Below are positions 1 through 64,000 of a DNA stretch of 64,000 nucleotides, one piece after another. The stretch spans positions 3,017,600 through 3,081,599 of the forward strand of contig CBDDFZ010000001.1 in the NCBI GenBank assembly GCA_965227515.1, written 5' to 3'. How positions within the stretch are numbered: the stretch's first letter is position 1; each line of letters begins with the position of its first letter. Source of the DNA: Alphaproteobacteria bacterium. GTDB lineage: Bacteria; Pseudomonadota; Alphaproteobacteria; CALKHQ01. The translations under genes and the position numbers were made by a program. Below the pieces are notes generated by a model. It ran no database searches, was not told where the DNA came from, and was given only the letters and a program-made list of their open reading frames with translations.

Positions 1-10701: not shown

Positions 10702-12685
10702 GGTGCTGCCCGAGCTACAAATCCGCCACCTGCTGATCGCCAACCGTGGCGAGATCGCCTGCCGTATCGCGCGGACGGCGCGGGCAATGGGCGTGCGCAC
10801 GACGGCGATCCACTCCGACGCCGACAGCCGGGCACAGCATATGCGTGCCTGCGATGCGGCGATCTCCTTCGGCGGCACAGCGCCGGCGGAAAGCTATCTC
10901 GATCAGGCCAAGGTGCTGGCGGCGGCACGCTCGGCCGGCGCCGATGCGATCCACCCCGGCTACGGCTTCCTGGCCGAGAATCCCGATTTCGCGGCGGCCT
11001 GCGCCGACGCCGGCATCGTTTTCGTCGGCCCGTCGCCCGCTTCGATGCGGCAACTGGCCGAGAAGGGGGAGGCGCGGCGCATCGCGGCGGCGGCCGGGGT
11101 GCCGGTGCTGGAGGGCTATGATGGCGACGACCAGTCCGACGCCGCGCTTGCCGAGGCGGCAGGCCGGATCGGCTATCCGCTGCTGATCAAGGCGACCGCC
11201 GGCGGTGGCGGGCGCGGCCATCGCGTGGTCGCGGTGCCGGCGGCGCTCGACGAGGCGCTGGCGGCCGCGCGGCGCGAAGCCAAGGCTGCGTTCGGCGACG
11301 ACCGGCTGCTGCTGGAGCGCCTGGTCAGGCCGGCCCGCCACATCGAGGTGCAGGTGGTCGGCGACAGCCACGGCAATGTCGTTCATCTGTTCGACCGCGA
11401 CTGCTCGGTGCAGCGCCGGCACCAGAAGCTGGTGGAGGAGGCGCCGGCCCCCAACCTGCCCGACGAGGTGCGCGCGGCCATGGCCGACGCAGCGGTCACC
11501 CTCGCCAAGGCGGTCGATTATGTCGGCGCCGGCACGGTGGAATTCCTGCTCGGTGAGGACGGCGCGTTCCACTTCATCGAGATGAACGCGCGCCTGCAGG
11601 TCGAACACACGGTGTCCGAGATGGTCACGGGCTTCGACCTGGTCGCGTGGCAACTCGCCATCGCGGGCGGCGCGCCGTTGCCCTGTGGCCAGGACGAGAT
11701 TGTCCGGGCGGGCCACGCCATCCAGGTGCGGCTGAACGCGGAGGACCCGGCGCGCGATTTTCTGCCGGCGCCGGGGCCGATCGACGTGTTGCGCTGGCCA
11801 GCCACACAGACCGGGCTGCGGATCGATGCTGGCTATTGCGCGGGCGACACGGTTCCCCGTGCGTACGACTCCCTCGTCGCCAAGATGATCGCCCATGCCC
11901 AGGACCGCGCGGCGGCCATCGCGCTGATGGAGCGCGCGCTTGGCGGCACGCTGATCGGCCCATTGCCCACCACGGCGGCGTTCGCCCGCGCGGTACTGCG
12001 GACGCCCGAGTTTGTCGATGGGGCCGTGGCTGTCGACATGATCGACACTGGCCAACTCGCCTGGGCGCCAGAAGGCCTCCCCGCACGGGCCGCCGCGCTC
12101 GCCGCCTGTGCTTGGCTCAACGACCCGGCGCCTGCCGAGACGCCCTGGCACCGGCGTGACGGGTGGCGACCGGCTGGGCGCGGGCGCGCGTACTTCACCA
12201 TGACGGTGGGCGGCACGCCCGTCGACCTGGCGGTGGCGTTTGCCGACGACGGCTATCGGGTCACCGTTGCGGACGAAGTTGTCGCCGTTCGTGTGCTGTC
12301 GTCCGACGATGCAACGCTGTGTGTCGCCCTGGACGGCGAAACCGTAGCCGCGCCGATCCAGCGCGACGGGCGCCATTGCTGGGTCGGCATCGACGGCCAG
12401 ACCTTCCATGTCGATCTGTTCGCCGACATCGAGGCAGGTGTGGCGTCTTCGGCAACCGACGGCACCTTGCGCGCGCCCTTGCCCGGCACGGTCATCGCGG
12501 TCCATGGCGCCGCCGGCGATGCGGTGGCCGGGGGCGATCCGCTGGTAGTGATGGAAGCGATGAAGATGGAGCACACCCTGCGCGCGCCGTTCCCAGGCGT
12601 TGTCGCCACGCTGGCGGTGGCGGCCGGCGACCAGGTGGCTTTGGGCGACGTGTTGGCGGTGGTGGAGGCGGCCGATGATGCTTAG
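10694..12685 (+). CDS. mccA: methylcrotonyl-CoA carboxylase alpha subunit (biotin carboxylase plus biotin carboxyl carrier domain)
   Basis: ATP-grasp biotin carboxylase with a C-terminal biotinyl domain carrying EAMKMEHTL. 663 aa. Confidence 0.9.
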   Translation: MPEVLPELQIRHLLIANRGEIACRIARTARAMGVRTTAIHSDADSRAQHMRACDAAISFGGTAPAESYLDQAKVLAAARSAGADAIHPGYGFLAENPDFAAACADAGIVFVGPSPASMRQLAEKGEARRIAAAAGVPVLEGYDGDDQSDAALAEAAGRIGYPLLIKATAGGGGRGHRVVAVPAALDEALAAARREAKAAFGDDRLLLERLVRPARHIEVQVVGDSHGNVVHLFDRDCSVQRRHQKLVEEAPAPNLPDEVRAAMADAAVTLAKAVDYVGAGTVEFLLGEDGAFHFIEMNARLQVEHTVSEMVTGFDLVAWQLAIAGGAPLPCGQDEIVRAGHAIQVRLNAEDPARDFLPAPGPIDVLRWPATQTGLRIDAGYCAGDTVPRAYDSLVAKMIAHAQDRAAAIALMERALGGTLIGPLPTTAAFARAVLRTPEFVDGAVAVDMIDTGQLAWAPEGLPARAAALAACAWLNDPAPAETPWHRRDGWRPAGRGRAYFTMTVGGTPVDLAVAFADDGYRVTVADEVVAVRVLSSDDATLCVALDGETVAAPIQRDGRHCWVGIDGQTFHVDLFADIEAGVASSATDGTLRAPLPGTVIAVHGAAGDAVAGGDPLVVMEAMKMEHTLRAPFPGVVATLAVAAGDQVALGDVLAVVEAADDA

Positions 12686-12695
12686 CGCGGGGCCT

Positions 12696-12775
12696 GTAGC
12701 CTGGGTGGAGCGAAGCGGAACCCGGGATTGCAGGTCTCGTTTGTCCCCGGGTTTCGTTTCACGCCACCCGGGCTA
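12696..12775. repeat. REP-like palindromic element, family 1 (GTAGCCTGGGTGGAGCG...CCACCCGGGCTAC)
   Basis: Inverted termini GTAGCCTGGGTGG / CCACCCGGGCTAC. A second copy lies at 37405-37460 with a near-identical left half (GTAGCCTGGGTGGAGCGcAGCGAAACCCGGG). Confidence 0.8.
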
Positions 12776-12790
12776 CGCCTGTCGGTGGAC

Positions 12791-13225
12791 ATGACCAACC
12801 TGGTGAAACTGTGCGTCGGGGCGGAGAGCGTCGACGACCTGCGCCGGTCGGTGGCCCAACGGGCGCGCCGCGCCGCCGCCGAGGGCCTGCCGCGCGACTA
12901 CCCCCACGTCACCCGCAGCCGCCCGCGGCTGGCCGACGACATCATCGCCGGCAAGGGCTCGCTCTACTGGGTGGTCAAGGGCAGCATCGCCTGCCGCCAG
13001 CGCATCCTGTCGTTGACCCAGGTCGAGGACGAGGACGGCCGCCCGAAGTGCCGCATCGGCATGGCGCTGGAGGTGGTGGCGACCCGGCTCTACCCCATGC
13101 GCCCGTTCCAGGGCTGGCGCTACCTGCCCGACGACAAGTGCCCGCCGGATGCCTCCCAAGCCGACGTGGAGGACGCGATGCCGCCGGAGATGTCGGAAGA
13201 GCTGCGCCGATTGGGCCTGTTGTAA
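12791..13225 (+). CDS. DUF1489 family protein
   Basis: MTNLVKLCVGAESVDDL... is the conserved N-terminus of DUF1489 proteins. I chose ATG 12791 over the track's 12728. Confidence 0.65.
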   Translation: MTNLVKLCVGAESVDDLRRSVAQRARRAAAEGLPRDYPHVTRSRPRLADDIIAGKGSLYWVVKGSIACRQRILSLTQVEDEDGRPKCRIGMALEVVATRLYPMRPFQGWRYLPDDKCPPDASQADVEDAMPPEMSEELRRLGLL

Positions 13226-13255
13226 GAGCCGCCGCCACCGTAACCTGAAAGCACC

Positions 13256-16200
13256 ATGAGCGATTATGTCCTGAGGTCCGGCGACGACCGCCTGAAGGCC
13301 AGCGACAGCCGGTCAGCTTTGCGCGCCGCCCATCGCTGCCCGGAGGACGAGGCGGCGGCGGGGCTGCTCGGCCGGCTCGACCTCTCGGTGAAGGATCGAC
13401 AGGCCATTGCCCGGCGGGCCACCGAACTGGTGCAGGCGGTGCGGGCCGAGCGCAGCCGTTTCGGCGGGCTCGACGCCTTCTTGCAGGAGTTCGGCCTCGA
13501 CACCGCTGAGGGCGTGGTCCTGATGTGCCTGGCGGAATCCCTGCTGCGGGTGCCCGACGCCGGCACCGTCGACGAGCTGATCCGGGACAAGCTGGCCGAC
13601 GGCGACTGGGCGCGGCATGTCGGCAAGAGCCCGTCCGCCCTGGTCAACGCCTCGTCCTGGGCACTGATGCTGAGCGGTCGGCTGCTGCGCGAGGACGAGC
13701 CCGACACCGGCGAACTGAGCCGCGCCATGCGCCGTCTGCTGCAACGCTCCGGCGAGCCGGTGATCCGCCAGGCGATGGTGCAGGCCATGCGCATCATGGG
13801 CCGGCACTTCGTGTTAGGCGAGACCATCGGCGCGGCGCTGAAGGAGGCGCGCGACGACGAGAAGCGCGGCTATCGCTATTCCTACGACATGCTCGGCGAG
13901 GCGGCGATGACCATGGCCGACGCCGACCGCTATCTGGCCTCCTACGCCGACGCCATCGCGCACATCGGCAAGGCGTCGAAGGGGCGCGGCCCCATCGACG
14001 GGCCCGGCGTCTCGGTGAAGCTGTCGGCGCTGCACCCGCGCTATGAGGAGGCGCAGGCCGACCGGGTGCACGCCGAGCTCTATCCCCGGCTGATGCAGCT
14101 TTGCGAGGCGGCAAGGGCGGCCGATATCGGTCTCTGCGTCGATGCGGAGGAAGCCGACCGGCTGGAGATCTCGCTCGACCTCATCGCACGCGCCGCCGCC
14201 GAGCCGTCGCTGAAGGGCTGGGCGGGCTTCGGGCTCGCCGTCCAGGCCTACCAGAAGCGCGCCATCCACGTCATCGACTGGCTGGCCGAGCTGTCGCGGT
14301 CCACTGGCCGGCGGCTGATGGTCCGCCTGGTCAAGGGCGCCTATTGGGACACCGAGATCAAGCACGCCCAGGTCGAGGGGCTGAGCGGTTATCCGGTGTT
14401 CACCCGCAAGCGCACCACCGATGTGTCGTGGCTGACCTGCGCCCAGACCATGCTGGCCGAGGACGATGCGTTCTATCCGCAGTTCGCCACCCACAACGCG
14501 CATTCCGTCGCCGCGATCCTGACCATGGCGAAGGCGCGCGGCACTGCCGCGTTCGAGTTCCAGCGCCTGCATGGCATGGGCGAGGGGCTCTATGAGGCGG
14601 TGACAGAACGCGGCCCGGAGGACGAGCGCGTGCCTTGCCGCATCTACGCGCCGGTGGGCGGCCACCGCGAGCTGCTGGCCTATCTCGTCCGCCGGCTGCT
14701 GGAGAACGGGGCCAATACCTCGTTCGTCAACCGGCTGGCCGATGAGGAACTGCCGATCGAGGAAGTGGTGGGAGACCCGATCCGCCGGTTGAAGGAGAGC
14801 GACCCCGTCGCCAACCCGCAGATCGTGCGCCCGCCGCAAATCTTCGGCGACGAGCGAACGAACTCGGCGGGCACCGACCTTGCCGGCCGCGATACGTTGC
14901 GCGCGCTGACCGACGCAATGGCCAAGCATGATGGCGGCTGGCACGCCGCACCGACAATCGAGGGCGTTACCGGCGACGCACGCGACGTGGTCGGGCCGGC
15001 CGACACCACTCGGGTCATCGGCAGCGTCATCGAGGCGACTGCCGATGCCGTGCCTGCGGCCATGGAAACCGCGACGGCCGGTTACCATGCCTGGAACGCG
15101 GCAACCGCCGAGCACCGCGCCGACTGCCTGGAGCGCGCCGCCGACCTCTACGAGGCGGAGACCGCGCGGCTGATGGCGATGTGCGTGCGTGAGGGCGGCA
15201 AGACCCTGCCCGACGCCGTCGCCGAGGTTCGCGAGGCGGTCGACTTCCTGCGCTACTACGCCGCCCAGGCCAGGCGGGAATTCGGCGCTGCGACCGTGCT
15301 GCCCGGCCCGACCGGCGAGACCAACACCTGGCGGCTCAGCGGGCGCGGTGTCTTCGTTTGCATCAGCCCGTGGAACTTCCCGCTGGCGATCTTCACCGGC
15401 CAGGTCGCGGCGGGGCTCGCCGCCGGCAACGCGGTGATCGCCAAGCCGGCCGAGCAGACCCCGCTGATCGCCGCCGCCGCCGTCGACCTGCTGCACAAGG
15501 CTGGCGTGCCGCGCGACGCGCTGATCCTGATGCCGGGGCAGGGCGCCGAGGTCGGCGCCGCATTGACCGCGCACGAGGGCATTGCCGGCGTGGCCTTCAC
15601 CGGCTCGACCGAGACCGCGCGCGCGATCAACCGCACGCTGGCCGCACGCGACGGCCCCATCGTGCCGCTGATCGCGGAGACCGGCGGGCTCAACTGCATG
15701 ATCGTCGATTCAACTGCGCTGCCGGAGCAGGTGACGCGCGACGTGGTCACGTCGGCGTTCCGCAGCGCCGGCCAGCGCTGTTCGGCCCTGCGCGCGCTGT
15801 TCGTGCAGGCCGACGTGGCCGACCGCATGACCGCGATGATCGCGGGCGGGCTGGAGGAACTGGCGGTCGGCGATCCGGCATTCCTGGACACCGATGTCGG
15901 CCCGGTCATCGACGACGATGCTCATGCCATGCTCACCGCACATGCCGGGGCGATGCAGCGGATCGCCGCGCGAAGCTGGCAGTGTGCGCGCCTGACCGCC
16001 GACGCCGAAGGGCGGTTCTTCATGCCGCGCGCGTTCGAGATCGAGCGGCTGGACCAGATCGGCGGCGAGAAGTTCGGCCCGATCCTGCACATCATCCGCT
16101 TTGCCGGCGACCGGCTGGATCAGGTGCTGGAACAGGTGCGCGCGACCGGCTTCGGGCTGACCTTCGGCCTGCACAGCCGTATCGACGAGCGTGCGGAGGA

Positions 16201-16423
16201 CATCGCCGCCGCCCTGCCGGTGGGCAACATCTACGTCAATCGGTCGATGATCGGCGCCGTCGTGGGCGTGCAGCCATTCGGTGGCGAGGGGTTGTCGGGC
16301 ACCGGGCCAAAGGCCGGCGGCCCGCACTATCTGCACCGCTTCGCCACCGAGCGGGTGGTCAGTGTCGACACTACCGCGTCCGGCGGCAATGCCACCCTGC
16401 TGGCGATGGGCAGCGAGGGGTAG
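13256..16423 (+). CDS. putA: bifunctional proline dehydrogenase / L-glutamate gamma-semialdehyde dehydrogenase PutA
   Basis: 1055 aa with a PRODH barrel plus an aldehyde dehydrogenase domain (FTGSTETARAINR, GQRCSALR). Confidence 0.92.
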   Translation: MSDYVLRSGDDRLKASDSRSALRAAHRCPEDEAAAGLLGRLDLSVKDRQAIARRATELVQAVRAERSRFGGLDAFLQEFGLDTAEGVVLMCLAESLLRVPDAGTVDELIRDKLADGDWARHVGKSPSALVNASSWALMLSGRLLREDEPDTGELSRAMRRLLQRSGEPVIRQAMVQAMRIMGRHFVLGETIGAALKEARDDEKRGYRYSYDMLGEAAMTMADADRYLASYADAIAHIGKASKGRGPIDGPGVSVKLSALHPRYEEAQADRVHAELYPRLMQLCEAARAADIGLCVDAEEADRLEISLDLIARAAAEPSLKGWAGFGLAVQAYQKRAIHVIDWLAELSRSTGRRLMVRLVKGAYWDTEIKHAQVEGLSGYPVFTRKRTTDVSWLTCAQTMLAEDDAFYPQFATHNAHSVAAILTMAKARGTAAFEFQRLHGMGEGLYEAVTERGPEDERVPCRIYAPVGGHRELLAYLVRRLLENGANTSFVNRLADEELPIEEVVGDPIRRLKESDPVANPQIVRPPQIFGDERTNSAGTDLAGRDTLRALTDAMAKHDGGWHAAPTIEGVTGDARDVVGPADTTRVIGSVIEATADAVPAAMETATAGYHAWNAATAEHRADCLERAADLYEAETARLMAMCVREGGKTLPDAVAEVREAVDFLRYYAAQARREFGAATVLPGPTGETNTWRLSGRGVFVCISPWNFPLAIFTGQVAAGLAAGNAVIAKPAEQTPLIAAAAVDLLHKAGVPRDALILMPGQGAEVGAALTAHEGIAGVAFTGSTETARAINRTLAARDGPIVPLIAETGGLNCMIVDSTALPEQVTRDVVTSAFRSAGQRCSALRALFVQADVADRMTAMIAGGLEELAVGDPAFLDTDVGPVIDDDAHAMLTAHAGAMQRIAARSWQCARLTADAEGRFFMPRAFEIERLDQIGGEKFGPILHIIRFAGDRLDQVLEQVRATGFGLTFGLHSRIDERAEDIAAALPVGNIYVNRSMIGAVVGVQPFGGEGLSGTGPKAGGPHYLHRFATERVVSVDTTASGGNATLLAMGSEG

Positions 16424-16455
16424 GGTCGCCTCGGTCCGCCCAACAACTCATTATT

Positions 16456-16620
16456 CAATGAGTACCGAATTGCCCTCACCCTCCCGCAATCCTTCGGATT
16501 GCGGGGCCCTCCCTCTCCCAGGGGGAGAGGGTGTCGCGGCAATGCTGTCAATACCCTCTCCCTTTGGGAGAGGGAGGGACCCGGCCGGCTCAGCCGGACG
16601 GGAGGGTGAGGGCAATCACC
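16456..16620. repeat. compound palindromic intergenic element (nested hairpins, CCCTCTCCC/GGGAGAGGG motifs)
   Basis: Outer inverted repeat ATTGCCCTCACCCTCCCG ... CGGGAGGGTGAGGGCAAT encloses hairpins CCCGCAATCC-TTCG-GATTGCGGG, CCCTCTCCC-AGGG-GGAGAGGG, CCCTCTCCC-TTTG-GGAGAGGGAGGG and CCGGCTCAGCCGG. It lies between convergent genes. Confidence 0.7.
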
Positions 16621-17053
16621 GCACCTTGGCGATGGTGTAGGTCGCCATCAGCTGCTCGCCGTAATAGGTCTCCAGGGTCGCCACGTTGTTGCTTACGGTG
16701 AGCACGCGGAAGAACGTGACCGGCAGCTGGCCGGTCGCAAAGGAGGTGACCTTCAGGTCGAAGCCCCAGGCCGTCTGCTCGCCCAGAACCTCGTAGGTCA
16801 GCGACCGCTCGCCCAACTCGACCACCACGTTGGCGTCGCCGAACACGATGCGGTCGGCGGCGGAGACATCGCTGACGCCGAGCGATTGCATCAGCGCGCG
16901 GGCGGACTCCACCGTCGCCGGGTCGATGCTGCCGTCGGCGATGATCCAGGTGCCGTCGGGGTGGGTCGACTGGGCGAGGGCGGGCTGCGGTGCGGCAATG
17001 GCGAGCCAGAGGCCGCCCAAGGCAATCAGCAGGGCTGAGAAACGTGGGCGCAT
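16616..17053 (-). CDS. hypothetical secreted protein (signal peptide)
   Basis: N-terminus MRPRFSALLIALGGLWLAIAAPQPALAQS looks like a Sec signal. Good coding character. Lies directly downstream of leucine dehydrogenase on the same strand. Confidence 0.55.
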   Translation of the reverse strand: MRPRFSALLIALGGLWLAIAAPQPALAQSTHPDGTWIIADGSIDPATVESARALMQSLGVSDVSAADRIVFGDANVVVELGERSLTYEVLGEQTAWGFDLKVTSFATGQLPVTFFRVLTVSNNVATLETYYGEQLMATYTIAKVR

Positions 17054-17106
17054 GGCCCGATATATGCCGCAGCCGGCGGCGGAAAGTCCACCTGTGCGAG
17101 GCGCGA

Positions 17107-18156
17107 TTACGCTGCCAGACGCTGCTCGGCCAGTTGGTCGGCGGCGTCGGCGGTGGTCTCGTCGCGGTCGCGCGCGGCGGCGAAGATCTCCAGCAGCGTG
17201 TCGTGAATGTCGGCGACCTGGCGCAGCGCCGCCCCACGATCATAGGGCTTGCCGGTGTGCCACGGCTCGTGCGCGATGTTGATGATGCCGCCGGCGTTGA
17301 TCACGTAGTCCGGGGCGTAGAGGATGCCGCGCCTGGCCAACTCGGCGCCGTGGCGCGCCTCGGAAAGCTGGTTGTTGGCGGAGCCGGCGACCACGGTTGC
17401 GCGGATCTCGTCGACCGTGGTGTCGTTGATCACCGCACCCAGGGCGCAGGGCGCATAGACGTCGACATCGGCGGCATGGATGCGATCGGCCGAGGTCGTG
17501 CGCGCGCCGAAGCTTGAAACGGCCTGGGAGACCGCGTCGGGGTTGATGTCGGCGACCGTCAGGTCGGCGCCGTCCTCGGCCAGATAGCCGCACAGATTGC
17601 GGCCGACATTGCCCAGGCCCTGCACCGCGACCCGCACGCCGTCCAGGCTGTTGCGGCGCTGGCGGAAGGCGACCGCGGCGCGAATGCCCATGTAGACGCC
17701 ATAGGCGGTGGCGGGCGAGGGATCGCCGCCTTGGCCGGGCAAGCCGGCGACGTGGCTGGTGCGGGTGGCCATCTCTGTGACGTCTGCGGTGCCGACGCCC
17801 ACATCCTCGGCAACGATGTAGCGGCCGCCCAGGCGCTCCACCGCGCTGCCCATGGCGCGCATCAACTCCGGCGACTTGTCGGCCTTCGCGTTGCCGATGA
17901 TCACGGACTTGCCGCCACCGAATTTCAGGCCGGCCAGCGCGGACTTGTAAGTCATGCCCTGGCTCAGCCGCAGCGCGTCGGTCACCGCCTCCGCCTCGCT
18001 GGCGTAGGCCCACATGCGGCAACCGCCCAGTGCCGGGCCGAGCGTCGTGTCATGAATGGCGATGATCGCCTTCAACCCGGTCGCCGGGTCGTGATGGAAG
18101 GAAACGTGTTCGTGTCCGCGAAACGCGGCGTTCTCGAAGACCGACATGGACGTCAT
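17107..18156 (-). CDS. ldh: leucine dehydrogenase (Glu/Leu/Phe/Val dehydrogenase family)
   Basis: KFGGGKSVIIGN catalytic-lysine region. Rossmann GLGNVG. 349 aa. Confidence 0.88.
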   Translation of the reverse strand: MTSMSVFENAAFRGHEHVSFHHDPATGLKAIIAIHDTTLGPALGGCRMWAYASEAEAVTDALRLSQGMTYKSALAGLKFGGGKSVIIGNAKADKSPELMRAMGSAVERLGGRYIVAEDVGVGTADVTEMATRTSHVAGLPGQGGDPSPATAYGVYMGIRAAVAFRQRRNSLDGVRVAVQGLGNVGRNLCGYLAEDGADLTVADINPDAVSQAVSSFGARTTSADRIHAADVDVYAPCALGAVINDTTVDEIRATVVAGSANNQLSEARHGAELARRGILYAPDYVINAGGIINIAHEPWHTGKPYDRGAALRQVADIHDTLLEIFAAARDRDETTADAADQLAEQRLAA

Positions 18157-18470
18157 CTCCTGCGCGATGTCCGACCGGTGAAGCCCGTTAGATATTGGGT
18201 TTGTCGGGTTGGCCTGCGACAGGGTTCACGCCCCATGGTCAATATTCGATAAATCCGGACGCGGAATTGTTCCGAAACGCAACAATCTGGCGTCGGTTGT
18301 GCCTGTGCCTTGCCCTTCGTTGCGGCGTTCACGGAAATTTGGTCGGGCCGAAGAGTGCGAACATTGCCCATCCGGCCATTCCCAATGCATCGGCCAGAGG
18401 TTAAGAATGGCGGCCCATTCGGCCTGGCGACGCAGCCAAGCCGCTCCACCCATCACTCGAGGTTCGCGCC

Positions 18471-19415
18471 ATGGCCGCACAGAAGATCATCATCGATTGC
18501 GACCCCGGCCAGGACGACGCCGTCGCCCTGTTGCTGGCGTTGGCCAACCCGGATGCGCTGGAGATACTGGGCATCACAGTGGTCGGCGGCAACGTGCCGC
18601 TAGAGCTGACCTACAAGAACGCGCGCAAGGTCGTTGAGCTGTCCGGCCGGAACGACTTCCCGGTGCTGGCCGGGTGCGCCCGGCCGTTCGTGGGCAAGCT
18701 GGTGACGGCGGAGGAGGTGCACGGCGAGACCGGGCTGGACGGCACCGACCTGCCGGAGCCCGCGGCACCGCAGCCCGACACCCACGGCGTCGACTTCCTC
18801 ATCCAGACCCTGCGCGCGGCCCAGGACAACGAGATCGTGCTGGTGCCGACCGGCCCGTGCACCAACATCGCGGTGGCGCTGGCGTCCGCGCCCGACATCG
18901 CGGCCAAGATCAAGCACATCGTGCTGATGGGCGGCGCCTGCTGGGAGGGCGGCAACACCACGCCGGCCGCCGAGTTCAACGTCTATGTCGACCCGGAGGC
19001 GGCGAAGGCGGTGTTTGCCTGCGGCCGCCCGATCACGGTGCTGAGCCTGGACGTCACCCACAAGGCGCTGTCGACCAAGGCGCGGCGCGATGCCATCGCC
19101 GAGATCCCGACCCGCTCGGCCGACCAGGTCGCCAAGATGCTGGGCTTCTACAACCGGTTCGACGAGGGCAAGTACGGCAGCGACGGCGGCCCGGTGCACG
19201 ATGCCTGCTGCATCGCCTATCTGCTGAAGCCCGACCTGTTCTCGGGCAAGCAGGTGCATGTGGACGTGGAGACCGCCGGCCAGCTCACCCGCGGCATGAC
19301 GGTGGTCGACTGGTGGGGCGTCACAGGCAACGCGCCGAACGCGCTGTGGCTGAACGAGGTCGACGACCAGGGCTTCTTCGACCTGATCAACGACGCGCTG
19401 GCGAAGTTGCCTTAG
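18471..19415 (+). CDS. nucleoside hydrolase (inosine-uridine preferring type)
   Basis: N-terminal IIIDCDPGQDDAVALLLA aspartate cluster. 314 aa. Confidence 0.88.
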   Translation: MAAQKIIIDCDPGQDDAVALLLALANPDALEILGITVVGGNVPLELTYKNARKVVELSGRNDFPVLAGCARPFVGKLVTAEEVHGETGLDGTDLPEPAAPQPDTHGVDFLIQTLRAAQDNEIVLVPTGPCTNIAVALASAPDIAAKIKHIVLMGGACWEGGNTTPAAEFNVYVDPEAAKAVFACGRPITVLSLDVTHKALSTKARRDAIAEIPTRSADQVAKMLGFYNRFDEGKYGSDGGPVHDACCIAYLLKPDLFSGKQVHVDVETAGQLTRGMTVVDWWGVTGNAPNALWLNEVDDQGFFDLINDALAKLP

Positions 19416-19434
19416 GGTCTAACCATCGCTTTGC

Positions 19435-19522
19435 CGTCATGCCCGCACTTGTTGCGGGCATCCACGTCTTTGGGTCAGCCGATGACAAGTCGTGGATGGT
19501 CGGGACAAGCCCGACCATGACG
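19435..19522. repeat. palindromic repeat, family 3 (CGTCATGC...GGCATCCACGTCTT...AGTCGTGGATGGTC...CAAGCCCGACCATGACG)
   Basis: Outer IR CGTCATG/CATGACG and inner IR CATCCACG/CGTGGATG, plus nested hairpin GCCCGCA-CTTGT-TGCGGGC. A second, longer copy lies at 37501-37648. Convergent intergenic position. Confidence 0.75.
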
Positions 19523-19544
19523 TATGAGATTGGTCAAACGCCCC

Positions 19545-20456
19545 CTACTTCTCCGTCTCGACCAGGCCGCGGACGAACAGGCGCTGCATCGCCAGGATGA
19601 TGATCATCGGCGGCAGCATCGCCAGGATGGTCACGGCGGTGACCAGCGGCCACGGCGTCTCGGCGTCGCCCACATCGAGCATGCGTTTGATCGAGATGAC
19701 GATGGGGTACATGTTCTCGTCGTCGACGACGAGCAGCGGCCAGAGGTACTGGTTCCAGCCGTAGATGAACAGGATGACGAAGAGTGCCGCGATGTTGGTG
19801 CGCGCCAGCGGCAGCAGGATGTCCCAGAAGAACTTCAGCGGCCCGGCGCCGTCGATGCGCGATGCCTCGACCAGCTCGCCCGGTATCGTCATGAAGAACT
19901 GTCGGAACAGGAACGTGGCGGTGGCGGACGCGATGAGCGGCACGATCAACCCGCCCCATGTATTCACCATGTCGAGATTGGCCACGACCTCGAACGTTGG
20001 GTTGATGCGCACCTCCACCGGCAGCATCAGCGTGATGAAGATCAGCCAGAAACAGACCATCCGTCCCGGGAAGCGGAAATAGACGATGGCGAATGCAGAC
20101 AGGATCGAGATCACGATCTTGCCGATGGTGATGCCCAGCGCCATGACGGTCGAGACGAACAGCATGCGCCACGCCGGCAGCCCGCCGACGGCCTCCAGTC
20201 CGTCGGAGAACACGGTGCCGTAGTTCTCCAACAGGTTGCCGCCGGGCAGTACCGGCAGCGTGCCCTGGGTCACGGCTTTGGCGTCGTGGGTCGACACCAC
20301 GAACGTGATGTAGATGGGAAACAGGATGATGACGATGCCGACCGCAAGCACGGCATAGGCGACCATGATGCGGTTGCGCGCCTTGCGCGCCAGCTTGCGG
20401 CGCGGTTTGGTCGGGACGGATGTGCTCGCGGACGGGGGCACGGTCGTTGCGGTCAT
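19545..20456 (-). CDS. carbohydrate ABC transporter permease (UgpE/MalG-like)
   Basis: 6-TM permease with an EAA-type loop (VEASRIDGAGPLKFFWDILLP). Confidence 0.85.
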   Translation of the reverse strand: MTATTVPPSASTSVPTKPRRKLARKARNRIMVAYAVLAVGIVIILFPIYITFVVSTHDAKAVTQGTLPVLPGGNLLENYGTVFSDGLEAVGGLPAWRMLFVSTVMALGITIGKIVISILSAFAIVYFRFPGRMVCFWLIFITLMLPVEVRINPTFEVVANLDMVNTWGGLIVPLIASATATFLFRQFFMTIPGELVEASRIDGAGPLKFFWDILLPLARTNIAALFVILFIYGWNQYLWPLLVVDDENMYPIVISIKRMLDVGDAETPWPLVTAVTILAMLPPMIIILAMQRLFVRGLVETEK

Positions 20457-21346
20457 CAGTAGTGCACCCGGCGTTCGATGTACTTGAACTGAATGGTGGT
20501 CAGGCCGATCACGATGATCATCAGCACCACCGACTGCGCGGCCGACCCGCCATAGTCATGTGCCTGAATGGCGTCGTACCAGACCTTGTAAACCAGCGTC
20601 TTGGTTGCACCGGGGGAACCTGGGCCGCCATCGGTGACCGCGTGGATGATGCCGAAGGTGTCGAAGAACGCGTAGACGATGTTGACCACCAGCAGGAAGA
20701 ACGTGGTCGGCGACAGCAGTGGAAACACGATCGTCCAGAACCGCTTGACCGGCCCGGCGCTGTCGATCGCCGCGGCTTCCAGCAACGAACTCGGAATGGC
20801 CTGCAGCCCCGCCAGGAAGAACAGGAAATTGTAGCTGATCTGCTTCCAGGCCGCGGCAATGATGACCAGCAGCAGGGCCTGGTCGCCGTTCACGCGGTAG
20901 TTCCAGTCGATCCCGACGCTTTCGATACCGGAAGCGACGATGCCGAAGACCGGGTGAAACAGAAACACCCAGATTGCGCCCGCGACGGCGGGTGCGACCG
21001 CGTAGGGCCAGATCAGGAGACCGCGGATGATCGACCCGCCGCGGATCAGCCTGTCCGCCATCACCGCCAGCAGCAGGGCGAAGCCCATCGCAAGGACAGT
21101 GACCGCGATGGCGAAGACGAAGGTTGTCGTCAGGCTGTGCAGGTATTCCTGGTCGGTGAAGATATTGATGAAGTTATCGAACCAGACGAACCGCTGCTCG
21201 CCGGTGAAGGAATTGGTCACGCGAAAGGCGGACCCATAGATGGCCTGCCCGGCCGGGTAGAGAAAGAACACGGCCGTGATCGCAAGCTGGGGCAGGACCA
21301 GCAGGTAGGGCAGCGTTCTGCTGCGAAAGACGACTTGGGCTTGCAT
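20456..21346 (-). CDS. carbohydrate ABC transporter permease (UgpA/MalF-like)
   Basis: Permease with EAAAIDSAGPVKRFWTIVFP. Overlaps the downstream permease by 1 nt. Confidence 0.85.
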   Translation of the reverse strand: MQAQVVFRSRTLPYLLVLPQLAITAVFFLYPAGQAIYGSAFRVTNSFTGEQRFVWFDNFINIFTDQEYLHSLTTTFVFAIAVTVLAMGFALLLAVMADRLIRGGSIIRGLLIWPYAVAPAVAGAIWVFLFHPVFGIVASGIESVGIDWNYRVNGDQALLLVIIAAAWKQISYNFLFFLAGLQAIPSSLLEAAAIDSAGPVKRFWTIVFPLLSPTTFFLLVVNIVYAFFDTFGIIHAVTDGGPGSPGATKTLVYKVWYDAIQAHDYGGSAAQSVVLMIIVIGLTTIQFKYIERRVHY

Positions 21347-21366
21347 GCGTCGGCAACGCTGAGATT

Positions 21367-21553
21367 GGGGCGGGCCTAGTGGAATGAAATTGACATTTGA
21401 ACATCGACTGCAGCGCGCAACCGATCAAATGTCAATTTCGAAAATTCCACTAGAAGACAATCGCTTGCTAGTGGTTCTGGTGTTTCCAACATTTGCAATC
21501 GGTGTAGCCGTTGCGACAGCAAATGTTGGAAACGAACCACTAGTGCCCGCCCC
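21367..21553. repeat. MITE-like element: terminal IR GGGGCGGGCCTAGTGG / CCACTAGTGCCCGCCCC enclosing two ~28-bp-stem hairpins
   Basis: Hairpin 1 is CTAGTGGAATGAAATTGACATTTGA ... TCAAATGTCAATTTCGAAAATTCCACTAG. Hairpin 2 is CTAGTGGTTCTGGTGTTTCCAACATTTGC ... GCAAATGTTGGAAACGAACCACTAG. AT-richer than its surroundings. It occupies the ugpB-ugpA intergenic gap. Confidence 0.8.
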
Positions 21554-21570
21554 GACTGTGCCGTGACAGG

Positions 21571-22878
21571 CTAGCTGTTGTCTTCCTCGAACTGGCGCAA
21601 CAACTCGTTGCCGCGCTCGACCATGGCGTTCAGGGCTTCCTCGGCCGACTTCTGGCCGCCCCAGACCGCTTCCAGCTCCTCGTTGAAGATGTCGCGGATC
21701 TGCACGAAGCTGCCGAAGCGCAGGCCCTTCGAGTTCGCCGTCGGCTCGTTCAGGGTCATCTGGTTGATGGCCACGTCCGCGCCTTCGTTCTCGTCGTAGT
21801 AACCCTGCTCCTTGGTCAGCTCATAGGCCGCATAGGTGATCGGCAGGTAACCGGTGAACTGGTGCCAGTCCGCCTGCACTTCGGCCGACGACAGATAGCT
21901 GAAGAACTGGGCGACACCCGGATACTGCGCGTCATCGTTGCCGGCAAGCACCCACAGCGTGGCGCCGCCGATGATGCTGTTCTGCGGCGCGCCCTCGACG
22001 TCGGGCCAGTACGGCAGCATCGACGTGCCGAACTCGAAGCCCTCGATCGAGGCAATGAGCCCCGCGCGGCCGGCCGACGAGTTGAAGTACATGGCGCAAT
22101 GGCCGCTGGTGAACAGGCCCTGGCCATCACCGCGGCGGCCGCCATATTCGAAGATGCCCGATTCGGACCACTCTTCCATCGCGCTGATGTGGGCGATGTG
22201 CAGCGGGCTGTTGACCTCGAACTCCGTGGCCAGGCCCTCGAACCCGTTCGACAGCGTGCCGATCGGCACGTTGTGCCAGGCCGAGAAGTTCTCGATCATC
22301 ACCCACGACTGCCACGCGGTGGTGAAACCGCATTCGGCCAGGCCGGCGTCCAGAATGGTCTGGGCGTCCTCGGCCAGTTCCGGCCAGGTGGTCGGCGGGC
22401 CATCGATGCCGGCCTCGGCAAAGATGTTCTTGTTCCAGTACATGACCGGAGTCGAGCTGTTGAACGGCATAGACAGCATGTTGCCGTCGGGGTCGGTGTA
22501 GTAGCCGGTGACCGACGCCAGATACGCGCTGGGGTCGAACGGCTCTTCCATGTCGGCCATCAGTTGGTAGACCGGATAGATCGCGCCTTCGGCGGCCATC
22601 ATCGTCGCGGTGCCAACCTCAAAGACCTGCACGATCTCAGGCTGCTCGCCGGCGCGGAAGGCGGCAATCGCCGCGTTCATGGTCTCGGTGTAGTTGCCCT
22701 TGTAGACCGCGGTCACGACGAAGTCGGACTGAGTGGCATTGAAGCCGGCGGCGATCTCCTCGACCTTTTCGCCGAGCGCACCGCCCATGGCGTGCCACCA
22801 CTCGATCTCGGTCTGCGCGTAAGCCTGGCCCGCGCCCATCATCGTCAGTGCCGTCGCACCGAACAGCCACTTTTGCAT
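21571..22878 (-). CDS. ABC transporter substrate-binding protein, family 1 (UgpB-like, sn-glycerol-3-phosphate/sugar)
   Basis: Signal peptide (MQKWLFGATALTMMGAGQAYA), then TEIEWWHAMGG... typical of UgpB-type solute-binding proteins. Confidence 0.85.
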   Translation of the reverse strand: MQKWLFGATALTMMGAGQAYAQTEIEWWHAMGGALGEKVEEIAAGFNATQSDFVVTAVYKGNYTETMNAAIAAFRAGEQPEIVQVFEVGTATMMAAEGAIYPVYQLMADMEEPFDPSAYLASVTGYYTDPDGNMLSMPFNSSTPVMYWNKNIFAEAGIDGPPTTWPELAEDAQTILDAGLAECGFTTAWQSWVMIENFSAWHNVPIGTLSNGFEGLATEFEVNSPLHIAHISAMEEWSESGIFEYGGRRGDGQGLFTSGHCAMYFNSSAGRAGLIASIEGFEFGTSMLPYWPDVEGAPQNSIIGGATLWVLAGNDDAQYPGVAQFFSYLSSAEVQADWHQFTGYLPITYAAYELTKEQGYYDENEGADVAINQMTLNEPTANSKGLRFGSFVQIRDIFNEELEAVWGGQKSAEEALNAMVERGNELLRQFEEDNS

Positions 22879-23070
22879 GCGTCTCCTCCTCCGGGGTGTT
22901 GGCGAGCACCCTAATTAGGGCACGCGCGAAGAGCCTTTTATTTCTCTTTTGAGAAGGATTTATGACAGACGGCGGCGCGTCTGTTAACGCCAAAACGGCC
23001 GGCCGGGGCGTCACCTCAACGTGACGACCTTTGTATTGTTTCCGGCGGGTGCGGTGGCCAAAATGCAAAC

Positions 23071-24054
23071 ATGACGAAATGGAAACGTTGGGCGGGTGCG
23101 CTCGCCGCCGGAATGGCAGCCGCGGTGCTTGCGGTGTCGGCGGCTATGGCCGGCCCGGATGGCTGGCGGCACCGCTGGCCCAACACGGACTTCACCCAGT
23201 ACTCCATCGACTATCACGAGATCATCAGCGGCGGCCCGCCGAGGGACGGCATACCGTCCATCGACGATCCGACATTCGTGCCGGTCGGCGACCGCGATAT
23301 CGATCTGGTCGGGACCGAGCCCGTGATCGTGTTCGCGCTCGACGGCGTCGCGCGGGCTTATCCTCTGCGCATCCTGATGTTCCACGAGATCGTCAATGAC
23401 GTGGTGGCCGGCCAGCCCGTTGCCGTGACCTACTGCCCGCTGTGCAATGCTTCGATCGTGTTCGACCGCACGGTGAACGGCACGGTGCTGGAGTTCGGCA
23501 CGACCGGGCTGCTGCGCAACTCCGACCTGGTGATGTACGACCGGGCGACGGAGAGCTGGTGGCAGCAGTTCGTCGGCACGGCCATCGTCGGCGAGATGAC
23601 CGGCGCGGTGCTGGCCATGCTGCCGTCGCAGGTGGTGCCGTACCGCGAGTTCGCCGACCGATACCCGGACGGCGAGGTGCTGGTGCCGCCGCGCGCGACC
23701 GGGTCATACGGCCGCAACCCCTATGTCGACTACGACACCTCGTCCTGGCCGTTCCTGTTCGATGGCGACTACTACGGCGATCTGGCCCCGTTGGACTATG
23801 TGCTGAAGGTGGGCGAGCAGGCGTGGTCGCTCGCGCTGCTGCGCCAGCAGGGCACGATCCAGATCGACGGCATGACGATTCGCTGGGAGCCGGGCATGAA
23901 CTCGGCCCTCGATGCCAGCCCGATCCCGATGGGACGGGACATCGGCTATGTGTACGTCAACGGGCCGGACGGTGCGCCGGTGGTGCATGACGTGACGTTC
24001 GCCTTCGCGTTCTACGCCTTCCATCCCGACGGCACCATCCACCACATCGAGTAG
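23071..24054 (+). CDS. DUF3179 domain-containing protein
   Basis: Signal peptide. Conserved YPLRIL..HEIVND..VTYCPLC block. Confidence 0.65.
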   Translation: MTKWKRWAGALAAGMAAAVLAVSAAMAGPDGWRHRWPNTDFTQYSIDYHEIISGGPPRDGIPSIDDPTFVPVGDRDIDLVGTEPVIVFALDGVARAYPLRILMFHEIVNDVVAGQPVAVTYCPLCNASIVFDRTVNGTVLEFGTTGLLRNSDLVMYDRATESWWQQFVGTAIVGEMTGAVLAMLPSQVVPYREFADRYPDGEVLVPPRATGSYGRNPYVDYDTSSWPFLFDGDYYGDLAPLDYVLKVGEQAWSLALLRQQGTIQIDGMTIRWEPGMNSALDASPIPMGRDIGYVYVNGPDGAPVVHDVTFAFAFYAFHPDGTIHHIE

Positions 24055-24060
24055 GCCGCC

Positions 24061-24825
24061 ATGCGCACGAACACGACCGCGCTCCAGGTGCTTTGCGGAC
24101 TATCGGCGACGGTTGGGCTTGCCGTGGGGGCCGCCATGCCCGGCTCGGCGGCGGAACCCGATCGGGTGGCGGTGGTGGAGCTGTTCACCTCGCAGAGCTG
24201 CTATTCCTGCCCGCCGGCCGAGGCCTATCTCGGCGAACTGGCGGCGCGCGACGGCGTGATCGCGCTGGAGTGGCATGTCGACTATTGGGACGACCTGGTC
24301 TATGGCAGCCACGGGCGCTGGCAGGATCGCTTCTCCAGCGCGGCGCACACGGCCCGCCAGTCAGCCTACAACGCGGCGATTCGGGGCACCAACGGCGTCT
24401 ACACACCGCAAATGGTGATCAACGGTGCCGTCGAGGCGGTCGGTTCGCGGACCGACACCGTCGATGCCATTCTGAACGCCGCCCTGGCTGACGGGCCGGT
24501 GTTGCCGCTGACCTTGTCGGCCGAGGGCATCGGCGCGATGGCGCTGGCGCCGCAGGCGTTGCCGGCGCGCGACACCAGGCTGTGGCTGGTCACGTTCATC
24601 GAAGCCGAGGTCACGGACGTGCGCAACGGCGAGAATCACGGCAAGATTCTGGAAAACCATCACATCGTGGTCGACGTGCGCGACCTGGGTGCCTGGGATG
24701 GTGCGACTCGCATGGACATCGGCGAGATGGCGCTGCAGCCGGGTGAGGGGTGTGCGGTGCTGGCGCAGGCCGCGGGGCCGGGGCCTATCGTGGCGGCGGG
24801 CTATTGCCCGGATGCCGGGGCGTAA
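24061..24825 (+). CDS. DUF1223 domain-containing protein (thioredoxin-like)
   Basis: ELFTSQSCYSCPPAEAYL...LEWHVDYWD is the DUF1223 signature. Confidence 0.65.
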   Translation: MRTNTTALQVLCGLSATVGLAVGAAMPGSAAEPDRVAVVELFTSQSCYSCPPAEAYLGELAARDGVIALEWHVDYWDDLVYGSHGRWQDRFSSAAHTARQSAYNAAIRGTNGVYTPQMVINGAVEAVGSRTDTVDAILNAALADGPVLPLTLSAEGIGAMALAPQALPARDTRLWLVTFIEAEVTDVRNGENHGKILENHHIVVDVRDLGAWDGATRMDIGEMALQPGEGCAVLAQAAGPGPIVAAGYCPDAGA

Positions 24826-24904
24826 TCCGCCCTGGGGCAGGAAGTCACTCTACGGAAATCATCAAACAATGCGGGTGCGCACCGCCCCCAGCCGGCCACG
24901 ATCG

Positions 24905-24934
24905 TTCGTCGTCGTGGCCGGCCAGGCGCGTATG
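24905..24934. terminator. stem-loop CCGGCCACGA-TCGTTCGTCG-TCGTGGCCGG between convergent genes
   Basis: Perfect 10-bp stem. Between DUF1223 (+) and DUF1127 (-). No clear U tract. Confidence 0.4.
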
Positions 24935-24960
24935 CAGCTTAGGGTGGTCATCGCAGCGGG

Positions 24961-25176
24961 TTAGCGCTGGTAGGTGCCGGCGGCAACCGCCGAGAAGTCG
25001 GCGCGGGTGATGCCGATGTCGTCAAGGGTGCGGTCATCCAGCATGCGCAGTTCGTGCATCACGCGGTTGTACTCGCGGCGCTCATTCCACCACGCGGCAA
25101 TGTGGTGCATCAGGCCGTGCTTGACGCGGTAGGTGCCGGCGCCGGCAACATTGGTGTCGAAGGTGGTAACGGTCAT
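24961..25176 (-). CDS. DUF1127 domain-containing small protein
   Basis: 71 aa with the ...WWNERREYNRVMHELRMLDDRTLDDIGITRAD DUF1127 C-terminal signature. Confidence 0.75.
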   Translation of the reverse strand: MTVTTFDTNVAGAGTYRVKHGLMHHIAAWWNERREYNRVMHELRMLDDRTLDDIGITRADFSAVAAGTYQR

Positions 25177-25343
25177 TGGGATCTCCTATCAGTGTGCGAC
25201 TGCGAACACGGCGTCGCGCCGTGGTGTCGCTCATCCAGATAAGTGCATGATCCTACAATGTCATTACCCTTAGCCCCGCGTATTGTGCGTTGCAGCATTA
25301 CGCATTTTGCAAGGCATTAACCTTGCTGTAACCAACGCGGCCG

Positions 25344-26366
25344 TCAGCCCAGTCGCACAATCTGCTTTCCGGTGTTCTGCCCGGACAGAACGCGCACCAG
25401 GGCAGCGGGCGCGTTCTCCAGTCCATCGACCACATCCTCGGCATAGCGCAGCCGCCCGTCGCGCACCAACGGGGTCAGCGCGGCCACGGCCTCCTCCAGC
25501 CGGTGGAAATGGTCCAGCACCAGGAAGCCTTCCATCCGGGCACGGTGGACCAGCAGGGCGCGGTTGTAGCGCGGGCCCATCGGGGCCGGTGCCGACGGGA
25601 TGCCGATGGTGCCGCAGACCACGATGCGGGCACGATCGTTGATCAGCTCGATGGCCGCGTCGCATTGGTCGCCGCCGACATTGTCGAAGAACACGTCGAT
25701 GCCGTCGGGGCAGGCGTCCGCCAGGGCCGCGGTCAGCGCCTCCACGGAGCCGTGCTTGCGGTAGTTGATCGCCGCGTCGAACCCGAACACATCCAGGCAT
25801 TGGGCGACCTTCTCATCCGATCCCGTCAGCCCGACAGTGCGGCAGCCGAGATCCTTCGCGATCTGGCCGACCGCGCTGCCCACCGCGCCAGCCGCAGTCG
25901 ATACCAGCACCGTCTCGCCGGTCTTCGGCTGGCCCACCTCCATCAGCCCGAACCAGGCGGTGGCGCCATTGATGCCGAGGGCGCCCAATGACGTGGAAAT
26001 CGGCGCCACGTCAGGGTCGACCACGCGATCGACCGTCTTGCCGTCGCTGAGTGCGAATTCCTGCCAGCCGAAGCGCCCGAAGACGCATTGCCCGACTGGG
26101 TGGTCGGGGTGCCGGCTTTCCAGGACCTCGCCGACCGCAAAGCTGAACATGACGTCGCCCAGCGGCACCGGCTCGCGGTAGTTCGCGTTCTCCGCGATCC
26201 AGCCGCGCATGGCCGGGTCGATGGACAGGAACCGGTTGTGGACCACGAACTCGCCATCGCCGGGCGTGGGCCGCGCTCGGGTCTCCAGGGCGAACAGATT
26301 TGTCGTCACGGCCCCTTGCGGCCGTGCCCGCAGCACGACGCACGCATTGCCGTCAGGCTTGGTCAT
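25344..26366 (-). CDS. NADP-dependent oxidoreductase, medium-chain dehydrogenase/reductase family (YncB / alkenal reductase-like)
   Basis: Nucleotide-binding AAGAVGSAVGQIAK. 340 aa. I chose the start MTKPDGNAC over the track's 26393. Confidence 0.8.
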   Translation of the reverse strand: MTKPDGNACVVLRARPQGAVTTNLFALETRARPTPGDGEFVVHNRFLSIDPAMRGWIAENANYREPVPLGDVMFSFAVGEVLESRHPDHPVGQCVFGRFGWQEFALSDGKTVDRVVDPDVAPISTSLGALGINGATAWFGLMEVGQPKTGETVLVSTAAGAVGSAVGQIAKDLGCRTVGLTGSDEKVAQCLDVFGFDAAINYRKHGSVEALTAALADACPDGIDVFFDNVGGDQCDAAIELINDRARIVVCGTIGIPSAPAPMGPRYNRALLVHRARMEGFLVLDHFHRLEEAVAALTPLVRDGRLRYAEDVVDGLENAPAALVRVLSGQNTGKQIVRLG

Positions 26367-26551
26367 AGAAGTGGTCTCCGTTGCCGCGGCCATCGCGGGC
26401 GTTCCGTGACGTGACGGTTGTCACCGCGATTGCAGTTGTGATCGTGCTATTAACCCTCCCGCTGCGATCGAAGATTAGTATGTCGCAGAGGAGATGTGGG
26501 TTATCCCAGCTTCGAAGCGACATACAGGGCGGAACGGAAAGAGGAAAGACA

Positions 26552-27412
26552 ATGGCGGGCAAAGGCGACATTTATTGGGAAGCCATTCAGAAGCAGATGA
26601 TGAATGCCATCGGCGGCAATGACGAGCCGGTCAGCACCGACGATGCATTCTGGGCCGTCATGGATGTTACGGCGGCCATCTGCGATGGCGCGAGCGACAT
26701 TCCGATTGTCGGCATTGTTTCGGGCGCGGTGGGCGCGCTTTACGGCGCGATGAAGGACGCCAAGCCGGAAATGGTGCCGAACCCGTGGTTCATCTGGAAC
26801 GGCCACGACGAGCCCAGCTATGCCTACACCAAGAAGTACCTGCGCAACCGCAACCTGAAGAACCTGGCGTCCGGCCTGCTGGGCAGCGCCGGTAGTGCCG
26901 GCAGCATAGCGACCCAGGTCGACGTTGCCGGCATCATGATTCACGGCAACGCGGTGGCCTCCACGGCGATGCACATGATCAAGCTGAAGGCCATCGGCGC
27001 CGGCTACAAGCGGTCGGAAACGATCACGTCGTGGGTCGACCTGCTGATGAAGATGAAGGCGTTCAAGGCCGGCATTCGCGGCACCCAGTTCGCCGGGGCC
27101 GCCATTCCCATCGGCGCCATCGGCATCACCACTGGCGTCATCGCGGCGGGCGTCAAGCTCGGGGTCAAGCTGACCCAGACCAAGGCATGCCTGGCAACCG
27201 CGTCGGCCCTGCACTGGCGCGCCTATCAGGAGCAGGCGATCAGCGGCGGCCTGCTGGGCAAACGCGGCCAGGTCGGCCCGGCCAGCAAGATCCTCTACGA
27301 GATCTTCGAGAAGCGCGGCGCCACGCGCATCTTCGGCAAGTACGAGGTGGACAAGATCATCAAGGAGCCGTCGGGCTGGATGTGCGTCAACGACAAGCTG
27401 ATGCTGATCTGA
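26552..27412 (+). CDS. hypothetical protein with glycine-zipper-like segments
   Basis: 286 aa. ATG 26552 follows GAGGAAAG. GxxxG-rich stretches (GIVSGAVGALYGA, GSAGSAGS, GAAIPIGAIGITTGVIAAGVKLGV). Visibly lower GC than its neighbours. Followed by a hairpin and a family-2 repeat. Confidence 0.55.
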   Translation: MAGKGDIYWEAIQKQMMNAIGGNDEPVSTDDAFWAVMDVTAAICDGASDIPIVGIVSGAVGALYGAMKDAKPEMVPNPWFIWNGHDEPSYAYTKKYLRNRNLKNLASGLLGSAGSAGSIATQVDVAGIMIHGNAVASTAMHMIKLKAIGAGYKRSETITSWVDLLMKMKAFKAGIRGTQFAGAAIPIGAIGITTGVIAAGVKLGVKLTQTKACLATASALHWRAYQEQAISGGLLGKRGQVGPASKILYEIFEKRGATRIFGKYEVDKIIKEPSGWMCVNDKLMLI

Positions 27413-27429
27413 TCTGCGAATGCACTGTC

Positions 27430-27452
27430 GCCCTCGGGTTTATCCCGAGGGC
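27430..27452 (+). terminator. hairpin GCCCTCGGG-TTTAT-CCCGAGGGC 18 nt after the stop of the hypothetical gene
   Basis: Perfect 9-bp GC-rich stem. No strong U tract. Confidence 0.45.
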
Positions 27453-27534
27453 ATGCCTACCACCTACCAGCCCAACATCGTCATCCTCGGGCTTGTCCCT
27501 ATCGGACTCACACATATCGCCAATACACAATTGT

Positions 27535-27572
27535 CGTCCTCGCCCTTGTGGCGAGGACCCATGTGTGTCCAG
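27535..27572. repeat. repeat family 2 (CGTCCTCGCCCTTGTGGCGAGGACCCATGTGTGTCCAG)
   Basis: Near-identical copy at 56135-56175 (CGTCATCCTCGCCCTCGTGGCGAGGATCCATGTGTGTCCAG). Contains hairpin CCTCGCCCT-TGTG-GCGAGG. Confidence 0.8.
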
Positions 27573-27753
27573 TACTCAGTAGGTTGAGGTCAGCCGGCAA
27601 CTGAAACGGCGATTGGCCATAGGCGATGGGCCGCCCGGACAACCTCAATCGGCACTGGCCCAGACCGCCCCGCAAATGGGCCCTCGCGACGAGCGCGAGG
27701 GCGGCGAAGGAGGGCTGTTTGGCAGTAGCGTCGCCGCGCTACTCGTTCGATCG

Positions 27754-29346
<1,593 letters not shown>

Positions 29347-29483
29347 TCATCGCGAGCGTGCGGTAACACGCGCGGCGATCCAGGCGATTGCGGTGACCTC
29401 ACCGAGAGGAGTACTGGATTGCCGCGTCGCGCCTGACAGGCGCTCCTCGCAATGACGACAATGATAATCGGAACCGGTGCCCC

Positions 29484-29867
29484 TCAGGCCGAGACCTGGA
29501 TGTACCCCCGCTCGATCACCCGCTCCAGGGCCTCGTAGGCGCCGCGCAACTCGTCATAGGCTTGGCGGGCGTGGGTGAGGGCGTCCAGCGTTTCGGCGTT
29601 CGGCACGCCAGTGGAGGCAGAAATCTCAAGCGCCTTGGCCAGATAGACCGCCCGCAGTTCGGCGATCCGCACCGCCATGCGGGTCAGCGCGTCGCGGTCG
29701 AAGCCGGGCAGCTTGCGGCGCAGGATCTCCTGGTTCGCCGACATGATGGTGCGGTCCAGTTCCTCGCGCAGGCGCAACAGGCCCTGGCGGCGCTGCTTGT
29801 CCAATTCGTCGGTCGTGGACAACCGGTCGATCTTGCGGGTCTCGACCATTCCCGAATAGCGGCTCAT
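29484..29867 (-). CDS. hypothetical protein
   Basis: 127-aa ORF with good coding character and a predicted helical protein. No recognisable domain. Confidence 0.5.
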   Translation of the reverse strand: MSRYSGMVETRKIDRLSTTDELDKQRRQGLLRLREELDRTIMSANQEILRRKLPGFDRDALTRMAVRIAELRAVYLAKALEISASTGVPNAETLDALTHARQAYDELRGAYEALERVIERGYIQVSA

Positions 29868-29980
29868 GCCACGGTCTCCAAGGGGCGCTTCGACGGAACG
29901 GAAGCGCCGCCATGGTGGCGGAGTCAGCCTTAATATCCGGTTAGCCGACCGCCGGACTCACCCACTGGGCGTTGCCGGTC

Positions 29981-31087
29981 TTACGGGAAGTAGAAGCTGC
30001 CGTCCCAACTGCCATAGCTGTCGGAAGACACACCATTCTGCACCGAGGCGTCATAGGACCCCTGGCCCGCCGCCGGCACGGCCGTGATCACACCGCCGGC
30101 CAAGCCGACGACACCGGCATGCAGCGCCGCGGTGCACAGGCTGGAATCGTCGGTGTAGATGCCGCTGCCCCAGACCGCGCCGCCGAAGGTGTCCGGCGCA
30201 CAATGGCAGGTCAGCGGCGCCGAGGTGCCGCGCAGCTCCATCATGTTGCCGGGGCACGCCTTGGCGTCTGCGTCGGTCAGCAACTCGGCGGGCACGTCGA
30301 CATTGGGGAAGACATAGCTCCAGTTGAAGGCGGGATAGTCGGCGCTGACGACCCCGTTGCTCTCTGTCCCCTGGTAGCTGTCCTGCCCCGGCGCGCCCTT
30401 CACCACGATCATGCCGCCGCCGGGGCCGACGGCGCCGGCATGCAGGGCCGCGGCGCACAGCGGTGAATCGTGGGTGTAGGTGCCGGTGCCCCATACGGTG
30501 CCGGTCATGGCATCGGGGGCGCAGTAGCAGATGATGGTCAGTGTGGAGTCGACATGCGCCCCGAAAGTCGCCGGGCAGACGGCGTTCGTATCCAGCGCCA
30601 CGATGCTGCCAACCGGCGGGCCGCTGGGCGGCACCGAGACCGCCGGGCCCGGCAGACCGCCGCCATCGGCCAGGCAGTCGCCGACATACCAGCGCAGGCC
30701 CTGCAGGCCGGCACCGTTGAAATTGGGATTGCTCCAGTCCGGGAATTGCTGCTCGTCGGTGTAGAAGCCCCACATCCAGCGGTGCTTGTCGGCGCCGTAC
30801 TGGGCCCAATTGTCCGGCTCGAAATTGGAGAAGATGCCACCGGCGGCGAACAGGCCGTACTGATTGATCCGCCAGGGCTTGCGGCCATTGAACTCGGTGT
30901 CGCCGTTGTAGGCGTTGAGGGTGGATGCGGCGTAGTCGATCCACTCGTCGATACAGGCGCGGCCCGTGTCGGTTTCCCAGGCGTCCTGTGCGCTGGACGG
31001 TGCAGCAGACAGCGCAAGAAACCCGGCCCCGAGCACGCCGGCAAGCCAAGGTAATGCGCGGTGCGGTTTGGTTTCGCCTGTCCTCAT
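29981..31087 (-). CDS. secreted protein with two tandem LCCL domains
   Basis: Signal peptide (…LALSAAPSSAQD). Two repeats of the LCCL pattern C.C.PD..G.VWG(T/S)G.YT.DS.LC.AALHAG.VG..GG.(I/V), at ~aa 187-240 and ~275-330. Confidence 0.75.
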   Translation of the reverse strand: MRTGETKPHRALPWLAGVLGAGFLALSAAPSSAQDAWETDTGRACIDEWIDYAASTLNAYNGDTEFNGRKPWRINQYGLFAAGGIFSNFEPDNWAQYGADKHRWMWGFYTDEQQFPDWSNPNFNGAGLQGLRWYVGDCLADGGGLPGPAVSVPPSGPPVGSIVALDTNAVCPATFGAHVDSTLTIICYCAPDAMTGTVWGTGTYTHDSPLCAAALHAGAVGPGGGMIVVKGAPGQDSYQGTESNGVVSADYPAFNWSYVFPNVDVPAELLTDADAKACPGNMMELRGTSAPLTCHCAPDTFGGAVWGSGIYTDDSSLCTAALHAGVVGLAGGVITAVPAAGQGSYDASVQNGVSSDSYGSWDGSFYFP

Positions 31088-31135
31088 GATCCCCCTCCGG
31101 AATGGTCGTTGCCGGGCCGGCTCGAATGAGAACGG

Positions 31136-33127
31136 TTATACCAAATCCACGTCCGACACGATCTCCACGATGGCCGGGCCGTCATAAGCCAGTGCCTCTT
31201 GGATCGCCTCGTCCAGGTCCCCGGCCTTCGTCACCCGCCGGCCGTGGCCGCCGCACAACCGGGCGTAGGAGGCGAAGCTGGGGTTGTGCAGGCTGGTCTG
31301 CCACACCTGCCATTGCCCGGCGCGCTGTTCCTTGGAGATCTTCCCGAGTTCGCTGTTGTTGAGCAGGATGTGGGTGATGTCCATGCCGTACTTCACGGCG
31401 GTGGTGAACTCGCCCATGTACTGGCCGAAGCCGCCGTCGCCGCTGACCGACACCACCTTGCGGCCGGCCAGGTCGGGGATGTCGCGGGTCGCCGCCCAGG
31501 CGCCCATCGCGGCGGGGAAGCCGAAGCCGATGGAGCCGAGGTAGCCGGACATCATCACCGCCTGGCCGGCGCATTCGAAATAGCGGCCGAACGAGTAGGT
31601 GTTGTTGCCGACGTCGACCGCGATCACCGCGTCGTCGGGCACCTGGCGGGTCATGGCAGCGAAGACGGCAGCGGACGCGATGCCCTTGCCGCGGTCCTCG
31701 TCGATCCGCTTGGCCTTTTCCGCGCGCCACTCGGCCCAGCGCGCGGCGATCTCTTCGCGCTGGTTGACGGCGTCGGGCCGCGCCGGCAGGCGCTCGCGCA
31801 TCAGGGTGGCGGTCACCGCCACGTCGCCCCACACCGGCACCGCCACCGGGTGGAACTTGCCCAGGTGCATGCGATCGAAGTCGACCTGGACGATGGGCTT
31901 CGACGGCTCGATGCCGGTGTGGTTGGAGAACGAGGACCCGAACGCCAGGATCAGGTCGCACTCGTTCATGAACCAACTGGCGATGGGCGTGCCGGAGCGG
32001 CCGAGCACGCCGGCGGCGAGCGGATGGGTGTCGGCGATCTGGCCCTTGGCCTTGAACGTGGTCAGCACCGGCGCGTCCAGCGCCTCGGCCAGTGCCACCA
32101 CGTCGGCCATGCCCTCCTTGGCGCCGTAGCCGACGATGACGATGGGGCGCTTGGCGCCCGCAATCGCCGCCATGGCGTCGTCCAGCGCCTCGGCGGGCGG
32201 CGAGATCGCGGGTGCGGCCACCCGCCCGCCGGGGCCGGAGGCCTTGGCGCCCTCCGCCCGTGGGATGGTCTGCACGTCGTCGGGGAAGATCAGGTGCGCG
32301 ACATCGCGCTCCACCACCGCGTTCTTCGCCGCCAGCGTCATCAGCTCGGCGTGGTTGGAGGTGTGGAGCACGGTCTGGCTGAACCGGCTGACCGCCGCGA
32401 ACGCCGAGGCGAGGTCGATCTCCTGGAACGCGCCGGGCCCGAACACCTGCACGTTGACCTGGCCGGTCAGCGCCAGCACCGGCGCGCGGTCGACCTTGGC
32501 GTCCCACAAGCCGGTCAGCAGGTTGGTGGCGCCGGGGCCGGCAATCGCCAGGCAGGCCGCCGGCTTGCCGGAGAGCTTGGCGTAGCCGGAACAGGCAAAA
32601 GACGCAGCACCCTCGTGACGGATGCCGATGAACTCCAGATTGCCCTTGGTCTCCTGCACCCGCAGCGCATCGGCCAGCCCCAGATTGGAGTGGCCGACCA
32701 TGCCGAACACGCGCTTGACGCCCCAGTTGACCATGGTTTCGGCCATCACGTCGCTGATGGTCGCGGTGCGCTCCGGCTCCGCCTCGACGCCGACATAGAT
32801 GCCGTCGTCGCGAACCTCGACCGGGTACATCTCCTGGCCGGTGTCCTCATGGCCGCCGGGCGGCAGGCCGGTCAGCGGATCGAAGTCCCAGCCGTGCCAG
32901 GGGCAGCGCAGCCAGCACTTGCCCTCCACACCGGTCTCAATCGAGCCTTCGCCCAGCGGACCGCCCTGGTGCGGGCAGCGGTTGTCCATCGCCGCGTACT
33001 GGCCCTGGAAGTGGGTGAGGGCGACGCTGACGCTGCCGGCGACGGCGGTCTTGACCCGGCCCTCGGCCAGTTCGCCCGGCTCCGCCACCTTGTGCCAGTC
33101 CCGATCAGGCGCGGCTGTGTCGGACAT
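31136..33127 (-). CDS. Rieske [2Fe-2S] domain fused to a thiamine-pyrophosphate-dependent enzyme (acetolactate synthase / pyruvate oxidase-like)
   Basis: N-terminal Rieske motifs CPHQGGPL ... CPWHGWDF. Then TPP_enzyme N/M/C domains with GDGGFGQYMGEF...LLNN (GDG-x-NN TPP motif). 663 aa. Confidence 0.85.
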   Translation of the reverse strand: MSDTAAPDRDWHKVAEPGELAEGRVKTAVAGSVSVALTHFQGQYAAMDNRCPHQGGPLGEGSIETGVEGKCWLRCPWHGWDFDPLTGLPPGGHEDTGQEMYPVEVRDDGIYVGVEAEPERTATISDVMAETMVNWGVKRVFGMVGHSNLGLADALRVQETKGNLEFIGIRHEGAASFACSGYAKLSGKPAACLAIAGPGATNLLTGLWDAKVDRAPVLALTGQVNVQVFGPGAFQEIDLASAFAAVSRFSQTVLHTSNHAELMTLAAKNAVVERDVAHLIFPDDVQTIPRAEGAKASGPGGRVAAPAISPPAEALDDAMAAIAGAKRPIVIVGYGAKEGMADVVALAEALDAPVLTTFKAKGQIADTHPLAAGVLGRSGTPIASWFMNECDLILAFGSSFSNHTGIEPSKPIVQVDFDRMHLGKFHPVAVPVWGDVAVTATLMRERLPARPDAVNQREEIAARWAEWRAEKAKRIDEDRGKGIASAAVFAAMTRQVPDDAVIAVDVGNNTYSFGRYFECAGQAVMMSGYLGSIGFGFPAAMGAWAATRDIPDLAGRKVVSVSGDGGFGQYMGEFTTAVKYGMDITHILLNNSELGKISKEQRAGQWQVWQTSLHNPSFASYARLCGGHGRRVTKAGDLDEAIQEALAYDGPAIVEIVSDVDLV

Positions 33128-33289
33128 GCTGCCTCCTTTTGCACTTTGCCAGAATATTTGACATTACTGGATCGTGGCGGGCGCGAAAGCCCCTCACAAT
33201 GACTTAACCATTTCGTGGCCTTCCGCCGCGCCGTGCAACCGCTTATTCTGCGCGATGCATCGCCCCAACTCCGGCACCATTCCCTACAG

Positions 33290-33523
33290 ATGACCGCGGC
33301 CGAGATCATCGTCGAAATTGTAGTCTGGTATGGCTATGCCGGTTGCGCCGTCGCGGCCGCATTCCTGCTGGTCGGCATCGACCGGATCGATCCGGGGGCG
33401 GGCGGTGCCTATCTGTTCCGCGTGCTGTTGGCGCCTGGCGTGATCGTGCTCTGGCCGCTGGTGCTGTGGATCTGGCTGCGGCGCGAGATGTCCGGGCGCC
33501 CCGCATCCGACGAGACCGCCTGA
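33290..33523 (+). CDS. small membrane protein (2 predicted TM helices)
   Basis: 77 aa (MTAAEIIVEIVVWYGYAGCAVAAAFLLVGI...VIVLWPLVLWIWL). Stop overlaps the next small ORF (ATGA-type). Confidence 0.4.
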   Translation: MTAAEIIVEIVVWYGYAGCAVAAAFLLVGIDRIDPGAGGAYLFRVLLAPGVIVLWPLVLWIWLRREMSGRPASDETA

Positions 33524-33681
33524 TGCAACGACGCCACCGCGTGGCGCACAGGCGCGCCTGGCTGCTGATCGCGGTCGTGCTGCCGGTGCTGTTCGTGCTT
33601 GCCCTGGCGGTGCGGCCGGACCTGCCGGTGGACGAGGACGCCCAGCAGTTTCGTGCTCAGCACATGGACGGCGAGGGCTAG
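33523..33681 (+). CDS. small membrane protein (1 TM helix)
   Basis: 52 aa (RRAWLLIAVVLPVLFVLALAV). Translationally coupled to its neighbours. Confidence 0.35.
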   Translation: MQRRHRVAHRRAWLLIAVVLPVLFVLALAVRPDLPVDEDAQQFRAQHMDGEG

Positions 33682-33684
33682 CCG

Positions 33685-34743
33685 GTGGGCGTGCGCTACC
33701 GCCCGGTTCAGTGGAACCGCAACAAGTACGTATACGACATCGTGCTGATCGTGCTGGTGGTGGCCTACATCTGGCTGTTCATCATGCTGGCGCCGGACCT
33801 GCTCGACTTCCAGCGCCCGGTCGACCGCTGGATCGTGCGCATGCGCGCGTTCGGCACCTGCGCGTTCCTGATGCTGACGCTGATCCTGTGCATCGGCCCG
33901 ATGGCCCGGCTCGACAGGCGCTGGCTGCCGCTGCTCTACAACCGGCGCCATTTCGGCGTGCTGACCGCGTTCGTGGCGGCGGCGCACCTGATCGCGGTGC
34001 TGGACTGGTATCACTCGTTCAGCCCGACCGCGCCGTGGGTATCGCTGCTCACCAGCAACACCGCCTACGACAGTTTCGCCGGCTTCCCGTTCGAGGCGCT
34101 GGGCCTGTTGGCGTTCGGCATCCTGCTGGTGATGGCCGCCACCAGTCATGACTTCTGGCTCAACTTCCTCGGCCCGCCGCTGTGGAAGGGCCTGCACATG
34201 CTGGTCTACCTGGCCTATGCGGCGGTGGTGATGCACGTGTCGCTGGGGCTGTTGCAGTCCGAGCAGCATCCGTTCTTCGTGATCATGGTGGCGGCGAGCC
34301 TGGTCGCGGTGATCGGCCTCCACCTGATGGCCGCGCGCAAGGAGCGGCGGCGCGAGAACGACACCGCCTCGGTTGCCGAAGGCGACTGGATCGACGCCGG
34401 CCCGGTCGGCGCGCTGGAGCCGGACCGGGGCAAGGTGGTGGCGCTGGAGGATGGCGAGCGGATCGCGCTGTTTCGCTCCGGCGACAAGGTCGGCGCGCTG
34501 GCCAATGTGTGCGCGCACCAGAACGGCCCGCTGGGCGAGGGGCGCATCATCGACGGCTGCGTCACCTGCCCATGGCACGGCTTTCAGTACCGGTTGAACG
34601 ACGGTTGCTCGCCGCCGCCGTTCACCGAGAAGGTGGCGACCTATCGCGTGCGGCTGGCCGGCGACCGGGTGCAGATCGACCGGCGGCCGCTGCCCGCCGG
34701 CACGCCGGTGGACCTGGCGACGATCCCGGAGGACCTGCGATGA
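33685..34743 (+). CDS. ferric-reductase-like transmembrane domain (heme-b type, MsrQ/YedZ-like) fused to a C-terminal Rieske [2Fe-2S] domain
   Basis: About 6 TM helices with conserved His residues (AAHLIAVLDWYH, HMLVYLAYAAVVMH). C-terminal CAHQNGPLGEG...CPWHGFQY Rieske motifs. Confidence 0.8.
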   Translation: MGVRYRPVQWNRNKYVYDIVLIVLVVAYIWLFIMLAPDLLDFQRPVDRWIVRMRAFGTCAFLMLTLILCIGPMARLDRRWLPLLYNRRHFGVLTAFVAAAHLIAVLDWYHSFSPTAPWVSLLTSNTAYDSFAGFPFEALGLLAFGILLVMAATSHDFWLNFLGPPLWKGLHMLVYLAYAAVVMHVSLGLLQSEQHPFFVIMVAASLVAVIGLHLMAARKERRRENDTASVAEGDWIDAGPVGALEPDRGKVVALEDGERIALFRSGDKVGALANVCAHQNGPLGEGRIIDGCVTCPWHGFQYRLNDGCSPPPFTEKVATYRVRLAGDRVQIDRRPLPAGTPVDLATIPEDLR

Positions 34744-35513
34744 CCGACCGCGACCGCAAGCCCAGCCGTGATGCGTTCTTCGTCGGCTACCTGCCGGTGC
34801 CAAAGCCGCTGGCGCTGTTCCTGGCCGGGCTGGTCGGCGTGCTGACCTGTTTCGCGGCGGGCGCGGCCCTGGCCCTGGCGCTCTCGCAAAGCGACCCCGG
34901 CGACGCTCATGTCGACGGCCCGGCCGAGATCCACACCGGCTATCTGTCCGTCGATCCCTATCCGTTGCTGCACCTGCCGCCCGACGATGCGCACCCGCTG
35001 GGCCGCACGTTGCCGATGGCCGGCATCGGCAAGATCGGCATCCCGGCGGAGGCCGAGGCGCTCGCCGGGCAGTGGGTCGATGCCAGAGGCGTGTTGCGCA
35101 CCCGCGGCGCCCACCAGTTGTTCGAGACCCGCGGCCGCGACCCCATCGTCGTCGCCGCCGAAGGTGGCGCGGTACCCGGCAACTTCGATCCCGTGGCGGT
35201 CGAGGATCTGGGCGAGGTCACCGTGCGCGGCGAGATCGTCGATCCGAAGTGCTTCCTGGGCGCCATGCGGCCCGGTTGCGGCAAGATGCACATGGCCTGC
35301 GCCAACCGCTGCCTGCTGGGCGGCGTGCCGCCGATGCTGGCGTCGTTCGGCGCGGAAGACGCATTCGAGATGTTCCTGCTGACCGACGAGGACGGCAACG
35401 ACATCACCGAACAGGTGCTGGACTGGACCTCGCTGCCGGTGTCGGTGACAGGGGCGCTGGAGCGGCGCGGTGACCTGTTCGTCCTCAAAGTCACAGACAT
35501 CGAGGCGCTGTAG
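34740..35513 (+). CDS. hypothetical protein with an N-terminal membrane anchor and a C-x7-C-x6-C-x3-C motif
   Basis: Start overlaps the preceding stop (ATGA). Cys cluster CFLGAMRPGCGKMHMACANRC. Confidence 0.55.
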   Translation: MTDRDRKPSRDAFFVGYLPVPKPLALFLAGLVGVLTCFAAGAALALALSQSDPGDAHVDGPAEIHTGYLSVDPYPLLHLPPDDAHPLGRTLPMAGIGKIGIPAEAEALAGQWVDARGVLRTRGAHQLFETRGRDPIVVAAEGGAVPGNFDPVAVEDLGEVTVRGEIVDPKCFLGAMRPGCGKMHMACANRCLLGGVPPMLASFGAEDAFEMFLLTDEDGNDITEQVLDWTSLPVSVTGALERRGDLFVLKVTDIEAL

Positions 35514-35519
35514 ACGGCC

Positions 35520-35738
35520 ATGCCCGCCATTCGACACATCGTCGGCCTCGCCGTCTTCCTCGCCATGCTGGCGCTGAGCTACCTGTTCTGGGGCGAGATC
35601 ACCGGCTGGCTGCGCGGCACCTTCCTCAGCGACATGCCGGTGCTGGCGTTCGTGTTCGCCTTCATCGTCGTGTTCTGGGTACTGGAATGGCTGGGCGGCA
35701 AGCTCGCCGCGCTGATGCCGGACGGCGCCGATCACTGA
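35520..35738 (+). CDS. small membrane protein (2 TM helices)
   Basis: 72 aa and hydrophobic. Sits between two cluster genes on the same strand. Confidence 0.4.
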   Translation: MPAIRHIVGLAVFLAMLALSYLFWGEITGWLRGTFLSDMPVLAFVFAFIVVFWVLEWLGGKLAALMPDGADH

Positions 35739-35762
35739 GTACAAGAATATGCGCAAGGGGAA

Positions 35763-37379
35763 ATGCCGATGAACAAGGTCGCCATCATGGCCTGGGACGA
35801 TCTGCCCGACCGCGACCCGCAATATGCGCTGGTCGCCAATGTCGACCTCGTCGTCGTGCGCTATGACGACAAGGTGTCGGTGCTCTATGGCCGCTGCCAC
35901 CACCGTGGCGCGCTGCTGGCCGACGGCTTCATCAGCGGCGAGAACCTGATCTGCGGCGTCCACCATTGGGACTACCGCTACGACACCGGCATCTCCGAGT
36001 ACAACAACGCCGAGATCCTGGACAAGTTCAGCGCCTGGGTGGAGGACGGGCAGGTCTGGGTCGACGCCGATGAGATCGCGGCCTGGGAGACCGACCACCC
36101 GCAGCCCTATAATCGCAAGGCCTATCTGGGCCTCTATGCCGACATGCACGGGGCCGAGGAAGAGCCCCACGTCAAGCTGATCCAGGGCTATGCCCGCAGC
36201 GGCCTGAAGAAGACCGGCCACCACGGCGTGGTCGACGCCATGGGCGTGCCGCGCCAGGACCTGCCGACCTGGGACGACATCCAGTTCATCACCGCGCAGT
36301 TGCATCGCCCGCCGCTGCTGGATGAGGAGGACGTCGGGTCGGAGGTGGTGATCGGCCCCAACGCACAGAAGCCGCTGAAGCTCGATATCCCGCTGCTGGT
36401 CTCCGACATGAGCTTCGGCGCGTTGTCGGAGCGGGCCAAGGTCTCGCTGGCCAAGGGCGCCGAGCAGGCCGGCACCGGCATCTGCTCCGGCGAGGGCGGC
36501 ATGCTGCCCGACGAGCAGGAGGCCAACACGCGCTACTTCTACGAGCTGGCGTCGGCCCGGTTCGGCTTCAGCATGGACAAGGTGAAGCGCTGCCAGGCGT
36601 TCCACTTCAAGGGCGGGCAGGGCGCCAAGACCGGCACCGGCGGCCATCTGCCGGGCAACAAGGTGGTCGGCCGCATTGCCGAGGTGCGCGGCCTGGAGGA
36701 AGGCACGCCGGCGGTCTCGCCGGCCCGCTTCCCGGACTGGACCACCACCACCCAGATCCGCGACTTCGCCAACGAGGTGCGTGACGCCACCGGCGGCATC
36801 CCCATCGGCTACAAGCTCTCCGCCCAGCACATCGAGAAGGACATCGACGCAGCCCTGGAAGTCGGCGTCGACTACATCATCCTGGACGGGCGCGGCGGCG
36901 GCACCGGCGCGGCACCCATCATCTTCCGCGACAACATCTCGGTGCCGACGATCCCGGCGCTGGCCCGCGCGCGCCGCCATCTCGACCGGCAGGGCCGCGG
37001 CGACATCACGCTTGTGATCACCGGGGGCTTGCGCAAGCCGGCCGACTTCGCCAAGGCGCTGGCGCTGGGGGCCGACGCCATCGGGCTGTCGAACGCAGCG
37101 CTACAGGCCATCGGCTGCCTGGGCATGCGCGCCTGCCACACCAACAACTGCCCGGTCGGCATCGCCACCCAGAAGCCGCACCTGACGTCCCGCATCGATA
37201 TCGACAAATCGGCGGCGCGGCTGGCTCGCTTCTTCGAGACGGCGGTGGAGCTGATCAAGATTCTGGCCCGCGCCTGCGGCCACCGCCATTTGAACCAGTT
37301 CTCGGTCGACGACCTCGTCACCTGGAAGCGCGACATGGCCGACCTCTCCGGCGTCGCTTACGGCGGGGTAGGGGCGTAG
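35763..37379 (+). CDS. Rieske [2Fe-2S] domain fused to a glutamate-synthase-type FMN-binding/Fe-S domain (GltS-related protein)
   Basis: N-terminal CHHRGALL...CGVHHW Rieske motifs. C-terminal GltS central-domain homology, including the CHTNNCPVGIATQ Fe-S/FMN signature and the GGTGAAP / ILDGRGGGTG barrel. Confidence 0.85.
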   Translation: MPMNKVAIMAWDDLPDRDPQYALVANVDLVVVRYDDKVSVLYGRCHHRGALLADGFISGENLICGVHHWDYRYDTGISEYNNAEILDKFSAWVEDGQVWVDADEIAAWETDHPQPYNRKAYLGLYADMHGAEEEPHVKLIQGYARSGLKKTGHHGVVDAMGVPRQDLPTWDDIQFITAQLHRPPLLDEEDVGSEVVIGPNAQKPLKLDIPLLVSDMSFGALSERAKVSLAKGAEQAGTGICSGEGGMLPDEQEANTRYFYELASARFGFSMDKVKRCQAFHFKGGQGAKTGTGGHLPGNKVVGRIAEVRGLEEGTPAVSPARFPDWTTTTQIRDFANEVRDATGGIPIGYKLSAQHIEKDIDAALEVGVDYIILDGRGGGTGAAPIIFRDNISVPTIPALARARRHLDRQGRGDITLVITGGLRKPADFAKALALGADAIGLSNAALQAIGCLGMRACHTNNCPVGIATQKPHLTSRIDIDKSAARLARFFETAVELIKILARACGHRHLNQFSVDDLVTWKRDMADLSGVAYGGVGA

Positions 37380-37404
37380 CGCAGACCTGGCAACACACCG
37401 CCGC

Positions 37405-37460
37405 GTAGCCTGGGTGGAGCGCAGCGAAACCCGGGTTCCACTTCGTTCCACCCAGGCTAC
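37405..37460. repeat. REP-like palindromic element, family 1 (second copy)
   Basis: GTAGCCTGGGTGGAGCGCAGCGAAACCCGGG...CCACCCAGGCTAC. Compare with 12696-12775. Confidence 0.8.
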
Positions 37461-37500
37461 AGGCGTCGAGCCCTTAGCGCCGTCCTGGCAACACTCTCGA

Positions 37501-37648
37501 CGTCATGCGCGGACTTGTGGAGCCTGCCCTCGGACTTGATCCGAGGGGGCATCCACGTCTTGCATCGACCGCCCCAAAGTCGTGGATGGTCCCTCGGGAC
37601 CGGCCGGAGGCCGGCCCAAGGACAGGCTCGCCAAGCCCGACCATGACG
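37501..37648. repeat. palindromic repeat, family 3 (second, longer copy)
   Basis: CGTCATGCGC...GGCATCCACGTCTT...AAGTCGTGGATGGTC...CAAGCCCGACCATGACG. Shares outer and inner inverted repeats with 19435-19522. Confidence 0.75.
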
Positions 37649-37665
37649 ATGGAGTTTACCCGGTC

Positions 37666-38469
37666 CTAAGGCGACGGCTGGTTCCAGGGCGGTGCGTTCC
37701 AGTACTGCTGCGAGCGTTCGACCGCGTCGCAGTCCACCGGCTCGCTGGCCTGAACGGGCACGACCGCCACCGTGGGCGGCTGGTCCCCGGCCACTTCCAG
37801 CACCAGCTTGCGGCGGATGGTGGCGGCCAGATCGTCGGGGTCGGAGACCGGAATGACGAACGCCCCCGGCCCGCCGACCACGCAGTCCCAGTAGTACCGG
37901 TCCAGCGGCACGCTGGCGACCGACGGGCGGATCATGATGGGCAAGCCGTTGATGACGAAACCGGCGTCGACCGCGATGTCGCGGGCATAGGTCGCCGGAA
38001 TGCGGTCGCGGTTGGCGCCGTCGCCCGACACGTCGATGATGCGGCGGGTGCCTTCGAAGCCGTTGCCCCGGAACAGGCCGGTGCCGAACGCCAGCGCGCC
38101 CGAGATGGACGTGCCGCGGATGAACGCGATCGGCTGCGCCTCTAACTCGGCCACGAAAGCCAGCGCACTCTCCGCACCGTCGATCAGCCGCCACGGCACC
38201 ACCACGACCTGGCGATCCGGCCCCGCCCATTCCATGTAGCTCAGCGCGATCTGGCCGAGGAAGCCCGCCTCGACCGCGCTCAGGAATTCCGGGTGTTGCA
38301 GGGCCTGCAGGTAGCCCGCGCGCTGCACCGCGTGTTCCTGGGCGTCCATCGAGCCGGAGACGTCGACGGCCAGCAGCAGTTCGATGTCGACGGCCATGTC
38401 TTGGGCCCGGGCCGGACCGAGGCCGGCGACCAGCGCCGCAACAATGCCCAGCATGCGAACTGCGTGCAT
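37666..38469 (-). CDS. DUF1194 domain-containing protein (vWA-like, secreted)
   Basis: Signal peptide. LLLAVDVSGSMD MIDAS-like motif. The conserved DUF1194 C-terminus (YYWDCVVGGPGAFV) is typical of the alphaproteobacterial family. Confidence 0.75.
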   Translation of the reverse strand: MHAVRMLGIVAALVAGLGPARAQDMAVDIELLLAVDVSGSMDAQEHAVQRAGYLQALQHPEFLSAVEAGFLGQIALSYMEWAGPDRQVVVVPWRLIDGAESALAFVAELEAQPIAFIRGTSISGALAFGTGLFRGNGFEGTRRIIDVSGDGANRDRIPATYARDIAVDAGFVINGLPIMIRPSVASVPLDRYYWDCVVGGPGAFVIPVSDPDDLAATIRRKLVLEVAGDQPPTVAVVPVQASEPVDCDAVERSQQYWNAPPWNQPSP

Positions 38470-38633
38470 CGCGAACCCCGCCTCCTTGCTGCTAGCGAGA
38501 CTCTAGGGATCGGCCACCCAGGCCGGCAAGGGCGCGACACCAACTCGTGAAACGCTGGCCGGAAACCGCGTGCCGGTCGTGTCGACGCTGCGCTATATTC
38601 CCAGCTTGAGCATGATCGTTCTATTCGGCACCG

Positions 38634-38698
38634 GCCCTCTCCCCCACCCGGCCGCCCACGACAGTATCCTGGTTGGGCGGCCGGGTGGGGGAGAGGGC
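38634..38698. promoter_or_regulatory. perfect 25-bp-arm inverted repeat ~45 bp upstream of the molybdoenzyme start
   Basis: Arms GCCCTCTCCCCCACCCGGCCGCCCA and TGGGCGGCCGGGTGGGGGAGAGGGC flank a 15-nt spacer. Divergent intergenic region. Confidence 0.55.
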
Positions 38699-38741
38699 TG
38701 GCGCAGAATCGGCGCAAGCTGATCCCGATCCAAGAGGTGCC

Positions 38742-40820
38742 ATGCCACGCGATCCCGATCCCGTCTTCGTTCCCTCGGTCTGCCCGCACGATTGCCCCAG
38801 CACGTGCGCGCTGGAGGTGGAGCGCATCGACGAGCGCACCATCGGCCGCGTGCGCGGTGCCGCAGACAACACCTACACGGCGGGCGTCGTCTGCGCGAAA
38901 GTCGCGCGCTACCAGGAGCGCCAGCACCATCCCGACCGGCTGACCCGGCCGCTGGTCCGCACCGGCGACAAGATGGTGGGGCGGGAGGCGTTTCGGGAGA
39001 TCGGCTGGGACGAGGCGCTTGATATCGTCGCCGACCGCTTCAAGGCGGTGGTGGCGGCCGACGGCACCGAGGCGGTTTGGCCGTATTTCTATGCCGGTAC
39101 CATGGGCCACTTGCAGCGCGACGGCATCGAGCGGTTGCGCCATGTCATGCGCTATTCCGGCCAGAAGAGCACCATCTGCGTGGCGCTGTCGGATGCCGGC
39201 TGGCTTGCCGGTGCGGGCATCAAGCGTGGCGCCGACACCCGCGAGATCGACGAGGCCGATCTGATCGTGGTTTGGGGCGGCAACCCGGTCGCCACCCAGG
39301 TCAACGTGATGACCCACGTCACCAAGGCCCGCAAGGCCCGTGGCGCCAAGCTGGCGGTGGTCGACCCTTACCGCACCGGCACGGCGGAGGCGGCCGACAT
39401 CCACCTGGCGCTGAGGCCGGGCACCGACGCGGCACTCGCCTGCGCGGTGATGCACGTGATGTTCAGGGACGGCACCGCCGACCGCGACTACATGGCGCGC
39501 TTTGCCGACGATCCGGCCGGGCTGGAGGCGCATCTGGCGACCCGCGGGCCGGACTGGGCTGCCGAGATCACCGGCCTGACGGTCGAGGAGATTGAGGCGT
39601 TCGCCAGGATCTATGGCACCACCGACCGCGCCTTCATCCGCCTCGGCTACGGCTTTTCGCGTGCACGCAATGGGGCGGCCAATATGCACGCGGCCGCCAG
39701 CCTGCCGGTGGTGGGCGGCAAGTGGCGGCACAAGGGCGGCGGCGCGCACTATTCGAATGCGCCGGGCGCCTTCTACCCGCTCGACAAGACCTTCATCGAG
39801 GGCAAGGACCGCATCGACCCGTCGATCCGGGTGCTGGACCAGTCGCGCCTGGGCCCGGTGCTGACCGGCGACCGCCGCGACCTGGGCGACGGCCCGCCGG
39901 TGAACGCGATGCTGATCCAGAACACCAACCCGGTGGTGGTCTGCCCGGAATCGCTCAAGGTGCGCGAAGGCTTCCTGCGCGACGACCTGTTCGTCTGCGT
40001 CCACGAGCAGTTCATGACCGAGACCGCGGCGATGGCCGATATCGTGCTGCCGGCCCAGACCTCGATGGAATATGCCGACATCTACACCTCCGGCGGCCAC
40101 ACCCACCTGCACATTACCAGGCCGGTGGTGGAGGCGCCCGGCGAATGCCGCTCCAACCACGCGGTCATCTGCGCGCTCGCCAAGCGGCTGGGCGCCGAGC
40201 ACCCGGCGTTCGACATGGACGACTGGGAAGTGCTGGACGAGACATGCCGCCAGTCGGGCCTGCCGCCGGCCGACGAATTCGCGGCCGCCAAGTGGATCGA
40301 CTTCGTCAAGCCGTTCGAGGAGGCGCATTTCCTCACCGGCTTCGGCCATGCCGACGGCAAGTGGCACTTCAAGGCGGACTGGCAGGGCATGGGCGATGTC
40401 GACGGGCGGCTGTCGCCGTTCCCCGACCACAATCTGGTCTATGACCTGACCGACGACGACCACCCGTTCCGGATGGTGACGGCGCCGGCGCGCCAGTACC
40501 TGAACACCAGCTTCACCGAGACGCCGACCAGCAGGAAGCGCGAGGGCCGGCCGACCGCCAAGATGCACGCCGACGACATGGCGGCCCTGGGGGTGCGCGG
40601 TGGCGACCGGGTGCGGCTCGGCAACCGGCTGGGCTCGGTGGTCGTGCATGCGGCCGCCGCCGATGGCCAGCGGCCGGGCACGGTGGTGGTGGAGGGGATC
40701 TGGCCGAACCACGCCTTCGAGGAGGGGATCGGCATCAACACGCTGATCAGCGCCGAGCCCGGGCTGCCGGCCGGCGGCGCCGTGTTCCACGATACCGCGA
40801 TCTGGGTGCGGGCGGCTTGA
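38742..40820 (+). CDS. molybdopterin-dependent oxidoreductase (MopB superfamily) with an N-terminal [4Fe-4S] motif
   Basis: CPHDCPSTC cysteine motif in the N-terminal Fe-S domain. Molybdopterin and C-terminal beta-barrel domains follow. I chose ATG 38742 over the track's 38673. Confidence 0.85.
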   Translation: MPRDPDPVFVPSVCPHDCPSTCALEVERIDERTIGRVRGAADNTYTAGVVCAKVARYQERQHHPDRLTRPLVRTGDKMVGREAFREIGWDEALDIVADRFKAVVAADGTEAVWPYFYAGTMGHLQRDGIERLRHVMRYSGQKSTICVALSDAGWLAGAGIKRGADTREIDEADLIVVWGGNPVATQVNVMTHVTKARKARGAKLAVVDPYRTGTAEAADIHLALRPGTDAALACAVMHVMFRDGTADRDYMARFADDPAGLEAHLATRGPDWAAEITGLTVEEIEAFARIYGTTDRAFIRLGYGFSRARNGAANMHAAASLPVVGGKWRHKGGGAHYSNAPGAFYPLDKTFIEGKDRIDPSIRVLDQSRLGPVLTGDRRDLGDGPPVNAMLIQNTNPVVVCPESLKVREGFLRDDLFVCVHEQFMTETAAMADIVLPAQTSMEYADIYTSGGHTHLHITRPVVEAPGECRSNHAVICALAKRLGAEHPAFDMDDWEVLDETCRQSGLPPADEFAAAKWIDFVKPFEEAHFLTGFGHADGKWHFKADWQGMGDVDGRLSPFPDHNLVYDLTDDDHPFRMVTAPARQYLNTSFTETPTSRKREGRPTAKMHADDMAALGVRGGDRVRLGNRLGSVVVHAAAADGQRPGTVVVEGIWPNHAFEEGIGINTLISAEPGLPAGGAVFHDTAIWVRAA

Positions 40821-40903
40821 CCGGGCCACTACCCCGTGACTGGAAATTGGCGCACCGGCGCAACACATTAAGGCTGTAACCACAACCGCCTGAATGGAGC
40901 CAG

Positions 40904-41611
40904 ATGGCCGACAAGCCCACCCACCTGCCAGCACAGTCCTCAAGCGGCGAGATCGACGACTTCTTGAACAAGGTCGCCGCCATCGCGCCGGCCACCGGTT
41001 CCGGTCCGCGCGGCCGCCTGCTGTTCGCGCTCGACGCCACCGCCAGCCGCGAGCCGACCTGGGACCGTGCCTGCCACATCCAGGCGCAGATGTTCCAGGA
41101 GGCGGCGAGCCTGGGCGGGCTCGACATGCAGGTCTGCTTCTACCGCGGTTTCGGCGAGTTCAAGGCCACCGGCTGGACCCGCGACAGCAACAGCCTGTTG
41201 CAGAAGATGACGCGGGTGCGCTGCGTCGGCGGGCGCACTCAGGTGCGCCGCATGCTGCGCCACATCCGGCGCGAGACCGAGAAGCAGAAGGTGACGGCGG
41301 CCGTGTTCGTTGGCGACACGCTGGAAGAGCCGGTCGACGAGGTCTGCGACGAGGCCGGGCACCTGGGGCTGACCGGCACGCCGGTGTTCATGTTCCACGA
41401 GATCGGCAATGTCGCCGCGCGCTACGCGTTCCAGCAGGTCGCCAAGCTGACCGGCGGCGCCTATTGCGCGCTGGACGCCTCCAGCGCCGGGCGGCTCGCC
41501 GAGCTGCTGCGCGCGGTCGCGGTCTACGCCGCCGGCGGGCGGCAGGCGCTGGTGGAATTCGGCGACCGGCACGGCGGCATGGTCAAGCAATTGACCCACC
41601 AGGTACGCTAG
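40904..41611 (+). CDS. VWA domain-containing protein
   Basis: LLFALDATASREPTWD MIDAS-like motif. 235 aa. Confidence 0.6.
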   Translation: MADKPTHLPAQSSSGEIDDFLNKVAAIAPATGSGPRGRLLFALDATASREPTWDRACHIQAQMFQEAASLGGLDMQVCFYRGFGEFKATGWTRDSNSLLQKMTRVRCVGGRTQVRRMLRHIRRETEKQKVTAAVFVGDTLEEPVDEVCDEAGHLGLTGTPVFMFHEIGNVAARYAFQQVAKLTGGAYCALDASSAGRLAELLRAVAVYAAGGRQALVEFGDRHGGMVKQLTHQVR

Positions 41612-41635
41612 TACCAGGCGGCGCGGAACAAGCCA

Positions 41636-42370
41636 TTGCCATATCTTCTGCTCGGGATCGGACTGCTCGCTGGCTTCTTTCTGATCGGCCGGTGGTATGT
41701 GCAGGCCAGCCCCTCCGATGTGCGCCGGGCGGGCAAGTTCGTCGGCATCGCGGCACTGGCCGCCATTGCCGCCTTCCTGCTGTTCACCGGACGTGCCGGC
41801 GCGGCGCTGCTGCCGCTGGCCGGCATGTTGCCGTTCCTGATCAAGTCCGGCCTTGGCTATACGGTGATGCGCGGTCTCGCCGGCCGTGCCGGCGGCGGCG
41901 GGTCTGGGCGCGGCAGGCAGTCGGCGGTGCGCACACGCTATCTGGAAATGACGCTGGACCATGACAGTGGCGCCCTGGACGGCCGCATCCTGAAGGGGCG
42001 GTTCCAGGACCGGCGGCTCGACGATCTGTCGCAAGCCGAGCTTGCCGACCTGCTGGCCGAAGTCGGCGACGATCAACAGTCGATGCAGGTTCTGGAAGCC
42101 TATCTCGACAAGCGCCTGGGGCCGGAGTGGCGCCAAGGTGCGGGCGATGCGGGTGCCGCCGGCGCGGGCGGAGGCGGGAGCCGGGGCGCAGGCGGCCGCA
42201 TGACGCCCGACGAGGCCCGCAAGATCCTGGGGGTGGCGAATGGTGCCAGCCGGGAGGAGATCGAGGCTGCATATCGCGCCGAGATGAAGCGCAACCATCC
42301 CGACGCCGGCGGGTCGACCTGGTTTGCCGCCAAGATCAACGAGGCACGCGCAGTTCTGCTGGGTGAGTAG
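41636..42370 (+). CDS. J-domain (DnaJ-like) membrane protein
   Basis: N-terminal TM helices, a Gly-rich linker, and a C-terminal J domain with the HPD motif (KRNHPDAGGS). Confidence 0.7.
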   Translation: MPYLLLGIGLLAGFFLIGRWYVQASPSDVRRAGKFVGIAALAAIAAFLLFTGRAGAALLPLAGMLPFLIKSGLGYTVMRGLAGRAGGGGSGRGRQSAVRTRYLEMTLDHDSGALDGRILKGRFQDRRLDDLSQAELADLLAEVGDDQQSMQVLEAYLDKRLGPEWRQGAGDAGAAGAGGGGSRGAGGRMTPDEARKILGVANGASREEIEAAYRAEMKRNHPDAGGSTWFAAKINEARAVLLGE

Positions 42371-42496
42371 GCCGGCGGCGCAGCGGGTGGCAACTTTCTC
42401 GAGATTCCATTGTTGAATAGTACGTCGCGCCGGTTACCTTCGCGCACGCGCTCCGATCCGGACCTTCCCCAACCTCGCTGACAGCACGGATAGCCC

Positions 42497-43369
42497 ATGC
42501 CCAAGCCGATCACTGCCGCCATCTTCCCCGTTGCCGGATTTGGCACCCGCTCGTTGCCCGCGACCAAGACCGTGCCGAAGGAGCTGATCCCGGTCGTCGA
42601 CAAGCCGGTGCTGCAATACGTCTATGAGGAGGCGGTGGCCGCCGGCATCGAGCGGTTCGTGTTCGTCACCGGCCGCAACAAGGGCGCGATCGAGGACTTT
42701 TTCGACAGCGCCTATGAGCTGGAAGACAGCCTGAGATCACGCAATAAGACCGACGCCTTGAAGGTGACGACCGAGTTCGTGCCGGAGGCAGGGCAGGTCG
42801 CCTTCACCCGGCAACAGGCGGCCAAGGGGCTGGGCCATGCCGTCTGGTGCGCGCGCCACCTGGTGGGCGATGGGGCGGTTGCGGTGCTGCTGCCGGATGT
42901 GATCATCGACGCTCCGACCTCCTGCCTGAAGCAGATGGCCGACGTCTACAACGCGCGCGGCGGCAACGTGGTGGCGCTGGAGCGGGTGCCGGAGGACAAG
43001 GCCTACAAGTACGGCATCGTCGACGTGGCCGGGACCGAGGGCAACGTGGTCGGCATAAAGGGCATGGTGGAGAAGCCGCCCGCCGGTACCGCACCGTCCA
43101 ACCTGTCGCTGGTGGGGCGCTATATCCTGCAGCCGGAGATCTTCGATGCCCTGGAGGGCCAGGCAGCCGGCGCCGGCGGCGAGATCCAGCTCACCGATGC
43201 CATGCTGAGCCTGCTCGATAGCCAGGATTTCTGGGGCCTGGAGTACGAGGGCCGCCAGTTCGACTGCGGCGACAAGGCGGGCTATGTCGAGGCCAATGTG
43301 TCCTATGGCCTGCGTCACGCCGAGATCGGCGACGAAGTACGCGCCAGGATCGCGGCCCTGCTGTCCTGA
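42497..43369 (+). CDS. galU: UTP--glucose-1-phosphate uridylyltransferase
   Basis: AIFPVAGFGTRSLPATKTVPKEL nucleotidyltransferase signature. 290 aa. Confidence 0.9.
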   Translation: MPKPITAAIFPVAGFGTRSLPATKTVPKELIPVVDKPVLQYVYEEAVAAGIERFVFVTGRNKGAIEDFFDSAYELEDSLRSRNKTDALKVTTEFVPEAGQVAFTRQQAAKGLGHAVWCARHLVGDGAVAVLLPDVIIDAPTSCLKQMADVYNARGGNVVALERVPEDKAYKYGIVDVAGTEGNVVGIKGMVEKPPAGTAPSNLSLVGRYILQPEIFDALEGQAAGAGGEIQLTDAMLSLLDSQDFWGLEYEGRQFDCGDKAGYVEANVSYGLRHAEIGDEVRARIAALLS

Positions 43370-43463
43370 CCCGCCATCGCGGCGCCGCTGGCGTGGCACG
43401 CTGGTCTACGCGGCACCGAGCGATGTATCCTGATAGCCAACCCTTACGAGGCTGAGAACCGCC

Positions 43464-44879
43464 ATGAGCCACCAGTTCGACCCGACCATCCTGCGCGAAT
43501 ACGACATTCGCGGCACCATTGGCGAAACGCTGGGCACCGACGACGCCCATGCCATCGGGCGTGGTTTTGCCACTATCGCGCGCGAGCGGGCCGGCCCCGG
43601 CGCCAGCCTGACCATCGGCACGGCCTATGACGGACGGATCAGTTCGCCCGATCTGGTCGCGGCCTTGTCGGACGGTTTGTGCTCTGGCGGCGTCGACGTG
43701 GTGAACGTCGGCATGGGCCCGACGCCCATGCTCTATTTCGCCGTCCACAGCATCGGTCTCGACGGCGGCATCATGGTCACCGGCTCGCACAATCCGCCCA
43801 ATATGAACGGCTTCAAGCTGATGCTCGGCACCGCGTCGTTCTTCGGCGAGGATATCGCGGCCCTCGGCCCGCTGGCGGCGGCGGGGCGGTTCGCCAGCGG
43901 CCGCGGCGAGGCGACCAAGCGCGATGTGATGGGCGAATACCTCGAGGCACTCGTCGGCGGCTACACCTCGAGCAACGGCCTGACCATCGCCTGGGACAGC
44001 GGCAACGGGTCCGCAGGGCCGGCGATGGAGGCGATGACCGCGCGGCTGCCGGGCAAGCACATCCTGCTGAATGCCAAGGTCGACGGCACGTTCCCGGCCC
44101 ACCACCCCGACCCGACTGTGCCGGAGAACCTGGTCCAGTTGCAGCAGGCGGTGGCCGACAACAATTGCGACCTTGGCATCGCCTTCGATGGCGATGGCGA
44201 CCGCATCGGCGCGATCGACGGCAAGGGCCGTATCATCTGGGGCGACCAGTTGCTGGCGCTGTTGGCGGAGGCGGTGCTGGCCGACAACCCCGGCGCCACC
44301 GTCATCGCCGACGTGAAGGCGAGCAAGGCGCTGTTCGACCGCATTTCCGAATTAGGCGGCAAGCCGGTGATGTGGAAGACAGGGCACTCGCTGATCAAGG
44401 CCAAGATGAAGGAGACCGGCGCCCCGCTGGCCGGGGAGATGAGCGGTCATGTGATGTTCGCCGACCGCTATTACGGCTACGACGACGCACTTTATGTCGC
44501 AGCCCGCTTCGCCTCCATGGTCGCCGATTCCGGGAAGAGCCTGGCCGACCTCTACGACAAGCTGCCGGTGATGGTGAACACGCCGGAGTTGCGTTTTCCC
44601 TGCGACGACCTGCGCAAGTTTGCGGTGATTGAAGAGATCCGCGACCGGCTGTCCGCCTCCAGCGGTGGCGCCAGGGTCAATCCCATCGACGGCGTCAGGG
44701 TAGAGACCGACGAGGGCTGGTGGCTGATCCGTGCGTCCAACACGCAGCCGGTGCTGGTTGCCCGTGCTGAGGCAACCACGGAGGCGGGGCTAGAGGACTT
44801 GAAGGCGAAGATGGCGGCGCAGCTCGCCGAAAGCGGCGTGGAGTCGCCGTTCGACCGGCCCCCCGCCGCGCATCATTAG
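43464..44879 (+). CDS. phosphoglucomutase/phosphomannomutase
   Basis: Active-site TGSHNPP and Mg-binding DGDGDR motifs. 471 aa. Confidence 0.88.
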   Translation: MSHQFDPTILREYDIRGTIGETLGTDDAHAIGRGFATIARERAGPGASLTIGTAYDGRISSPDLVAALSDGLCSGGVDVVNVGMGPTPMLYFAVHSIGLDGGIMVTGSHNPPNMNGFKLMLGTASFFGEDIAALGPLAAAGRFASGRGEATKRDVMGEYLEALVGGYTSSNGLTIAWDSGNGSAGPAMEAMTARLPGKHILLNAKVDGTFPAHHPDPTVPENLVQLQQAVADNNCDLGIAFDGDGDRIGAIDGKGRIIWGDQLLALLAEAVLADNPGATVIADVKASKALFDRISELGGKPVMWKTGHSLIKAKMKETGAPLAGEMSGHVMFADRYYGYDDALYVAARFASMVADSGKSLADLYDKLPVMVNTPELRFPCDDLRKFAVIEEIRDRLSASSGGARVNPIDGVRVETDEGWWLIRASNTQPVLVARAEATTEAGLEDLKAKMAAQLAESGVESPFDRPPAAHH

Positions 44880-44905
44880 AAGGGGGTCGGCTGAATAGTG
44901 CTGAT

Positions 44906-45475
44906 TCAGTCGCCGTCCTTGGCCGCGGCCTTCAGCTGGTCGCGCAGGCTGACCAGGCGGCCCCGCACGTCTTTCAGCCGGCCGGCCAAAGCCATGTCGA
45001 GGACCGGCGCGCTGGCCTCACTCGGCGCTTCGCCAGCGTCACTGGCCTTGTTGGCGAGGTCGCCATTGTCGCCCGCATCCGCGACCGTCTCAGGCGCCGT
45101 TGCGTCGTCCTGCACGGTCAATGGGCCGGCATCGCCTGATCCGGGCCGCCGCGCGCCGCGCCGGCCGGCATTGCGCGCATCCGGTCCGCGCAACAGCTTC
45201 TGCGCGCCCTTGATGGTATAGCCCTGGTCGTAGAGCAGCGCCCTGATCCGGACCAGCAGGTCGATGTCTTCCGGCCGGTAATACCGCCGGCCGCCGGCAC
45301 GCTTCATCGGACGGATCTGGTTGAACTTGGTCTCCCAGAAGCGCAGCACATGCTGCGGGACGTCGATCTCGCGCGCGACCTCGCTGATGGTTCGGAAGGC
45401 GCTGGCCGATTTGGCGACCGAACGCGCCCGGCCCGGCGCGTCGGCGGCCCCGTTGTCTGGCGTTGTCGAAGCCAT
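44906..45475 (-). CDS. MerR family transcriptional regulator
   Basis: HTH region [22 protein letters not shown]...RYY. Lies downstream of ihfA, the usual alphaproteobacterial arrangement. Confidence 0.8.
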
Positions 45476-45481
45476 CCGCCG

Positions 45482-45805
45482 CTAGTCCCGCTCGGCGGCA
45501 GCCGATCCGCTCAGCGCATGGTTGATGCGGTTCTTGAGCACATGCGATGCGCGAAAAACCAACACCTTACGGGGCAGAATGGGCACTTCTTCCCCGGTCT
45601 TGGGGTTGCGGCCAACCCGCTCGCCCTTGTTGCGCACGATGAAACTGCCAAACGACGATATCTTGACCGACTCATCGCGCGTCAATGCGTCGGAAATCTC
45701 TCCCAAGACGGACTCCACCAACTCGGCGGATTCGTTACGCGACAGCCCGACCTCGCGATACACTGCCTCGCTGAGGTCGGCCCGCGTCATTGTTTTCCCG
45801 CTCAT
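45482..45805 (-). CDS. ihfA: integration host factor subunit alpha
   Basis: [16 protein letters not shown]...[15 protein letters not shown]-binding arm of the HU/IHF family. Confidence 0.9.
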
Positions 45806-45893
45806 CACCAGCCTCCCAGTTAAGAGGATTGTTAAACAGCGGGACTAACAGCGTCAATTCATTAGATTTTCTGATTCGAAGATTCTTGGCAAA

Positions 45894-46871
45894 TCACCAG
45901 CGCAGAAGCGCGGAACCCCAAGTGAATCCGCCGCCCATGGCCTCCAGCAACACGATCTGGCCCGGTTCGATGCGGCCGTCGCGCACCGCTTCGTCCAGCG
46001 CCAACGGTACCGAGGCCGCGGACGTATTGGCGTGACGGTCGATGGTGGTGACGACCCGGCTCGGATCGAGCGACAGCTTGCGGCGGACACCGTCGATGAT
46101 GCGCATGTTGGCCTGGTGTGGCACCAGCCAGTCCACGTCCGCGGCAGTCAGATCGTTGGATTGCAGTGCTTCTTCAACAGTTTGGGACAGTCTGTTGACA
46201 GCGTGCCTGAAGACCTCGCGGCCCTCCATGCGCACGTGTCCGACGGTGCCGGTTCGCGACGGGCCGCCGTCGACGTAGAGCGCATCGCGGTAACGTCCGT
46301 CGGAATGAATGTGGGTGGAGAGTATGCCGCGCGGCGCAGCCTCGCCGGCAACGGCTTCGCGCCTCTGCACCACGACCGCGCCAGCCCCGTCGCCGAACAG
46401 CACGCACGTGGTGCGGTCAGTCCAGTCGAGCAGGCGGGTGAAGGTCTCGGCGCCGATGACCAGCGCGCAGGCGGCCTGGCCGGCGCATAGAAAATTGTTG
46501 GCGACCGCAAGCGCGTAGATGAAGCCGGAGCACACCGCCTGCACATCGAAGGCCGCGCCGTCAGTGATGCCGAGGTTGGCCTGCACGGTGGTCGCGGTGG
46601 ACGGGAACGTGTCGTCGGGGGTTGTGGTGGCGACGATGATCAGGTCGACGTCGCTCGGCTGCAGGCCCGCCTGCTCCAGGGCGCGGCGGGACGCATCGGT
46701 CGCCAGGGTCGAGGTCAGCTCCTCGTCGCTGGCGATGTGGCGCTGCTTGATGCCGGTGCGCTCGACGATCCATTCGTCGCTGGTGTCGACGCGTTGCGCG
46801 AGTTCGTCATTGGTCACGCATCTGGCCGGCAGCGCGCTGCCGCAGCCGACAATCTCGGCGCGATAGGCCAT
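45894..46871 (-). CDS. fabH: beta-ketoacyl-ACP synthase III
   Basis: Active-site region [10 protein letters not shown], then HQAN and GGGFTWG motifs. Confidence 0.9.
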
Positions 46872-47935
46872 CAGGATGCCGCAGCCTGCAATTCGCCGGG
46901 CTGGTTGGCATAGAGGTGGTCGAACTCATCGCGGATGCGGTCGATGAAGCCGTGACGCGCCATGTCGATGGCCACGCCGAGTGCGGTGGAAAAGCCCAGC
47001 GCATCGGAACCGCCATGGCTCTTGACCACGATACCGTTCAGGCCCAGCAGCACCGCACCGTTGTAGCTGCGCGGATCGACCCTGCGCCGCATCTTCCAGA
47101 TCGCATGCTTGGCCAGCAGATAGCCGAGGCCGGCGAAGATCGAGCTCTTGAAAGCCTGGCGCAGGAATGCACCGACCAGGCGCGCGGTCCCCTCCGCCGT
47201 CTTCAGGGCAATGTTGCCGGTAAAGCCGTCCGTCACCACGACGTCGACCACCCCGGCCGCGATATCGTCGCCTTCGATGAAGCCGTAGAACTCGATCGGC
47301 AGGTCGGAGTCGCGCAGCGTCTGGGCGGCCTGCCGCAGCGCCTCGTGCCCCTTCAACTCCTCGGCGCCGACATTCAGCAGGCCGACGGTCGGCTGCATCC
47401 GGCCGAGCACGGTGCGCGCGAACATCTCGCCCATCACCGCGAACTGAACCAGGTTGTCGGCGTCGCACTCGATGTTGGCCCCCAGGTCCAGCATCACGCT
47501 CTCGCCGCTGAGCGTGGGGAAGAACGAGGCCATCGCCGGCCGGTCGATCTGGGGAAGGGTGCGCAACAGGAACTTGGCAATCGCCATCAGCGCACCGGTA
47601 TTGCCAGCCGAGATCATTCCGCTGGCCTCGCCCTGCCGCACCGCGTCCACCGCCATCCACAGGCTGCTGCCGCGCCCGCTGCGCAACGCGATGGACGGCT
47701 TGGCTTCGTTCTCGATGAACTTGGACGTGTGGTGAACCGTCGACGACTTGGCCAGCGCCTTGGTGTTCTTCACCAGCGGACCCACCTTTTCCTCGTCGCC
47801 GAAGAACAGGAAATGGACCTCGGGGTGACGCTTCAGGGCGATGCTCGCGGCGCGCACCACGGTACGTGGGCCGGTGTCGCCACCCATGGCGTCGATTGCA
47901 ATCGTCAACTGTTTCGACACGTCAGACCAAGCCAC
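46871..47935 (-). CDS. plsX: phosphate acyltransferase PlsX
   Basis: [14 protein letters not shown]-terminal signature. 354 aa. Overlaps the fabH start by 1 nt. Confidence 0.9.
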
Positions 47936-48207
47936 TCGCTACAGACGGCCGGGGGAACCTGAGACGTCTCGCCGCAATTCCGCCCGCGTATTTTCGGACC
48001 CGCCGCGACCTCGCGCCGCCCCCTCGCGCCGATGTAGACCAAATCCCCAACAGCGACAAGCGTACGGCCGTGCGTCCCCCCGGGACGAGATGCCCGCGGC
48101 CGGACGAGACAACAGTGTGGTAGCGAATATCGGCGCCAGTTGCCAACAGCCAGTTTCGCATGGCGGTGCCGCGTTGCGATGACGGGCCGGCGTGCGCAAC
48201 CGACCGG

Positions 48208-48813
48208 TCATCCCGCCGGTACATCGTCGTAGACGGCGGTCACGTCGCGAAACTGGATGGAGCTGTCGCCCCCGCGCGCCGCGTCGTCACCGCAGTGTGC
48301 CGCGACGTGCGCCACCTGCGCGGCAAGGTAGCGCGCAAACAGACGGGCCGCGTCATTCGGCGCGCCGGCCGGGTCCTCGCGCCGGTACACGTTGCGGTTC
48401 ACGCAGTCGGCCAGCGCCTCGCCACCCTGATCGAACGCCTTGGCGTAGGCGTGCAGGCGACCGTTCAGGCCATTGGCCATCAGCCGCACCCGTTTCGCGA
48501 CGCCGACATCGCCGGCCCCCATTTCGCGCAGGGATTGGTCCATGTCGCGGATGAACATGGCGATCAGGCGCTTGACGAGGCCGGTGGTCCCGTTATCGCC
48601 GCGTTCGCCCGTACGTTCGCCGGATAGTCCATGAATCGCCGCGAAGACGTGGGCGACCAGAACGTCGTAGCGGCCGTCCACAGTGTCGGCCACCTGGGCG
48701 CGGGTGTAGTGGTCCGGGTGGCGCGATGCGGCCACGCACGTCGCATAGATGCTCTCGGCCAGCGTGGCCTGGGCGCGCGCCTGCTGGCGGCCTTGGCGAA
48801 AGCGTTGAAACAT
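48208..48813 (-). CDS. ubiquinol-cytochrome c chaperone (Cbp3/UQCC) family protein
   Basis: Conserved GRYDVLVAHVF...REMGAGDVGVAKRVRLMA...Y block typical of the family. I chose the start MFQRF. Confidence 0.6.
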   Translation of the reverse strand: MFQRFRQGRQQARAQATLAESIYATCVAASRHPDHYTRAQVADTVDGRYDVLVAHVFAAIHGLSGERTGERGDNGTTGLVKRLIAMFIRDMDQSLREMGAGDVGVAKRVRLMANGLNGRLHAYAKAFDQGGEALADCVNRNVYRREDPAGAPNDAARLFARYLAAQVAHVAAHCGDDAARGGDSSIQFRDVTAVYDDVPAG

Positions 48814-49009
48814 GGGGCCGGCTTTCCGGTTTGGCTCGATTGTTGGCGGGGCTTGACCCATCGGTCAGAATCATTACCACGATGGCGGATCGAAAGTTGA
48901 CCAATCGCCGCTCACTGGCCGCACGGCCATGTGATAGTCTGCCGCATGCAGCGGCGGCGCCATGGCAGCGCGAGGCGCGCTCGGCCAGGACGCGGCCAGG
49001 TATGGGTGA

Positions 49010-49486
49010 ATGAAAATGGTGGGGAACACTCCAAACGTCCTTCGGGGCACGGCCATCGGCCGGGCCTTGCGCGTGGTGGCATTGGCCGGCTGCGTGACGG
49101 GCATTGCGGCATGCGACAGCGTGCAGTCCCAGCGCGGCTATCAGGCCGACGCGCGCTCGGTGGAGCAGCTCCAGCCCGGCGTGGTCACCAAGGACGAGGT
49201 CTACAACATCCTGGGGTCGCCCTCGACGCGCGGCACGTTCGACGACTCGGTCTGGTACTACATCGGCACCGACATGGAGCGGTGGGCCTTCTTCGAGCCC
49301 GACATGCTGGACCGCACCATCATCGAGCTGCACTTCGACCAGGCCGGTTTCCTGACCGAGGTGCGGGAATACGGGCCCGAGATCGCGCAGGACGTCGACC
49401 CGGTCGATCGCGAGACGCCCACACGCGGCAACCGCATTACCTTCCTGCAGCAGTTCCTGGGCAATCTGGGCCGGTTCAACGACTAG
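49010..49486 (+). CDS. bamE: outer membrane protein assembly factor BamE (SmpA/OmlA lipoprotein)
   Basis: Lipobox LAGC. SmpA_OmlA core VVTKDEVYNILGSPS...WYYI. Confidence 0.8.
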   Translation: MKMVGNTPNVLRGTAIGRALRVVALAGCVTGIAACDSVQSQRGYQADARSVEQLQPGVVTKDEVYNILGSPSTRGTFDDSVWYYIGTDMERWAFFEPDMLDRTIIELHFDQAGFLTEVREYGPEIAQDVDPVDRETPTRGNRITFLQQFLGNLGRFND

Positions 49487-49552
49487 ATCGTTTTTGGCTT
49501 TGCTGGGTCGGCAACCGCCCGCACCCCGCCAGGAACGTCCACAAAGAAAAAG

Positions 49553-49577
49553 GGCCGGGGGATGGTCCCGCCGGCCC
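49553..49577 (-). terminator. Rho-independent terminator (GC stem GGGCCGG...CCGGCCC followed by a T-run on the minus strand)
   Basis: Minus-strand reading: GGGCCGGCGGGACC-ATC-CCCCGGCCC then TTTTTCTTTG. It sits downstream of the minus-strand lipoprotein gene, between convergent genes. Confidence 0.65.
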
Positions 49578-49605
49578 TTGATCTCGTCTCAGTGGCGGGT
49601 TCGCC

Positions 49606-50664
49606 CTAGCGCAGCGAGATCGCGCCGTTGCCGACGATCAGGTCGAAGGCCTGCAGCGGCCCGTCGCCGGTTCGCGCCGCGGCGCGCTGCGAGTCGGTCA
49701 GCACCGACACCGGGTTGAACATCACGTTGGTGAAGTCGAGCTGGCCCAGCATGCCCGGGAAGGTGATCTGGTCCCAACGGTCGGACGGATAGACCCAGGC
49801 GTTCAGGGTGAACTGGCCGCTCTGGCAGCCGCTGACGACCCAGAAGTGGGCGTCGGACGGCAGCACCGTGCCCGACGGCACCGGGTTGGAGTTGAAGCCG
49901 CTGGCGGTCAACGTCTCCAGCAGCGAGCGGCGCTCGAACGGCGCCAACCCGTTCAGCGAGCGCTTGCCGTTGATGTGGCTGGAAATCTGGCGCGGGTCGG
50001 AGCCGATGCGCTGTGCGCCACGCACCAGGATGTCGAGCAACGCGGACCCGTCGCCGGCATCCAGCATCTCGTAGACGCGCACGTGCTCGGTGAACTTGGC
50101 GTTGTAGACGAAGCGATAGGTGTCCGGCGTGTTGGCCGAGCAGGCGGTGCGGATGTCATTGCCCGACAGGTACGAGATCCAGTTGTTACCGGAGGAGGTG
50201 GTCGGCGCGGTCGCAGGCGTGGACGGCGGGGTCGGCGCATCGGGCCGGGTGGGCGTCACCGCCACCGCGGTCTCCGTGTTCGGCTGCGCGGCGGCGACGT
50301 CCGGCGTCGCCGAACGGGTCGCCTCGAACTGAAGCGCACCCTGGGTGTCCGCCGTCAAAGTGCCGGTCACCGGCAGGTCGGACTGGGACTGAAACGCCTC
50401 CAGCGCGGCCTTCGTGCGCGGTCCCATCAGGCCATCGGCCGTGCCGGCGTCGAAGCCGAGCTCGTTCAGCCCTTCCTGCGCCGTGCGCAGTGCGTCCCGC
50501 CCTTCGATCTCGGCATTGCCGGTCGGCCCGCCAATCGGCGTGTAGGCCAGCGGCTCGGGCTCCGGAGCGGGTGTTTCAACAACTACTTCGGGCGATCCGC
50601 CGTCACCGCCAACGCAGGCGCCGAGCGCGATCATAGCCATGATTGGCACGATGAATTTTCGCAT
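49606..50664 (-). CDS. lipoprotein with a peptidoglycan-binding (PG_binding_1) domain
   Basis: Lipobox LGAC. LNELGFDAGTADGLMGPRTKAALEAFQ is a PG-binding motif. C-terminal domain of unknown function. I chose the start MRKFIVP. Confidence 0.65.
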   Translation of the reverse strand: MRKFIVPIMAMIALGACVGGDGGSPEVVVETPAPEPEPLAYTPIGGPTGNAEIEGRDALRTAQEGLNELGFDAGTADGLMGPRTKAALEAFQSQSDLPVTGTLTADTQGALQFEATRSATPDVAAAQPNTETAVAVTPTRPDAPTPPSTPATAPTTSSGNNWISYLSGNDIRTACSANTPDTYRFVYNAKFTEHVRVYEMLDAGDGSALLDILVRGAQRIGSDPRQISSHINGKRSLNGLAPFERRSLLETLTASGFNSNPVPSGTVLPSDAHFWVVSGCQSGQFTLNAWVYPSDRWDQITFPGMLGQLDFTNVMFNPVSVLTDSQRAAARTGDGPLQAFDLIVGNGAISLR

Positions 50665-50788
50665 GCGCGGCAATATACTCAGCCGCGATGGCGGCGCAAT
50701 GCTTGCTGTGCTTCTCGGAATGACAATTGCGCCATCGCCGTTCGCGCACGACTTTGTCTTGAAAATCATTAAGTTTCAGGCGATTGAT

Positions 50789-52303
50789 ATGTCCTTTGCG
50801 AGTCGCTTGTCAGCAAAGGTGCCCATGTCTTCAGCACGCTGCCCACGAGGAGGCTGGGATGTTTGGCGCATAAGTGCCTGTATTCCAATCCTCCTCATCG
50901 TCCTCGCGATCATCGTCGCCGCCGGCGCCCAGTCGGCCCAGGCAGCGCCACAGCGCGCTTCGATGGTGGTCGATGCCCAATCGGGCGAGGTCTTGCACGC
51001 GTCCAGCGTCGATGCCCAGGTCCATCCTGCGTCGCTGACCAAGATCATGACGCTCTACATGGTGTTCAAGGCGCTCGACTCGGGCGAGCTCAGGCTCGAC
51101 GACGAGATCGAGATGACGCGCCATGCCGCATCGATGCCGCCTTCGCGTCTGGGCCTGTCGGTCGGGTCCACCATCTCGGTCCACCACGCGATCCTGGCGC
51201 TGGTCACGAAGTCGGCGAACGACGTGGCGGCGGCGGTTGGCGACCGGCTGGGCGGCAGCGAATCGAATTTCGCCCGCGAGATGACGGCGGAGGCGCGGGC
51301 GCTGCGCATGTCGCAGACCGTGTTCGTCAATGCGTCCGGCCTGCCGGACACGCGGCAGGTCACGACGGCGCGCGACATGATCCGGCTCGCCTTCGCCATG
51401 CGGGCGCATTTTCCGCACTACTACCACTACTTCTCGGAGCAGTCGTTCCGGTATGGCGGCGCGACCTACCAGAACCACAATCGGCTGTTGGGCCAGTATC
51501 CCGGCACCGACGGCCTGAAGACCGGCTACATCCGCATGTCCGGCTTCAACCTGGTCGCCACCGTGGAACGCGGCGGTCGGCGGCTGGTCGGCGTGGTGTT
51601 CGGCGGCAGCACCGGTGCGGAACGCGACGCGGAGATGATGCGCCTGTTCGATGCGGCGTTCGCCACCGCATCGACCCTGCCGACGACGCCTGCGATGGCG
51701 CCGGACCGGATGTCGCCCAACCCGTCCATTGCCGAGATCCTCGCCCTCGACCCGCCCGAGGCGGTGCAGATGACGGCCCAGTTGCGGCAGGCCCAGCTGA
51801 TCTCATATGGCCGGCCCGGCGGTATGCAGGCCGTGGAGGCCGGCAGCGCCGACCCGGGCTATGTGGCGGCGCCGCCGACCGCGCCGATCCGGCTGCCGGC
51901 ACCGACCGATATCGCCGAACTGGCGCCGATGCGCGCCTATCTGGAAGCCACCACCATCGAGGATTTGATCATCCGTGCCGATACCCAGGTCGCGTCGACC
52001 GGCGGCAGCGGCAACTGCATATCTTCGTGGGGCATCCAGGTCGGCGCCTTCGGCCGCGCCGAGACCGCCGGCGAGTTCGCCCAGAATACGCGAGCACGGC
52101 TGCTGGCCGACCTCAGCCTGGCGACCGTTGCCGTCGGCGCCTATGACATGGGTGACGTCCGGCTCTATCGTTCGATGCTGTTCGGCCTGGAAGAGGAAAC
52201 CGCCATGCGTGCCTGCGCCGCGCTGAACGCGCAGTCGCTGGAATGCGTGCCGATTCCGCCGGAAAGCAGCACGCTGGAACTGGCCAGCATCCGCTGCCTC
52301 TAG
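50789..52303 (+). CDS. D-alanyl-D-alanine carboxypeptidase (serine type, PBP5/6 family) with a C-terminal SPOR domain
   Basis: SLTK, SAN and KTG active-site motifs. C-terminal WGIQVGAFGRAETAGEF...RLYRSMLFGL is SPOR-like. Confidence 0.85.
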   Translation: MSFASRLSAKVPMSSARCPRGGWDVWRISACIPILLIVLAIIVAAGAQSAQAAPQRASMVVDAQSGEVLHASSVDAQVHPASLTKIMTLYMVFKALDSGELRLDDEIEMTRHAASMPPSRLGLSVGSTISVHHAILALVTKSANDVAAAVGDRLGGSESNFAREMTAEARALRMSQTVFVNASGLPDTRQVTTARDMIRLAFAMRAHFPHYYHYFSEQSFRYGGATYQNHNRLLGQYPGTDGLKTGYIRMSGFNLVATVERGGRRLVGVVFGGSTGAERDAEMMRLFDAAFATASTLPTTPAMAPDRMSPNPSIAEILALDPPEAVQMTAQLRQAQLISYGRPGGMQAVEAGSADPGYVAAPPTAPIRLPAPTDIAELAPMRAYLEATTIEDLIIRADTQVASTGGSGNCISSWGIQVGAFGRAETAGEFAQNTRARLLADLSLATVAVGAYDMGDVRLYRSMLFGLEEETAMRACAALNAQSLECVPIPPESSTLELASIRCL

Positions 52304-52318
52304 GCAATTACGCGGACC

Positions 52319-53950
<1,632 letters not shown>

Positions 53951-53952
53951 GC

Positions 53953-55095
53953 TCAGCGGTCCTTCGGGTCCAGCGCGTCGCGCAGGCCGTCGCCGATGTA
54001 GTTCAGGCAGAACAGGGTGACGCACAGGAACGCCGCCGGGAAGATCAGGATCCACGGCTCGCCCTGGATGGAGTTGGCGCCGTCAGCGATCAGCGTGCCC
54101 CAGCTTGTCAGCGGCTCCTGCACGCCGAGCCCCAGGAAGCTGAGGAAGCTTTCCAGCAGGATGATCTTGGGCACCATCAGCGTCATGTAGATCGCCACCG
54201 GCCCCAGCGTGTTCGGCACGATGTGCCGGCGCAGGATGCCGCCGGTCTTCACCCCCATCGCCTGGGCGGCCTGCACGTACTCCTGGCGCTTGATGCTGAG
54301 GGTCTGGCCGCGCACGATGCGCGCCATGTCCAGCCACTCGATGGCGCCGATGGCGATGAACACCAGCGCGAAATTGCGGCCGAAGAACACCATCAGCAGG
54401 ATGACGAAGAAGATGAACGGCAGGGAGTACAGAATGTCGACCAGCCGCATCATGGCGTTGTCGACCTTGCCGCCCATGTAGCCGGCGATGGCGCCATAGG
54501 TGACGCCGATCAGCAGGCTGACGGCGGTGGCCAGCAGTCCGATCAAGAGCGAGATCTGGCCGCCGATGAACACGCGGGTCATCAGGTCGCGGCCGTTGGA
54601 TTCCGTGCCGAACAGGAAATAGTACTGCACCACGTTCGCCCGCGCGGTGCCGCGGGTCGGATCGCCCGGGTCGATCTCGATCGCCGCGTTGGAGAACACG
54701 TCGACCCGGTCCAGATAGCGCGACAGCCGGGGATCGATCTCCTCCTCGCTGGTGAGGGTGACAACGATGACCCCGCCGTCGATTTCGAAACCCTCGATGG
54801 TCACGCCCGAGCGGCGGAACGCGCGGTCCAGAATCTCAGCGATCTGCTCGTCGGCCGGGTAGGGGCTCAGGCTCGGCGGCACCTTGACGAAGTCCTGGTA
54901 GCCCTCGTCGTAGTCGTGACCGCCGACCATGGGGCCGAAGACGCACACGATGGCGACCAGGCCGAGCACGACGAAGCTGGTCATCGCCGCCTTGTTGGCC
55001 CGCAGCCGCGCCCAGGCGTCGCGCCACAGGCTGCGGCCGCGCACCAATTGGGCAGCGTCGGTCGGGGGCACGCGATCCGCGTCGACGGTCGTCAT
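53953..55095 (-). CDS. ABC transporter permease (DppC/OppC-like, with an extended periplasmic loop)
   Basis: Binding-protein-dependent permease fold. 380 aa. Confidence 0.85.
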   Translation of the reverse strand: MTTVDADRVPPTDAAQLVRGRSLWRDAWARLRANKAAMTSFVVLGLVAIVCVFGPMVGGHDYDEGYQDFVKVPPSLSPYPADEQIAEILDRAFRRSGVTIEGFEIDGGVIVVTLTSEEEIDPRLSRYLDRVDVFSNAAIEIDPGDPTRGTARANVVQYYFLFGTESNGRDLMTRVFIGGQISLLIGLLATAVSLLIGVTYGAIAGYMGGKVDNAMMRLVDILYSLPFIFFVILLMVFFGRNFALVFIAIGAIEWLDMARIVRGQTLSIKRQEYVQAAQAMGVKTGGILRRHIVPNTLGPVAIYMTLMVPKIILLESFLSFLGLGVQEPLTSWGTLIADGANSIQGEPWILIFPAAFLCVTLFCLNYIGDGLRDALDPKDR

Positions 55096-55107
55096 CGGTG
55101 CGGCCGG

Positions 55108-56031
55108 CTATTCATAGCGCACCTTCGGGTCGAGCAGGCTGTAGAGCAGGTCGATCACCAGGTTGAAGACGACGATGAAGGTGGCGACCAGGATGACCGT
55201 ACCCATCACCAGGGTGTAGTCGCGGTTCAGCGCACCCTGCACGAAGTAGCGGCCGACGCCCGGCATGCCGAAGATCTGCTCGATCACCACCGAGCCGGTC
55301 AGCAGCGCCGCCGCCGCCGGCCCCAGGTACGAGGCGACAGGCAGCAGGGCGCCGCGCAGGGCGTGGACGACGACCACCACATGGCCGGGCAGGCCATAGG
55401 CGCGCGCCGTGCGCACGTGGTTGGAGCGCAGCGCTTCCAGCATAGAGCCCCGCGTCAGCCGCGCGATCACCGCGATCTGCAGCAGCGACAGCGTTACGAT
55501 CGGCAGCACCTTGTACTGGAATGCACCTTCGCCCCAGCCGCCGGCCGGCAGCACGTCCAGGTAGAGCGCGAAGACCAGAGAGAAGATCGGCGCCAGCACG
55601 AAGTTGGGCACCGTCACGCCGACCATGGCGATGCCCATGATCGAATAGTCGGCGGCCCGGTTCTGGTTCAGTGCCGCGATGGTGCCGGCGGGAATGCCGA
55701 TCATCAGCGCCAGCAGGAGGGCCGATGCGCCAAGCTCGATGGAGACCGGCAGCCCGTCCATCAGCAACTCGGCCACGGTGTGGTCGCGATAGACGAAGCT
55801 GGGACCGAAATCGCCCTGGGCTAGGTTCTGCAGATAGTAGAGGTATTGCATCACCAGCGAATCGTTCAGGTGATACATCTCCTCCAGCGCGTCGATGGTC
55901 GACTGGGGCAGGGGGCGCTCCAGGTCGAACGGCCCGCCGGGCGCCACCCGGATCAGGAAGAACGTGATCGTCACGATCACGAACAGCGTCGGGATCGCGA
56001 TCAGCAGCCGGCGGATGAAATAGGTGAACAT
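55108..56031 (-). CDS. ABC transporter permease (DppB/OppB-like)
   Basis: N-terminal MFTYFIRRLLIAIPTLFVIVTITF is the typical DppB start. Confidence 0.88.
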   Translation of the reverse strand: MFTYFIRRLLIAIPTLFVIVTITFFLIRVAPGGPFDLERPLPQSTIDALEEMYHLNDSLVMQYLYYLQNLAQGDFGPSFVYRDHTVAELLMDGLPVSIELGASALLLALMIGIPAGTIAALNQNRAADYSIMGIAMVGVTVPNFVLAPIFSLVFALYLDVLPAGGWGEGAFQYKVLPIVTLSLLQIAVIARLTRGSMLEALRSNHVRTARAYGLPGHVVVVVHALRGALLPVASYLGPAAAALLTGSVVIEQIFGMPGVGRYFVQGALNRDYTLVMGTVILVATFIVVFNLVIDLLYSLLDPKVRYE

Positions 56032-56134
56032 CGCTAGCGGCTATCCGCTGGAATTGCCGTCGCCGCCGCATCCAACACGATTGCCGCTCTCGGGCCCGTG
56101 CCTGCGAGATTCGCACGTCTCGCCAAGACTTCAT

Positions 56135-56175
56135 CGTCATCCTCGCCCTCGTGGCGAGGATCCATGTGTGTCCAG
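56135..56175. repeat. repeat family 2 (second copy), inside the SBP-permease intergenic gap
   Basis: CGTCATCCTCGCCCTCGTGGCGAGGATCCATGTGTGTCCAG. Compare with 27535-27572. A related hairpin GTCCTCGGC-ACAA-GGCCGAGGAC lies at ~56287-56310. Confidence 0.8.
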
Positions 56176-56479
56176 AATTTCAATGCTATGTGTGATTCGC
56201 GCCAGCCAGGGGCAGTGGGCAGACCGGCACCGGGACGCGCAGGCATCGCGCACACCAAGCTCGTTTCCGGGCCTTGCACGGAAATGGGTCCTCGGCACAA
56301 GGCCGAGGACGACAATGTTTCTTCGTGGCTGGGATCGAGCAACCCAACGTCACAGCCATGCCCGCGAACCGCGGTCGTCCGACTGACGGTTACGACCGTT
56401 TCGGGCAGGTCGTTGCTCATGGCACGGCAGGCGGACCGGGCACGTCGATTGTGCCGCGGCCCGCCAATGCCCGTCGCCG

Positions 56480-58075
56480 TTATTCGGTGATGCTCATGAA
56501 CCTGGACGGGTGGACGTTCTGAATGTTGTCCTCCCAGCCGTGCAGGTTGGTCGACACCAGGTTGGTCGACGCATAGTAGAGCAGCGGAATGAACGGCAGG
56601 TCACGCATGAACAGCTCTTCTGCCTGGAAGAGGATGTCCGCGCGCTCCTTCAGGTCGACGGTCGCCGCCGCCTGGTCCATCAGGGCATCGTATTCGGCGT
56701 TGTTGTAGTTGGCGTAGTTGAACCCGTCATTGTCGCTCTCGACCATGAACAGGAAGTTCTGCGGGTCGGAGTAGTCGCCGATCCAGGCGGCGCGGGCGAC
56801 GTCGAAGTCGCCGCCGTCGCGCAGATGGGCATAGTGGGTGGCGACGTCGGAGTTCAGCAGCGAGGTCTCGACGCCCAGCGGGGCCCACATATCGGCGATC
56901 GCCACCGCCACTTTCTGGTGGTTCTCCGACGTGTTGAAGCGGATCTCGATCGTCAGCGGGTTCTCGGGCCCGAAGCCGGCGTCGGTCAGAAGCTGCAATG
57001 CCTCGTCCTCGCGGTCCAGCATCGACATGTCCTTGTAGTCGGCATAGGCCGGCTCGCCATAATTGCCGATGCCCGGCGGCACGAACGAGTACGCCGGCAG
57101 GAAGGCGCCGCCCATGATCTCCTCGCCCAGGAAGTCGCGGTCGATCGCCAGCGACAGCGCGCGACGGATGTTGATGTCGTCCAGCGGCGGCTTGTCCATC
57201 TTCACGGCGTAATAGTAGGTGCCCAGGTACGGGGCGGCCCGGAATTCGTCGGGCATGTTCTCGGTCATCCAGGGGATCTGCTCGAACGGCACGTCGTTGT
57301 TGCTGTGCAGCTCGCCGGCCTGGAAGCGGCGCAGCGCGGCCGAGCGATCCTCGGTCGGGTAGAAGTAGACCACGTCGATGGCCACATTGGCCGCGTCGTG
57401 GAAGTTCGGGTTCTTCACCACCCGGATGTGACCGTTGATGACCACCTCGTCCAGCATGTAGGCGCCGTTCGACACCATGTTGCCGGGCTGCACGAAGTCG
57501 TCGCCATACTGCTCGACCGAGCCCGGATGCACCGGCAAGCCGGTCTGGTGGGTCAGCAGTTCCAGGAAGTACGGGGTCGCAGCCTCAAGCGTGATCTCCA
57601 GCGTCGCGTCGTCGACCGCGACCGCGCCCAGTTCGCTCGGGTCCATCTCGCCGGTGTTCACCGCCTCGGCGTTGAGGATCGGGTAGAGGATGTTGGCGTA
57701 TTCCGCGCCGGTCGCCGGGTTCAGGATGCGCTGCAGCGAATACACGAAGTCGCCGGCCACCACCGGGTCGCCGTTCGACCACTTCGCGTCGCCGCGGAAA
57801 TGGAACGTGTAGACCGTGCCGTCCTCGTTCAGCTCCCAGCTTTCGGCGACGCCCGGGATGACATTGGCGCCGGCATCGTAGACCACCAGGCCCTCGTACA
57901 GGTCGCGCAGGATGTGCGCCTCGTAGACGGTGGACGTGCGGTGCTGGTCGAGCGTCTCCGGCTCACCGGTATTGCCCCGGTGATAGACGACCTCGGCGAA
58001 GGCCGACGTTGCCGCATACGACGCGCCCAGCGCGACGGCGGCGGCCAACCCCAAGGTGCGGAGTGTGTCCCTCAT
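56480..58075 (-). CDS. ABC transporter substrate-binding protein, family 5 (peptide/nickel)
   Basis: Signal peptide (…AATSAFAE). 531 aa SBP_bac_5 fold. Confidence 0.85.
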   Translation of the reverse strand: MRDTLRTLGLAAAVALGASYAATSAFAEVVYHRGNTGEPETLDQHRTSTVYEAHILRDLYEGLVVYDAGANVIPGVAESWELNEDGTVYTFHFRGDAKWSNGDPVVAGDFVYSLQRILNPATGAEYANILYPILNAEAVNTGEMDPSELGAVAVDDATLEITLEAATPYFLELLTHQTGLPVHPGSVEQYGDDFVQPGNMVSNGAYMLDEVVINGHIRVVKNPNFHDAANVAIDVVYFYPTEDRSAALRRFQAGELHSNNDVPFEQIPWMTENMPDEFRAAPYLGTYYYAVKMDKPPLDDINIRRALSLAIDRDFLGEEIMGGAFLPAYSFVPPGIGNYGEPAYADYKDMSMLDREDEALQLLTDAGFGPENPLTIEIRFNTSENHQKVAVAIADMWAPLGVETSLLNSDVATHYAHLRDGGDFDVARAAWIGDYSDPQNFLFMVESDNDGFNYANYNNAEYDALMDQAAATVDLKERADILFQAEELFMRDLPFIPLLYYASTNLVSTNLHGWEDNIQNVHPSRFMSITE

Positions 58076-58226
58076 GTGAACCTCCATGACGTGGGCCCCG
58101 TGGATGGGGCATTGCTCTGTCGATCCGGCCCAACCGGATCGCGGAGATTGGCGTCATGTTAGGGTGACCTCCGCATGCAGGCCAAGCGAATTACTGTGAA
58201 TGACCCTTGTAACGCGGCCCGAATTC

Positions 58227-58889
58227 TCACCCCCGCCGAAGATGGCCCAGCAGCCGCCACGAGCGCCGCGCGACGGTGATGGCGGTGCCGGCGGCGATGA
58301 CCCAGAGGGCGATTTCCAACACCGGCATGCCGATGGCGTCCGCGCCCCACAGCGGCTCGAACAGCGCAATCAAGGCACCCAGCGTGACCGTGAACATGCG
58401 GTGCGGCTTGGCCATCGGGCCGCAGAAATCGGGCTTGGCGCCTTCCGCCCGCCCGAGCTCGCGCACGTAGGCGGTCAGCACCGCCAGCATCGCCGTGGCC
58501 CAGCCCAGTTCCGCCGCGCCGGCGCCATAGCCGACGCCGACCAGGATGGCAGCGTCCGACAGCCGGTCCGGCATCTCGTTCCAGAACGCACCGTCGGGCG
58601 ATTGCTTGCCGCCCTCCACCGCGACCATGCCGTCGATCAGGTTGCAGAGCAGCCGCACCTGGCAGAACAGGGCGCCCGTCAGCAGCAGCACGACGCGCAA
58701 CGCACCTTCGCTGGTGCCCGTCAGCCAGAACGCCCCGCCCGACAGGATCGCCGCCGCCAGCCCGAATTGGGAGATCTGGTTGGGGGTGACGGCCGTTGCC
58801 GCCAGCCGGCGCGACAGGGCGCGTGCCCATCCGGTGTCGCGGCTGGCCAGCGGGCGGCGGTTGGCCGGTCCATTGCTCGGTTCTGTCAT
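58227..58889 (-). CDS. CDP-alcohol phosphatidyltransferase family protein
   Basis: 220-aa polytopic membrane protein with DG..A...GG....DG.......D....D spacing (NLIDGMVAVEGGKQSPDGAFWNEMPDRLSDA). ATGA overlap with cdsA. Confidence 0.7.
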   Translation of the reverse strand: MTEPSNGPANRRPLASRDTGWARALSRRLAATAVTPNQISQFGLAAAILSGGAFWLTGTSEGALRVVLLLTGALFCQVRLLCNLIDGMVAVEGGKQSPDGAFWNEMPDRLSDAAILVGVGYGAGAAELGWATAMLAVLTAYVRELGRAEGAKPDFCGPMAKPHRMFTVTLGALIALFEPLWGADAIGMPVLEIALWVIAAGTAITVARRSWRLLGHLRRG

Positions 58890-59836
58890 GCGACCGACCA
58901 CCAGAAGCGCACGAGGTGGAAGAAGATCGGGGCGGAGAAGACCAGGGAGTCGATACGGTCGATGATGCCGCCATGGCCTGCGATCAGGTGGCCCCAGTCC
59001 TTGACCCCGCGGTCTCGCTTGATCGCCGACATGACCAGCCCGCCGAAGAACCCCATCAGCGCCGCCACCAGCGCCAGCGCGCCGGCCTCCACGACGGAGA
59101 ACGGCGTGATCCACCACAGGGCGGCGCCCGCGGCGGCCGCGCTCAGCACCCCGCCGATCAGCCCCTCCCAGGTCTTGGACGGCGACAGCGATGGCGCCAC
59201 CTTGTGCCGGCCGAACAGCTTGCCCCACACATACTGCATCACGTCGCTGAACTGGACGACCACGATCAGGAACGCGATCAGCAGCATCTCGCGCCCCTCG
59301 TAGCCCGGTATGCGCAGCGCCAGCAGGGAGGGGAGGTGGGACACGCAATAGACGCTGATCATCACCGCCCACTGGGCCTCGGTTATGCGGTCCAGGAAAT
59401 TGTCGGTCTCGCCGCGCACCACCGCCACGATCGGCATCAGCAGGAAGGCGTAGACGGGGATGAAGATGGCGAAGAACTGGTACCAGTCGATCCAGACCAG
59501 CCAGTAGTTGAACGGCAGCACGATGAAGAACGCGCCGGCCAGCGCCATGTGGTCCGCCTGCGCGGTGCGGGCCAGGGTCACGAACTCGCGCAAGGCCGCG
59601 AACGAGACGATGATGAACAGGATCATGATGCCCGGCCGCCCGGCCCAGAAAGCGATGCCGAGCAGGATGACCATCACCCACCACGCCCTGATGCGCGCGT
59701 TCAGGTTCTCCACGGTCACGTTGGTGCGGTCGCGCGAGAACCGCCACTGCATCGCCATGCCGATCGCCGTCGCCACCACCAGGATGCCGCCTATAATGGC
59801 AAGCAACAGCAGCAGGTCGTCGTGCGCCGGGCTCAT
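58886..59836 (-). CDS. cdsA: phosphatidate cytidylyltransferase
   Basis: CTP_transf_1 signature SPSKTWEGLIGG...IKRDRGVKDWGHLIAGHGGIIDRIDS. Confidence 0.88.
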   Translation of the reverse strand: MSPAHDDLLLLLAIIGGILVVATAIGMAMQWRFSRDRTNVTVENLNARIRAWWVMVILLGIAFWAGRPGIMILFIIVSFAALREFVTLARTAQADHMALAGAFFIVLPFNYWLVWIDWYQFFAIFIPVYAFLLMPIVAVVRGETDNFLDRITEAQWAVMISVYCVSHLPSLLALRIPGYEGREMLLIAFLIVVVQFSDVMQYVWGKLFGRHKVAPSLSPSKTWEGLIGGVLSAAAAGAALWWITPFSVVEAGALALVAALMGFFGGLVMSAIKRDRGVKDWGHLIAGHGGIIDRIDSLVFSAPIFFHLVRFWWSVA

Positions 59837-60480
59837 GCCGCTGCCGCTGCCGCCTGCGGCCGCGCGGCCAGCGCCAGCAGGGCCTGTTCGGCGCGGGCGG
59901 TAAACGCCTGCTTGTCCTCGTCATCTGCGATGCGGATCGCGGCACCGAAGGTGACGGTGCAGATCAGCGGCAACGGGATGACCTCACCCTTCGGCAGCAC
60001 CCGGTTCAGATTGTCGATCCAGACCGGCACCAGGTCGACCTCCGGGCGCGCCTTGGCCAGGTGGTAGAGCCCGGCCTTGAACGGCAAGAGCGCCTTCTTC
60101 GAGGTGTTGCGGGTGCCTTCGGGAAACAGGATCAGCGAGGCGCCGTCGTCCAATGCGGCGCTCATCGCCCGGATCGGATGGCGCTCCCCGGTGACCTTCT
60201 CGCGGTCGATCAGCACCGAGCGGAACACCCGCTCGCCGATGAAGCGGCGGATCGCCGAGCTGTGCCAATAGTCCCGCGCCGCCACCGGGCGCGCGGTGCG
60301 GCGCAACGCTGGCGGCATCACCGACCAGATCAGCACGAAGTCGCCGTGACTGGCATGATTGGCGAAGTAGATCCGCTGCCGGGCCATCGGCTCGATGCCC
60401 TGCCAGATTGCCCGTGCCGCGGTGATGGCGCGGGCAAACAGGATGATGGCATTGGCGACGATGCTGGCGAAGAAAGTCAT
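59833..60480 (-). CDS. lysophospholipid acyltransferase (PlsC/LPLAT family)
   Basis: HASHGDF (HxxxxD) and FPEGTR motifs. I chose start MTFFASIV over the track's 60624. 4-nt overlap with cdsA. Confidence 0.75.
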   Translation of the reverse strand: MTFFASIVANAIILFARAITAARAIWQGIEPMARQRIYFANHASHGDFVLIWSVMPPALRRTARPVAARDYWHSSAIRRFIGERVFRSVLIDREKVTGERHPIRAMSAALDDGASLILFPEGTRNTSKKALLPFKAGLYHLAKARPEVDLVPVWIDNLNRVLPKGEVIPLPLICTVTFGAAIRIADDEDKQAFTARAEQALLALAARPQAAAAAA

Positions 60481-60610
60481 GCACCCCCCCGCGGGGCATT
60501 GGCGACAAGGCCCCTCATGGTTTGGTAGGGGCAAATCGGTGCTGCCGTCCAGTGCGATGCTGCCGCCGCCGAGTTGACAACCGGCGTGCCGGCATTGCCA
60601 TGTGCCGGCC

Positions 60611-64000: not shown

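Follow-up and report, generated by a model that had tools for sequence, protein, structure and literature searches.

In the characterised ferric-reductase-domain systems known to us (NOX, FRE, STEAP and MsrQ-MsrP), electrons end up on an acceptor that lies outside the cytoplasm. In NOX, FRE and STEAP, paired His ligands are located in the third and fifth helices, electrons derived from NADPH enter through a cytoplasmic C-terminal domain (FAD/NADPH-binding), and they leave to O2 or to Fe(III)/Cu(II). The periplasmic methionine sulfoxide reductase MsrQ-MsrP (YedZ-YedY) pairs a heme-b protein of this domain type with a dedicated non-cytoplasmic partner encoded next to it, in this case a molybdoenzyme. 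Among flavoenzymes, E. coli PoxB (pyruvate:quinone oxidoreductase, acting on ubiquinone) and Lactobacillus pyruvate oxidase have a three-domain TPP fold with a catalytic Glu and a GDG...NN motif, and the membrane-binding C-terminal segment of PoxB sits within its last ~46 residues. The glutamate synthase Fd-GltS contains an FMN domain and a 3Fe-4S cluster that are fed single electrons by a [2Fe-2S] protein; canonical GltS runs reductively. Low-potential, soluble Rieske ferredoxins serve the ring-hydroxylating dioxygenase systems, where electron transfer from Rieske cluster to Rieske cluster is the working principle. A Ferric_reduct plus Rieske architecture is catalogued in the accessible text of PMC3591440 only as domain model 'M4', with no function given there.

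The window analysed here is a 64,000-nt stretch of contig CBDDFZ010000001.1 (GCA_965227515.1) from an Alphaproteobacteria bacterium, with the cluster at 31136-37379 (Table 1). Within 6.2 kb, a Rieske [2Fe-2S] domain occurs in three genes, each time with a different partner: a PoxB-like TPP enzyme (F), a ferric-reductase-type membrane domain (C) and a glutamate-synthase FMN/3Fe-4S domain (A). These fusions had been proposed in the original prediction and were borne out by Pfam, all with matches above gathering scores: the CxH/CxxH regions matched Rieske (E 6.8e-15 for F, 4.4e-13 for C and 1.5e-11 for A), and the partner modules matched TPP_enzyme_N/M/C (~1e-32 apiece), Ferric_reduct (1.1e-10) and Glu_synthase (6.7e-89). 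In each protein, all four Rieske ligands are invariant (n = 37, 82 and 49 homologues of F, C and A, respectively), and Pfam found no oxygenase catalytic domain in any cluster gene. Small membrane proteins (B1, B2 and E) and a signal-anchored protein (D) are encoded between the fusions. Searches of the divergent intergenic region found no Rfam family, and neither a consensus sigma-70 site nor a terminator. Judged by its sequences, the cluster is a widespread but uncharacterised variant of the transmembrane electron transfer carried out by the ferric-reductase family, tying two soluble, putative flavoenzymes and a predicted two-heme membrane protein, each Rieske-bearing, to a new family of predicted periplasmic proteins. 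Full-text literature searches found no paper or described pathway for it, in agreement with what had been claimed.

Table 1. Features of the Rieske cluster (positions in the window)
Feature	Position	Strand	Basis
F, Rieske-TPP enzyme (putative flavoenzyme), 663 aa	31136..33127	-	Pfam, NCBIfam, solved-structure match
Rieske domain of F (aa 11-112), ligands CPH...CPWH	32792..33097	-	PF00355 residues 11-87, PF13806 residues 10-112
Intergenic stretch separating the divergent F gene from the B1-to-A operon; presumed to hold the promoters	33128..33289		read directly
B1, 77-aa membrane protein, two hydrophobic helices	33290..33523	+	sequence, tblastn
B2, 52-aa membrane protein, one helix	33523..33681	+	sequence, tblastn
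C, 352-aa membrane protein with a ferric-reductase domain and six hydrophobic helices	33685..34743	+	Pfam, hydropathy
Stretch of C with four invariant putative heme-ligand histidines (aa 89-184)	33949..34236	+	homologue alignment
Rieske domain of C (aa 235-331), ligands CAH...CPWH	34387..34677	+	PF00355 residues 235-320, PF13806 residues 235-331
D, signal-anchored protein, 257 aa	34740..35513	+	sequence reading, alignments
Invariant motif of D, K170 C171...M176...H184xxC187xxxC191	35247..35312	+	alignments, secondary structure
E, 72-aa membrane protein, two hydrophobic helices	35520..35738	+	hydropathy
A, 538-aa enzyme with a Rieske and a glutamate-synthase FMN/3Fe-4S domain	35763..37379	+	Pfam, NCBIfam, GltS alignment
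Rieske domain of A (aa 6-104), ligands CHH...CGVH	35778..36074	+	PF00355 residues 6-76
3Fe-4S-type cysteine motif of A (aa 452-463)	37116..37151	+	aligned with CxxxxxCxxxxC of Azospirillum and Bacillus GltS

The Rieske domain of F is N-terminal and is followed by a TPP_N/M/C core resembling that of PoxB and pyruvate oxidase. The nearest solved structure is E. coli PoxB (3eya; E 1.7e-66, covering PoxB residues 4-526 of 572), while Lactobacillus pyruvate oxidase matches the TPP core at E 1.2e-53. Other top matches are acetolactate synthase I and plant AHAS, which are FAD binders too. F most resembles the electron-donating FAD enzymes PoxB and pyruvate oxidase, the catabolic, FAD-free AlsS scoring much lower. 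Among NCBIfam models, pyruvate oxidase PRK08611 fits best, with 383 bits where the cut-off is 742, and F reaches about half of the NCBIfam equivalog cut-offs. Residues C51, H53, C75, H78, E172 and G563-D564-G565...N590-N591 are invariant among F homologues, with the catalytic Glu and the GDG-x24-NN motif retained. F ends at the point where the last ~46 residues of PoxB begin; a Rieske domain is present instead.

A aligns with residues 854-1161 of the GltS large chain. Its FMN domain and 3Fe-4S cysteines are retained, and so is a QGAK/R309 stretch that lines up with GltS. The cysteines C452-x5-C458-x4-C463 match the three cluster cysteines of GltS and are well conserved among homologues (C452 and C463 in at least 97%, C458 in at least 95%), and the Rieske ligands are C45, H47, C64 and H67. 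Pfam found no amidotransferase, central or GXGXG domain, and the GltB model NF008730 gave 128 bits against a cut-off of 1047: unlike Fd-GltS, A consists of the FMN domain alone with its [2Fe-2S] carrier fused as a Rieske domain. Homologues in Alphaproteobacteria share 75-81% identity.

C carries four histidines that are invariant among its 82 homologues, H89 and H101 in the third predicted helix and H171 and H184 in the fifth. This is the arrangement expected of a two-heme ferric-reductase domain, and C is predicted to bind two b hemes. From the distribution of Lys and Arg residues (in C, 15 on predicted inner loops and 3 on outer ones), both ends of C, including the C-terminal Rieske domain (ligands C276, H278, C295 and H298), are predicted to be cytoplasmic and the body of D periplasmic. 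The position of the electron-input domain would be that of NOX, FRE and STEAP, whereas the domain itself is a Rieske cluster and the reducing power would come from separate Rieske-tagged flavoenzymes. The match of C to MsrQ (NF003831) is weak, at 38.5 bits with a cut-off of 130, and C differs from MsrQ in its four conserved His and its fused Rieske domain. The best solved relatives of that domain are Rieske ferredoxins from dioxygenase systems, which are also closest to the Rieske domain of F; here, however, the Rieske domains are fused to flavoenzymes and a heme membrane protein.

In D, the candidate counterpart of MsrP, the soluble part is predicted to be a periplasmic tandem OB-like beta-barrel rather than a molybdoenzyme. 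D matched no curated family and is a member of a new family that lacks a curated model. Its invariant motif was placed by secondary structure on a helix-loop-helix inserted into the second barrel. A motif of four cysteines, C-x7-C-x6-C-x3-C, had been described; the last two spacings stand, but the first is longer (C171-x8-C180-x6-C187-x3-C191) and only three of the cysteines are conserved, C180 being variable and K170, M176 and H184 being conserved alongside. The Cys3/His/Met set is a candidate metal or redox site, although no recognisable cofactor fold was found in D and the conserved Cys and His could instead be structural.

The cluster recurs in hundreds of bacterial genomes from several phyla. 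The same genes are co-localised in Alpha- and Gammaproteobacteria and in Planctomycetota, where their order takes at least six forms. One contig from Lentisphaeria has C-D-F and one from Bacteroidota B-C-D only, and the set A-B-C-D-F occurs in Pseudosulfitobacter sp. SM2401 (L054) and Roseovarius rhodophyticola (L001). The genes thus do occur together in related genomes, on which the original prediction depended. What had been taken for one self-contained relay is, however, two separable modules, a membrane module (B-C-D-E) and a soluble pair (A and F, both free of hydrophobic segments by hydropathy). At 77 of the 80 genome loci D follows directly on C, and in two independent cases a natural protein was identified that joins C and D with matching topology. 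When 56 D-centred loci with full flanks were examined over a 10-kb range, both A and F were present in 19, A only in 13 and F only in 7; the membrane module stood without either in 16, including loci of Planctomycetota and Bacteroidota. Of the metagenome loci centred on F, 13 extend 4 kb or more to either side; A is present in 10 of these, four of which also have C-D. A and F occur without C-D within 10 kb in Nitrospirales (L090), where they are adjacent, and in L092, L106 and L150, while one genome carries them apart from one another. In the closest relatives of the window, A ends a B1-B2-C-D-E-A gene string and F is absent within 10 kb. As each module is found alone, neither strictly needs the other.

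The reading towards which we tentatively lean is a modular electron-transfer system, in which a low-potential, ferredoxin-type Rieske domain on every redox partner would serve docking and transfer along a path from F to C to D, with A as a second port. F would oxidatively decarboxylate a 2-oxoacid such as pyruvate, and its putative flavin would hand single electrons on to the N-terminal Rieske domain. C would take up electrons at its cytoplasmic Rieske domain and conduct them across the inner membrane via two stacked b hemes to the Cys3/His/Met site of D, anchored beside C or fused to it, from where they may go on to a metal ion, O2, a protein or some other acceptor. As small membrane subunits, B and E would belong to the C-D module. 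A (Rieske to 3Fe-4S to FMN) may be a second substrate-level port on the same Rieske network, where either glutamate or an amino or imino acid related to it is oxidised, or the electrons of F serve to reduce a 2-imino acid. We infer the exchange of electrons between Rieske domains, and its outward direction, on the assumption that those of F, C and A dock with one another. The flow suggested earlier, from TPP or FMN enzyme through Rieske domain to heme b, fits the predicted topology and the precedent of the ferric-reductase family.

The A-F pairs without C-D within 10 kb would equally well allow a closed cytoplasmic couple, where F oxidises pyruvate or another 2-oxoacid and A, receiving the electrons from Rieske to Rieske, uses them to aminate 2-oxoglutarate reductively or to reduce some other imine; B-C-D-E would then be separate and often co-located, or an overflow sink only. 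Such pairs are the rule among the long F-centred metagenome loci as well as in Nitrospirales, A and F (65-81% identity) are far more conserved than C (44-63%) or D (32-43%), and the FMN/3Fe-4S domain of GltS normally works reductively on single electrons from a [2Fe-2S] ferredoxin. We nevertheless consider this unlikely, in view of the loci where A accompanies C-D with no F nearby (the closest relatives of the window among them), those where F accompanies C-D without A, and the genome that separates the two; furthermore, A has no amidotransferase domain or partner, which makes its ammonia supply doubtful. If true, the couple would parallel the route from pyruvate:ferredoxin oxidoreductase via ferredoxin to Fd-GltS while tolerating oxygen and needing no NAD(P)H. 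It also seems improbable that C is the heme-b anchor of a respiratory dehydrogenase complex, reducing quinone with A and F as peripheral dehydrogenases that feed the quinone pool, and with D, B and E in structural or assembly roles and no periplasmic chemistry. Succinate dehydrogenase membrane anchors and the direct quinone reduction by PoxB, the nearest solved relative of F, offer analogies, and a 2025 study (PMC12525009), according to its title, reports ubiquinone as an unexpected cofactor of MsrQ, which has a ferric-reductase domain. Yet a periplasmic function is favoured by the invariant Cys/His/Met site, which lies on the part of D predicted to be periplasmic, and by the strict linkage of C with D, fusions included, and the two membrane-spanning hemes suggested by four conserved His would be unneeded merely for reaching a quinone site.

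Very unlikely, in our view, is a reversal of the path, with a periplasmic donor feeding D, the hemes and Rieske domain of C and finally a reductive cytoplasmic reaction of A, F being an alternative cytoplasmic donor. The reductive action of A's homologues and the single gene string that A shares with B-C-D-E in the lineage of the window would suit it, but most periplasmic donors would have to drive electrons uphill to reach low-potential Rieske, 3Fe-4S and FMN centres, and electron import is not known to us from any characterised ferric-reductase-domain system. A chance grouping of three unrelated Rieske genes, or a remnant of a Rieske oxygenase catabolic cluster, is barely credible: the general abundance of Rieske genes in Alphaproteobacteria is all that speaks for it, whereas F, C and A match only Rieske and their own redox module in Pfam, C-D fusions exist, and co-localisation of the same set across phyla in many gene orders already contradicts chance clustering.

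A molybdopterin oxidoreductase (38742-40820) had been pointed out as a neighbour, but tblastn found it beside the cluster at no other locus tested. The DUF1194 gene is near the cluster in only 3 of those loci, and both genes were rejected as parts of the system, being bystanders. No twin-arginine signal was seen by eye in this molybdoenzyme, the only one in the window.

B1 possesses a conserved loop, IDRID..GAY.FR.LL.PG., and matches neither Pfam nor NCBIfam; its relatives are directly upstream of C in 80 of 87 loci (tblastn, L001-L087). It aligns with the N-terminal two thirds of a 121-aa Roseovarius gene, and B2 corresponds to the C-terminal third of the fused B gene found elsewhere: in Roseovarius and Ahrensia a single gene of 121-131 aa equals B1 plus B2, while Granulosicoccus and the closer relatives of the window have the split form. 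Relatives of B2 lie between B1 and C in 30 loci (tblastn). Many genomes have a small membrane gene after D, like E here; sequence similarity to E itself is weak (8 loci at E < 0.01, tblastn), and an 88-89-aa equivalent in L001 and L004 belongs to a family present in 44 loci. Of two ATGA overlaps reported for the operon, the one at 34740-34743 is present as described, whereas 33521-33525 reads TGATG, a 1-nt overlap of B1 and B2.

Seven closely packed genes make up the cluster, as identified by listing the open reading frames of the window and by Pfam and NCBIfam scans (see the table). On the plus strand, B1 and B2 share 1 nt (TGATG), 3 nt separate B2 from C, C and D share 4 nt (ATGA), and the gaps from D to E and from E to A measure 6 nt and 24 nt. 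Of the ATGA overlaps described in the original prediction, that between C and D is present at 4 nt, and that between B1 and B2 proved to be the 1-nt TGATG. The nearest relatives of the window are unclassified Alphaproteobacteria and Rhodospirillales MAGs.

Features of the cluster and its immediate surroundings in the window
Feature	Position	Strand	Length	Content
Hydantoinase-like ORF	27754-29304	-	516 aa	motif GGIDPHTH
LCCL protein	29981-31087	-	368 aa	two LCCL domains (PF03815, E 3.7e-35)
F	31136-33127	-	663 aa	N-terminal Rieske; complete TPP_enzyme_N/M/C core
Divergent spacer F/B1			162 bp	
B1	33290-33523	+	77 aa	
B2	33523-33681	+	52 aa	
C	33685-34743	+	352 aa	Ferric_reduct; Rieske
D	34740-35513	+	257 aa	without family match
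E	35520-35738	+	72 aa	
A	35763-37379	+	538 aa	Rieske; glutamate-synthase FMN domain
DUF1194 gene	37666-38469	-		convergent to A
Molybdopterin oxidoreductase	38742-40820	+		Molybdop_Fe4S4, Molybdopterin, Molydop_binding

The three Rieske fusion proteins previously proposed were confirmed with Pfam, PF00355 scoring 55.2 bits in F, 49.4 bits in C and 44.5 bits in A against a cut-off of 20.3 bits. Their predicted [2Fe-2S] ligands, in CxH ... CxxH pairs (C51, H53, C75 and H78 in F; C276, H278, C295 and H298 in C; C45, H47, C64 and H67 in A) are at least 97% conserved in relatives. Pairwise identity among the three domains is just 27-35%, too low for any of them to be a recent copy of another, and their top matches are dioxygenase-type Rieske ferredoxins. 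The periplasmic Rieske subunit of bc1 complexes possesses CTHLGC and CPCHGS boxes and extra disulfide cysteines; the boxes of F (CPHQGG/CPWHGW), C (CAHQNG/CPWHGF) and A (CHHRGA/CGVHHW) are different. A complex like cytochrome bc1 or b6f was rejected: C belongs to the Ferric_reduct type and is not a bc-type cytochrome b, and its Rieske domain, with the CAHQNG and CPWHGF boxes, comes after the sixth helix and is predicted to be cytoplasmic. A Rieske oxygenase cluster was dismissed, a catalytic mononuclear-iron or oxygenase Pfam domain being found in none of the seven genes.

Protein C consists of six hydrophobic helices with a Ferric_reduct domain (PF01794, 42 bits against a threshold of 28), followed by its Rieske domain. 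H89 and H101 in the third helix and H171 and H184 in the fifth are invariant in 82 homologues, the pattern that would be expected for the two b hemes of a ferric-reductase domain. Lysine and arginine residues on the predicted loops number 15 on the inner side versus three on the outer, and both termini, including the Rieske domain, are therefore predicted to be cytoplasmic. PMC3591440 already catalogues the architecture of Ferric_reduct plus Rieske. Assignment of C to the MsrPQ system was rejected, since it falls under the MsrQ equivalog cut-off (38.5 bits against 130) and a gene of the MsrP type (a periplasmic molybdoenzyme) is absent from the cluster, the nearby molybdopterin enzyme not being syntenic with it. 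It was also not assigned specifically to the NOX/FRE proteins, as its C-terminal domain is Rieske and not an FAD/NAD(P)H-binding dehydrogenase.

The signal-anchored protein D, predicted to be periplasmic, has an N-terminus that carries positive charge; in a confident AlphaFold2 model (pLDDT 90.4), a single long helix (residues 22-49) is followed by two beta barrels. Among the residues invariant in 36 diverse relatives are K170, C171, M176, H184, C187 and C191, which in the model map to a helix-loop-helix insertion of the second barrel. The four-cysteine motif attributed to this protein by the original prediction thus holds for C171, C187 and C191; the remaining cysteine, C180, is not conserved among these relatives. 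D has no match to a curated family or solved fold that would assign it a function. With it the cluster defines at least one new family of proteins, and the conserved site of D is a candidate for metal binding or redox activity. A profile search among 1.84 billion proteins yielded 2,789 representative relatives (50% identity) at E <= 1e-3, and at least 582 D loci were identified in a collection with one genome per species.

C is the gene immediately 5' of D in 77 of the 80 best of these loci; of the three exceptions, one is at a contig edge. A relative of the small membrane protein B1 was identified in 80 loci (tblastn over relative loci L001-L087), and a small two-helix gene is usually found 3' of D. 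Ferric_reduct, Rieske and D are fused into a single chain in two representative proteins (600 and 618 aa), one of them lying behind B1- and B2-like ORFs; such a fusion is topologically consistent only with the Rieske domain and the soluble part of D on opposite sides of the membrane. This membrane module, B-C-D-E, occurs in Alpha- and Gammaproteobacteria, Planctomycetota, Lentisphaeria and Bacteroidota. One B homologue gave a weak hit to cytochrome b561 (E 8e-4, short of the cut-off), which was dismissed as an effect of membrane composition. A Tepidisphaeraceae locus (Planctomycetota, L005:13933-17412) and a Puia contig (Bacteroidota, L006:3-3139) share a trio within a few kb of C-D, namely a MIP channel, a GMC oxidoreductase and a tandem-glyoxalase protein, which could reflect chance or a shared transferred block.

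All three TPP_enzyme domains (N, M and C) are present in F, with the catalytic glutamate E172 and the G563-D564-G565 ... N590-N591 motif (GDG-x24-NN) invariant in homologues. The closest solved structure is E. coli PoxB (E 1.7e-66), followed by acetolactate synthase I, plant AHAS and Lactobacillus pyruvate oxidase; FAD-containing relatives are the best-scoring matches, and the catabolic AlsS scores much lower. The alignment stops at residue 526 of the 572 of PoxB, and F ends six residues on. It therefore does not have the C-terminal segment through which PoxB binds the membrane and is activated by lipid, and carries its Rieske domain at the opposite end. Scores lie below the NCBIfam equivalog cut-offs (PRK08611, 383 against 742 bits; PRK09124, 300 against 792), only about half of any such cut-off being attained. 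A biosynthetic acetolactate synthase was rejected as a reading of F. The 90%-identity protein cluster holding F otherwise contains, its representative included, 51-aa Microcoleus hypothetical proteins, which looks like a clustering artefact and not biology.

In A, the FMN domain (PF01645) scores 299 bits. The protein aligns to residues 854-1161 of the large chain of GltS, including the QGAK stretch and an invariant arginine (R309), which may be 2-oxoglutarate-binding residues as in Fd-GltS, and C452-x5-C458-x4-C463 aligns to the 3Fe-4S cysteines. Pfam analysis identified only the Rieske and Glu_synthase domains over its 538 aa, the glutamine amidotransferase, central and C-terminal GXGXG domains being absent. 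With these three GltB domains missing and a GltB equivalog score of 128 bits against a cut-off of 1047, an ordinary glutamate synthase was rejected. Source databases give A and F generic names such as 'glutamate synthase-related protein', 'pyruvate oxidase' or 'thiamine pyrophosphate-binding protein'.

The original prediction had proposed conservation of the gene neighbourhood as a check, and A, C-D and F do recur together in other genomes, in at least six gene orders around D (e.g. A-C-D-F, C-D-A, F(-)A-C-D and A-F-C-D); members of the Roseobacter group have A-B-C-D-E-F on a single strand. The set A-B-C-D-F is present in Pseudosulfitobacter sp. SM2401 (L054), Roseovarius rhodophyticola (L001) and Roseobacter sp. 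EG26 (L075), whereas Roseobacter cerasinus AI77 (L021) and Ruegeria sp. HKCCD8929 (L055) have just B-C-D over the 10 kb around it. Fifty-six D-centred loci had full 10-kb flanks: 19 contain both A and F, 13 A only, seven F only and 16 neither. Around F, the commonest arrangement in a metagenome scan is A then F on one strand. Where at least 4 kb was available on both sides, A accompanies F in 10 of 13 metagenome loci, four of these ten also having C-D and six showing none. A Nitrospirales genome has A and F side by side in divergent orientation, with B, C and D absent within 10 kb, and in one other genome A and F are each solitary. Since A+F occur without C-D nearby, and C-D without A or F nearby, there are two modules, the soluble pair A+F and the membrane module, which are often but not always merged. 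In the closest relatives of the window the gene string is B1-B2-C-D-E-A and F is absent within 10 kb; the divergent position of F in the window is therefore one more independent juxtaposition.

Listed homologues of A are 75-81% identical to the window protein and those of F, with the same architecture, 71-81%; across several phyla, listed A and F homologues are about 65-81% identical, relatives of F including Nitrospirales and Woeseiaceae. In the Nitrospirales MAG (L090:8144-12007), A and F are 75% and 74% identical to those of the window, far above what is expected between phyla, implying that the pair is under very strong constraint or was transferred horizontally. Three further genes, all absent from the window, were identified in relative loci: in 26 loci a DUF5996 protein of ~280 aa separates A from F (e.g. 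L129:4230-5078), in 33 genome and metagenome loci a Na+/H+ exchanger (Na_H_Exchanger, 426 aa) adjoins A (e.g. L113:7628-8908), and in 15 loci a DUF1622 membrane protein (121 aa) comes after F (e.g. L142:9545-9910). DUF1622 is also annotated near the C-D pair in L006. These proteins are possible members of the system and hint that it is connected with ion or pH homeostasis.

The demonstrated cofactor-binding motifs, predicted topology and linkages of C with D, of A with F and frequently of all of them together can be read as one integrated relay, an interpretation which we consider plausible, if a little short of probable. The Rieske domains would act as electron connectors between proteins. 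F would be the electron donor, because oxidative decarboxylation of the PoxB type is effectively irreversible and strongly reducing, and C would take electrons outward through its two hemes to D, as precedent in the ferric-reductase family suggests. A would be a second port of this electron system; loci possessing A and C-D without F suggest that it can donate, for example by glutamate oxidation. The loci with only A and F are explained just as well by a closed couple in which F reduces A, a model which we consider unlikely overall. An equally unlikely alternative is that C serves as a quinone-reducing anchor. Electron flow in the inward direction, the reverse of that known from the ferric-reductase precedent, is improbable, and clustering by chance, to be set beside the recurrence of these genes in many orders, is very improbable indeed.

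Were the integrated relay true, it would constitute a new wiring of metabolism to the cell envelope, each enzyme having its own Rieske plug in place of NAD(P)H, quinones and soluble ferredoxins. MsrQ-MsrP and NOX/FRE resemble the cluster in that a ferric-reductase-domain heme protein reaches an extracytoplasmic partner, as is proposed here, and PoxB and Fd-GltS resemble its soluble ends, F and A. Equivalog scores, missing domains and missing partners separate the cluster from all four. In full-text literature searches, neither the cluster nor D was described in any paper found, and nor was a function for the fusions. We rate the cluster as a putative transmembrane electron-transfer system of the ferric-reductase family whose inputs and output are without precedent. 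A more specific form of the relay, which we regard as doubtful, is an NAD(P)H-independent export chain of aerobic bacteria, hitherto unrecognised, in which Rieske-flavoenzymes oxidising a 2-oxoacid and an amino acid would pass electrons to C, then to D with its Cys3/His site and OB fold, and finally to Fe(III), Cu(II) or O2, as a bacterial counterpart of NOX/FRE. The enzyme behind extracellular superoxide in the Roseobacter clade has been described as 'yet to be identified' (PMC6414704), and this chain is, speculatively, a candidate source. The hosts include marine heterotrophs of ecological importance (the Roseobacter group, Pseudohongiella, Cellvibrionaceae and sponge symbionts), Planctomycetota and Nitrospirales. 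The system could bear on the reduction of iron, copper or oxygen outside the cytoplasm by marine bacteria or, alternatively, on the synthesis of amino acids without NAD(P)H in oxic settings.

The molybdopterin oxidoreductase, which the original prediction noted beside the cluster, was found by tblastn in none of the other loci tested and is not counted as a member. Its N-terminal domain is of the 4Fe-4S type; no obvious twin-arginine signal was seen by eye, and it lies under every NCBIfam equivalog cut-off, the best being formate dehydrogenase alpha (230 against 666 bits). Only three other loci (L008:11035-11733, L157:1678 and the end of L089) have DUF1194 at a distance of up to 10 kb from A, F or D, too few for it to be called linked. 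Beyond A-F and their antisense shadow ORFs, no further conserved neighbours were identified in D-centred loci. The LCCL protein, directly downstream of F and with a hydrophobic N-terminus, was not seen adjoining the cluster in other loci. The ORF beyond it, judged by eye from its sequence, resembles dihydropyrimidinase/D-hydantoinase.

Rfam matched neither a riboswitch nor any other RNA in the window, and no consensus promoter or terminator was prominent in the cluster on scanning. Inspection by eye of the upstream regions of 80 loci showed a promoter-like element, TTGGCA-N17-TATCGT, common to the lineage of the window. The word (A)TGTGATTTGG is common to several Roseobacter-group loci (L021, L032, L046 and L075), also by eye, and lies about 70-110 nt 5' of the first cluster gene, where it may represent half of a regulator binding site.
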